Source: an uncultured Clostridia bacterium (GTDB taxonomy: Bacteria; Bacillota; Clostridia; TANB77; CAG-508). From it: 64,000 bases of DNA. Positions 1-64,000 of the stretch are shown one piece after another. The translations under genes and the position numbers were made by a program. The stretch's first letter is position 1. Every line of letters begins with the position of its first letter. The notes beneath the pieces are model-generated. The model had not been told where the DNA came from. It was given only the letters and a program-made list of their open reading frames with translations, and did no database searches. The stretch lies in NCBI GenBank assembly GCA_934130025.1, contig CAKOXG010000001.1:154-64153 (forward strand), in the 5' to 3' direction.

Positions 1-18735: not shown

Positions 18736-19500
18736 CTAATTAGGTTGAATAGAACCTGAAAAGGAATCGTAAGTATTACTTGGAGCTTTGTACTCCTTAT
18801 CCAAATTTTTATTTAAATATAAACTACTAATCAATTTTAATTCTTTTTTAGAATCTTCAGAAATATTAAATGAATATAACTTCTTGGCAGGAGCTGTCTT
18901 AATATATTTTAAAGCATTAAATGTGTCTTGGCTAATTTTTATAGCGGATTTATCAACTTTTCCGCATGAATTGCACACAAACCCACTATGAGCTAAACTA
19001 AAATAGCCAATATTATCCTTTTCACCACAGATAGTGCACTTTCCAAGTATTGGAGAATAACCTAGTAAAATCATCAAGCGCATCTCAAAAATAGAAAGTA
19101 TAAAATCCTTTTCAACTTCTGTTTCAGAAATCATATATAAAGTATTTAAAAGTAGTTGAAGAATTTTATATGTATATTGGTTTTCGTCTGTAACATCATA
19201 CACAATTCTTGATATAAATGAAGCATAAGTTAATTTATCTAAATCTGTTCTAATGTTGTAAAAAACTTCTATGGCTTCACATGAATTAATATTATAGGAA
19301 TTAGCTCCGCTAAATATTACTAAATCACTAAAACTTAAAAATTGGGTGCCAGCCAAGAGAGGACTTTTGGGTTTTCTTGCTCCTTTGGCAGCACAACCAA
19401 TTTTTCCTAAATCGGGAGTTAAAATAGAAACCATTTTATCAAAATCTCCCATATTACTTTCTAAAAGTACAATTCCCTTCGTCTTTATTATTCCCATCAA
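18736..19500 (-). CDS. recO: DNA repair protein RecO
   Basis: 254 aa with the RecO C-terminal zinc finger CxxC..CxxC (CTICGEKDN..CNSCGK). Position downstream of era-yqzL. Confidence 0.8.
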   Translation of the reverse strand: MMGIIKTKGIVLLESNMGDFDKMVSILTPDLGKIGCAAKGARKPKSPLLAGTQFLSFSDLVIFSGANSYNINSCEAIEVFYNIRTDLDKLTYASFISRIVYDVTDENQYTYKILQLLLNTLYMISETEVEKDFILSIFEMRLMILLGYSPILGKCTICGEKDNIGYFSLAHSGFVCNSCGKVDKSAIKISQDTFNALKYIKTAPAKKLYSFNISEDSKKELKLISSLYLNKNLDKEYKAPSNTYDSFSGSIQPN

Positions 19501-19630
19501 TATCCCTCATAATGTGCTGCACAGAAGGTGAACTCATATCCTCTTGCAACTTTGTAATTTTTAAATATTCCATAAATGTATCTATATTTCCTGTATTTTT
19601 AAAAGTATTCCAAGCTATTTTTTCTAGCAT
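19454..19630 (-). CDS. yqzL: YqzL-family small protein (58 aa; hand-translated, below the ORF-track cutoff)
   Basis: Reads MLEKIAWNTFKNTGNIDTFMEYLKITKLQEDMSSPSVQHIMRDIDGNNKDEGNCTFRK. Lies between era and recO and overlaps the recO start, as yqzL does in Bacillus. Confidence 0.5.
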   Translation of the reverse strand: MLEKIAWNTFKNTGNIDTFMEYLKITKLQEDMSSPSVQHIMRDIDGNNKDEGNCTFRK

Positions 19631-19692
19631 AAAATCATCTCCTATATGTTCCTTATTAAAATTATCATTTGTAAATTTTTAAAAAATATACA

Positions 19693-20604
19693 TTATTCTG
19701 ATTTGAATTTTTTAATCAAGGAAGCATCATTTAGCCAATCTTCCTTAACCTTAACCCATAATTTTAGGTTAACTTTTACTCCAAACATTTTCTCAAGATC
19801 TTCTCTTGAATATGTTCCAATTCTTTTCAGCATCTGACCATTTTTCCCAATAATAATTCCTTTATGAGAATTACGGAGGCAGTAAATTGTTGCATCAATG
19901 TCATAAATATCTTCTTTATCTTTTGTTTTTCTAAATTTCATTTTGTCTACTTCAACATAAATTCCATGGGGGACTTCATCATCTAAAAGCTTTAAAGACT
20001 TTTCGCGAATAGTTTCTTCTGCAAGTTGCCTTAAAGTCTGGTCTGTATATTCCTCAGTATCATAATATGCGGGACCTTCTTTTAAGTTCTTCTTTATTTC
20101 ATTTAAAAGAACATCTAGATTTTTATTTTTTACAACAGAAATTGGAACAACAGAAACAAAATCATATTCACTAGAATACAGATTTATAACAAAGGCAAGC
20201 TGTTCTTTATTTACTAAGTCTATTTTATTTATAACAAGAATACATTTTTTTCTAGATTCGATAATCTTATCTAAAATAATTCTGTCGCCTTTACCAATCT
20301 CTTTTGATGAAGCATCAACAACAAATAAAACTATATCAACATCGCTAAATGTTCCAAAAGCAGTTTCAATCATAACATTACCTAACTTTGTTTTGGGTTT
20401 ATGTATTCCAGGTGTATCAACAAAAATAATTTGAGAGTTAGGGGTGTTCACAATTGCCTTTATTTTGGTTCTAGTTGTTTGCGATTTATTTGCAACTGCT
20501 GCAACTTTTTCTCCAACCATAGAATTTATAATACTTGATTTACCAACATTGGTTCTGCCAAGCATAGAAACAAAGCCAGATTTAAAATTTTTTGTATTTT
20601 CCAT
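19693..20604 (-). CDS. era: GTPase Era
   Basis: G1 motif GRTNVGKSS, G2 TTR, plus a C-terminal KH domain. Start chosen at MENTKNFKSGFV (GGAG RBS 8 nt upstream) rather than the upstream ATG at 20658. Confidence 0.9.
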   Translation of the reverse strand: MENTKNFKSGFVSMLGRTNVGKSSIINSMVGEKVAAVANKSQTTRTKIKAIVNTPNSQIIFVDTPGIHKPKTKLGNVMIETAFGTFSDVDIVLFVVDASSKEIGKGDRIILDKIIESRKKCILVINKIDLVNKEQLAFVINLYSSEYDFVSVVPISVVKNKNLDVLLNEIKKNLKEGPAYYDTEEYTDQTLRQLAEETIREKSLKLLDDEVPHGIYVEVDKMKFRKTKDKEDIYDIDATIYCLRNSHKGIIIGKNGQMLKRIGTYSREDLEKMFGVKVNLKLWVKVKEDWLNDASLIKKFKSE

Positions 20605-20717
20605 AAATATAATCTCCATTAAAAATAATTCAAAGCAATTATATAATATTTTTTGCAAAGTGTCAAAAATTATGATATACTAATGACTAGATTTTTTATT
20701 ATAGGAAGGGAAAATTT

Positions 20718-21275
20718 ATGTATTTAATAGTTGGTCTTGGTAACCCAGAGCCAGAGTATAGCAAAACAAGGCACAATATGGGTTTTGATGTAATAAATAG
20801 ATTATCAGAAAAGTTTGATATAAATGTAAATAAAGAAAAATTCAATGCACTTGTAGGAACAGGAGTAATTGAAGGAGAAAAAGTAATTTTAGCTAAGCCA
20901 CAAACATATATGAACTCTAGTGGAGAAGCAGTTAAGCCATTAGCAAACTTCTATAAAATCAATCCTGAAAATATAATATTAATATATGACGATATAGATA
21001 TTGAAACAGGAAGCATGAAAATAAGAAAAAAGGGTGGAGCTGGAACACATAATGGAATGAAATCAGTAGTAGCAGAACTTGGAACGACATTATTCCCAAG
21101 GGTAAGAGTTGGAACTGGAAAAAATGAAAAAATACCAAACCTAATAGATTATGTAATAAAGAAAGTTGATGATGTTGAATATAAAAAGTTAGAAGAGGGA
21201 GTAGTAAAAGGAGCAGAAGCAATCAACGAAATATTAAAATTAGGAATAGATAAAGCAATGAACAATCTAAATTAA
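20718..21275 (+). CDS. pth: peptidyl-tRNA hydrolase
   Basis: MYLIVGLGNPEPEYSKTRHNMGF is the canonical Pth N-terminus. 185 aa. Confidence 0.9.
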   Translation: MYLIVGLGNPEPEYSKTRHNMGFDVINRLSEKFDINVNKEKFNALVGTGVIEGEKVILAKPQTYMNSSGEAVKPLANFYKINPENIILIYDDIDIETGSMKIRKKGGAGTHNGMKSVVAELGTTLFPRVRVGTGKNEKIPNLIDYVIKKVDDVEYKKLEEGVVKGAEAINEILKLGIDKAMNNLN

Positions 21276-21323
21276 CAGAAAGGAATTAGTCAATTTGCTA
21301 TAAGGTTGATTATATAAGAGTAA

Positions 21324-22526
21324 ATGAAAGAAATTATTATAAATACGAACAACGAAAATACAGAAAACATTATGCTTATTGAAGATGGTGAATTAACGGA
21401 ATATTATAATGAAGAAGATGAGGAAAATGTTTTGGAGGGCAACATATACTGCGGAATTGTAAAAAACATACTACCAGGAATGCAGTCAGCTTTTGTAGAT
21501 ATTGGAAAAGACAGAAATGCGTTTCTTCATATAAAAGACATTCTTCCAAAGATGAACAATGAAACAGGAAATAAAGAAATAGACTTTTCTGGCTATAAAG
21601 TTGAGGACTATGTAAAAACCGGAATGCCAATATTAGTACAGGTAAAAAAGGATGAGGAAGATAAAAAGGGAGCCAGAATTTCTACTAATATAAGCTTAAC
21701 AGGAAGATTTTGCGTGCTTATGGTAAAGTCAAATTTTATTACGGTGTCGAAAAAAATCGAGGATGAAAATGAAAGAGGAAGACTCAAAAACATTGCGGAA
21801 GATTTCCTTAATGAGAATTCAGAAAAAGAACGATATGGAGTAATTATAAGAACTGCTGCAAAAGGAAAAAAAGATAATGAAATAATAGAAGATATAAATA
21901 AATTAGTATATCTGTGGAAAATGATTGAGGAAAACTTCGAAGAATCAAAAAAGGATAGATGCCCTCAGCTGATTTGCCAAAATTATGATATAACTTCAAA
22001 ATTCCTAACAGGAGTGATTGATTCTGGAATAGAAAGAATAGTTGTAAATAATCAAAATGTGTATGAAAAAATTGGAGATTATTTAAAAACAATAAAAAAA
22101 GATCAAATTGAACTAAAAATTGAAAATGGAAATTTAATCAAGACGCATGGGTTAGAGAAACAAGTAGAAAAAATGGAAAAAAGAAAGGTTTGGTTAAAAT
22201 GTGGAGGTTTTATTACAATTGATAAAACAGAAGCATTAACTGCAATAGATGTAAATTCTGGAAAGTTTACAGGTAAGAGAGGATCGAACAAAGGAGACAC
22301 AATACTAAAGGTAAATGAAGAAGCAACAGTTGAAATTGCAAAGCAATTAAGGTTAAGAAATATAAGTGGAATAATTGTTGTCGATTATATAGATATGGAA
22401 AATGATGATGACAGAAATATTATTCTTCAGCTACTTGAAAAACAAATGAAGAAAGATAGAAGTAAAAATCAAATAATAGGTTTTACAAAACTTGATTTAT
22501 TAGAACTCACAAGAAAGAAAATGTAA
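21324..22526 (+). CDS. rng: ribonuclease G/E-family endoribonuclease (short form)
   Basis: S1 domain plus the RNase E/G catalytic core (GNIYCGIVKNILPGMQSAFVDIGKDRNAFLH). 400 aa. No continuation in the other frames. Confidence 0.75.
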   Translation: MKEIIINTNNENTENIMLIEDGELTEYYNEEDEENVLEGNIYCGIVKNILPGMQSAFVDIGKDRNAFLHIKDILPKMNNETGNKEIDFSGYKVEDYVKTGMPILVQVKKDEEDKKGARISTNISLTGRFCVLMVKSNFITVSKKIEDENERGRLKNIAEDFLNENSEKERYGVIIRTAAKGKKDNEIIEDINKLVYLWKMIEENFEESKKDRCPQLICQNYDITSKFLTGVIDSGIERIVVNNQNVYEKIGDYLKTIKKDQIELKIENGNLIKTHGLEKQVEKMEKRKVWLKCGGFITIDKTEALTAIDVNSGKFTGKRGSNKGDTILKVNEEATVEIAKQLRLRNISGIIVVDYIDMENDDDRNIILQLLEKQMKKDRSKNQIIGFTKLDLLELTRKKM

Positions 22527-22580
22527 AAGAATATAGACAGGATTATAAAAAAATAGTAAAATAATGAATGAAAAAGTTTT

Positions 22581-24368
22581 ATGGAAGGAAATGATAAAAT
22601 GGCAAATGAATATAGAACAAATAACTGTGGAGAACTAAACATATCAAATGTTGGAAACACGGTTAAACTTGCAGGATGGGTACAAAGAATTAGAAATCTA
22701 GGTGGCATGACTTTTATAGATTTAAGAGATCAATATGGAATAACACAAATAGTTGTATCTGATGAAGAAATAAAAAAACAAATAGAAAATTTGTATACTG
22801 AGTGTGTTATATCTGTGGATGGAATTGTTGTAGAACGTTTAAATAAAAATAGTAAAATTGCAACAGGAGAAATAGAAATTGACGCAAAAAAAATAACTAT
22901 ATTAGGAACTTGTGAGCCTACTCTTCCATTTGAAATAAATTCGGAAAAGGTGGATATAAGCCAGGTAAGAGAAGATTTAAGATTGGAATATAGATTCTTA
23001 GACTTACGTAACGAAAAAATACATAACAGTATATTATTGCGTTCAAAAGTAATGAAAACAATAAGAGAAAAAATGGACGAAATGGGATTTGCAGAAATAC
23101 AAACTCCAATACTTGCAAATTCATCTCCAGAAGGAGCAAGAGATTTCCTAGTTCCTAGTAGATTACATCCAGGAGAGTTTTATGCACTTCCTCAAGCACC
23201 TCAGCAATTTAAACAATTATTGATGATTTCTGGATTTGATAAATATTATCAAATTGCTCCATGCTTTAGGGATGAAGACCCAAGAGCTGATAGGGCTCCA
23301 GGAGAATTTTACCAAGTAGATTTTGAGATGAGTTTTGCAACTCAAGATGATGTACTTCACACGATGGAAGAATTAATCACCACTGTATTTAAAAAACATA
23401 CAAATTGGAAAGTAGATGATGCCCCATTTATTCGTATACCATATAGAGAAGCCATGGAAAAATACGGAATAGATAAGCCAGATTTAAGAAATCCTTTAAT
23501 TATACAAGATGCTACAGAAATATTTAAAGAAAGTGAATTTAATGCGTTTAAGGACAAGACAATAAAGGCAATTGTTGTTCCAAATGGAGCAACTCAAGGA
23601 AGAAAATTCTTCGATAGTATGACAGAATTTGCAGTTGAAGAACAAGGAGCAAAGGGTTTGGCTTGGACAAAGATTGATGAAAACAACATGCCACAAGGCG
23701 GAATTGCTAAATTCATAACAGAAGATATTTTAAAGGAGCTAGAAGAAAAGCTCGGAGCAAAAACTGGAGATAGCATATTCTTTATTGCAGATAAACTACA
23801 AGCTGCACAAAAAATCGCTGGACAAGTAAGAATTGAACTTGGAAAGAGACTTGATTTGATAGAAAAAAATACATATAAGTTCTGCTTTATAGTAGATTTC
23901 CCAATGTATGAATATAATGAAGATGAAGGAAAAATAGACTTTAACCATAATCCTTTCTCAATGCCACAAGGAGGAATGGAAGCATTAGAAAATAGCAATC
24001 CATTGGATATACTGGCATATCAATTTGATTTAGTTGGAAACGGATATGAAATGGCTTCTGGAGCAGTTAGAAATCATGATCCAAAATTAATGGTCAAGGC
24101 ATTCGAAATAGCTGGATACACAGAAAAAAATGTTGAAGAAAAATTTGGTGCATTGTATAAAGCTTTTAAATATGGAACACCACCACATGCAGGAGCTGCA
24201 CCAGGGTTGGATAGAATGATAATGCTAATTGCAGATACTCAAAATATAAGAGAAGTAATTGCTTTCCCTAAAAACAAAAAAGCAAGAGATGCTATGATGA
24301 ATGCTCCAAGTAGAGTGGAAGAAAAGCAATTAAAAGATGTTCATATAAAAATAGAAGGAGAAGAATAA
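22581..24368 (+). CDS. aspS: aspartate--tRNA ligase
   Basis: Class II aaRS motifs (FRDEDPRADR, GLDR) and an anticodon-binding OB fold. The start is probably MANEYRTN at 22599. Confidence 0.95.
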   Translation: MEGNDKMANEYRTNNCGELNISNVGNTVKLAGWVQRIRNLGGMTFIDLRDQYGITQIVVSDEEIKKQIENLYTECVISVDGIVVERLNKNSKIATGEIEIDAKKITILGTCEPTLPFEINSEKVDISQVREDLRLEYRFLDLRNEKIHNSILLRSKVMKTIREKMDEMGFAEIQTPILANSSPEGARDFLVPSRLHPGEFYALPQAPQQFKQLLMISGFDKYYQIAPCFRDEDPRADRAPGEFYQVDFEMSFATQDDVLHTMEELITTVFKKHTNWKVDDAPFIRIPYREAMEKYGIDKPDLRNPLIIQDATEIFKESEFNAFKDKTIKAIVVPNGATQGRKFFDSMTEFAVEEQGAKGLAWTKIDENNMPQGGIAKFITEDILKELEEKLGAKTGDSIFFIADKLQAAQKIAGQVRIELGKRLDLIEKNTYKFCFIVDFPMYEYNEDEGKIDFNHNPFSMPQGGMEALENSNPLDILAYQFDLVGNGYEMASGAVRNHDPKLMVKAFEIAGYTEKNVEEKFGALYKAFKYGTPPHAGAAPGLDRMIMLIADTQNIREVIAFPKNKKARDAMMNAPSRVEEKQLKDVHIKIEGEE

Positions 24369-25747
24369 TGTTCAAATTTTATATAGCCTTTTATGTAGCA
24401 AAATTTATAATGTTTTGCATTAAATTACTAAAATCATTAAAAATAATTAAAGCTAATGCTTCTTTTTTTCCTGGAAAAGTTGCAATAAAAATAGATAAAG
24501 ATTTCTTAAAGAAAATCGCAAAACCAGACAAAATAATTGCAGTAACAGGAACAAATGGTAAAACTACCGTGTGTAATTTGCTAATTGGAATTCTTGAATC
24601 AAGTGGTAAAAAGGTGCTGGATAACAGATTAGGAGCCAACATAGATGCTGGTGTTGCATCAGCATTTATAGCTGGAACAACCATTTTTAACAAAACGAAA
24701 TATGATGTTGGAATATTGGAAGTAGACGAAAGAAGTTCTATAAAAGTTTATTCATATATTACACCTACATATTTAGTATGTACAAACTTATTTAGAGACT
24801 CTATAAGAAGAAATGCACACCCAGAATTTATTTTGAGCATAATAAATAAAGCATTACCTAAAGAAACAAAACTTGTATTGAATGCTGATGACTTGATAAG
24901 CAGTTCGCTTGGAAGTGAAAATGAAAGAGTTTATTTTGCAATTGATAAGCTTGATACTGATAGAACAGAGTCAATTAATATAATAAACGACATGAGAGTT
25001 TGCCCAAAATGTAATACAAAATTGGAATACAATTATGTAAGGTATCATCATATTGGAAATGCGTATTGTCCAAAATGTGGATTTAAATCTCCAAAAGCTG
25101 ATTATAAAGCAGTAAATGTAGATTTTGAAAACAGAAAATTAACAATTAAGCATAAGGAAATAGAAAGTAATTATAAATTAATTTCTAATAGTATATTTAA
25201 TATATATAACGAGGTTGCTGTTATAGCTGTATTAACAGAGATAGGCTTAACATATGAACAAATACAAAGTGCGCTTGAGAAAGAGAAAATTGTAGAAAGT
25301 AGATATTCAGAAGAAAGTATAAATGGAATAAAAATAGTTAACCATTTAGCAAAAGGGCAAAACCCAATTGCATGTTCTTGTGTATTTGATTACATAAGGC
25401 ATGAAAAAGGTAATAAAGAACTTGTTTTATTATTGTATGACAAATTTGATGCAAAAAGTTCATCTGAAAGTATGCCATGGCTATATGATTGTGATTTTGA
25501 ATTCTTGAATGATGACAGTATACAAAAAATAATTATTGGAGGGCCAAGGGCAGAAGATTTTTATTTAAGACTACTAATTGCAGGAGTTCCAAAAGAAAAG
25601 TTAATATTTGTGGATAATGCAGAAAAAACATCAGAATATGTATCACTAGCAGAAGATATATATATATTGTATGATGTATATGATGAAGATATAGCTATGA
25701 ATGTAAAGAAAAATATAAAAGAGAGAATCGTTGGAGGTGGTAAGTAA
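24368..25747 (+). CDS. murT: Mur-ligase-family protein MurT (lipid II isoglutaminyl synthase subunit)
   Basis: Mur ligase P-loop GTNGKTT, MurT-specific Cys4 ribbon (CPKCNT..CPKCGF) and a C-terminal DUF1727-like region. Confidence 0.7.
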   Translation: MFKFYIAFYVAKFIMFCIKLLKSLKIIKANASFFPGKVAIKIDKDFLKKIAKPDKIIAVTGTNGKTTVCNLLIGILESSGKKVLDNRLGANIDAGVASAFIAGTTIFNKTKYDVGILEVDERSSIKVYSYITPTYLVCTNLFRDSIRRNAHPEFILSIINKALPKETKLVLNADDLISSSLGSENERVYFAIDKLDTDRTESINIINDMRVCPKCNTKLEYNYVRYHHIGNAYCPKCGFKSPKADYKAVNVDFENRKLTIKHKEIESNYKLISNSIFNIYNEVAVIAVLTEIGLTYEQIQSALEKEKIVESRYSEESINGIKIVNHLAKGQNPIACSCVFDYIRHEKGNKELVLLLYDKFDAKSSSESMPWLYDCDFEFLNDDSIQKIIIGGPRAEDFYLRLLIAGVPKEKLIFVDNAEKTSEYVSLAEDIYILYDVYDEDIAMNVKKNIKERIVGGGK

Positions 25748-26478
25748 TGCTCAAAATAGAAGTTTTATATCCAGAGGTTTGTAACTTATTTGGCAATATG
25801 TATAATATAAAATATTTGCAACAATCTGTAAAAGATATAGAAATTATAAATACATCGCTAACGGATGAGCCAAAGTTTATAAGTGAAAATATAAATATGG
25901 TTTACATGGCTCCAATGACGGAAAAAACGCAAGAATTAGTAATAAAAAAACTAAAGCCATATACAGAAAAAATAAAAGAATTAATTGAAGATAATAAAGT
26001 ATTTTTGGTGATAGGAAATGCACTAGAAGTATTTGGAAAGTATATTGAAAATGAAGATGGAAGCAAAATTGAAGCATTAGGTATTACCGATTTGTATGCA
26101 AAGAGAGATATGATGCACAGATATAATTCTTTATACTTAGGAGAATTGGATGCAGGAAAAGATGAGAAAACAAAAATTGTTGGCTTTATGTCACAGTTTG
26201 CTATGTCTTATGGGGATAATTCTAAAAATTATATGTTTAAAACAATTAGGGGACCAGGAATAAATGAGGAATCAAAATTCGAAGGAATAAGAATAAATAA
26301 CTTTATGGGAACATATTTGTTGGGACCACTACTTGTTATGAATCCGTTATTTACAAGGTATTTATTAAAGCTACTAGGGGTAAAAGAATATAGCCTAGCA
26401 TTCGAGAAAGAAGCAATGGAATGCTATGAAGCAAGAGTAAAAGAGTTCGAAAATCCCAATGTGGCTTATGATGAATAA
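25747..26478 (+). CDS. gatD: GatD-like (CobB/CobQ-type) glutamine amidotransferase partner of MurT, apparently lacking catalytic Cys/His
   Basis: Collinear by eye with S. aureus GatD. The positions of Cys94 (ICGGYQFLG) and His189 (YLHGP) read VIGNALEVFG and YLLGP here. Confidence 0.6.
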   Translation: MLKIEVLYPEVCNLFGNMYNIKYLQQSVKDIEIINTSLTDEPKFISENINMVYMAPMTEKTQELVIKKLKPYTEKIKELIEDNKVFLVIGNALEVFGKYIENEDGSKIEALGITDLYAKRDMMHRYNSLYLGELDAGKDEKTKIVGFMSQFAMSYGDNSKNYMFKTIRGPGINEESKFEGIRINNFMGTYLLGPLLVMNPLFTRYLLKLLGVKEYSLAFEKEAMECYEARVKEFENPNVAYDE

Positions 26479-26527
26479 ATGGTTTATAGGCTTAACCATA
26501 AAAACCTAAATAAATTTTAAAGGAATT

Positions 26528-27784
26528 TTGTATATGGGAGAAAAACAAATTTTTGAAAAATATGAGTCAGAGGTAAGATCATATTGTAGAGTATTTACAG
26601 AGGTATTAGATTATGCGAAAGGTTCAATAATAAAGGATACATCAGGAAAGGAGTATATAGACTTTTTCTGCGGAGCTGGGGCAGTAAATTATGGCCATAA
26701 TAATGATTACATAAAAGAAAAATTAATTAAATATTTGCAAGATGATAGAATAATGCACGCATTGGATATGTATACCAAGGCAAAAGCTGATTTTATAGAA
26801 TATTTTGAAAATGAGGTATTAAAACCAAGAAACTTAGATTATAAAATTCAATTTCCTGGACCAACAGGAACAAATGCTATAGAAGCGGCACTTAAACTTG
26901 CCAGAAAAGTAAAAAAGAGAAGCAATATTTGGTGTTTAATGGGATGCTTCCATGGAATGACAATTGGGTCTCTTGCATTAACATCTGACAAAGAGAGCAG
27001 AGAAGGTGCTGGAATTGCCTTAGAAAATGCAACACACATACCTGCACCATACATGTTTAAAGGCTTGGATACTATTGAATATATGCAAACTCTATTAGAT
27101 GATGATCATTCAGGAGTAGAAAAGCCGGCAGCATTAATATTAGAAACTGTTCAGGCTGAAGGTGGAATTTGGGTTTTTGAAAAAGAATGGTTACAAAAAG
27201 TAAGAGAATTTTGTACTAAAAATGATATTTTATTAATAGTTGATGATATACAAGTTGGATGTGCAAGAACAGGAACATTTTTCTCTTTTGAAAGAGCAAA
27301 TATAATTCCAGATATAGTAGTGCTTTCAAAATCAATTGGTGGATATGGAATGCCATTTGCATTAACACTATTTAAACCAGAGCTTGATGTATGGGCTCCA
27401 GGTGAACACAATGGAACATTTAGAGGAAATCAGATTGCAATAGTTGCTGCAAAAGCTGGATTAGAATTTATGAATGAACACCACATAGAAAAAGAAGTTC
27501 AAAGAAAAGCCGTTATAGTAAAGGAATTCTTAGAGAAGAATATAAAACCATTGAACAAAAACTTTGAAATAAGAGGAATAGGGCTAATATGGGGAATAGA
27601 AACCCATGATGGAAAAATTGCAAAAAAAATATCAACGGAATGTTTTAAAAATGGGTTAATAGTTGAACGTGCAGGAAGAGACAATTCGGTTGTAAAGCTT
27701 ATGCCAGCATTAACTATAGAAGATGATGTATTGGAAAAAGGATTAGAAATATTAAAACAAACAATAGAAAAAATAGATAAATAA
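26528..27784 (+). CDS. class III PLP aminotransferase, diaminobutyrate--2-oxoglutarate transaminase (EctB/Dat)-like
   Basis: N-terminal ESEVRSYCRVF resembles ESNVRSYSRSF of DABA transaminases. A PLP lysine region (VLSKSIGG) is present. 418 aa. Confidence 0.65.
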   Translation: MYMGEKQIFEKYESEVRSYCRVFTEVLDYAKGSIIKDTSGKEYIDFFCGAGAVNYGHNNDYIKEKLIKYLQDDRIMHALDMYTKAKADFIEYFENEVLKPRNLDYKIQFPGPTGTNAIEAALKLARKVKKRSNIWCLMGCFHGMTIGSLALTSDKESREGAGIALENATHIPAPYMFKGLDTIEYMQTLLDDDHSGVEKPAALILETVQAEGGIWVFEKEWLQKVREFCTKNDILLIVDDIQVGCARTGTFFSFERANIIPDIVVLSKSIGGYGMPFALTLFKPELDVWAPGEHNGTFRGNQIAIVAAKAGLEFMNEHHIEKEVQRKAVIVKEFLEKNIKPLNKNFEIRGIGLIWGIETHDGKIAKKISTECFKNGLIVERAGRDNSVVKLMPALTIEDDVLEKGLEILKQTIEKIDK

Positions 27785-27963
27785 ATATAATTTAGAAAAT
27801 GTGAAATAATACACAAAAAAGTGTGAGATTGTTTCACATTTTTGCTTGAACAAATAACTAAGAACTATTGAAAAAAAGCTTATAATATGATATAAATATA
27901 ACATGGGAGAAAGAGAGAAACATCTGCGGAAAAAGCAGATGGGAGGGATGAAAAAAGATAGTA

Positions 27964-28992
27964 ATGAAGAATATAAAAGACTATGATTTAGAAGATCTGA
28001 AACAGGAACTAATTTCAATAGGAGAAAAAGCATTTAGAGGAGAACAAATCTTTAAATGGTTATATGTAGAAAAAGTAAAAAGCTTTGATGACATGACAAA
28101 TTTGTCACTAGAATTGAGAGAAAAATTAAAAGAAAATTACACAATATGTAATTATAACATTATAAAAAAACTTGAATCTAAAGATGGCACTAAAAAATAT
28201 CTATTTGATGTATTGGACGGAAATGCAATAGAATCTGTGTTAATGGAATATCACTTTGGAAAAACAATATGCGTTTCTTCACAGGTTGGATGTAAAATGG
28301 GATGTAAATTTTGTGCATCAACAGGAATTACATTTGGCAGAAATTTAACTGCAGGAGAAATTGTAGAGCAAATACTAGCAGTTGAACAAGATACTGGAGA
28401 GAAAATATCAAATGTAGTATTTATGGGAATAGGTGAGCCTTTAGATAATTATGACAATGTAATAAAGGCAATAAGAATAATGAACAATCCTAAGGGATTA
28501 GCAATTGGAGCAAGGCACATAAGTGTATCTACTAGTGGATTAGTTCCAAGAATATATGATTTGGCAAAAGAGAAAATACAATGTACTTTATCAATTTCGC
28601 TTCATGCAAGCAATGATGAAAAACGTTCTAGTATGATGCCTGTAAATAATAGATACAATATAGAAGAATTGATGAAAGCCTGTAGAGATTATATATCAAT
28701 TACAAACAAGAGAATTTCATTTGAATATGCCTTAGCAAAAGACAATAATGATAATTTAGATGATGCAAAGGAATTGGTTAATTTATTAAAAGGAATGTTG
28801 TGCCATGTAAATTTAATACCAATTAATAAGATTGAAAATGGCAAATTCTCTAAGAGTTCGAATGAAAATATAATAAAATTTAGAGACTACCTAAATGACA
28901 ATGGAATAGTTGCAACCATTAGAAGAGAATTAGGCTCTGATATTGATGCAGCATGTGGACAATTAAGAAGACAAAATTTAAAAGAGGAATAA
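27964..28992 (+). CDS. rlmN: 23S rRNA (adenine2503-C2)-methyltransferase RlmN (radical SAM)
   Basis: Radical SAM cluster CKMGCKFCAS and overall RlmN/Cfr collinearity. Position upstream of stp-prkC. Confidence 0.9.
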   Translation: MKNIKDYDLEDLKQELISIGEKAFRGEQIFKWLYVEKVKSFDDMTNLSLELREKLKENYTICNYNIIKKLESKDGTKKYLFDVLDGNAIESVLMEYHFGKTICVSSQVGCKMGCKFCASTGITFGRNLTAGEIVEQILAVEQDTGEKISNVVFMGIGEPLDNYDNVIKAIRIMNNPKGLAIGARHISVSTSGLVPRIYDLAKEKIQCTLSISLHASNDEKRSSMMPVNNRYNIEELMKACRDYISITNKRISFEYALAKDNNDNLDDAKELVNLLKGMLCHVNLIPINKIENGKFSKSSNENIIKFRDYLNDNGIVATIRRELGSDIDAACGQLRRQNLKEE

Positions 28993-29045
28993 GCAAATAA
29001 TTGCAAATACTTTTGCAAAACATGTTAAAAAGATTGGAGGAAAGT

Positions 29046-29786
29046 ATGAGAATATTTGCAAAAACAGATATTGGAAGAGAGCGAAAACTAGATGAAGACT
29101 ATTTTTATGCTTCAAAGGCTGAAGATAAAATAAAACTTTTTATTTTGGCTGATGGCATGGGTGGTTACAATGGTGGAGAAGTGGCAAGCAAAATGGCTGT
29201 AGAAGCTTCGAAGGATTATATACAAAAAAACTTTGCAAAGAATAAAGAATCAAAAGAAACAATAGAAAAATTAATTAATGATGCGATGATATACGCAAAT
29301 GATGTTGTATATAAAAAAGCTCAAAGCAAGGAAGATTTGTCTGGAATGGGTACTACATTAGATATTTGTTTAATATATAATAGTAGACTATATATAGGGC
29401 ATATTGGAGATAGCAGAGTTTATAGAATAAGAAAAGAATTTATGAGAAAAATAACAAGAGACGATAGTTATGTTCAAACTTTAATAGAAGATGGAACAAT
29501 AACTAAAGAGGAAGCTTTTAGACATCCCAAAAAAAATATGCTAACTAAAGCTCTTGGATGTACGAAAGAGATAGAGCCAACTGTATATACAAAAACCTTT
29601 ATAAAAAATGATATTATTTTAATGTCATCTGATGGATTAACCAATATGGTTAAAGAAGATGAAATATATAAAATAATAAAAGAAGAGGATAATTCGCATG
29701 AAGCATTAATAAAAAAGGCAAATGAAAATGGTGGCTTAGATAATATTACAGTTATAGTAATATACAATTGTGTAGAAGCACAATAA
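29046..29786 (+). CDS. stp: PP2C-family Ser/Thr protein phosphatase Stp
   Basis: MRIFAKTDIGRERKLDED..LADGMGG..DG motifs of PPM phosphatases. The ATG at 29001 is an upstream in-frame alternative. Confidence 0.85.
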   Translation: MRIFAKTDIGRERKLDEDYFYASKAEDKIKLFILADGMGGYNGGEVASKMAVEASKDYIQKNFAKNKESKETIEKLINDAMIYANDVVYKKAQSKEDLSGMGTTLDICLIYNSRLYIGHIGDSRVYRIRKEFMRKITRDDSYVQTLIEDGTITKEEAFRHPKKNMLTKALGCTKEIEPTVYTKTFIKNDIILMSSDGLTNMVKEDEIYKIIKEEDNSHEALIKKANENGGLDNITVIVIYNCVEAQ

Positions 29787-29804
29787 ATGGTATAGGAGAA
29801 AATT

Positions 29805-31796
29805 ATGAATATAATAGGAAGAACAATAGCAAATAGATATGAAATTATAAATAAAACTGGTGTCGGAGGAATGGCAACAGTATATATGGCAAAGGATAAA
29901 GTCTTAAATAGAAATGTTGCAATAAAAGTATTAAAAGATGAATTTACTACAGATGATGAATTTGTAAAAAGATTCAATTCAGAAGCTCAGTCAGCAGCAA
30001 GTTTATCACATCCTAATATAGTATCTATATATGATGTAGGAAATGAGGATGGAATTTACTATATAGTAATGGAACTTGTAAGAGGAAAAACACTAAAACA
30101 AATAATTACAGAAGAAGGCGCGCTTCCTTGGAAGTGGTCTGTAAATATTGCAATGCAAATAGCTTCTGCCTTGGAAACAGCACACAAAAATAATATAGTT
30201 CACAGAGATATAAAGCCACACAATATTATAATAACTGAAGATGGGGTAGCTAAGGTAACAGACTTTGGTATAGCAAAAGCAGTATCTAATTCAACAATAA
30301 CAGCATTTGGAACAACAATTGGTTCAGTTCACTATTTTTCACCAGAACAGGCAAAAGGTGGTTATACAGATGCAAAATCTGATATATATTCATTAGGTGT
30401 TGTAATGTACGAAATGCTTACAGGAAAAGTTCCTTTTGATAGTGATACATCTGTATCTGTGGCTTTAAAACATATGCAGGAACCACCTGTACCTCCTATG
30501 CAGATAAATGAAAATATTCCTAAAGCAGTAAATGATATAATATTAAAAGCAATGGAAAAAGAACCAATGGCGAGGTATCAAACTGCTACTGAAATGTTAA
30601 GAGATTTATCTCAAGCACTAAAAGATCCAAATGGCGACTTTGTGGAAGAGCAAAACTTTGATGATGGATTAACAAGAAGAATGGGTGCAATAACAGATGA
30701 CATGATAGATGAAGCAAGAAAATCAGAAAATAAGAAAAAAACAAAAAAAGGAATAGCAAAATTTTTTGCTGAACATCCAAAAGCAAAAGGTCCTATAATA
30801 TTCTTAATCTGTATAATTTTATTTGTTGCAAGCATGGTAATTACGTCAGCTGTGCTAAATGCAACATCACCTAAGGATGTACAAATACCAGACTTGGTAG
30901 GAAAAACTGAGAGTGAAGCTCAAGAAGAATTAAAAGCACTTAAATTAAATTACGAAAAAATAAGTGAAGATTACAATACCCAGCAAGAAGCAGGGCGTAT
31001 ATATGAACAGAGTCCAACATACTCACTAAATTACAAAGTGAAAGAAAAAACAACAATAAAAGTTAAGGTAAGCAAAGGAACAGAAAAAGTCAAGGTTCCT
31101 AAAGTTGCAGGAATGACTTATGATGAAGCTGTAAAAGAGCTTGAAAATAATAAATTGCTTGCTGAAAAAGTAGAAGAAACAAGCAAAGAAATAAAAGAAG
31201 GAATAGTAATAAGTCAAGAAACAGAGGCAAATGCAGAAGCAAATGCAGGAGATACAGTTAAAATACATGTAAGTATTGGAACAGGAATAGCTCAAGTTGT
31301 TATGCCAAATGTACTTGGAAAAACAGAAAGTGACGCAAGACAAACACTAGAAGGAAAAAATCTAAAAGTAAATGTGGAATACAATTTAGATGCTACAAGC
31401 GACAATGGAATAGTTAAGGAGCAAAGCATAAAATCTGGAGAGAATATTGATGAAGGAACAGAAGTTACAATAAAAGTAAATAAAGTAAAACAAACGAAAG
31501 CAGCAAAAGTTACAATTAATGTAAAATCTCTTACAAAATATGAAAAGAATGATACAACAACAAATACGACAACAGGAAAAAATGAAGAGGACAAAGTAAC
31601 AATCATTTTGAATGGCGAGACAAGAACTGGTGTTGATAGATCTGATACTGACTACTCAATATCCTTAACTGGAAATGATGGTGAACAAATAACTGTAAGT
31701 ATTACAATAAAATCAGAAAATGGACAAAAAACATATTTTGCATCAAGTAATTACAGAATAACATTTGGAAAAGATGAAGAAATAACAATAAAATAA
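29805..31796 (+). CDS. prkC: Ser/Thr protein kinase PrkC with TM and three PASTA repeats
   Basis: Hanks kinase motifs (VAIK, HRDIKPHN, DFG), a TM segment (PIIFLICIILFVASMVITSAV) and repeated PASTA-like modules. 663 aa. Confidence 0.9.
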   Translation: MNIIGRTIANRYEIINKTGVGGMATVYMAKDKVLNRNVAIKVLKDEFTTDDEFVKRFNSEAQSAASLSHPNIVSIYDVGNEDGIYYIVMELVRGKTLKQIITEEGALPWKWSVNIAMQIASALETAHKNNIVHRDIKPHNIIITEDGVAKVTDFGIAKAVSNSTITAFGTTIGSVHYFSPEQAKGGYTDAKSDIYSLGVVMYEMLTGKVPFDSDTSVSVALKHMQEPPVPPMQINENIPKAVNDIILKAMEKEPMARYQTATEMLRDLSQALKDPNGDFVEEQNFDDGLTRRMGAITDDMIDEARKSENKKKTKKGIAKFFAEHPKAKGPIIFLICIILFVASMVITSAVLNATSPKDVQIPDLVGKTESEAQEELKALKLNYEKISEDYNTQQEAGRIYEQSPTYSLNYKVKEKTTIKVKVSKGTEKVKVPKVAGMTYDEAVKELENNKLLAEKVEETSKEIKEGIVISQETEANAEANAGDTVKIHVSIGTGIAQVVMPNVLGKTESDARQTLEGKNLKVNVEYNLDATSDNGIVKEQSIKSGENIDEGTEVTIKVNKVKQTKAAKVTINVKSLTKYEKNDTTTNTTTGKNEEDKVTIILNGETRTGVDRSDTDYSISLTGNDGEQITVSITIKSENGQKTYFASSNYRITFGKDEEITIK

Positions 31797-31826
31797 ATTA
31801 AATTTTTTGTGGAAAATTAAGTTTAA

Positions 31827-31869
31827 CCTCATTATTAGATAGGAAAGTCTAATAATGGGGTTGTATTTT
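31827..31869 (+). terminator. strong rho-independent terminator after prkC
   Basis: 12-bp stem CCTCATTATTAG/CTAATAATGGGG with one mismatch, followed by TTGTATTTT. Confidence 0.6.
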
Positions 31870-32246
31870 GTCTACATTTGACGAACAAAAATTCTTGCAA
31901 TCTACTGAAAATGATATATAATAGAAGTGTTTATTTTTTCTAATTTAGTATTTTATATCTAAGAAAAATCCCGCAGACAACATACATTATAAAATTATTA
32001 AAAAACTTGAGTAAATTATATATAAGAAGATCTACCTGTAACTGATGGTTTTAAAATTGTAAGAGTGAAAAACAATTATAATTAAAAATGCAAATTAAAA
32101 TCATTTAAATAGCTTCTGTAGTGCATTGCAAATTTGTTTAATTGTTAGTAATTAATATTAGAATTTACAATTACTCTAATGTTATTTCTAATAATTTTAT
32201 AAGAAATACAAAAAATTTAATTAAAAACCGAAAGGAGGAAATCTAA

Positions 32247-33113
32247 ATGAGAAATAAAGCAGATACATTAAAAAGTACATTACAACCAAAGAATGATGTA
32301 GTGTTCAAAGCACTATTTTCAAGAGAAAAACCAGATATAACAAAAGCATTGTTAGAAGCAATATTGAAAATGAAAATAGACAAGCTAGAGTTAGACAAAA
32401 ACACAGAGTTATTAAATGACAACAAAGATGATAAAAACGGAAGACTGGATTTAAGAGCTGTAATTAATGGAAATACAGAATGTGATATAGAATTACAACT
32501 AGAGACACACAAAAGTATGGCAGAAAGGTTTTTGTATTATTGGGCGAAAATGTACACAGCAAATTTACAAGTGGGAGATCAATATAGCAAATTAAGAAAA
32601 ACAATAAGTATAATAATATTAGACGATGAATTACCATTAACAAAAGATATGAAAAAGCCTCAAACAATCTGGAAAATTCGTGAAGATGAGAACTCTGATA
32701 TATTGTTGACAAAGTATTTTGAGATTGGTATAATTGAGATACCAAAAGCCATAAAAGAATATGAAAAAAATCCACGAGATGAAGTTTTACAGTGGATGAT
32801 GTTTTTGGATAACCCGGAGAAAAAGGAGGTAACCAAAATCATGGAAGAAAATGAAGATATAAAAGAAGCAAAGGAAGAATTAGAAAAAATAAGCCAAGAT
32901 GATATACTTAGAAGAAAAGCATTAAATAGACAGTTGGAAATAGCAGATAGACTACAATTTGCCAAAGAAGCAAGAGAAAAAGGTAAAAAAGAGGGCGAAG
33001 AAATAAAAGCACGAAAAATTATAAAAAAATTGCATGATATGAATATGCCACTGGATCAAATAGCAAAAATAGTTGAACTTGAAGAAAAAGAAGTAGAAAA
33101 ATATTTAAATTAA
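32247..33113 (+). CDS. Rpn-family recombination-promoting nuclease / putative PD-(D/E)xK transposase (YhgA-like)
   Basis: 288 aa. N-terminal nuclease-like region (DVVFKALFS..DLRAV..CDIELQ) and the characteristic C-terminal IEEL..KEVEKYL tail. RBS AGGAGG. Confidence 0.65.
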   Translation: MRNKADTLKSTLQPKNDVVFKALFSREKPDITKALLEAILKMKIDKLELDKNTELLNDNKDDKNGRLDLRAVINGNTECDIELQLETHKSMAERFLYYWAKMYTANLQVGDQYSKLRKTISIIILDDELPLTKDMKKPQTIWKIREDENSDILLTKYFEIGIIEIPKAIKEYEKNPRDEVLQWMMFLDNPEKKEVTKIMEENEDIKEAKEELEKISQDDILRRKALNRQLEIADRLQFAKEAREKGKKEGEEIKARKIIKKLHDMNMPLDQIAKIVELEEKEVEKYLN

Positions 33114-33388
33114 TTTAATAAGTTTTTACATAGAGAACTTAAATGATATAAAAGGTAATATTCAAAGTGAACACTAATATTTAAATAATAAATTAGACAA
33201 GTATAAACCTTGAAAATATTCTAGAGTCAAAAAATACTAAATTGAAAAAATAATAAAACATAAATAACAAAAATAAATATTTAATTATAATTCCTAATCT
33301 AAATATAATATCCTATATTTAATAATATTGTTTAATTACAATGAATACATTTATATAGGATATTTTACTTAGAAAGGAATTTCTTTAA

Positions 33389-35572
33389 ATGAAAAAAATG
33401 AACAATAGTATGAACAATGGAAAGTGGAAATCTAAAAAAAGATCTGAAATAAAACAATTAAAGGAGAAGAAATTAAAAGATAATAAAGACAATAAAATAA
33501 ATAAAAAATTAATTCATAAGCAGAACAAAAAACAGGGAAAAGCCGCGAAAAAGCTTGCAAGAGAAACCAAGACAAAAAAATATCAAATAAATAAGCAAGG
33601 AGAAATTGCAAGAAAGAAAAGAATAAGGCTGGCTTTGTTGTGTGTTGTGCTTATTTTTTCTGTACTTTGCATCAGAGTTGGCTATATTCAATTTGTAAAG
33701 GGAGATTGGCTGAAACAAATGGCATATACTCAACAAACCTTGGACAGAAAAATAAACCCTAAAAGAGGTACCATTTATGATGCTACAGGCAAAATTGTTC
33801 TTGCAACAAGTAGTAGTGTGGAAACTGTGACGGTAAATCCACTAAATATAGGAAATGATGAAAAAGAAAAGGTAGCCAAAAAACTTTCGGAGTTATTTGA
33901 TTTGGAATATGATAAAGTTCTAAAAAAAGTTAAGAAGAGAACGGGAATTGAAACAATAGCTAAAAAAGTAGAAAAAGAAAAGACTGATGAACTAAGAAGA
34001 TGGATGGAAGAGCAAAATATAAAATCTGGAATAAATATAGATGAAGATACAAAAAGATTTTACCCATATAACAACCTCGCATCTCAAATAATAGGTTTTT
34101 GCGGAAGTGATAATCAAGGATTAGCTGGAATTGAAGCTAAATATGATGCTGAATTAAAGGGAGAAAGCGGCAAAATATTAAAAATGACTGATGCAAAGGG
34201 AATTGACATAAATGGTACGTCTGAAAGTTATGAACCAGCAAAGAATGGAAATGATTTAATACTAACGATTGATGCAACAATACAGGGAATTGCAGAAAAA
34301 TATCTTAAGGAAGCTTGTATAGACAATGTATGTACTGATGGAGGAAACATACTACTAATGAACCCTAAAACTGGGGATATTCTTGCAATAGCAAGTTATC
34401 CAGACTATAATTTAAATGACCCTTATACAATTAATGATGATGAACAAAAAGCAAATTGGCAAACTATGACTGCAACACAGAGGTCAAATGCCTTACAAGG
34501 AATGTGGAGAAATAAAGCTATATCGGATACCTATGAGCCAGGGTCAACATTCAAGCTTGTAACGGCATCAACTGCTCTGCAAGAAGGAATTGTAACAGAA
34601 ACTGATAAATCTGGTGAATTTTGTTGTAATGGTTATATTGATGTTGCTGGAGTAAAAATGAAATGCTGGAGATATTATAGACCGCACGGGGCAGAGTCTT
34701 TAAGGCAGGCCCTAATGAATTCGTGTAATCCGGTATTTATTGGACTTGGTGAAAAAATTGGAGTAAAGAAATATTATGAATATTTAAATAAATATGGATT
34801 TTTAGGAAGAACAGGAATAGATCTTCCAGGAGAAGCGGGAAGTATATTCTTAAAGGAGTCAAAAGTTGGACCTGTTGAACTTGGAACAATCGCATTTGGC
34901 CAAAGATTTGAAGTGACACCAATTCAGATGATAACAATGGTATCTACAATTGCAGGAGGAGGAATTTATACTCAGCCGAGAATCGTTAAGGAAATTGTTG
35001 ATAGTAATACGGGAGAACGCACAGAAATTGCAACAATAAAAAAGGATAGAGTTATATCAGAAGAAACTGCCAAAAAAATGCTTAGTATGATGGAAAGTGT
35101 TGTCGCAGAGGGAACTGGCAGAAATGCACAAGTAAAAGGATATAGAATTGGAGGAAAAACTGGAACATCTGAGGATGGAGTAAATACAGGAAAATATGTA
35201 ACATCATTTATTGGAACAGCATCAATAAATGATCCAGAAGTATGTATATTAATAACCTTGTACAATCCGACAGGAGAAGGAGGGCACCAAGGAGGTGGTG
35301 TTGCAGCACCAATAGCTTCACAGGTGTTGGGAGAGGTTCTTCCATATTTAGAAGTACAAAAAGAAAATGAAGAGGAAGAAAAAAACGAAGTTGAGGTTCC
35401 AAACGTTATAGGAATGTCTAAAAAAGAAGCAAAAAAAATTATTGAAGATGCAGGGTTAAATATGGAAATAAAAGAAGAAAATGAGAATACAGATGTGGTA
35501 AAAAATCAATTTCCTAAAGCTGGGATAAAGATAAAACAAGGAACATCGGTGATAGTGTATATACAGGAATAG
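33389..35572 (+). CDS. class B penicillin-binding protein (SpoVD/FtsI-like transpeptidase) with C-terminal PASTA domain
   Basis: TM anchor, dimerisation domain, transpeptidase motifs STFK, SCN and KTGT, and a PASTA-like C-terminus. Sits upstream of murE-mraY. Confidence 0.85.
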   Translation: MKKMNNSMNNGKWKSKKRSEIKQLKEKKLKDNKDNKINKKLIHKQNKKQGKAAKKLARETKTKKYQINKQGEIARKKRIRLALLCVVLIFSVLCIRVGYIQFVKGDWLKQMAYTQQTLDRKINPKRGTIYDATGKIVLATSSSVETVTVNPLNIGNDEKEKVAKKLSELFDLEYDKVLKKVKKRTGIETIAKKVEKEKTDELRRWMEEQNIKSGINIDEDTKRFYPYNNLASQIIGFCGSDNQGLAGIEAKYDAELKGESGKILKMTDAKGIDINGTSESYEPAKNGNDLILTIDATIQGIAEKYLKEACIDNVCTDGGNILLMNPKTGDILAIASYPDYNLNDPYTINDDEQKANWQTMTATQRSNALQGMWRNKAISDTYEPGSTFKLVTASTALQEGIVTETDKSGEFCCNGYIDVAGVKMKCWRYYRPHGAESLRQALMNSCNPVFIGLGEKIGVKKYYEYLNKYGFLGRTGIDLPGEAGSIFLKESKVGPVELGTIAFGQRFEVTPIQMITMVSTIAGGGIYTQPRIVKEIVDSNTGERTEIATIKKDRVISEETAKKMLSMMESVVAEGTGRNAQVKGYRIGGKTGTSEDGVNTGKYVTSFIGTASINDPEVCILITLYNPTGEGGHQGGGVAAPIASQVLGEVLPYLEVQKENEEEEKNEVEVPNVIGMSKKEAKKIIEDAGLNMEIKEENENTDVVKNQFPKAGIKIKQGTSVIVYIQE

Positions 35573-35741
35573 TAGAGTAAGATATAAAAAAAATCAAAAT
35601 TTATTTTGAAAAAGTTGTTTAAGCTCTATACAAAATCAGATTTTAATTATATAATATTGATGATAAATTGGCAATGATAGCAATTGCTATATGCCTCAAA
35701 AATTTTAAGATGATTAACCTTTAAGAAGGGAAGAAAAAGAT

Positions 35742-37214
35742 ATGAATTTAAAGAAAATTTTAGTTGGATTAGATGAAATTAAGGCGAAAGGCGAGATTGA
35801 TAGAGAGGTTACTTCTATTGAAAACGATTCTAGAAAAGTTATTGAAGGCTCAATGTTTTTTGCAATAAAAGGGTTTTCAACAGATGGAACTAAGTATATA
35901 CAAAGTGCAATAGAAAATGGTGCAAAGGTAATTTTAATAGATGAGCAAACTGACTTTAAAAGTTTGCAAATACCTCAAGATGTAACACTTGTTGTTGTAA
36001 AAGATGCAAGATATGCAATGGCAATTTGCGCTTGCAATTTTTACGATAATCCATCAAAAAAATTTAAATTAATAGGTGTTACAGGAACAAAAGGAAAAAC
36101 AACAACAACATTTATGATGAAAGAAATATTCCAAAAACAAGGAATGAAAACAGGATTAATAGGAACAATTGCTGTTTATAGTGGAGATGAAAAATTAAAA
36201 GATAGTGATAGAACAACTCCTGATAGTATTGAATTGCAAGGCTTATTTGCTAAAATGTATGAAGATGGATGTAAAGTTGTGATAATGGAAGTTTCATCAC
36301 AAAGTTTAAAGCTAAATAGGGTAGCAGGATGTGATTTTGATATTGCAGTATTCACAAATTTCTCAGAAGATCACATTAGTGCAAAGGAACATCCAGATAT
36401 GGAAGATTATTTCAATTCAAAATTAAAACTATTTGAAATGTGTAAATGTGGATTTATAAATGTAGATGATTTAAAAGTTTGCAAAGTACCAAAATTGTTT
36501 CCTGAAAGCGATATAAAAACATATGGAATAGATAACAACTGCAATTTACTTGCAAAAGATATTACTATTACTAATTCATATGTTGATTTTAAAGTTAAAT
36601 TGGGAGATAAAAATGAAAGAGTAAAAGTGGGAATACCAGGCAGATTCAGTGTTTACAATAGCTTAGCGGCAATAAGTGTTGCATTAAAACTTGGCTGTGA
36701 GCCAGAAATAATAAAAGAGGCATTACTAGACGTGCGTGTACCCGGAAGATCTGAATTAGTGAATAATCCAAAAGACTTAACAATAATGATTGATTATGCT
36801 CATTCATCAGAAAGTTTATCTAATATCTTACAAGCAGTGAAATCTTATACAAGGGGTAGAGTTATTTCTGTATTTGGATGTGGAGGAGATAGAGATTCTG
36901 CAAAAAGACCACAAATGGGTGAAATATCAGGGAAAATTGCGGATTTCACAATAATAACATCAGACAATCCAAGAACAGAAGACCCACAAAAAATAGTTGA
37001 GCAAATTGAAGAAGGAATAAAAAAGACAAAAGGAAAATACACTGTAATAGTAGATAGAATAGAGGCAATAAGATATGCGATAAATATGGCAAGCAAAAAG
37101 GATATTATCGTACTTGCAGGCAAGGGACATGAGCCTTACCAGGAAATAAATGGGGTAAAATATCCATTTGACGAAAGAATAATAGTAAATCAAATAATAA
37201 AAGGTGAAATTTAA
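35742..37214 (+). CDS. murE: UDP-N-acetylmuramoyl-L-alanyl-D-glutamate--2,6-diaminopimelate ligase
   Basis: Mur ligase P-loop GVTGTKGKTTT and the DNPR motif. 490 aa. Confidence 0.9.
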   Translation: MNLKKILVGLDEIKAKGEIDREVTSIENDSRKVIEGSMFFAIKGFSTDGTKYIQSAIENGAKVILIDEQTDFKSLQIPQDVTLVVVKDARYAMAICACNFYDNPSKKFKLIGVTGTKGKTTTTFMMKEIFQKQGMKTGLIGTIAVYSGDEKLKDSDRTTPDSIELQGLFAKMYEDGCKVVIMEVSSQSLKLNRVAGCDFDIAVFTNFSEDHISAKEHPDMEDYFNSKLKLFEMCKCGFINVDDLKVCKVPKLFPESDIKTYGIDNNCNLLAKDITITNSYVDFKVKLGDKNERVKVGIPGRFSVYNSLAAISVALKLGCEPEIIKEALLDVRVPGRSELVNNPKDLTIMIDYAHSSESLSNILQAVKSYTRGRVISVFGCGGDRDSAKRPQMGEISGKIADFTIITSDNPRTEDPQKIVEQIEEGIKKTKGKYTVIVDRIEAIRYAINMASKKDIIVLAGKGHEPYQEINGVKYPFDERIIVNQIIKGEI

Positions 37215-37234
37215 TAAGAAACGAGGAAGATAAA

Positions 37235-38224
37235 ATGGCGTATCAAATAAAGATATTGCTATTAGCATTTGCAATAGCATTTGTAATTTCATTAATAGTA
37301 ATACCAATATTAAAAAGAAAAAAAATAGGACAAAATGAAAGAAATGATGGACCAAAATCTCATCTTAAAAAGAAGGGAACACCCACTATGGGTGGAATAA
37401 TAATGATATTTGGATTAATCGGAATGGGGGTAATACTCTATTTTGATTATTCAAGATCTACGGCAGAATCAGAAATATTAGTAGCTAAAAATTTAATTCC
37501 ATTACTTGCCGCTACAATAGGATTTGGGCTAATTGGTTTTGTGGATGATTTTAAAAAATTGGTGCTAAACAATACAGAAGGGTTGAAACCAGCCTTAAAG
37601 ATGTTAGGATTATTAATTGTTGCAACAGTATTTACAGTGTTTATTACACAGGTAATGAAAATAGGTACAGATATAATAATACCATTTGCAAAAACAAGTG
37701 TAACATTACCAATATATATTTACATTCCATTTACGATACTGGTAATGCTAGCAACAACAAATGCGATTAACCTAACAGATGGAATAGATGGGCTATCTAC
37801 ATCTGTAACAACAATAATATTAACATGCTTAACAGCAATAGGAATGATAACTGGAGTAAAAGAAATTGTTATATTTGGTGCAAGCTTAATAGGAATCTGC
37901 CTAGCGTTTTTAATATTTAATTTGCATCCAGCACGAATCTTTATGGGAGATACTGGATCGCTTTTACTAGGTGGAGCTGTTTCTGTTATGGCAATATATC
38001 TAAAAATTCCTATATTGCTGCTTATTATAGCAATAATCCCAGTTTTAGAAACATTATCAGATATAATTCAAGTAGCTCATTATAAAAGAACAGGCAAGAG
38101 AGTTTTTAAAATGGCACCACTTCATCATCATTTTGAGTTATCTGGATGGCATGAAAATACAATAGTTTCGGTGTTTAGTTTAGTAACATTGATAGCCTGC
38201 ATAATTGGAATTATGAGTATTTAG
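37235..38224 (+). CDS. mraY: phospho-N-acetylmuramoyl-pentapeptide transferase
   Basis: Polytopic membrane protein with MraY signatures (NAINLTDGIDGL, HHHFE). Confidence 0.95.
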   Translation: MAYQIKILLLAFAIAFVISLIVIPILKRKKIGQNERNDGPKSHLKKKGTPTMGGIIMIFGLIGMGVILYFDYSRSTAESEILVAKNLIPLLAATIGFGLIGFVDDFKKLVLNNTEGLKPALKMLGLLIVATVFTVFITQVMKIGTDIIIPFAKTSVTLPIYIYIPFTILVMLATTNAINLTDGIDGLSTSVTTIILTCLTAIGMITGVKEIVIFGASLIGICLAFLIFNLHPARIFMGDTGSLLLGGAVSVMAIYLKIPILLLIIAIIPVLETLSDIIQVAHYKRTGKRVFKMAPLHHHFELSGWHENTIVSVFSLVTLIACIIGIMSI

Positions 38225-38246
38225 AATACATTTGAAAGGAAAACGA

Positions 38247-39423
38247 ATGCAAAGTAATAATAAAAAAAAGAAAGTAAAAAGATTTTCAAGTTTTTTAAAT
38301 AATAAAATGGATTTTATACTATTAATAACTGTATTATTATTATTGTCGTTAGGGGTTATTATGGTATTATCTGCAAGTGCTCCATCAGCATTATCTACAA
38401 CGGGAAAAAGCTACACATTTTTTATAAAACAATTTGGATGTGCGATAGTGGGAATAGTACTTATGTTATTTATTTCAAAAATTGATTATAGGTTTTATAA
38501 AAAATATTATTGGATAGTATACATTTTTTCTGTACTAATATTATTGTTAGTTTTGGTACCAGGATTAGGAAGAGAAGTTAAGGGTGCCAGAAGATGGATA
38601 AATATACCACTATTGGGGCAGTTTCAACCATCAGAAATAAGTAAAATTGGACTGATTATATTTTATGCAGGATATTTATCAGATCATAAGGAAGATTTGA
38701 AAGACTTCTGGAGAGGTTTTGTTAAGTCAATGATTTTCTTAGTGCCTCCAGTTGCAATTTTATATTTTATTCAAAACCACCTAAGTGTTTCTATAGTTAT
38801 AGTTACAGTAAGCTCTGTAATGATGCTTATGGCAGGTTGCAGATTATTACATTTCTTAGCAGGAGGAGCGGCATTAGCGGGAGGAGCCGCACTTATACTT
38901 ATAAAGAAAATGCAGGGAACAAGTGGAGAAGATGGTTCATTTAGATTAGCAAGAATTCAAACTTTTTTTGATCCTTGGTCTGATGCGACTGGAACTGGAT
39001 ACCAAATGGTACAAAGTTTATATGCTATTGGTTCGGGAGGATTATTTGGTGTAGGTTTAGGAAACAGCAAACAAAAATATTTATATATACCAGAGCCACA
39101 AAATGACTTTATATTTGCTATTGTTGCAGAAGAGCTAGGTTTCGTGGGATGTGTTGCTATAATATTGCTATTTGCAATTTTTGTTTGGAGAGGAATTGTA
39201 ATATCGATGAAAGCTCCAGATATGTTTGGAAGCCTTATGGCAGTTGGAGTTACAGCTTTGGTGGCAGTGCAAGCCGTAATAAATATAGCAGTTGTAACAG
39301 CTTCTATTCCAACAACAGGAATGGCACTACCATTTTTTAGTTACCGGAGGTACAGCACTTATAATACTGCTATCATCAGTTGGAATTTTGCTTAATATAT
39401 CAAGAGCAGGGTCGAAAGTATAA
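38247..39423 (+). pseudogene. ftsW: SEDS-family peptidoglycan polymerase (FtsW/SpoVE), frame broken by a 1-nt insertion at 39344/39345
   Basis: The ORF ends ..ALPFFSYRRYSTYNTAIISWNFA*. The +1 frame reads GGTALIILLSSVGILLNISRAGSKV*, which is the canonical SEDS C-terminus. Removing one C in AGT-TAC-C-GGA-GGT gives 391 aa. Its position after mraY suggests the spoVE-type paralog. Confidence 0.75.
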
Positions 39424-39449
39424 AATAAATTCTATGAAAGGAAATTAAC

Positions 39450-40568
39450 ATGAAAGTAGTGATTGCAGCAGCAGGAACTGGTGGGCATATAAATCCAGGA
39501 ATAGCCATAGCAAATAAAATAATGGAAAAAGAGCCAAAATCTGAAATAATGTTTATTGGAACACCAAGAGGATTAGAAAATGACTTAGTTCCAAGAGCAG
39601 GCTATAAGCTAAAGACAATAGACTCATATGGAATTAACAGAAAAATAAATTTAGATAATATAAAAAGATTGTATAAAACAATAAAGTCAGTTGGGCAGGC
39701 AAAAAAAATTTTAAAAGAATTTAAACCAGATATAATGATTGGAACAGGCGGTTATATCTGCATATCGGTTGGTTTAGCTGCAAACCAATTAAAAATACCA
39801 ATTGTGCTGCACGAAAGTAATGCTTTCCCAGGAGTTGCTATAAAAATATTATCTAAAAAGGCTAAAGCAGTTTTTGTCGGCTTTGAGGATGCCGCAAAAA
39901 GGTTGCCAAAAGCCAATAGAGTAGTGGTAACAGGGACTCCAACAAAAATAAAGAGAGCAAAGCTGACAAGTGTAGAGAAAGAAAAAATAAAAGAAGAAAT
40001 GCAGTTAAAGAAAGAACTTCCATTAGTACTTGTTTTTGGGGGAAGCCAAGGAGCTAGAAGTATTAATAATGCAGTAATTGGAATTATTGAGAATGAATTA
40101 AATGAAAGGTACCAAATAATTTGGGCTGCTGGAAAAGGAAATTATGATAATATAAAAGAAGATCTTAAAAAAATAAATATAGACATAGATAATGTAAAAA
40201 ATGCAAAAATATTACCTTACATTTATAATATGCAGGATGTTATGGAATGTGCTGATTTGGTGGTTTCTAGAAGTGGTGCAATGACTATAACCGAAATATC
40301 TAATCTTGGAAAACCGGCAATATTTATACCTTTTCCATTTGCAACGGAAAACCACCAAGAATATAATGCTAGGGTGTTAGAAAGAGTTGGAGCAGCTAGA
40401 ATAATTTTAGATAAGAATTTAGATTATAAAAATTTAGACAAGACAATAAAGGAAATAACTAAGGATAAAAATAATCTGCACAACATGGGAGAAAAAGCTA
40501 AAACTGTAGCAATGGAAGATGTGGAAGAAAAAATTTATAAAGAAATAAGAAAAATTATAAAAGGATAA
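39450..40568 (+). CDS. murG: UDP-GlcNAc--lipid I N-acetylglucosaminyltransferase MurG
   Basis: GT28 N-terminal GTGGHI motif and C-terminal donor-binding region. 372 aa. Confidence 0.9.
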   Translation: MKVVIAAAGTGGHINPGIAIANKIMEKEPKSEIMFIGTPRGLENDLVPRAGYKLKTIDSYGINRKINLDNIKRLYKTIKSVGQAKKILKEFKPDIMIGTGGYICISVGLAANQLKIPIVLHESNAFPGVAIKILSKKAKAVFVGFEDAAKRLPKANRVVVTGTPTKIKRAKLTSVEKEKIKEEMQLKKELPLVLVFGGSQGARSINNAVIGIIENELNERYQIIWAAGKGNYDNIKEDLKKINIDIDNVKNAKILPYIYNMQDVMECADLVVSRSGAMTITEISNLGKPAIFIPFPFATENHQEYNARVLERVGAARIILDKNLDYKNLDKTIKEITKDKNNLHNMGEKAKTVAMEDVEEKIYKEIRKIIKG

Positions 40569-40673
40569 TTAACAAATGTCGAATTTTGTCGAATGATGCA
40601 GAAATAGGGCATACGATTATACTTGATAACTGGGCCAAATCATGGTATTATTAGGGTCTAAGGAGGAGATAGT

Positions 40674-41009
40674 ATGTCAGACAGAAGGAAACTTTTTGGA
40701 AAAGTAATTATTGAAGGAGAAGAATTCGATTTTATAAAAGCAGCAAATATTAAAGAAGTATCTCTAGAATATTATAAGACAAGGAATTTAAGAAACAATA
40801 AAAAGTATGGAATTGAAATAATAAAAAAGGAAAAGAATGATGAAGGAATAAAAAGAGAAAAGAGTGAAGAAAAGGCAATTTCGAATAATGAATTAGTAAT
40901 AGATAAATTGCTAGAGGTATTGATGCAAAATAGAGTTACTCCAATAACTACAAATGATATAATTAGAGATTTGAAAATGAATCCAGAAGTTATTTATAAC
41001 AGAATGTAA
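40674..41009 (+). CDS. hypothetical protein (111 aa)
   Basis: RBS AGGAGG. No domain recognised. Confidence 0.4.
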   Translation: MSDRRKLFGKVIIEGEEFDFIKAANIKEVSLEYYKTRNLRNNKKYGIEIIKKEKNDEGIKREKSEEKAISNNELVIDKLLEVLMQNRVTPITTNDIIRDLKMNPEVIYNRM

Positions 41010-41207
41010 AGATGCTACATTAAATAGTAGCATCTTGATTTTGTCCAAATTAATATATATAATGGCAAAAAAATTAAAATACCGGAAGTATATAGCACTG
41101 AATAAGGGCTTGACAAGTATATTATAATAATATATATATATTGAAATATAATAATGGTTTATAGGTAGTTCCATAAAACCTAAATTTATTATACAAGGGA
41201 AGATAAA

Positions 41208-43211
41208 ATGGCTGATAAATTAATAATAGTAGAATCACCTGCAAAGGCGAATACAATAAAAAAATTCTTGGGTGGAAGTACCAAGGTTGTGGCTTCTATG
41301 GGACATATTAGAGATTTGCCAAAATCAAAAATGGGTGTAGATATTGAACATGATTTTGAACCAGAATATATAAATATAAGAGGAAAAGGAGATTTAATAA
41401 AGTCTTTGAAAAAAGATGCGAAAAGTGCTAAAAAGGTATACCTTGCAACCGACCCTGATCGTGAGGGGGAAGCAATTGCATGGCATTTGGCTCATATATT
41501 AGACATTCCAGAAGACAGTGTGTGCAGAGTAACTTTTAATGAAATTACAAAAGAAACAGTACAAGAATCTATAAAAAAACCAAGAACAATAGATATGAAT
41601 TTAACAAATGCACAACAAGCAAGGCGTGTATTAGATAGAATTGTTGGCTATAAAATAAGCCCACTTTTATGGAAAAAAGTTAAGCCAGGGTTATCAGCAG
41701 GAAGAGTTCAATCTGTTGCAGTGAAATTAATTGTTGATAGAGAAAATGAAATAAGAAATTTTATTCCAGAAGAATACTGGAACATATACGCAAAGCTCCT
41801 AGATGAAAAATCAAAAAAAGAATTTGAAGCAAGATTTTATGGAAAAAGTGGTAAAAAATTAGAGCTGCATAAAAAAGAAGAAGTAGACGAGATATTAAAT
41901 GCCGTTGAAAATGGAAAATATATAGTTGCAAATGTTAAAGAGGGAGAGAAAAAGAGAACACCTGCACCTCCATTTACAACAAGTACAATGCAGCAGGAAG
42001 CTTCAAGGAAATTAGGATTTACTTTAAAGAAAACTATGTCTGTTGCACAGGGATTATATGAGGGAGTTAAAATTCCTGAAAAAGGAACAGTGGGTTTAAT
42101 AACTTATATGAGAACAGATTCCACAAGAATTTCTGAAGAGGCAAGAGCTGCTGCAAAAGAGCAAATAACTAAAATTTATGGTGAAGAGTATTACGAAAAT
42201 AGATATTACAAGAAGAGTAGTGAGGCTCAGGATGCGCATGAAGGTATAAGACCAACTTATATTTCAATAACTCCTGAAAGTATAAAAGAAAGCTTAACCA
42301 ATGACCAATATAAATTGTATAGACTTATTTATACAAGGTTTTTGGCAAGCCAGATGTCCTCTGCCGTTTATGATACAATAAATGTTGATATTGATGTAAA
42401 TGACTATAATTTTAAAGCTAGTGGACAAAATTTAAAATTCAAAGGATTTATGACTTTGTATGTAGAAGGCAAAGATGAGGAACAAGAAGATGAAGAAAAT
42501 ACAATAATTCCAAAGCTTGAGAAAGGACAGGAAGTTAAGAAAAAGAAAATTGAGGCAAAACAAAGTTTTACAGAGCCACCTGCAAGGTACACAGAAGCTA
42601 GCCTTGTAAAAGAACTAGAGGCAAAGGGAATTGGACGCCCAAGTACATATTCACCAACAATAACTACAATACTTGAAAGAAGATATATTGTAAAAGAAAA
42701 GAAACAACTTGTTCCAACTGAACTTGGAGAAATTGTAAATAAACTTTTAATTGAAAATTTTACAGACATAGTAAATGTAGAATTTACAGCAAAAATTGAA
42801 AATGAATTTGATCAAGTTGCAGATGGAAAAGAAGAATGGAAACAGGTTTTAAGAGAATTTTATCCACAGTTCGAAAAAGAAGTAGAAAAGGTTGATAAAG
42901 AATTAGAACATGTTAAAATAGAAGATGAAGTATCAGATGTTAAGTGTGATAAATGTGGAAGAAATATGGTCATAAAAATGAGTAGATATGGAAAGTTTTT
43001 AGCTTGCCCGGGGTATCCAGAGTGTAAAAATGTAAAACCATTTGTGGTAACTGTGGATGTTCCTTGCCCAGTATGTGGGGGAAAAGTACAAGTAAGAAAA
43101 ACTAAAAAAGGTAGAAACTTCTATATTTGTGAAAATAATCCTAAATCATGTAATTATATTTCATGGAATAAACCAAAGGTAGGAGAAAAATGGAAAAGCC
43201 CGGATAAATAA
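41208..43211 (+). CDS. topA: DNA topoisomerase I with C-terminal zinc ribbons
   Basis: Toprim domain (IVESPAKA, DPDREGE), the catalytic Tyr region and two C4 zinc ribbons (CDKCGR..C..C; CPVCGG..C..C). 667 aa. Confidence 0.95.
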   Translation: MADKLIIVESPAKANTIKKFLGGSTKVVASMGHIRDLPKSKMGVDIEHDFEPEYINIRGKGDLIKSLKKDAKSAKKVYLATDPDREGEAIAWHLAHILDIPEDSVCRVTFNEITKETVQESIKKPRTIDMNLTNAQQARRVLDRIVGYKISPLLWKKVKPGLSAGRVQSVAVKLIVDRENEIRNFIPEEYWNIYAKLLDEKSKKEFEARFYGKSGKKLELHKKEEVDEILNAVENGKYIVANVKEGEKKRTPAPPFTTSTMQQEASRKLGFTLKKTMSVAQGLYEGVKIPEKGTVGLITYMRTDSTRISEEARAAAKEQITKIYGEEYYENRYYKKSSEAQDAHEGIRPTYISITPESIKESLTNDQYKLYRLIYTRFLASQMSSAVYDTINVDIDVNDYNFKASGQNLKFKGFMTLYVEGKDEEQEDEENTIIPKLEKGQEVKKKKIEAKQSFTEPPARYTEASLVKELEAKGIGRPSTYSPTITTILERRYIVKEKKQLVPTELGEIVNKLLIENFTDIVNVEFTAKIENEFDQVADGKEEWKQVLREFYPQFEKEVEKVDKELEHVKIEDEVSDVKCDKCGRNMVIKMSRYGKFLACPGYPECKNVKPFVVTVDVPCPVCGGKVQVRKTKKGRNFYICENNPKSCNYISWNKPKVGEKWKSPDK

Positions 43212-43230
43212 ATCCGAGCTTTTCTTGGAG

Positions 43231-43737
43231 TTAGACTGTTTCTGACATCACGCTATGCTGCATGCGCAGCACTTCGTGCCGACGCCGCGTGTTTGCGGCC
43301 ATCCGAACGGGGAGATACCCGTCAGAACAGAGCCGCCTGAGAAGTACCGGGCTGGTCTGGCTGTTGTTCACAACAGCCAGTCTAATTTCCCAGTCGCTTT
43401 TTCGCGACAGGAAATCCAGAGTTTTCTGGCTCGCCCTGGGGTTATTTGCAACCCCCAACAGAACGGACCTGGATGCGTCGTGGGCCAATACCCACAACGC
43501 ATCAGGTGAGATATTCTGATGCTTAGCAGCCGCTAAGCGGACTGCCTCGCAAGGATCCTTAGCCAGGAAGCTAAGTGCCCTTGCTTGAGTGCTAGGATTC
43601 GCCGCTACAGCAGCGCGAACTCCAGCAATCGGCAGCCGAGCAGCCTGCTCGAGCCGTTCCGGATTAACCCTGGGAGACTTAACATATTCTCCCAGCTCCT
43701 CAATGGTGAATTCCTGCTTTCCGATGCAATAGTACAT
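43231..43737 (-). CDS. leucine-rich-repeat-variant (LRV/HEAT-like) repeat protein of foreign composition (168 aa)
   Basis: Tandem ~24-aa repeats of the form PxxxVRxAVAxNPxTxxxxLxxLAxD (PIAGVRAAVAANPST..AVRLAAAKHQNISPDAL..SVLLGVANNPRASQKTL..EIRLAVVNNSQTSPVLL). Perfect GGAGG RBS 7 nt before the ATG. Confidence 0.6.
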   Translation of the reverse strand: MYYCIGKQEFTIEELGEYVKSPRVNPERLEQAARLPIAGVRAAVAANPSTQARALSFLAKDPCEAVRLAAAKHQNISPDALWVLAHDASRSVLLGVANNPRASQKTLDFLSRKSDWEIRLAVVNNSQTSPVLLRRLCSDGYLPVRMAANTRRRHEVLRMQHSVMSETV

Positions 43738-43775
43738 GTTGTAACCTCCATTGTTATTTGGGGAAGATCCCCGTG
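43234..43775. other. ~540 bp GC-rich (~57% GC) compositional island in a ~28% GC background
   Basis: Abrupt change in base composition and codon usage exactly spanning one minus-strand ORF and its RBS. Flanks return to AT-rich sequence. Confidence 0.7.
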
Positions 43776-43784
43776 ATTACTTTG

Positions 43785-43813
43785 ATTATACCACGAACAA
43801 TGCAAAATGTCAA
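43785..43813 (-). promoter_or_regulatory. consensus sigma-70/sigma-A promoter TTGACA-N17-(TG)TATAAT driving the LRV gene (minus strand)
   Basis: Reverse complement of 43785-43813 reads TTGACATTTTGCATTGTTCGTGGTATAAT. Both hexamers are perfect consensus with an extended -10 TG. Confidence 0.5.
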
Positions 43814-43920
43814 ATAATGGAAAACAACATTACATAATACAGAAAAAGAGAAAATATTCAAACTATGATTGATAATTTTAGAGATTTAGTGTATAATTAT
43901 AATTCAGTGAATGGGAGAAT

Positions 43921-46891
43921 GTGGAAATGGAAAATTATAAGGTATTTGGGCAAGCAATAAAAGAGTTTTATTCTCTAGAAGAAACAAATAAAGAAGTACA
44001 AAAAGGTAAAAAAGAAATATCTGGGAAGGTACATTTAGAACCCAGAATTATATGTAGCAATTTAAATAATTCATTAAAGCTAGAGATATATATAGGCGAA
44101 AAGAATATGTATAAAATAAAGTCAATTCCAGAATTTTATGATAGATTCATGGATGGTGAAAAGTATAAATATGGTGCAAAACTAGAAATTGTACACACGA
44201 AAGAAAGATTTGCAAAAGAGGACCAAAAGCTCCTAGAATTTGTACTTAAATATGCTGAGATTATAAAATATGCCAATGAATCAAGTACAGGATATGATTA
44301 TTATACAAAAAGATTGGGAGAAGATTCAATTATCTTGTCAAATACAGGATTAGATGAATTATTTGAATGTTTAATAGATAAAAGTATTGAAATGGATAAT
44401 CAATATTCAACTGAAAGAGTATTATTAGTTGATAAAGAGCCAGAAATAAAATTCAAATTGAAGCAAATGAATCAAAAGGAATATAAAATAATTACTAACA
44501 TAGATGTGTATGATTATACAATTTATGATGGAAGGAAGTATGTATATATATTAATTAAGAATAAATTATATAGATGTTCTAAAAAATACAGAAATACTGT
44601 AATAAAATTACTTGAAATATTTAAAAAAAACTTTACAAAAGAAATCATACTTCCAGAAAGTGACCTTACTAAGTTTTTTGTGATTATAGAGCCAAACATA
44701 AAAAACAATATCGAAATTTCTGATGCAGAATACAAGAAGATTAAAAAATTTATTCCACCACAACTATATGCAAAATTATATTTAGATTATAATGAGCAAA
44801 ATTATGTTATTGCAGATATTAGGTTTATATATGATGAAACAGAGATAAATCCATTGGAAGAAAAAGTATACCCAGAGATTATTTCTAGGAATACAATAAA
44901 AGAAGCTCAATTATTAAACATGTTTGTTACATCTGGGTTTATGCTGGATCAGAAAAATCATAGATTAGTATTAGCAAACAATGAAAAAATATATGAATTT
45001 TTAAGTGAAGATATAGATTCATATATGACAAATTTTGAAGTATTAGCAACGGAAAATTTTAAATCAAAAGAGATAAAAAATAATACTAAAATTTCTTTGG
45101 GTGTAAAAATTGAAAATCACTTATTAGATATAGATTTTTCAAACTTGAGTTTCGATCCTAAAGAACTAAAAGATATAATGCAGCAGTATAAACTAAAAAA
45201 GAAATATTACAGGCTTAAAGATGGAAGTTTTATAAAACTAGAAAATAATGAAACTATTCAAGTAATAAATAGCTTAACTGAAGATATTGATATTGATTAT
45301 AGTAAAATTGAAGACGGAAATTTGAAACTACCAATGTACAGGGCGCTATACCTTGAAAAAATTTTAGAAAAGAGCAATGTAGTAAGGGCTAATAAAGATG
45401 ACAATTTTAAAAGTTTAATTGAAAATATTGACGTAAAGGGAATTGAAGGGAAAATAGAGACTCCAAAGCTTTTGAAAGCCAATTTAAGGGAATACCAAAA
45501 AATTGGAGTGCAATGGTTAAGAACGTTGAGCTCTTATGGCTTGGGACGGGATTCTTGCTGATGATATGGGGCTTGGGAAAACCGTACAACTATTGTGTGT
45601 TGTATGTAAATACCTAGAAGATGAAACAGAAAAAAACAAAAAACCAACATTAGTTGTTTGCCCAAGTTCTTTATGCCTGAATTGGCAAAATGAAATAGAA
45701 AAATTTACACAAGGAGTCACTTCTGAAGTTATACATGGGTCACTTCAGGACAGAATGAGAAAAATAGCGGAAATTAATAATTATAATATAGTAATAACTT
45801 CATATGAATTACTAAAAAGAGATATAGATGAATATAAAAAGTACAATTATAAATTTAAATATATAATAGCAGACGAAGCTCAATATATAAAAAATAATAA
45901 CACACAAAATGCTAAAGCAATAAAAGATATAATATCTGAAACAAGGTTTGCACTAACAGGAACACCAATAGAAAATTCACTCTCAGAATTGTGGTCTATT
46001 TTTGACTTTATAATGCCTGGATATTTATTTAGATATAGAAAGTTCAAAGAATTATATGAGACACCAATAATGAGAGATAATGATGAAATTGTTATGCAGA
46101 AACTAAAAAAGTTAATTGAACCATTTGTTTTAAGAAGAATAAAAAAAGAAGTTTTAACAGAACTTCCAGATAAAACAGTAACCGTATTAAGCAGCCAGAT
46201 GCTTGAAGAGCAAGAAGAGATTTATTTATCATATTTAACTCAGGCTAAAAAGAGTGCAATGGAAGAAATAAAAGAAAACGGGATAGAAAAGAGCCAAATT
46301 AAGATTTTAGCACTACTTACAAGGCTAAGGCAAGTATGCTGCCATCCTAGCTTATTTATAGAAAACTATGAAGGTGGTAGTGGAAAATTAAATCAATGTA
46401 TTGAAATAATAAAAGATGCAATACAAAGTGGACACAAAATTTTACTTTTTTCTGGCTATACGGCAATGTTTGATATAATTGAAAAAGAATTGAAAAAAGA
46501 GCAAATTTCATATTTAAAGCTAACAGGCCAAACAAAAGTATCTGATAGAATAAATTTGGTTGACGAATTCAATAACAATCCAGATAAAAAATTGTTTCTA
46601 ATTTCGCTAAAGGCTGGTGGAACGGGACTAAATTTAGTTGGAGCAGATATGGTAATTCATTATGACCCTTGGTGGAACGTGTCATCAGAGAATCAGGCTA
46701 CAGATAGAACATATAGAATAGGGCAAAAAAGAAATGTTCAGGTATATAAATTAATAACTAAAAACTCTATAGAAGAAAAAATTTATGATTTACAAAAAAG
46801 AAAAGAAGCATTAATTGATAATATGTTATCTACAAACCAAACATTTATTAGTAAATTATCAAAAGAAGAAATAATGAATTTATTTGAATAG
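43921..46891 (+). pseudogene. SNF2-family helicase (~989 aa), frame broken by a 1-nt insertion at 45547
   Basis: The N-terminal ORF ends ..YQKIGVQWLRTLSSYGLGRDSC*. The next frame reads (G)ILADDMGLGKT (SNF2 motif I), then DEAQ, TGTP and helicase C motifs (QATDRTYRIGQ). Removing the C in GGA-C-GGG-ATT fuses them. Confidence 0.75.
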
Positions 46892-46931
46892 AGATTTTAT
46901 TAATAGTAAATTAGGAGAGGAAAATACAAAA

Positions 46932-48320
46932 ATGAAGAAAGAGATAACTATAATAGGAGGAGGGCTTGCAGGATGCGAAGCTGCATACCAGATTGCTAAA
47001 AGAGGAATAAGTGTAAAATTATATGAAATGAAACCAGAAAAATTTTCGCCTGCTCATATAAATGAAAATCTTGCTGAAATAGTATGCAGCAATTCTTTTA
47101 AATCGAACTTACACACAAATGCTTGTGGATTATTAAAGGAAGAACTTCGTTTATTGGATTCTCTTCTAATAAAGATTGCTGATGAAACATGTGTGCCTTC
47201 TGGTCAAGCTTTAGCTGTAGATAGAGAAAAATTTTCCAAAAGAGTAACTGAAGAGTTAGAAAAAATTGAAAATGTAGAAATTATAAGGGAAGAGTTCGGA
47301 AAAGAAAAAAAGCTAAGCGATTTAGCAAAAGAAGAAATTGTAATTGTGGCAACAGGCCCATTAACTTCAGAGTGTTTATCAGATGAAATTCTTAAGATAA
47401 CTGGAGAAGAAGACATGCACTTTTATGATGCCGCAGCCCCTATAATTTCTAAAGAAAGTATTGATATGAACATTGCTTTTTATGGAAATAGATATGAACA
47501 AGAGCGAAAAAAAGATGAAGATATAGAACTGTGGAAAAAATCGAATAATATAAAAAAACAAGACGAGGCATATATAAATTTGCCAATGAATAAAGAAGAA
47601 TACGAGAATTTTTGGAATGAACTAGTAAATGCCCAGATAGCACAATTACATAAGTTCGAAAAAAGCGAGATATTTGAAGGGTGCATGCCTGTTGAAGTAA
47701 TGGCAAAAAGAGGAATAGATACATTAAGGTATGGGCCATTAAAGCCTATGGGATTTACTGACCCAAGAACTGGATATAGACCTTATGCTTTAGTTCAGCT
47801 AAGAAAGGATAATGAAGAAGGAACTATTTATAATATGGTTGGATTTCAAACAAATTTAAAGTATGGCGAGCAAAAGAGAGTATTTTCAATGATTCCTGGA
47901 TTAAAAGATGCTGAATTTATGAAATATGGGGTAATGCACAGAAATACATTTATAAATTCAACTAAACTATTAGATAACACATATAATATGAAAAAGAACG
48001 AAAATATATATTTTGCAGGCCAAATAACAGGAGTAGAGGGATATGTTGAATCAATTTCTTCTGGATTGGTAGCAGGTATAAATGCAGTTAATAAAATTTT
48101 GAAGAAAGATAGAGTAGAATTTTCTAAATATACAATGATAGGGGCATTAGCAGATTATATATCAACACCAAATGATAAATTCCAGCCTATGAATGCAAAC
48201 TTTGGAATAATGCCAGAATTAGGTGGGGATAAGATAAGAGATAAAAAATTGAAATATGGAAAAATTTCCGATAGGGCGATTGTTGAATTAAACGACAAAT
48301 TATTACAAATATTAAATTAA
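46932..48320 (+). CDS. trmFO: methylenetetrahydrofolate--tRNA-(uracil54-C5)-methyltransferase TrmFO
   Basis: FAD-binding N-terminus ITIIGGGLAGCEAAY and TrmFO/Gid collinearity. The start is at an internal Met of the ORF-track frame. Confidence 0.9.
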   Translation: MKKEITIIGGGLAGCEAAYQIAKRGISVKLYEMKPEKFSPAHINENLAEIVCSNSFKSNLHTNACGLLKEELRLLDSLLIKIADETCVPSGQALAVDREKFSKRVTEELEKIENVEIIREEFGKEKKLSDLAKEEIVIVATGPLTSECLSDEILKITGEEDMHFYDAAAPIISKESIDMNIAFYGNRYEQERKKDEDIELWKKSNNIKKQDEAYINLPMNKEEYENFWNELVNAQIAQLHKFEKSEIFEGCMPVEVMAKRGIDTLRYGPLKPMGFTDPRTGYRPYALVQLRKDNEEGTIYNMVGFQTNLKYGEQKRVFSMIPGLKDAEFMKYGVMHRNTFINSTKLLDNTYNMKKNENIYFAGQITGVEGYVESISSGLVAGINAVNKILKKDRVEFSKYTMIGALADYISTPNDKFQPMNANFGIMPELGGDKIRDKKLKYGKISDRAIVELNDKLLQILN

Positions 48321-48394
48321 TATTACATTTTAATTAAAAATAACTGTTGAAACTAAAAATATGATATTATATGATTGAAAAAAATATTTAAATA

Positions 48395-48423
48395 CATATA
48401 AAAATTGAATGTTGACAGAAAGT
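48395..48423 (+). promoter_or_regulatory. promoter TTGAAT-N17-TGgTATACT upstream of the 566-aa hypothetical gene
   Basis: Hexamers read from the sequence, with an extended -10 TG. Confidence 0.4.
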
Positions 48424-48474
48424 ATGGTATACTAAGAACAGTTCGAAAATATAAGGCGTAATGGAGGTTTTATT

Positions 48475-50175
48475 ATGGAAGAAAATATAAAAAAACTATT
48501 AAAAGAAAGAACGGAATTAGAAGCTAAATTTGCTAAAATGAAAAAAGACCTTGCAGATAATTTAAAATATATAGACGACGATTTCGAAAGTTATAGAAGC
48601 AAAGATCTATTAACAAAAGATGAGCAATTAGCAAGATTTGAGCAAATTAAGAAAGAATATACAACAAAAGCTGAAGCAGACATGAACGCTGTTAAGGCAG
48701 AAATTGATAAGATAAATGAAAATATTACATCAAAAATAATAACACTAAGGGGCGAATGGGCTAAAAAGTTAAACCATGAAATAGACCTTGCTGAAAAACA
48801 AGAACAGCTTGCTCTTGCAAAGAAAGAACTAGATGCGGCAGAAGCAGAATATAACCACAATTTGACAGAATACTTCTATAGAGACAATTCAACTGTTACA
48901 TCACTTGATGACTCAAGAGTTGTGGCTGCAAAGAAAAAGTATGCTTTATTAAAAGGTGAGCTAGAAGCAGCAATTGAAGCAGATAAAAAGGAAAGAGAAT
49001 CTATAAGAGAAAAAATAGAAAAAACCAATAAGTTTTTTGACAAACTTCTTATCCAAGACGCAACCGTAGAAGAAATACTTGGAGCTGTGGAGGGAAAAGA
49101 AGCTCAAAAAGCAGAAACTGAGCATGAGGAAGAAAAAGAACCAGAAGCTATGGTTGAGCAAGGAGAAAAACAAACAAAATCAGAAAAGAAACAAGAAGAA
49201 CCAGAAGTAGTTACAGAAAATGAGCCTTCTGAAAATGTTGGCACAGTAACAGAAAGTAAAACTATAGCAGAATTGAATGAAGAGCCAACTGTGGTAAAAC
49301 CTGTTGAAAGAATGGAATGGAAACCGGCAGCTCCAAATGATGCTGCAGCACATAAAAAAGAAGAGAGCGTTGGAGAGGTAAGAATTTCTCAGCCGACAAA
49401 AATAATGGGATTGAGAGAAATAGAGACTGATTTATCAACAGGACTGATTACTATTACCTCATCAGACGGAAAAAAACTTACTAGTGCTATGGGAAACGAA
49501 TTTGTAAATAAAGCAGAGGCTGTTGAGTTTTTGCATGAGCAAGGAATAGAATATTCAAAAGGAGACCCTTACATGATGATTACTCTATGCCAAGCTGCAA
49601 CAGAGTTATCAAGAAAAATAGGACAAGATAAAAATAAAATACTAAAGAAATTTATAACTGATTATGAAAAATCTATAAGTAGCACAACACCTGTAGAGCA
49701 AATGACAGATGCTGAATTGGAATCTGTTGCAATGATAAGATACTTTAAATCAGAAAAAAAATTAGATAAAAATGTATTGAAAGCACTTAGACCATACATA
49801 AAAGAAGCTAAAAATTCTACATGTGCGGTTGTGGATGTAGATGCGAGAACATGGTTTGAAAAAGCAAAAGATTTTATTGTGGCTAAAGTATTCAATAAAC
49901 ACGAAAGATTGGAAGAGGGAAAACATTCACAAGAATTGAAAAAGTTTGGTGTCGATGGTAAAGTTATAGAAGATAAACAGCATCCTGAAATTCCAGAAAA
50001 GTCTTTTGTTGAAAGTTTAAAAGTTAGCAAGGATTCAAGAAAAATAGATGAAAAATTGGCAGCTGCAACAAAAGTACCAGATGCGAGAGCTGCTGCAAGA
50101 TATAATATTGATAAAATAGATAGAGCAAAAATTGTAAGAGATTCAAGACAATCTTCAGATGAATTTGAGAGATAA
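48475..50175 (+). CDS. hypothetical protein (566 aa): N-terminal coiled coil, acidic E/K-rich linker, C-terminal globular region
   Basis: Long ORF with a good RBS (GGAGG). No recognisable catalytic motif. Confidence 0.5.
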   Translation: MEENIKKLLKERTELEAKFAKMKKDLADNLKYIDDDFESYRSKDLLTKDEQLARFEQIKKEYTTKAEADMNAVKAEIDKINENITSKIITLRGEWAKKLNHEIDLAEKQEQLALAKKELDAAEAEYNHNLTEYFYRDNSTVTSLDDSRVVAAKKKYALLKGELEAAIEADKKERESIREKIEKTNKFFDKLLIQDATVEEILGAVEGKEAQKAETEHEEEKEPEAMVEQGEKQTKSEKKQEEPEVVTENEPSENVGTVTESKTIAELNEEPTVVKPVERMEWKPAAPNDAAAHKKEESVGEVRISQPTKIMGLREIETDLSTGLITITSSDGKKLTSAMGNEFVNKAEAVEFLHEQGIEYSKGDPYMMITLCQAATELSRKIGQDKNKILKKFITDYEKSISSTTPVEQMTDAELESVAMIRYFKSEKKLDKNVLKALRPYIKEAKNSTCAVVDVDARTWFEKAKDFIVAKVFNKHERLEEGKHSQELKKFGVDGKVIEDKQHPEIPEKSFVESLKVSKDSRKIDEKLAAATKVPDARAAARYNIDKIDRAKIVRDSRQSSDEFER

Positions 50176-50180
50176 AATAA

Positions 50181-50212
50181 AAAAATCAGCTGCACGTGTT
50201 GTAGTTGATTTT
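50181..50212 (+). terminator. hairpin followed by T-run after the hypothetical gene
   Basis: AATCAGCT..AGTTGATT stem with one mismatch, followed by TTTTT. Confidence 0.35.
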
Positions 50213-50257
50213 TTACTAGACATTCTATAAAACAAAACGGAAAGGAATTATTTTTAT

Positions 50258-50923
50258 ATGAAGAAGATATTGTTTGTAATTGCAATGGAAAAAGAAGCAA
50301 AAGACATTGCAAAAGAACTGGGGCTAGAAGAAAAGAATACTGGAAATGGTAAAGTATTTGAAAAAAACAATATAAGCTTATTAATAAGTGGAATTGGAAA
50401 ACAGCAAACTGCAATAAACTTGACTAAGTATATTGAAAACAATAGAGAAAATCTTCCTGATATTATTATTAATGTGGGATATGTTGGCTCTACAAAATCA
50501 CAAATAGGAAGCTGGGTAAGTGTAAATAAATCATACAATTATGAATGGTTTATTCCAGGGGAACAAAAATATGAAATAGAAGGATATAACAAAAACTTAA
50601 TAAAAACGATAAATGAAAATGAAGAACAACAAATAATAAATAACGTACAAGAAATGAGAATGAACGGGAATAGTAAGAAAATTAAAGTACTCCCTTGTTA
50701 TAGTGCAGAAAGCTTTGTTACTCTAACCAACATAACTGATGATGTAGTATTTGACATGGAACTTCATTCAATCTATATGGTTTGTTGTATGTATGGAATT
50801 GAGCTTATTTCACTAAAAAAGGTAAGCGATAATTTAAGCCTTGATGATTATTACAAAAATATTGATATGAAAGAAGTAATGGAATTAACAAGTTCATTGA
50901 AACTTTTAGGAATGATTAACTAA
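50258..50923 (+). CDS. PNP/UDP-1 family nucleosidase (MTA/SAH nucleosidase-like)
   Basis: ISGIGKQQTAIN resembles the SGIGKVNAA motif of MtnN/Pfs. 221 aa. Confidence 0.5.
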   Translation: MKKILFVIAMEKEAKDIAKELGLEEKNTGNGKVFEKNNISLLISGIGKQQTAINLTKYIENNRENLPDIIINVGYVGSTKSQIGSWVSVNKSYNYEWFIPGEQKYEIEGYNKNLIKTINENEEQQIINNVQEMRMNGNSKKIKVLPCYSAESFVTLTNITDDVVFDMELHSIYMVCCMYGIELISLKKVSDNLSLDDYYKNIDMKEVMELTSSLKLLGMIN

Positions 50924-51072
50924 TTATTGAATCCAAAAATTACGAAAAAAATCTTGTAATTAAGATGAATCTAGTATAAGATAATAAAGTAAAAATTAAA
51001 AACCAAGAAATGTTTATACAAATAAAAAAGAAGGGAGAGTATGGTAAAGGCTTAATCCATACAAAAAATAGA

Positions 51073-54000
51073 ATGTATTTAAAAAGATTAGAACTACAAG
51101 GTTTCAAGTCTTTTGCAGATAAGACAGTATTAGAATTTAAACCAGGAATTACAGCTGTTATTGGACCAAATGGATCTGGTAAAAGTAATATTTCTGATAG
51201 TATTAGATGGGTTCTTGGGGAGCAAAGCATGAAGTCTTTAAGAGGTGCAAAATCTGAAGATATAATATTTGCAGGAACTCAAAATAGGAAATCTTTAGGA
51301 TTTGCCGAAGCATCTATAATATTTGATAATTCAGATGGGAAACTTCCAATCGAGTATAATGAGGTTACTGTTACAAGAAAGATATATAGAAGTGGAGAAA
51401 CTGGCTACTTCATTAATAAAGTTCCTTGCAGATTGAAAGATATATTAGAATTATTTATGGACACTGGAATTGGAAAAGATGGATATTCTATAATTGGACA
51501 GGGAAAAATTGATGAAATATTAAGTAATAAGTCTGAGGATAGAAGACATATATTTGAAGAGGCTGCCGGAATTGTAAAATATAGAGTAAGAAAGGCTGAG
51601 TCTGAAAAAAAGTTAGAACAAACGAAATTGAACTTGCTTAGAATAAATGATATTTTATCTGAAATAGAAGGACAACTAGATCCTTTAAAAATTCAATCTG
51701 AAAAGGCAAGAAAATTTCTTGACCTAAGAGAAGAACTAAAGAATATAGAGGTTGGACTATTTGTTTACAATATAAATTCATATAAAGAAAAGCTTTCTCA
51801 AATTTCAGAGGATTTTAAAATATTAACAGACCAGGAAGATGATGAAAATAAAAAACTTGAAGAGAGTCAAACTGAAAAAGATTCTTTAAAGACTAGAATT
51901 GATGAACTGATTGCTGAAATAGAAGAAGTTCAAAATTTGGGATTTGAAAGTAAAACTAGAATTGAACAAATAAATTCGCAGATAAGCATTTCAAATGAAA
52001 GAATTTTAAATAATAATTCAAACTCTGAAAGATTAACAAAAGAGATTGAAGAGCAGAAACAAAGAATAGCAGATTTCAATGAAGAGAAAGATGTAAAATT
52101 GAATAAAAAAGAAAATTTATCTAAAAATAGAGAAAAATTTGAAACAGAACTTAAGCAAAAAGAACAAGAATTAGATGAAATAACAAAGAAGCTTTCAAAA
52201 AAAGAGTTGGAAATTGAGGAAGAAAAGAAAAAGGTAGAAGAAAATTCTAATCAAAGATATGAAAGACTTTCTCAAATTAGTACATTAGATGCAAACTTTG
52301 AAAATTTAGAAAAAACGAAAAAGAGTGTTAAGGAAGAACTTGCTTCTACAATTTCTGAATTAGATGCAGCTAGAATAAAAAAACAAGAAATATCTAAAAC
52401 TTTCACTGAAGCAGATAATACAAGAAATAAGGCATTAAAAACTTTAAATGGAATCAGAGAACAAAAAGAAAATTCAATGATTGCAATAAAGGAATATGAT
52501 GACCAAATCAATAAATTAACTCAAGACTATAGAATGAAAGATTCAAGATGTAAGTTCTTAATAGAAACAGAAAAAGACAAGGATGGATATGTAAAGAGTG
52601 TTAAATCTTTATTACTTGCTTGTGAAAATGATAAGAACTTAAACTCTGGTGTTGAGGGAGTTCTTGCAGGTTTAATTTCTGTTGACAAGCAATATGAAAC
52701 TGCTATTGAAATGTGTCTTGGACAAAGCATGCAAAACATAGTAACAAATACAGAAAATGATGCTAAAAAACTTATTGAATATCTTAGAAAAAATAACCTT
52801 GGAAGAGCAAGCTTTTTGCCAATCGCATCAGTACATGGAAAGAAGATTGAAAAAATTAATAAATCAGGAATCAATGGAGTAATTGGAATTGCATCAGATT
52901 TAGTAAAAGTAAACAAAAAATATGAAGAAATTATATCTAATTTGTTAGGAAGAACTGTGATTGTAGAAAATATGGAATCTGCAATAGCACTTGCAAAAGC
53001 AAATAATTATTCTTTTAGAATAGTAACCCTTGAGGGTGATTTGATAAATCCATCAGGGGCAATAAGTGGTGGTTCTATAGCTCAAAGAACAGTTAATATA
53101 TTGGGTAGAGGAAGAGAAATAGAAGAACTTAAGAAGAATCTTGAGAAATTAAACAAAAAAATTGAAAAAATTACTAAAGAAAAAGAAGAATATTCAGAGA
53201 AAGTTGCAGATATAATAGAAGAGTCAGCAAGGCTTGAAAAAAACCTTCAAGAAATAGAAATTGATTTTGCAACTAAAAAGCAAGAAGTAGAAATGTATAA
53301 TTCTCAAATAAGTAGACTGGAAGAGAAAACAGCCAAACTAAAAGAAAAATTGGAACAAATAGAGAAAGAAAAGCAAGAAATAATATCAGCAAAAGAAGAA
53401 ACTACCAAGGTAATAGCAAATATTGATAAAGAAAATGCTGAGCTTAACGAGAAGATTTCCACTTTTGCAAAAGACAATCAAGAAGATCAAACATACATAG
53501 ACAATTTAAATACTGATATAACAGACCTTAAAATATCTGTTTCATCATTTGACGAAAGTGGTACTTCTATTGATGAGATGATTGCAAGGATTGAACAAGA
53601 TATAGAAAATGCAAACAAGAGCATTGAAAACAAAGTTGCAGAAATAGAAAAACTAAAGATTGAGAATGAAAGGATGAATGAAGACATTCTAAATTATGGA
53701 AAAGAGATAGACAAAATTAAGGAAGAGGTTTCTAACGGCTCAGAAAAAATAGAAAGTTTGAAACAGGAAAAGGTTGAAAAAAATAATAAACTTGAAAAAC
53801 TTGAAGAGAAAATTACATCTCAATATGAGGTTTTAAATGGTCTTAAAGAGCAAATTGTTAAAATTGAAGGTAAGAAACAGAAACAAGAGCAAGATTTGGA
53901 TGATTTAATAAACAGACTATGGCAAGAATATGAACTTACTCCAAACAATGCAGATGGATACAAGAAACCTGACAATGTAGCACTTGCTCAAAAACAGACA

Positions 54001-54630
54001 ACCCAGCTTAGAAAAGAGATTGCAGACTTAGGAAGTATAAATATTGATGCAATAGAAGACTATAAAAAAATGCAAGAAAGATATACATTTATGAGTGAAC
54101 AAAGATTTGACTTGGAAGATTCAATAGCAAAACTTAGAAATGTAATTTCTGAAATGACAGATACTATGCAAAAACAATTTGCAGAAAAATTCAAACAAAT
54201 AAACAAGAACTTTAATGAAGTGTTTGTTGAATTATTTGGAGGTGGTAAGGCAGAACTTATATTAGAAGATGAAGGAAATCTTTTGGAATGTGGAATAGAC
54301 ATTAGGGTACAACCACCAGGAAAGAAATTACAAAATATGATGCTTCTATCAGGAGGAGAGAAAGCTCTTACTGCAATCGCAATTTTATTTGCAATACTTA
54401 AAATAAATCCAGCACCTTTCTGTATACTAGATGAAATTGAAGCAGCACTTGATGATGTAAATGTAGGAAGATATGCACTATATTTAAAGAAATTTAGTAA
54501 TAGTACACAATTCTTAGTTATAACACATAGAAAAGGCACAATGGAAATAGCAGATACAGTTTATGGTGTAACAATGGAAGAGAAGGGAATAAGTAAACTT
54601 TTATCAATGAAGTTATCAAACGGAAAGTAA
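51073..54630 (+). CDS. smc: chromosome segregation protein SMC
   Basis: N-terminal Walker A GPNGSGKSN after MYLKRLELQGFKSF, long coiled coils, a hinge, and the C-terminal signature LSGGEKALTAIAILFA plus a Walker B. Confidence 0.9.
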   Translation: MYLKRLELQGFKSFADKTVLEFKPGITAVIGPNGSGKSNISDSIRWVLGEQSMKSLRGAKSEDIIFAGTQNRKSLGFAEASIIFDNSDGKLPIEYNEVTVTRKIYRSGETGYFINKVPCRLKDILELFMDTGIGKDGYSIIGQGKIDEILSNKSEDRRHIFEEAAGIVKYRVRKAESEKKLEQTKLNLLRINDILSEIEGQLDPLKIQSEKARKFLDLREELKNIEVGLFVYNINSYKEKLSQISEDFKILTDQEDDENKKLEESQTEKDSLKTRIDELIAEIEEVQNLGFESKTRIEQINSQISISNERILNNNSNSERLTKEIEEQKQRIADFNEEKDVKLNKKENLSKNREKFETELKQKEQELDEITKKLSKKELEIEEEKKKVEENSNQRYERLSQISTLDANFENLEKTKKSVKEELASTISELDAARIKKQEISKTFTEADNTRNKALKTLNGIREQKENSMIAIKEYDDQINKLTQDYRMKDSRCKFLIETEKDKDGYVKSVKSLLLACENDKNLNSGVEGVLAGLISVDKQYETAIEMCLGQSMQNIVTNTENDAKKLIEYLRKNNLGRASFLPIASVHGKKIEKINKSGINGVIGIASDLVKVNKKYEEIISNLLGRTVIVENMESAIALAKANNYSFRIVTLEGDLINPSGAISGGSIAQRTVNILGRGREIEELKKNLEKLNKKIEKITKEKEEYSEKVADIIEESARLEKNLQEIEIDFATKKQEVEMYNSQISRLEEKTAKLKEKLEQIEKEKQEIISAKEETTKVIANIDKENAELNEKISTFAKDNQEDQTYIDNLNTDITDLKISVSSFDESGTSIDEMIARIEQDIENANKSIENKVAEIEKLKIENERMNEDILNYGKEIDKIKEEVSNGSEKIESLKQEKVEKNNKLEKLEEKITSQYEVLNGLKEQIVKIEGKKQKQEQDLDDLINRLWQEYELTPNNADGYKKPDNVALAQKQTTQLRKEIADLGSINIDAIEDYKKMQERYTFMSEQRFDLEDSIAKLRNVISEMTDTMQKQFAEKFKQINKNFNEVFVELFGGGKAELILEDEGNLLECGIDIRVQPPGKKLQNMMLLSGGEKALTAIAILFAILKINPAPFCILDEIEAALDDVNVGRYALYLKKFSNSTQFLVITHRKGTMEIADTVYGVTMEEKGISKLLSMKLSNGK

Positions 54631-54778
54631 AATAAAAACGAAGCTTAGAATATGAGACAGATTAATGTCAAATTATTTAGGGCTTCTTTTTTATATTTAA
54701 TTAAATAATTAAAAACTCTACGAATAAATTCTGGACAAGAAGAATACATTTATAAAAATGGACAAGGAGGAATTTATT

Positions 54779-57458
54779 ATGTGGCATACGAAAGAGTTAA
54801 ACCAGATTTTTACTGAATTAAGAACTAATGCAAAGGCTCGGGTTGACTGAAGAAGAAGCCGCAAAAAGGCTAGAAAGATATGGAAAAAATTGCTTAGAGG
54901 AAAAAAAGCAGGATTCTTTATTTATAAAATTTATAAAACAATTTAATGATTTCATGATTATTACTCTAATTATTGCAGCAATAATTTCGGCAATAGTTTC
55001 TAAAATGAATGGTGAATCTGATTATATTGATTCAATAATAATAATTGCAATAGTAATATTTAATGCAGTAATGGGGCTTATTCAGGAACAAAAAGCAGAA
55101 AAATCATTGGAAGCATTAAAAAAGATGTCTGCACCAACTGCAAAAGTAAAAAGAAGTGGAAAAATTGTGGAAATTGCAACAGAGGATGTGGTGCCAGGAG
55201 ATATAGTAATTTTGGAGGCAGGAAATTTTGTGCCAGCAGATTGTAGATTAATAAATACATACAATCTAAAGATTGAAGAATCAAGCTTAACAGGGGAAAA
55301 TATACCAGAAGAAAAAGATGCAGATAAGGTATTAAAAAAAGATACAAACATAGGAGATATGTGTAACATGGCCTTTTCAACTACTATAGTTGTTAATGGG
55401 CATGGTGAAGCAGTTGTAACCGATATAGGAATGAACACTAAAGTTGGAAAAATAGCAGGGATGATAATTGAAGATGAATCACCTGAGACGCCAATACAAA
55501 AAAAGCTTGGCGAAGTCGGAAAAATTCTTGCAATAGTGTGTATTATAATTTGTGTTTTAATATTTGTAATTGGGGTATTTAAGAAAATTCCAATAGTAGA
55601 AATGTTTATGACATCTGTTGGATTAGCTGTCGCTGCAATTCCTGAAGGTTTACCTGCTATTGTGACTATAATGTTATCAATAGGTGTAACAAAAATGGCA
55701 AAGAAAAACAGTATAATCAGAAAGCTTCCAGCAGTAGAAACACTAGGTAGTAGCACAGTTATTTGTTCAGACAAAACAGGAACACTTACCCAAAACAAAA
55801 TGACAGTTGTTGAGACAAGAGGAATATGCGGGCTTGCTCAAAGGGACGAAAAAAAATTTATTTTAGAACTTGGAACAATGTGCACAGATACAAATGAGCA
55901 ATATATTAACTCCGTTTCAGATAAAAATGGAACGAGGAAAAAGTTGGAGGCCGTGGGAGAACCAACAGAAGCAGCAATAACCAATTGTGCAATTGAAAAT
56001 AATATAAGAAAATCTAAATTATATGAGCAAATGCCAAGAATAAACGAAATTCCATTTGATTCTACAAGAAAAATTATGACAACAGTTCATAAAATAGGAG
56101 AAAAGTACAGAATTATAACAAAGGGAGCTCCAGATGTATTAATAAAAAAATGCAATAGATGTTATAATTCAGGGGATGTAATTCCAATCTATAGTAAAGA
56201 GGAAAGAATAAAATATCAAAACAATGAAATGAGTGAAAAAGCACTAAGAGTAATAGCAGTAGCATTTAAAGATGTGGAGCAGTTGCCTAAAAATATAAAT
56301 TCAGAGATGATAGAAAATAATCTCATTTTTGTAGGATTAATAGGCATGATAGATCCACCAAGAAATGGGGTAAAAGAGGCTGTAAGAACATGCAGGAGAG
56401 CAGGAATAAAAACAGTAATGATAACAGGAGACCATTTGCAAACTGCAAAAGCAATAGCCAAGGATTTGGGGATACTAAGAAAAGGTGATTTTGCAATTTC
56501 TGGAGATGACTTTGAAAAAATAACAGACAAGGAACTTGAAAGAAATATTATGAAATATTCGGTATTTGCAAGAGTTTCACCAGAACATAAAGTAAGAATT
56601 GTAAAAGCATTTAGAAATGCTGGGCAAGTTGTTGCAATGACTGGAGACGGAGTAAATGATGCTCCTGCATTAAAAAATGCAGATATAGGCATTGCAATGG
56701 GAAAAGGTGGCACAGATGTAGCAAAAAATGCAGCTGATATGATTCTAACAGACGATAATTTTGTAACAATTGTAGAAGCGGTAAAACAGGGAAGAAATAT
56801 TTACGATAACATAAAAAAAGCAGTACATTTCCTTATTGCAACAAACATTGGAGAAATAGCAACAATATTTGTAGGATTACTAATGGGAATAAAATCACCA
56901 TTGCTTGCAATACAACTTTTATGGATAAACCTTGTAACAGATTCACTTCCTGCTATAGCTTTGGGGCTTGAAAAGGAAGAGGAAGACATCATGAACAGGC
57001 TTCCTAGAAGCCCTAAAAAAAGCCTATTTGCAGATGGGCTATGGTGGAAAATTATAATAGAAGGTGCTATGCTTGGAATGTTCACATTACTTGCATTTAG
57101 CATAGGAAATAAAATGTATGGCATTAAAGTAGGAAGAACGATGGCATTTGTATCACTTGGAATGCTAGAACTTGTGCACAGCTTTAATGTAAAAACAGAC
57201 AAAAGCATATTAAAAACAGGATTGTTAGAAAACAAATATCTTGTAGGGGCCTTTTTACTAGGAACAGTGCTTCAAGTAATTGTAGTAATAATAAAGCCAT
57301 TAGCAGAAATATTTGATGTAGTCCCATTAAATGCAGTTCAGTGGCTATACACTATAATAATATCAATATCTCCACTTGTAATAATGGAAATTCAAAAAGC
57401 AACAAATGAAAGAAAAGAAGCAAGAGTAGTAAAAACAGCAGAAAACTATTGTGAATAA
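54779..57458 (+). pseudogene. P-type Ca2+-transporting ATPase (PMCA/YloB-type), frame broken by a 1-nt insertion at 54839
   Basis: ATG 54779 (RBS AGGAGG) encodes MWHTKELNQIFTELRTNAKA, then stops. The ORF from 54828 continues (G)LTEEEAAKRLERYG.. with DKTGTLT, TGD and GDGVNDAPAL motifs. Removing the C in GCT-C-GGG-TTG gives 892 aa. Confidence 0.8.
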
Positions 57459-57507
57459 TAGCAACCAAAATTCACCAATGTATAAAAAATTTGCATTTGA
57501 ATAAAAT

Positions 57508-58524
57508 ATGTGGTATAATAGATTTTGTCGCAGTAAAAAGGAGAGTGAAATTATTTTATACCATATATTAAAAAACTGCACTAAAGAGATTATAAAATTA
57601 CTTATAGCAGCTTTAATAGCCTTCTTAACAATTATTATAATAGTATTTATAAAATACAACCCAGTATATGCTGTGAAATTAGATGGCGAAGTTATAGGTT
57701 ATGTAAAAAGCAAAGAAGTAATGGAAAAAATAATAAACGAGCAAGTTTTAACCTCAGAAAACCCATGTGCCGTTTTCACTGAGTTAAATGTAACTCCTAC
57801 CTATGAATTAGAACTTGTAGCAGAAGAAGCAAACGACGAAGAGAAAATAGTAGAAAAATTGGCAGAAAATACTACAACACTTTACAAGTATTATGCCATT
57901 ACTGTAAATGATGAAAGCCAAACATATGTAAATACTCTTGAAGAAGCTGAAAGTATAGTTCAAGAAATGAGTAATGAATACTCAGAAGATGTTGCAAAAG
58001 TAGCAATTTTAGAGCAATATACCAAAAATGAGGAAGATATAGGTACAGTTGAACTTTCTATTGCAAAAACAAGTATTGATACAAATTTAAGAGAAATAAA
58101 AAGTGAGCAAGAAAGAATAGCAGCAGCCACATGTAATGGAGTGTATTTTAGCACATTGCCTGTAACTGGAAATATCACTTCCAGATATGGAGTTGTAGAA
58201 TCAAGCATTAGAAATCATGCACACGGAGGGTTAGATATAGCAGCACCACTCGGAACAAACATAAAAGCGGCTGCACCAGGAAAAGTTTCATATTCTGGAT
58301 GGATGAGTGGATATGGTTACTTAATTATAATAGATCATGAAAATGGAGTTAAAACATATTATGGGCACTGTAGCAAACTTTATGCTTCAGTTGGTGATGA
58401 AGTTGAAGCAGGAACAATAATTGCAGCAGTTGGCTCTACAGGAAACTCAACAGGTAACCACCTACACTTTGAAATAAGAATAAATGGAACATCTGTAAAC
58501 CCACAAAAGTATATATATAAATAA
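57508..58524 (+). CDS. membrane-anchored M23 (LytM) family metallopeptidase
   Basis: N-terminal TM segment. The C-terminal LytM domain has intact HxxxD (HGGLDIAAP) and HxH (NHLHFE) zinc ligands. Confidence 0.75.
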   Translation: MWYNRFCRSKKESEIILYHILKNCTKEIIKLLIAALIAFLTIIIIVFIKYNPVYAVKLDGEVIGYVKSKEVMEKIINEQVLTSENPCAVFTELNVTPTYELELVAEEANDEEKIVEKLAENTTTLYKYYAITVNDESQTYVNTLEEAESIVQEMSNEYSEDVAKVAILEQYTKNEEDIGTVELSIAKTSIDTNLREIKSEQERIAAATCNGVYFSTLPVTGNITSRYGVVESSIRNHAHGGLDIAAPLGTNIKAAAPGKVSYSGWMSGYGYLIIIDHENGVKTYYGHCSKLYASVGDEVEAGTIIAAVGSTGNSTGNHLHFEIRINGTSVNPQKYIYK

Positions 58525-58684
58525 AAAATAATAAGATAACACCAATAATGAATAATTTATCAAAAAGTTCATTAAGGTGTTATTTTTAAATTGAACAATT
58601 ACAAATTTTTCACAAATTCTTCACAAACATATTGTAATATATAACTGTAATAGGATAAAATAATACTGAAAGGAAGTTATTTAT

Positions 58685-59938
58685 ATGGAAGAAAACAATG
58701 AGAAGATACCAGAAAAGATAATAGATAAATCTGGAAAAGAATTTAAAACAGTAAAGCCAAATGAAAAAAAGGAAAATAAAACATCATATGGTTTTGCAAA
58801 GAACATTGCTGTGCCCTTTTTAAGCGGTGTGTTAGGAGCAGGAATTGTTTTAGGAACATGCCTAGGTGTTCCAGGAATAAGAGAAAACCTTGTAGGTTCA
58901 AACAACAAATCATCGGTAACTGCAAGTACTAATAATACAGGTACTACACAAACTATAAATACAACACAAATATCATTAGAAAAATATTCCGAAACAGGAA
59001 TGGCAGTTGCTGCAAAGGTACAACCATCAATAGTTGGAATAAAAGTGGAATATACAGTAAATTCTATATTTATGAATAAACAAGGAACGGCAGAAGCTGA
59101 AGGTTCGGGAATAATAATAAGTGAAGATGGATACATTTTAACCAACAATCATGTTATTAATTCAGGTTCAACATCATCTTATTACGAGATTGGAACTGCA
59201 AGTAAAGTAAGCGTATACCTTTATAACGACGAAACAGAGTATGAAGCAAAAGTTATAGGAACAGATGAACAAACAGATTTAGCAGTAATAAAAATAGAAA
59301 AAACAGGCCTTACTGCGGCTGAGATAGGAGATTCGGATAATGTTAATGTAGGAGAATTTGCAATGGCTATTGGAAATCCTCTTGGAATGCAGAGTTCTGT
59401 TACAGGAGGAATTATAAGTGCTGTAAACAGAGAAGTAACAGATTCAGACGGAAAAAAATATAAATTGATTCAAACAGATGCGGCTATAAACTCTGGAAAT
59501 AGTGGTGGAGCATTAGTAAATAGTAAAGGCCAGGTAATAGGTGTAAATACTCTTAAAGTTTCTGCTACAGGTGTTGAAGGAATGGGCTTTGCAATTCCAA
59601 TAAATTCTGCAAAATCAGTATATGAGCAATTAATTCAGTATAAAAAAGTAAAAAGACCATATATAGGATTAACAGGAAGAGATTTAAATGAAGAAACAGC
59701 AAAAAGAAACAATTTAGTAGAAGGAATTTATGTTGTTTCTGTTGATGAATATTCTGCTGCTGAAAAAGCAGGTGTAAAGTCTGGAGACGTTATTGTAAAA
59801 GCAGATGGCAAAGACATAAAAACTATGGATGAGCTAACTGAAATAAAAAATACTCATTCCATAGGTGATGAAATGACAATAACAGTAAACAGAAATGGAA
59901 AAACAAAAGATTTGACCCTAACTTTACAAGAACAATAA
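58685..59938 (+). CDS. htrA: HtrA/DegP-family serine protease with PDZ domain
   Basis: TM anchor, trypsin-like catalytic triad (..NNHVI.., D, GNSGGALVN) and a C-terminal PDZ. Confidence 0.85.
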   Translation: MEENNEKIPEKIIDKSGKEFKTVKPNEKKENKTSYGFAKNIAVPFLSGVLGAGIVLGTCLGVPGIRENLVGSNNKSSVTASTNNTGTTQTINTTQISLEKYSETGMAVAAKVQPSIVGIKVEYTVNSIFMNKQGTAEAEGSGIIISEDGYILTNNHVINSGSTSSYYEIGTASKVSVYLYNDETEYEAKVIGTDEQTDLAVIKIEKTGLTAAEIGDSDNVNVGEFAMAIGNPLGMQSSVTGGIISAVNREVTDSDGKKYKLIQTDAAINSGNSGGALVNSKGQVIGVNTLKVSATGVEGMGFAIPINSAKSVYEQLIQYKKVKRPYIGLTGRDLNEETAKRNNLVEGIYVVSVDEYSAAEKAGVKSGDVIVKADGKDIKTMDELTEIKNTHSIGDEMTITVNRNGKTKDLTLTLQEQ

Positions 59939-60071
59939 TAAAAATACTAATTAGTTACACTAAGTTCACACAAAAGACAAACTCCATTGATATTCTATAA
60001 ACATAGTTGGTAAGCAATATTACTAAAACTTACTAACTAAAAAACAAAAACATCCCCTTTTATTTTCGGAT

Positions 60072-60105
60072 CGATTGCCAAGAGAAAATGGCAATCGGTT
60101 TTTTT
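60072..60105 (+). terminator. rho-independent terminator after htrA
   Basis: Perfect 9-bp stem CGATTGCCA/TGGCAATCG with loop AGAGAAAA, followed by GTTTTTTT. Confidence 0.6.
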
Positions 60106-60244
60106 ACTATAATAGAATATTTTTAGAATAATTTCTTGTAGAATGAGCTATTACAAGTTATTCATATTTATGGAAATAAATACTTGAATTATTTTATATA
60201 AAAATATATAATCAAAATTGCAACGTATTTAAAGAAAGGAAAAT

Positions 60245-60763
60245 ATGATGAAAAATAATACAGGTGTCGGAATAATAAAAATAGTAATACTAATGATAAT
60301 AATTGCAATAATCGCATTTTGTGGAGTATACCTTGTAAGAATGAAATACAATGAAACAAAATTGCAAACATTAAAAACAGATATGCTACAGGTTCAATGG
60401 AAAATAAAAAGCTATGTGGATAATCAAACTGTAAAAAAAGAAGAAAATAAATATTTAGGGGTTAAGGTAAGTGAAGCAAAAGATGATGCACTTATAAACG
60501 AATTTTTAAAGAATAATGTATTGCAAGAAAATGAATATGATAAGTTTTATATTCTTAAAGACGAAGAACTGCAAAAGGCCGGATTGAAAATTACAAATTA
60601 TGAAGGAAGCTATTTTTTAGTTAACTATGATAACTATGAAATAATAATTACAAAAGGATTCCAGTATAATAAAGATGAAATGCTTTATAAACTTTCTGAA
60701 GTAGAAAAAAAGACGGAAAGTGGAGAAGAAAATCAGAACGAAAAAATGAGTGATGAAAAGTAA
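60245..60763 (+). CDS. hypothetical membrane-anchored protein (172 aa)
   Basis: N-terminal TM helix (IIKIVILMIIIAIIAF). RBS AAAGGA. Confidence 0.4.
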   Translation: MMKNNTGVGIIKIVILMIIIAIIAFCGVYLVRMKYNETKLQTLKTDMLQVQWKIKSYVDNQTVKKEENKYLGVKVSEAKDDALINEFLKNNVLQENEYDKFYILKDEELQKAGLKITNYEGSYFLVNYDNYEIIITKGFQYNKDEMLYKLSEVEKKTESGEENQNEKMSDEK

Positions 60764-60790
60764 TTCTCAGAGTAGAAAAGGTGATAAAAG

Positions 60791-61432
60791 ATGAAAGAAA
60801 AAGAAGAACAAAGATTGAACATGTTAAAGGCTGAAGAGGAAAAATTATATAATGAAAAAAATATAAAATACATATGTGGAATTGATGAAGCAGGAAGAGG
60901 ACCATTAGCAGGACCTGTTGTTGTAGGGGCAGTTGTAATGCCAAGAGATTCTAAAATAGAATGGGTAAATGACTCAAAAAAAGTTACTGAAAAAAGAAGA
61001 GAAATATTATATGATAAGATTACAGAAGAGGCTTTGGCATGGGGAGTAGGAATTGTCTCAGAAAAAGAAATTGACCAAATAAACATCTTAAATGCAACAA
61101 AAATGGGGCTACATCTAGCTTTGGGAGAGGTGATAGAAAAATTAGGAGAAAAACCGGATATAGTAATAGTAGATGCTCTAAAAGACATAGATACATTTCA
61201 AATTCCATACCAATCTATTATAAAAGGAGATGCAACAAGGTATTCAATTGCATGCGCATCAATAATTGCAAAAGTCACAAGGGATAGAATAATGAGACAA
61301 TGGGATGAAATATACCCAGTATATAATTTTGAAAAAAACAAAGGATATGGAACTTCAGAGCACATAAATGCACTTAAAGATTATGGCCCATGCCAAATAC
61401 ATAGAAGATCATTTATAAAACATTTTGTATAA
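60791..61432 (+). CDS. rnhB: ribonuclease HII
   Basis: YICGIDEAGRGPLAGPVV is the canonical RNase HII active-site N-terminus. Confidence 0.9.
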   Translation: MKEKEEQRLNMLKAEEEKLYNEKNIKYICGIDEAGRGPLAGPVVVGAVVMPRDSKIEWVNDSKKVTEKRREILYDKITEEALAWGVGIVSEKEIDQINILNATKMGLHLALGEVIEKLGEKPDIVIVDALKDIDTFQIPYQSIIKGDATRYSIACASIIAKVTRDRIMRQWDEIYPVYNFEKNKGYGTSEHINALKDYGPCQIHRRSFIKHFV

Positions 61433-61447
61433 GATAGAGGAATAGAT

Positions 61448-64000: not shown

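What the first reader, a model, noticed from the sequence alone, without database searches (positions are those of the whole stretch)
43231..43813. Gene-sized GC-rich island (~57% GC) encoding an LRV-repeat protein, with textbook expression signals, inserted convergent to topA
Composition jumps from ~28% to ~57% GC for ~540 bp covering exactly one 168-aa ORF and its RBS. The protein consists of leucine-rich-repeat-variant/HEAT-like repeats. Its RBS is a perfect GGAGG at 7 nt. Its promoter, in the AT-rich flank, is a perfect TTGACA-N17-TGnTATAAT. A single foreign-composition gene behind consensus signals looks like very recent horizontal acquisition, an engineered cassette, or an assembly chimera or contaminant.
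Basis: seen in the sequence. Interest (0 to 1): 0.7.

Follow-up and report, generated by a model that had tools for sequence, protein, structure and literature searches.

The report
Foreign hairpin-rich LRV gene beside topA
A real, naturally acquired 0.6-kb foreign gene cassette encoding a small LRV-repeat (helical solenoid) protein sits in the tail of the topoisomerase I gene of one uncultured gut Clostridia species; it is an ordinary gene transfer except that its RNA folds far more strongly than its protein sequence requires.

Summary
A 55% GC, 168-aa minus-strand ORF (43231-43737) lies in a 28% GC genome. It has a 12/12 sigma-70 promoter with TG, a GGAGG RBS at 7 nt, and a terminator shared with convergent topA.

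It is not a chimera or a construct. The same junctions recur in more than 20 independent gut-metagenome assemblies, with at least 12 island haplotypes. The island was not found in the loci I fetched from 80 related species. No protein more than 50% identical exists outside this locus, so the donor is unknown.

It is a genuine LRV protein: Pfam E=2e-13, AlphaFold pLDDT 87, best PDB match 1LRV. It is under purifying selection (piN/piS 0.22). Its codons are foreign: 6 CGG codons, against 3 in 17,578 host codons.

Synonymous diversity is about 3.4 times that of flanking genes. Most substitutions on the non-window branches run GC to AT, which fits amelioration.

One property is unexplained. The transcript is a chain of hairpins, with z=-10.6 against dinucleotide shuffles and -8 to -10 against synonymous-codon shuffles. 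Seven control genes or gene segments give -1.3 to +1.0. There is almost no covariation.

A 9-bp direct repeat flanks the 618-bp cassette and may be a target-site duplication (p about 0.06). The protein's function is unknown.

The parts
41208..43211 (+). topA (topoisomerase I, 667 aa). Its last codons (K-S-P-D-K-stop) and its terminator lie in sequence that has no counterpart in relatives.
   Evidence: ORF; Pfam Toprim/Topoisom_bac/Zn_ribbon_Top1. DNA homology to relatives stops at 43194-43196. Relatives carry K/T-rich tails of variable length, giving proteins of 659-712 aa.
43189..43197 (.). Left copy of the 9-bp direct repeat AATGGAAAA. It is a candidate target-site duplication or junction microhomology.
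   Evidence: Repeat family D3. It coincides with the end of homology to relatives. A 9-nt shared word between the two boundary zones has p about 0.06-0.07 by chance.
43193..43224 (.). Bidirectional intrinsic terminator: 13-bp stem, 6-nt loop. It is perfect on the LRV strand (one G-U pair) and has one A-C mismatch on the topA strand. The topA stop codon sits in the loop.
   Evidence: (I3). It is identical in all alleles.
43231..43737 (-). LRV-repeat protein gene: 168 aa, pI 9.7, 18.7 kDa. An N-terminal beta-hairpin-plus-helix cap is followed by about 5 LRV repeats.
   Evidence: AlphaFold pLDDT 86.8. The best PDB match is 1LRV. piN/piS is 0.22. The N-cap is shared with P0150.
43381..43495 (-). 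Hairpin-dense core of the gene, invariant in 11 of 12 haplotypes (one change, in allele C), synonymous sites included.
   Evidence: Alignment A4 columns 286-400; helices.
43357..43380 (-). Perfect 11-bp palindrome whose 2-nt loop is polymorphic by inversion (GA or TC) among haplotypes. This is a template-switch signature.
   Evidence: I5; sites 43368 and 43369.
43745..43749 (-). Ribosome-binding site GGAGG, 7 nt upstream of the ATG.
   Evidence: Read. Conserved in all alleles.
43760..43772 (-). 5'-UTR hairpin GGGGA-ucu-UCCCC, a few nt from the predicted transcription start (about 43778). Only its loop varies.
   Evidence: pairs 9-13/17-21 are invariant; column 15 varies.
43785..43813 (-). Consensus sigma-70 promoter TTGACA-17-TGgTATAAT in AT-rich, host-like DNA. 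Two spacer positions are polymorphic.
   Evidence: sites 43798 and 43802.
43816..43824 (.). Right copy of the 9-bp direct repeat AATGGAAAA.
43824..43868 (+). Inferred remnant of the pre-insertion topA tail. Read in the topA frame after the right repeat, it gives T-T-L-H-N-T-E-K-E-K-I-F-K-L-stop.
   Evidence: reconstruction ...GEKWKTTLHNTEKEKIFKL*. This is inference only: a 15-codon open frame has a chance probability of about 0.27.
43869..43897 (+). Native promoter of the downstream SNF2-family gene (TTGATA-17-TATAAT), homologous to the promoter in relatives. It marks the right-hand return to host sequence.
   Evidence: alignment with L019, L021, L031, L056 and L060.

Best explanation
A 618-bp self-contained expression cassette (promoter, 5'-UTR hairpin, RBS, LRV-repeat ORF, terminator) was acquired by horizontal transfer. 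It inserted once into the 3' tail-coding end of topA in the ancestor of one uncultured, 28% GC gut Clostridia species, a relative of Clostridium sp. CAG:273. It is now fixed in that species.

How it most likely works:
- A host-type consensus sigma-70 promoter drives a monocistronic transcript of about 590 nt, from about 43778 to 43193. This is inferred from sequence signals.
- The transcript is translated from a strong RBS into an 18.7-kDa basic cytoplasmic alpha-solenoid with no enzymatic domain. The protein presumably acts by binding a partner, which is unknown.
- The gene is kept by purifying selection (shown). AT-biased mutation is meanwhile eroding its GC content (shown for the non-window branches).
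- The dense chain of local hairpins in the transcript is real (shown). My best guess, with low confidence, is that it stabilises or insulates a poorly translated, rare-codon, head-on transcript against RNases, Rho or R-loop formation. Alternatively it is a by-product of template-switch mutation.
For: The island is natural and fixed.
- The exact protein occurs on 11 contigs.
- The exact island-truncated topA is recorded on 43 contigs and in 47 blocks of the index. All 10 places shown carry the LRV gene.
- There are 12 haplotypes.

It is foreign.
- GC3 is 59% against 19% for topA.
- 25 of 168 codons are ones the host uses fewer than 2 times per 1000. The ORF has 6 CGG codons, against 3 in 17,578 host codons.
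- None of the 80 related loci fetched has the gene or any GC-rich island.
- Only 30-38%-identical LRV solenoids exist among 1.84 billion cluster representatives.

It encodes a real protein.
- Pfam LRV E=2.3e-13.
- pLDDT 86.8.
- 1LRV is the top structural hit, rmsd 2.5 A over 114 columns.
- piN/piS is 0.22, similar to neighbouring host genes. Pairwise dN/dS is 0.2-0.4.

It is being ameliorated.
- On the B and C branches GC>AT changes outnumber AT>GC changes 28 to 8.
- piS is 0.048, against 0.007-0.022 in flanking genes.

The cassette has defined boundaries.
- Homology to relatives ends at 43194-43196 and resumes at the SNF2 promoter.
- A 9-bp direct repeat sits at both edges.

The RNA structure is exceptional.
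- z=-10.65 for the sense strand and -8.06 for the antisense strand.
- z is -8.3 to -10.2 against synonymous-codon shuffles.
- Flanking 150-nt windows give -0.7 to +0.9.
- All intact alleles give -5 to -10.
Against: - There is no expression or protein evidence. Heavy use of codons the host almost never uses questions efficient translation.
- No donor, mobility gene or terminal inverted repeat was found. The 9-bp repeat is not significant on its own (p about 0.06).
- 2 of 15 sampled sequences carry inactivating mutations 11 nt apart: a nonsense at 43496 in L090 and a 1-nt deletion at 43507 in L088. The gene is therefore dispensable in some strains.
- The proposed role of the hairpins is untested. 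Substitutions hit stems as often as loops (32 of 51 sites, with 69% of bases paired). Only 1 of 187 pairs shows a compensatory change.
Confidence: 0.65

Rival explanations
1. The functional product is the RNA. The island would be a new large structured RNA gene, or a dual-function RNA. Its GC richness would reflect selection for stable structure in an AT-rich genome, not foreign origin alone. The LRV ORF would be secondary.
For: - The GC-rich segment coincides with the predicted transcription unit, from the start site to the terminator.
- z is -10.65 against dinucleotide shuffles and -8 to -10 against synonymous shuffles. Seven control genes or gene segments give -1.3 to +1.0.
- There are 8 perfect hairpins against 1.65 expected.
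- The sense strand is 26 kcal/mol more stable than the antisense strand, with 22 G-U pairs against 12.
- A 115-nt hairpin core is invariant across haplotypes, synonymous sites included.
Against: - No Rfam family matches, even at E<=10.
- The covariation term is -0.66, and only 1 of 187 pairs is compensatory.
- Substitutions do not avoid stems, and in B and C alleles most of them break pairs.
- Synonymous diversity is raised, not lowered.
- The ORF shows clear protein-level constraint and true LRV homology.
Confidence: 0.12
2. The cassette is a functionless passenger: junk DNA acquired by illegitimate recombination, decaying neutrally and not yet lost.
For: - Two independent loss-of-function alleles exist.
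- Island nucleotide diversity (0.021) roughly equals the synonymous diversity of flanking genes.
- Mutation runs mainly GC>AT on the non-window branches.
- Codon usage is unadapted.
- There is no known function.
Against: - piN/piS is 0.22 and pairwise dN/dS is 0.2-0.4.
- 13 of 15 sequences keep the full ORF, RBS, promoter hexamers and terminator, despite up to 7% divergence.
- The island is fixed in all sampled genomes.
Confidence: 0.15
3. The island is an assembly chimera, a contaminant read-through or an engineered cassette.
For: - Textbook expression signals, plus BamHI and XhoI sites in the ORF.
- A single gene of foreign composition.
Against: - The same junctions appear in contigs from many cohorts and assemblers (Hadza, MERR22, GAIO21, TONG22, Logan unitigs, and SPAdes and MEGAHIT contig names). 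Contigs reach 85 kb.
- Natural allelic series with mosaics.
- Perfect promoters also occur at two other places in the window.
Confidence: 0.01
4. The island is a locus of targeted hypermutation or cassette exchange (DGR-like, or repeated site-specific replacement). This would explain why haplotypes differ by 4-7% inside the island and by about 0% in the 700 bp on either side.
For: - A versus B1: 26 differences in 585 island positions, against 1 in 590 adjacent positions.
- pi is 0.021, against 0.0017-0.0056 in the flanks.
- B-branch changes cluster at 43536-43580.
- Mosaic haplotypes L097, L102 and L104.
- Flanking 9-bp repeats.
Against: - No reverse transcriptase, template repeat or recombinase appears within about 10 kb (gene lists).
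- Changes are not adenine-specific and also hit the UTR and the promoter spacer.
- The excess is about 3.4-fold at synonymous sites. About half of that is expected from AT-biased mutation acting on GC-rich third positions (plus my own calculation).
- No second source copy exists in any database.
Confidence: 0.05

Closest known systems
Azotobacter vinelandii leucine-rich-repeat-variant protein (PDB 1LRV; Pfam PF01816)
   Same: Same repeat family and predicted fold. It is the best Foldseek match: rmsd 2.5 A over 114 columns, 29% identity. The Pfam score is well above the gathering score.
   Different: The window protein has no Fe-S cluster domain (only 3 Cys). It has a short beta-hairpin-plus-helix N-cap instead and is 168 aa against 233. 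No function is known for either protein.
ANL24 of the Synechococcus elongatus pANL plasmid, and other LRV-only proteins (for example P0150)
   Same: - Small or pure LRV solenoids with no other Pfam domain.
- ANL24 is 160 aa and 36% identical over 122 residues.
- P0150 shares the N-terminal cap (30% identity over residues 1-157).
   Different: - Identity is only 30-38%, so none is a plausible donor.
- Their genes show no excess RNA structure (z -1.3 to -0.25).
- None has a known function.
Single-gene horizontally acquired 'islets' or ORFans undergoing amelioration (concept of Lawrence and Ochman; cited from my own knowledge)
   Same: Atypical GC and codon usage, restriction to a single species, mutation toward host composition, and raised substitution rate.
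   Different: - The direction is unusual: a GC-rich gene in a very AT-rich host, so AT-targeting xenogeneic silencing does not apply.
- The unit is exactly one promoter-to-terminator cassette inserted inside the tail of an essential gene.
- No vehicle was identified.
Dual-function or highly structured bacterial RNAs (RNAIII, SgrS, SR1) and GC-rich ncRNA islands in AT-rich genomes (cited from my own knowledge)
   Same: Strong promoter, 5' hairpin, intrinsic terminator, GC-rich transcript in an AT-rich genome, and very negative folding z-score.
   Different: - Here the ORF fills the whole transcript and is itself under selection.
- There is no covariation and no Rfam match.
Quasipalindrome (template-switch) mutagenesis (cited from my own knowledge)
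   Same: - Loop inversion GA/TC in the perfect 11-bp palindrome at 43357-43380.
- Clustered multi-base changes, including one arm-to-arm compensatory pair at 43692/43673.
   Different: It is known as a source of individual mutations. It has not been shown to build a gene-wide excess of hairpins, so its role here is conjecture.

Membership tests
LRV repeat proteins (Pfam PF01816) | Sequence match to the LRV repeat model above Pfam's gathering score | tested here: met
   50 bits against a cut-off of 21.6, E=2.3e-13, 3 stretches. There are 6568 LRV-type relatives at E<=1e-3 in the representative library.
LRV repeat proteins (Pfam PF01816) | Solenoid of short alternating helices, as in the type structure 1LRV | tested here: met
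   AlphaFold model with pLDDT 86.8 and 12 short helices. 1LRV is the top Foldseek hit. This is a predicted structure only.
LRV repeat proteins (Pfam PF01816) | N-terminal 4Fe-4S domain of the A. vinelandii type protein (a feature of the type protein, not of the Pfam family) | tested here: not met
   Only 3 Cys (C4, C63, C137). The N-terminus is predicted as a beta-hairpin plus helix.
Horizontally acquired genomic islet | Composition and codon usage atypical for the host | tested here: met
   55% GC against 28%; GC3 59% against 19%; 25 of 168 codons rare in the host.
Horizontally acquired genomic islet | Absent from the homologous locus in related lineages | tested here: met
   None of the 80 loci fetched from GTDB species genomes (topA 76-88% identical) has it.
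Horizontally acquired genomic islet | Mobility footprint (target-site duplication, terminal repeats, integrase, tRNA site) | tested here: inconclusive
   A 9-bp direct repeat lies exactly at both edges, but p is about 0.06. There are no terminal inverted repeats and no integrase or transposase within about 10 kb.
Horizontally acquired genomic islet | Identifiable donor lineage | tested here: not met
   Nothing above 50% identity outside this locus in 15 billion proteins, or in JGI metagenomes, IMG/VR, phages or plasmids.
Structured non-coding RNA | Match to a curated RNA family | tested here: not met
   No Rfam hit at gathering thresholds in the whole window. Only chance-level hits appear at E<=10.
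Structured non-coding RNA | Folding energy well beyond shuffled controls | tested here: met
   z=-10.65. Against synonymous shuffles z is -8.3 to -10.2; controls give -1.3 to +1.0. The signal is confined to the island.
Structured non-coding RNA | Base pairs supported by covariation | tested here: inconclusive
   1 of 187 pairs has a compensatory change and the covariation term is -0.66. Most pairs never vary. The 12 haplotypes are too similar to decide.
Structured non-coding RNA | No protein-coding constraint | tested here: not met
   piN/piS is 0.22 and the ORF is intact in 13 of 15 sequences.
Diversity-generating retroelement or targeted hypermutation | Nearby reverse transcriptase with a template repeat, and adenine-specific changes in a variable repeat | tested here: not met
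   The neighbouring genes are dcw-cluster genes, topA, SNF2, gid/trmFO-like, PNP and SMC. Substitutions are mainly GC>AT, spread over the ORF, UTR and promoter. The rest of the genome was not available.
Assembly chimera or synthetic construct | Junctions unique to one assembly, with no natural variation | tested here: not met
   More than 20 independent contigs share the junctions, and 12 haplotypes exist. Read-level support was not testable.

The most novel reading that the evidence does not exclude
The roughly 590-nt transcript is itself a functional, highly structured RNA of an undescribed class that also encodes a protein. A variant of this reading is that the gene-wide chain of hairpins, the foreign-composition segment matching the predicted transcription unit, and the flanking 9-bp repeat together mark an unknown route of gene transfer through a single-stranded or RNA intermediate.
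Probability: 0.12. Interest if true: 0.7.

Novelty: new variant of a known kind. Interest (0 to 1): 0.42.

Why it matters
In itself this is an accessory gene of unknown function in an uncultured gut bacterium. It has value in three ways.

1. It is an unusually clean natural example of a single promoter-to-terminator cassette of GC-rich DNA fixed in a very AT-rich genome. Amelioration, purifying selection and occasional loss can all be measured across many metagenomes.

2. The insertion rewrote the C-terminus of an essential gene (topA) and supplied its terminator.

3. The coding sequence carries far more RNA or DNA secondary structure than the protein requires. Related LRV genes do not share this property. 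If it is adaptive, it would bear on how foreign, rare-codon, head-on genes survive in a new host. If it is mutational, it would be a gene-scale footprint of template-switch mutagenesis.

Tried and rejected
- Rfam at gathering scores over the whole window, and at E<=10 over the island: nothing meaningful.
- PHROGs and PADLOC on the LRV protein: no hit. NCBIfam: only a sub-threshold LWXIA hit.
- PDB sequence search: only chance hits.
- Donor search: 5.8-billion-protein word search run twice, exhaustive HMMER against 1.84 billion representatives, JGI metagenomes, IMG/VR by protein and by DNA core, phages and plasmids. Only 30-41%-identical LRV proteins were found.
- Tandem repeats at DNA level: none. 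This argues against an origin by recent repeat amplification or concatemers.
- Terminal inverted repeats at the cassette ends: none (by inspection).
- Second copies of the terminator or the 5' UTR in the window or in related loci: none.
- I first thought the B allele lineage was a decaying pseudogene, because L090 and L088 are both disrupted. I rejected this when 8 further intact 170-aa B-type genes were found.
- I first read the contrast between island and flanks as hypermutation. It shrinks to a roughly 3.4-fold excess at synonymous sites once flank dS is used as the yardstick.
- Test of whether real substitutions spare the structure: only weakly (p about 0.05-0.1). That test is biased, because the reference structure comes from allele A.
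- Rooting of the A/B/C alleles is ambiguous. The A-specific states are G/C and paired, which fits either an ancestral A or selection in A.
- The afdb50 fold library was not available.
- My first shuffle script timed out.
Full report
**1. The observation**

The island is real and lies at the stated coordinates.
- In 200-bp windows, GC rises from 0.22-0.36 to 0.50-0.565 between 43200 and 43799 and then falls back. No other 1-kb bin of the 64-kb window exceeds 0.351.
- The island holds one minus-strand ORF, 43231-43737, of 168 aa. GC at codon positions 1/2/3 is 61/46/59%, against 45/33/19% for topA.
- Upstream on the same strand lie GGAGG (43749-43745, 7 nt before the ATG), a 5-bp 5'-UTR hairpin (43772-43760) and a 12/12 promoter TTGACA-17-TGgTATAAT (43813-43785).
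- The perfect hexamer pair occurs three times in the window against 0.05 expected. It is therefore a host-type strong promoter, not something unique to the island.
- Downstream, a 13-bp-stem terminator (43193-43224) is shared with convergent topA. The topA stop codon (43209-43211) lies in its loop.
- The stem is perfect on the LRV strand with one G-U pair. On the topA strand it has one A-C mismatch.

**2. It is natural, not an artefact**

- The exact 168-aa protein is encoded on 11 metagenome contigs in the same gene context: dcw cluster, DUF6514, topA, LRV, SNF2_assoc, SNF2 helicase, gid/trmFO-like, PNP, SMC.
- The exact topA protein, with the island-derived C-terminus, is recorded on 43 contigs from ENA, NCBI and Logan, and in 47 blocks of the index. 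All ten places shown carry the LRV gene directly downstream, as a 168- or 170-aa ORF.
- Contig names show several cohorts and assemblers. Contig lengths reach 85 kb.
- Fifteen sequences give 12 island haplotypes that differ by up to about 7%. They include mosaics (L097, L102, L104).

This excludes a chimera, a contaminant and a laboratory construct.

**3. It is foreign and confined to one species**

- I fetched the topA locus from 80 related species genomes. All are uncultured Clostridia, including Clostridium sp. CAG:273, and one complete MAG is 1.57 Mb. Their topA is 76-88% identical.
- None has the LRV gene, and none has any 300-bp window above 46% GC.
- DNA homology between the window and these relatives stops at 43194-43196, inside topA at ...G-E-K-W. 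BLAST picks it up again only at 43927.
- A multiple alignment shows that the SNF2 promoter and 5' UTR (43869-43926) are also homologous to those of relatives.
- An exhaustive HMMER search of 1.84 billion cluster representatives found only the island's own alleles above 50% identity. Everything else is a 30-38%-identical LRV solenoid, mostly 600-2200 aa.
- Word-indexed searches of 5.8 billion proteins, JGI metagenomes, IMG/VR, phage genomes and plasmids added nothing closer than 41%.
- Codon usage is strongly foreign. 25 of 168 codons are ones the host uses fewer than 2 times per 1000. The ORF has 6 CGG codons, whereas 42 host ORFs (17,578 codons) have 3.

Absence elsewhere in those genomes therefore rests on the protein searches.

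**4. It is a real LRV protein under selection**

- Pfam LRV scores 50 bits against a cut-off of 21.6.
- An AlphaFold model from a 3-sequence alignment has pLDDT 86.8. It shows an N-terminal beta-hairpin and then 12 short helices.
- The best PDB match is 1LRV, followed by HEAT and alphaRep solenoids.
- The N-terminal cap is shared with an LRV-only protein from a low-GC organism (P0150; 30% identity over residues 1-157).
- Ten homologues scanned against Pfam contain nothing but LRV/HEAT repeats. The family therefore gives no functional clue.
- The protein is basic (pI 9.7), and I saw no N-terminal hydrophobic stretch typical of a signal peptide (by eye).
- Across 11 sequences that share the same topA protein, piN/piS is 0.22 for LRV. 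Neighbouring host genes give 0.06-0.25, apart from the small DUF6514 gene (0.69) and topA (0 by construction, because the sequences were chosen for an identical topA protein). Pairwise dN/dS is 0.2-0.4.
- Thirteen of 15 sequences keep the full ORF.
- L090 has a nonsense mutation at 43496 (codon 81). L088 has a 1-nt deletion at 43507 (codon 77). The two lie 11 nt apart, in and next to one hairpin.

**5. Rate and direction of change**

- Island nucleotide diversity is 0.021. Flanking genes give 0.0025-0.0056, and the adjacent intergenic 105 bp gives 0.0017.
- At synonymous sites the island has piS 0.048, against 0.007-0.022 in the flanks, about 3.4-fold higher. For the window against L090, dS is 0.087 against 0.022.
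- On the B and C branches, GC>AT changes outnumber AT>GC changes 28 to 8.
- With host GC3 at 19% and island GC3 at 59%, AT-biased mutation alone predicts a roughly 1.8-fold higher neutral rate (my calculation). Amelioration therefore explains about half of the excess. The rest could be sampling, head-on transcription-associated mutagenesis or hairpin-templated events.
- The states specific to the window allele are G/C, and those inside the transcript are base-paired. Either allele A is closest to the ancestor, or it has been selected toward GC and pairing. The rooting could not be settled.
- I first read the contrast with the immediate flanks (26 differences in 585 positions against 1 in 590) as hypermutation. 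That is an overstatement once synonymous flank divergence is used as the yardstick.

**6. How it got there**

- A 9-bp direct repeat, AATGGAAAA, lies at 43189-43197 and at 43816-24. These are exactly the left limit of homology to relatives and the outer edge of the promoter.
- The 618 bp between the repeats is the complete cassette.
- Read in the topA frame, the sequence after the right repeat gives T-T-L-H-N-T-E-K-E-K-I-F-K-L-stop. This is compositionally like the variable K/T/E-rich topA tails of relatives. It ends directly at the conserved SNF2 -35 hexamer.
- This fits a simple insertion with a 9-bp target duplication into the topA tail. The insertion would have replaced the last roughly 15 codons with S-P-D-K-stop and supplied a terminator.
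- The repeat alone is not significant (p about 0.06-0.07), and the open frame has p about 0.27.
- There are no terminal inverted repeats and no mobility genes. The mechanism remains open.

**7. The unexplained property: excess secondary structure**

- The predicted transcript (43780-43193) folds at -273.9 kcal/mol. Dinucleotide shuffles give -201 +/- 6.9, so z=-10.65. The antisense strand gives z=-8.06.
- When synonymous codons are permuted, keeping the protein and the codon composition, the ORF still gives z=-8.3 (60 shuffles) or -10.2 (48 shuffles). The other intact alleles give -5.0 to -7.7.
- Controls give -1.3 to +1.0. They comprise five segments from four other LRV genes (49-71% GC), host topA, and a cyanobacterial response-regulator gene.
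- In 150-nt windows, the flanks score -0.7 to +0.9 and the island scores -1.2, -5.0, -3.9 and -6.6.
- The structure is a row of about 14 local hairpins. Eight perfect Watson-Crick stems of at least 6 bp are seen, against 1.65 expected.
- The sense fold has more G-U pairs than the antisense fold, 22 against 12.
- The 115 nt at 43381-43495, which hold the largest hairpins, are invariant in 11 of 12 haplotypes, synonymous sites included.

Evolutionary support for a selected structure is nevertheless weak.
- Variable sites fall in stems about as often as expected (32 of 51; 69% of bases are paired).
- Only 1 of 187 consensus pairs shows a compensatory change (43692/43673), and the covariation term is -0.66.
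- Real substitutions are only marginally gentler on the fold than random ones of the same type (p about 0.05-0.1).

There are direct signs of template-switch mutation.
- The 2-nt loop of the perfect 11-bp palindrome at 43357-43380 is GA in some haplotypes and its inverse, TC, in others.
- Several changes come as adjacent multi-base clusters.

I therefore regard the hairpin excess as real and its cause as undetermined. It could be adaptive, through transcript stabilisation or insulation from Rho, RNases or R-loops for a poorly translated head-on gene. It could be inherited from the unknown source. Or it could be a by-product of hairpin-templated mutation in GC-rich DNA.

**8. Comparison with known things, and verdict**

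- As a protein it is a new, short, orphan member of the LRV family.
- As a genomic feature it is a single-gene horizontally acquired islet under amelioration.
- It matches no RNA family, defence-system model or phage protein family.
- It differs from other members of its kind in three ways: the exact promoter-to-terminator unit inserted inside the tail of topA, the unusual direction of transfer (GC-rich DNA into a 28% GC host), and the extreme folding of its coding sequence.
The horizontal-transfer reading is supported. The chimera and engineered readings are refuted, and 'very recent' needs qualifying.
- Interest is moderate: an ordinary class of event with one genuinely odd and testable property.

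Noticed in passing
window 45536-45561 (ORFs 43921-45561 and 45536-46891): The SNF2-family helicase gene downstream of the island is split into two overlapping ORFs (546 and 451 aa) by a frameshift just before the GxGKT motif. The split is seen in every conspecific contig, whereas relatives such as L007 and L010 have one ORF of 994-1117 aa. Both halves still show low dN/dS or piN/piS (0-0.25). It may therefore be a functional split gene or a frameshifting site rather than a pseudogene.
   Followed up: partly
window 48475-50175 and 50258-50923: The 566-aa protein with no Pfam hit and the PNP_UDP_1 gene are hotspots of strain divergence. They show 22-40 differences per 500 bp against L002-L004 and L090, where the background is 0-5. 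Part of the pattern is shared between strains, which suggests recombined or diversifying segments.
   Followed up: no
window 43496 and 43507 (alleles in L090 and L088): Two independent inactivating mutations of the LRV gene lie 11 nt apart: a nonsense in L090 and a 1-nt deletion in L088. They fall in and beside the hairpin GCATCAG-N10-CTGATGC. Position 43507 is also substituted (A to C) in all B-type alleles, so this may be a local mutational hotspot.
   Followed up: partly
window 43357-43380: The loop of a perfect 11-bp palindrome inside the ORF is GA in some haplotypes and its reverse complement, TC, in others. The two states occur across different haplotype backgrounds. This suggests recurrent hairpin-mediated inversion or recombination.
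   Followed up: partly
window 20638-20666 (-) and 32706-32734 (+): Two more perfect TTGACA-17-TATAAT promoters lie in the window. The second also has TGgTATAAT, like the island promoter. I did not examine what they drive.
   Followed up: no
L010 6068-6541 (related species, same intergenic position): Between topA and the SNF2 gene this relative has a 474-bp stretch of raised GC (35-43%). It contains a 71-aa ORF with CxxC motifs. The topA-SNF2 spacer appears to be a variable spot across the clade: gaps range from 110 to 2066 bp, some species have a SWIM-like N-terminal extension on the SNF2 protein, and others have unrelated genes there.
   Followed up: partly
L007-L086, 3' end of topA: The C-terminal tail of topoisomerase I after ...C(N/D)YISWN... 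varies greatly among related species. It runs from 3 residues (NKPK-stop) to more than 50 K/T-rich residues. Truncation by the island is therefore probably tolerated.
   Followed up: partly
L089 392-2185 and 3970-4656: The 228-aa LRV protein P0003 is the closest relative found by the word-indexed searches outside this locus (41% identity over 40% of the query). On its high-GC soil contig it lies about 1.8 kb from a gene with a Cas12f1-like TnpB domain.
   Followed up: no
L094 3-383 and 380-1648: The LRV-only homologue that shares the N-terminal cap (P0150) is preceded by another LRV-repeat ORF that overlaps it by 4 nt. In that organism the LRV genes therefore occur in tandem.
   Followed up: no
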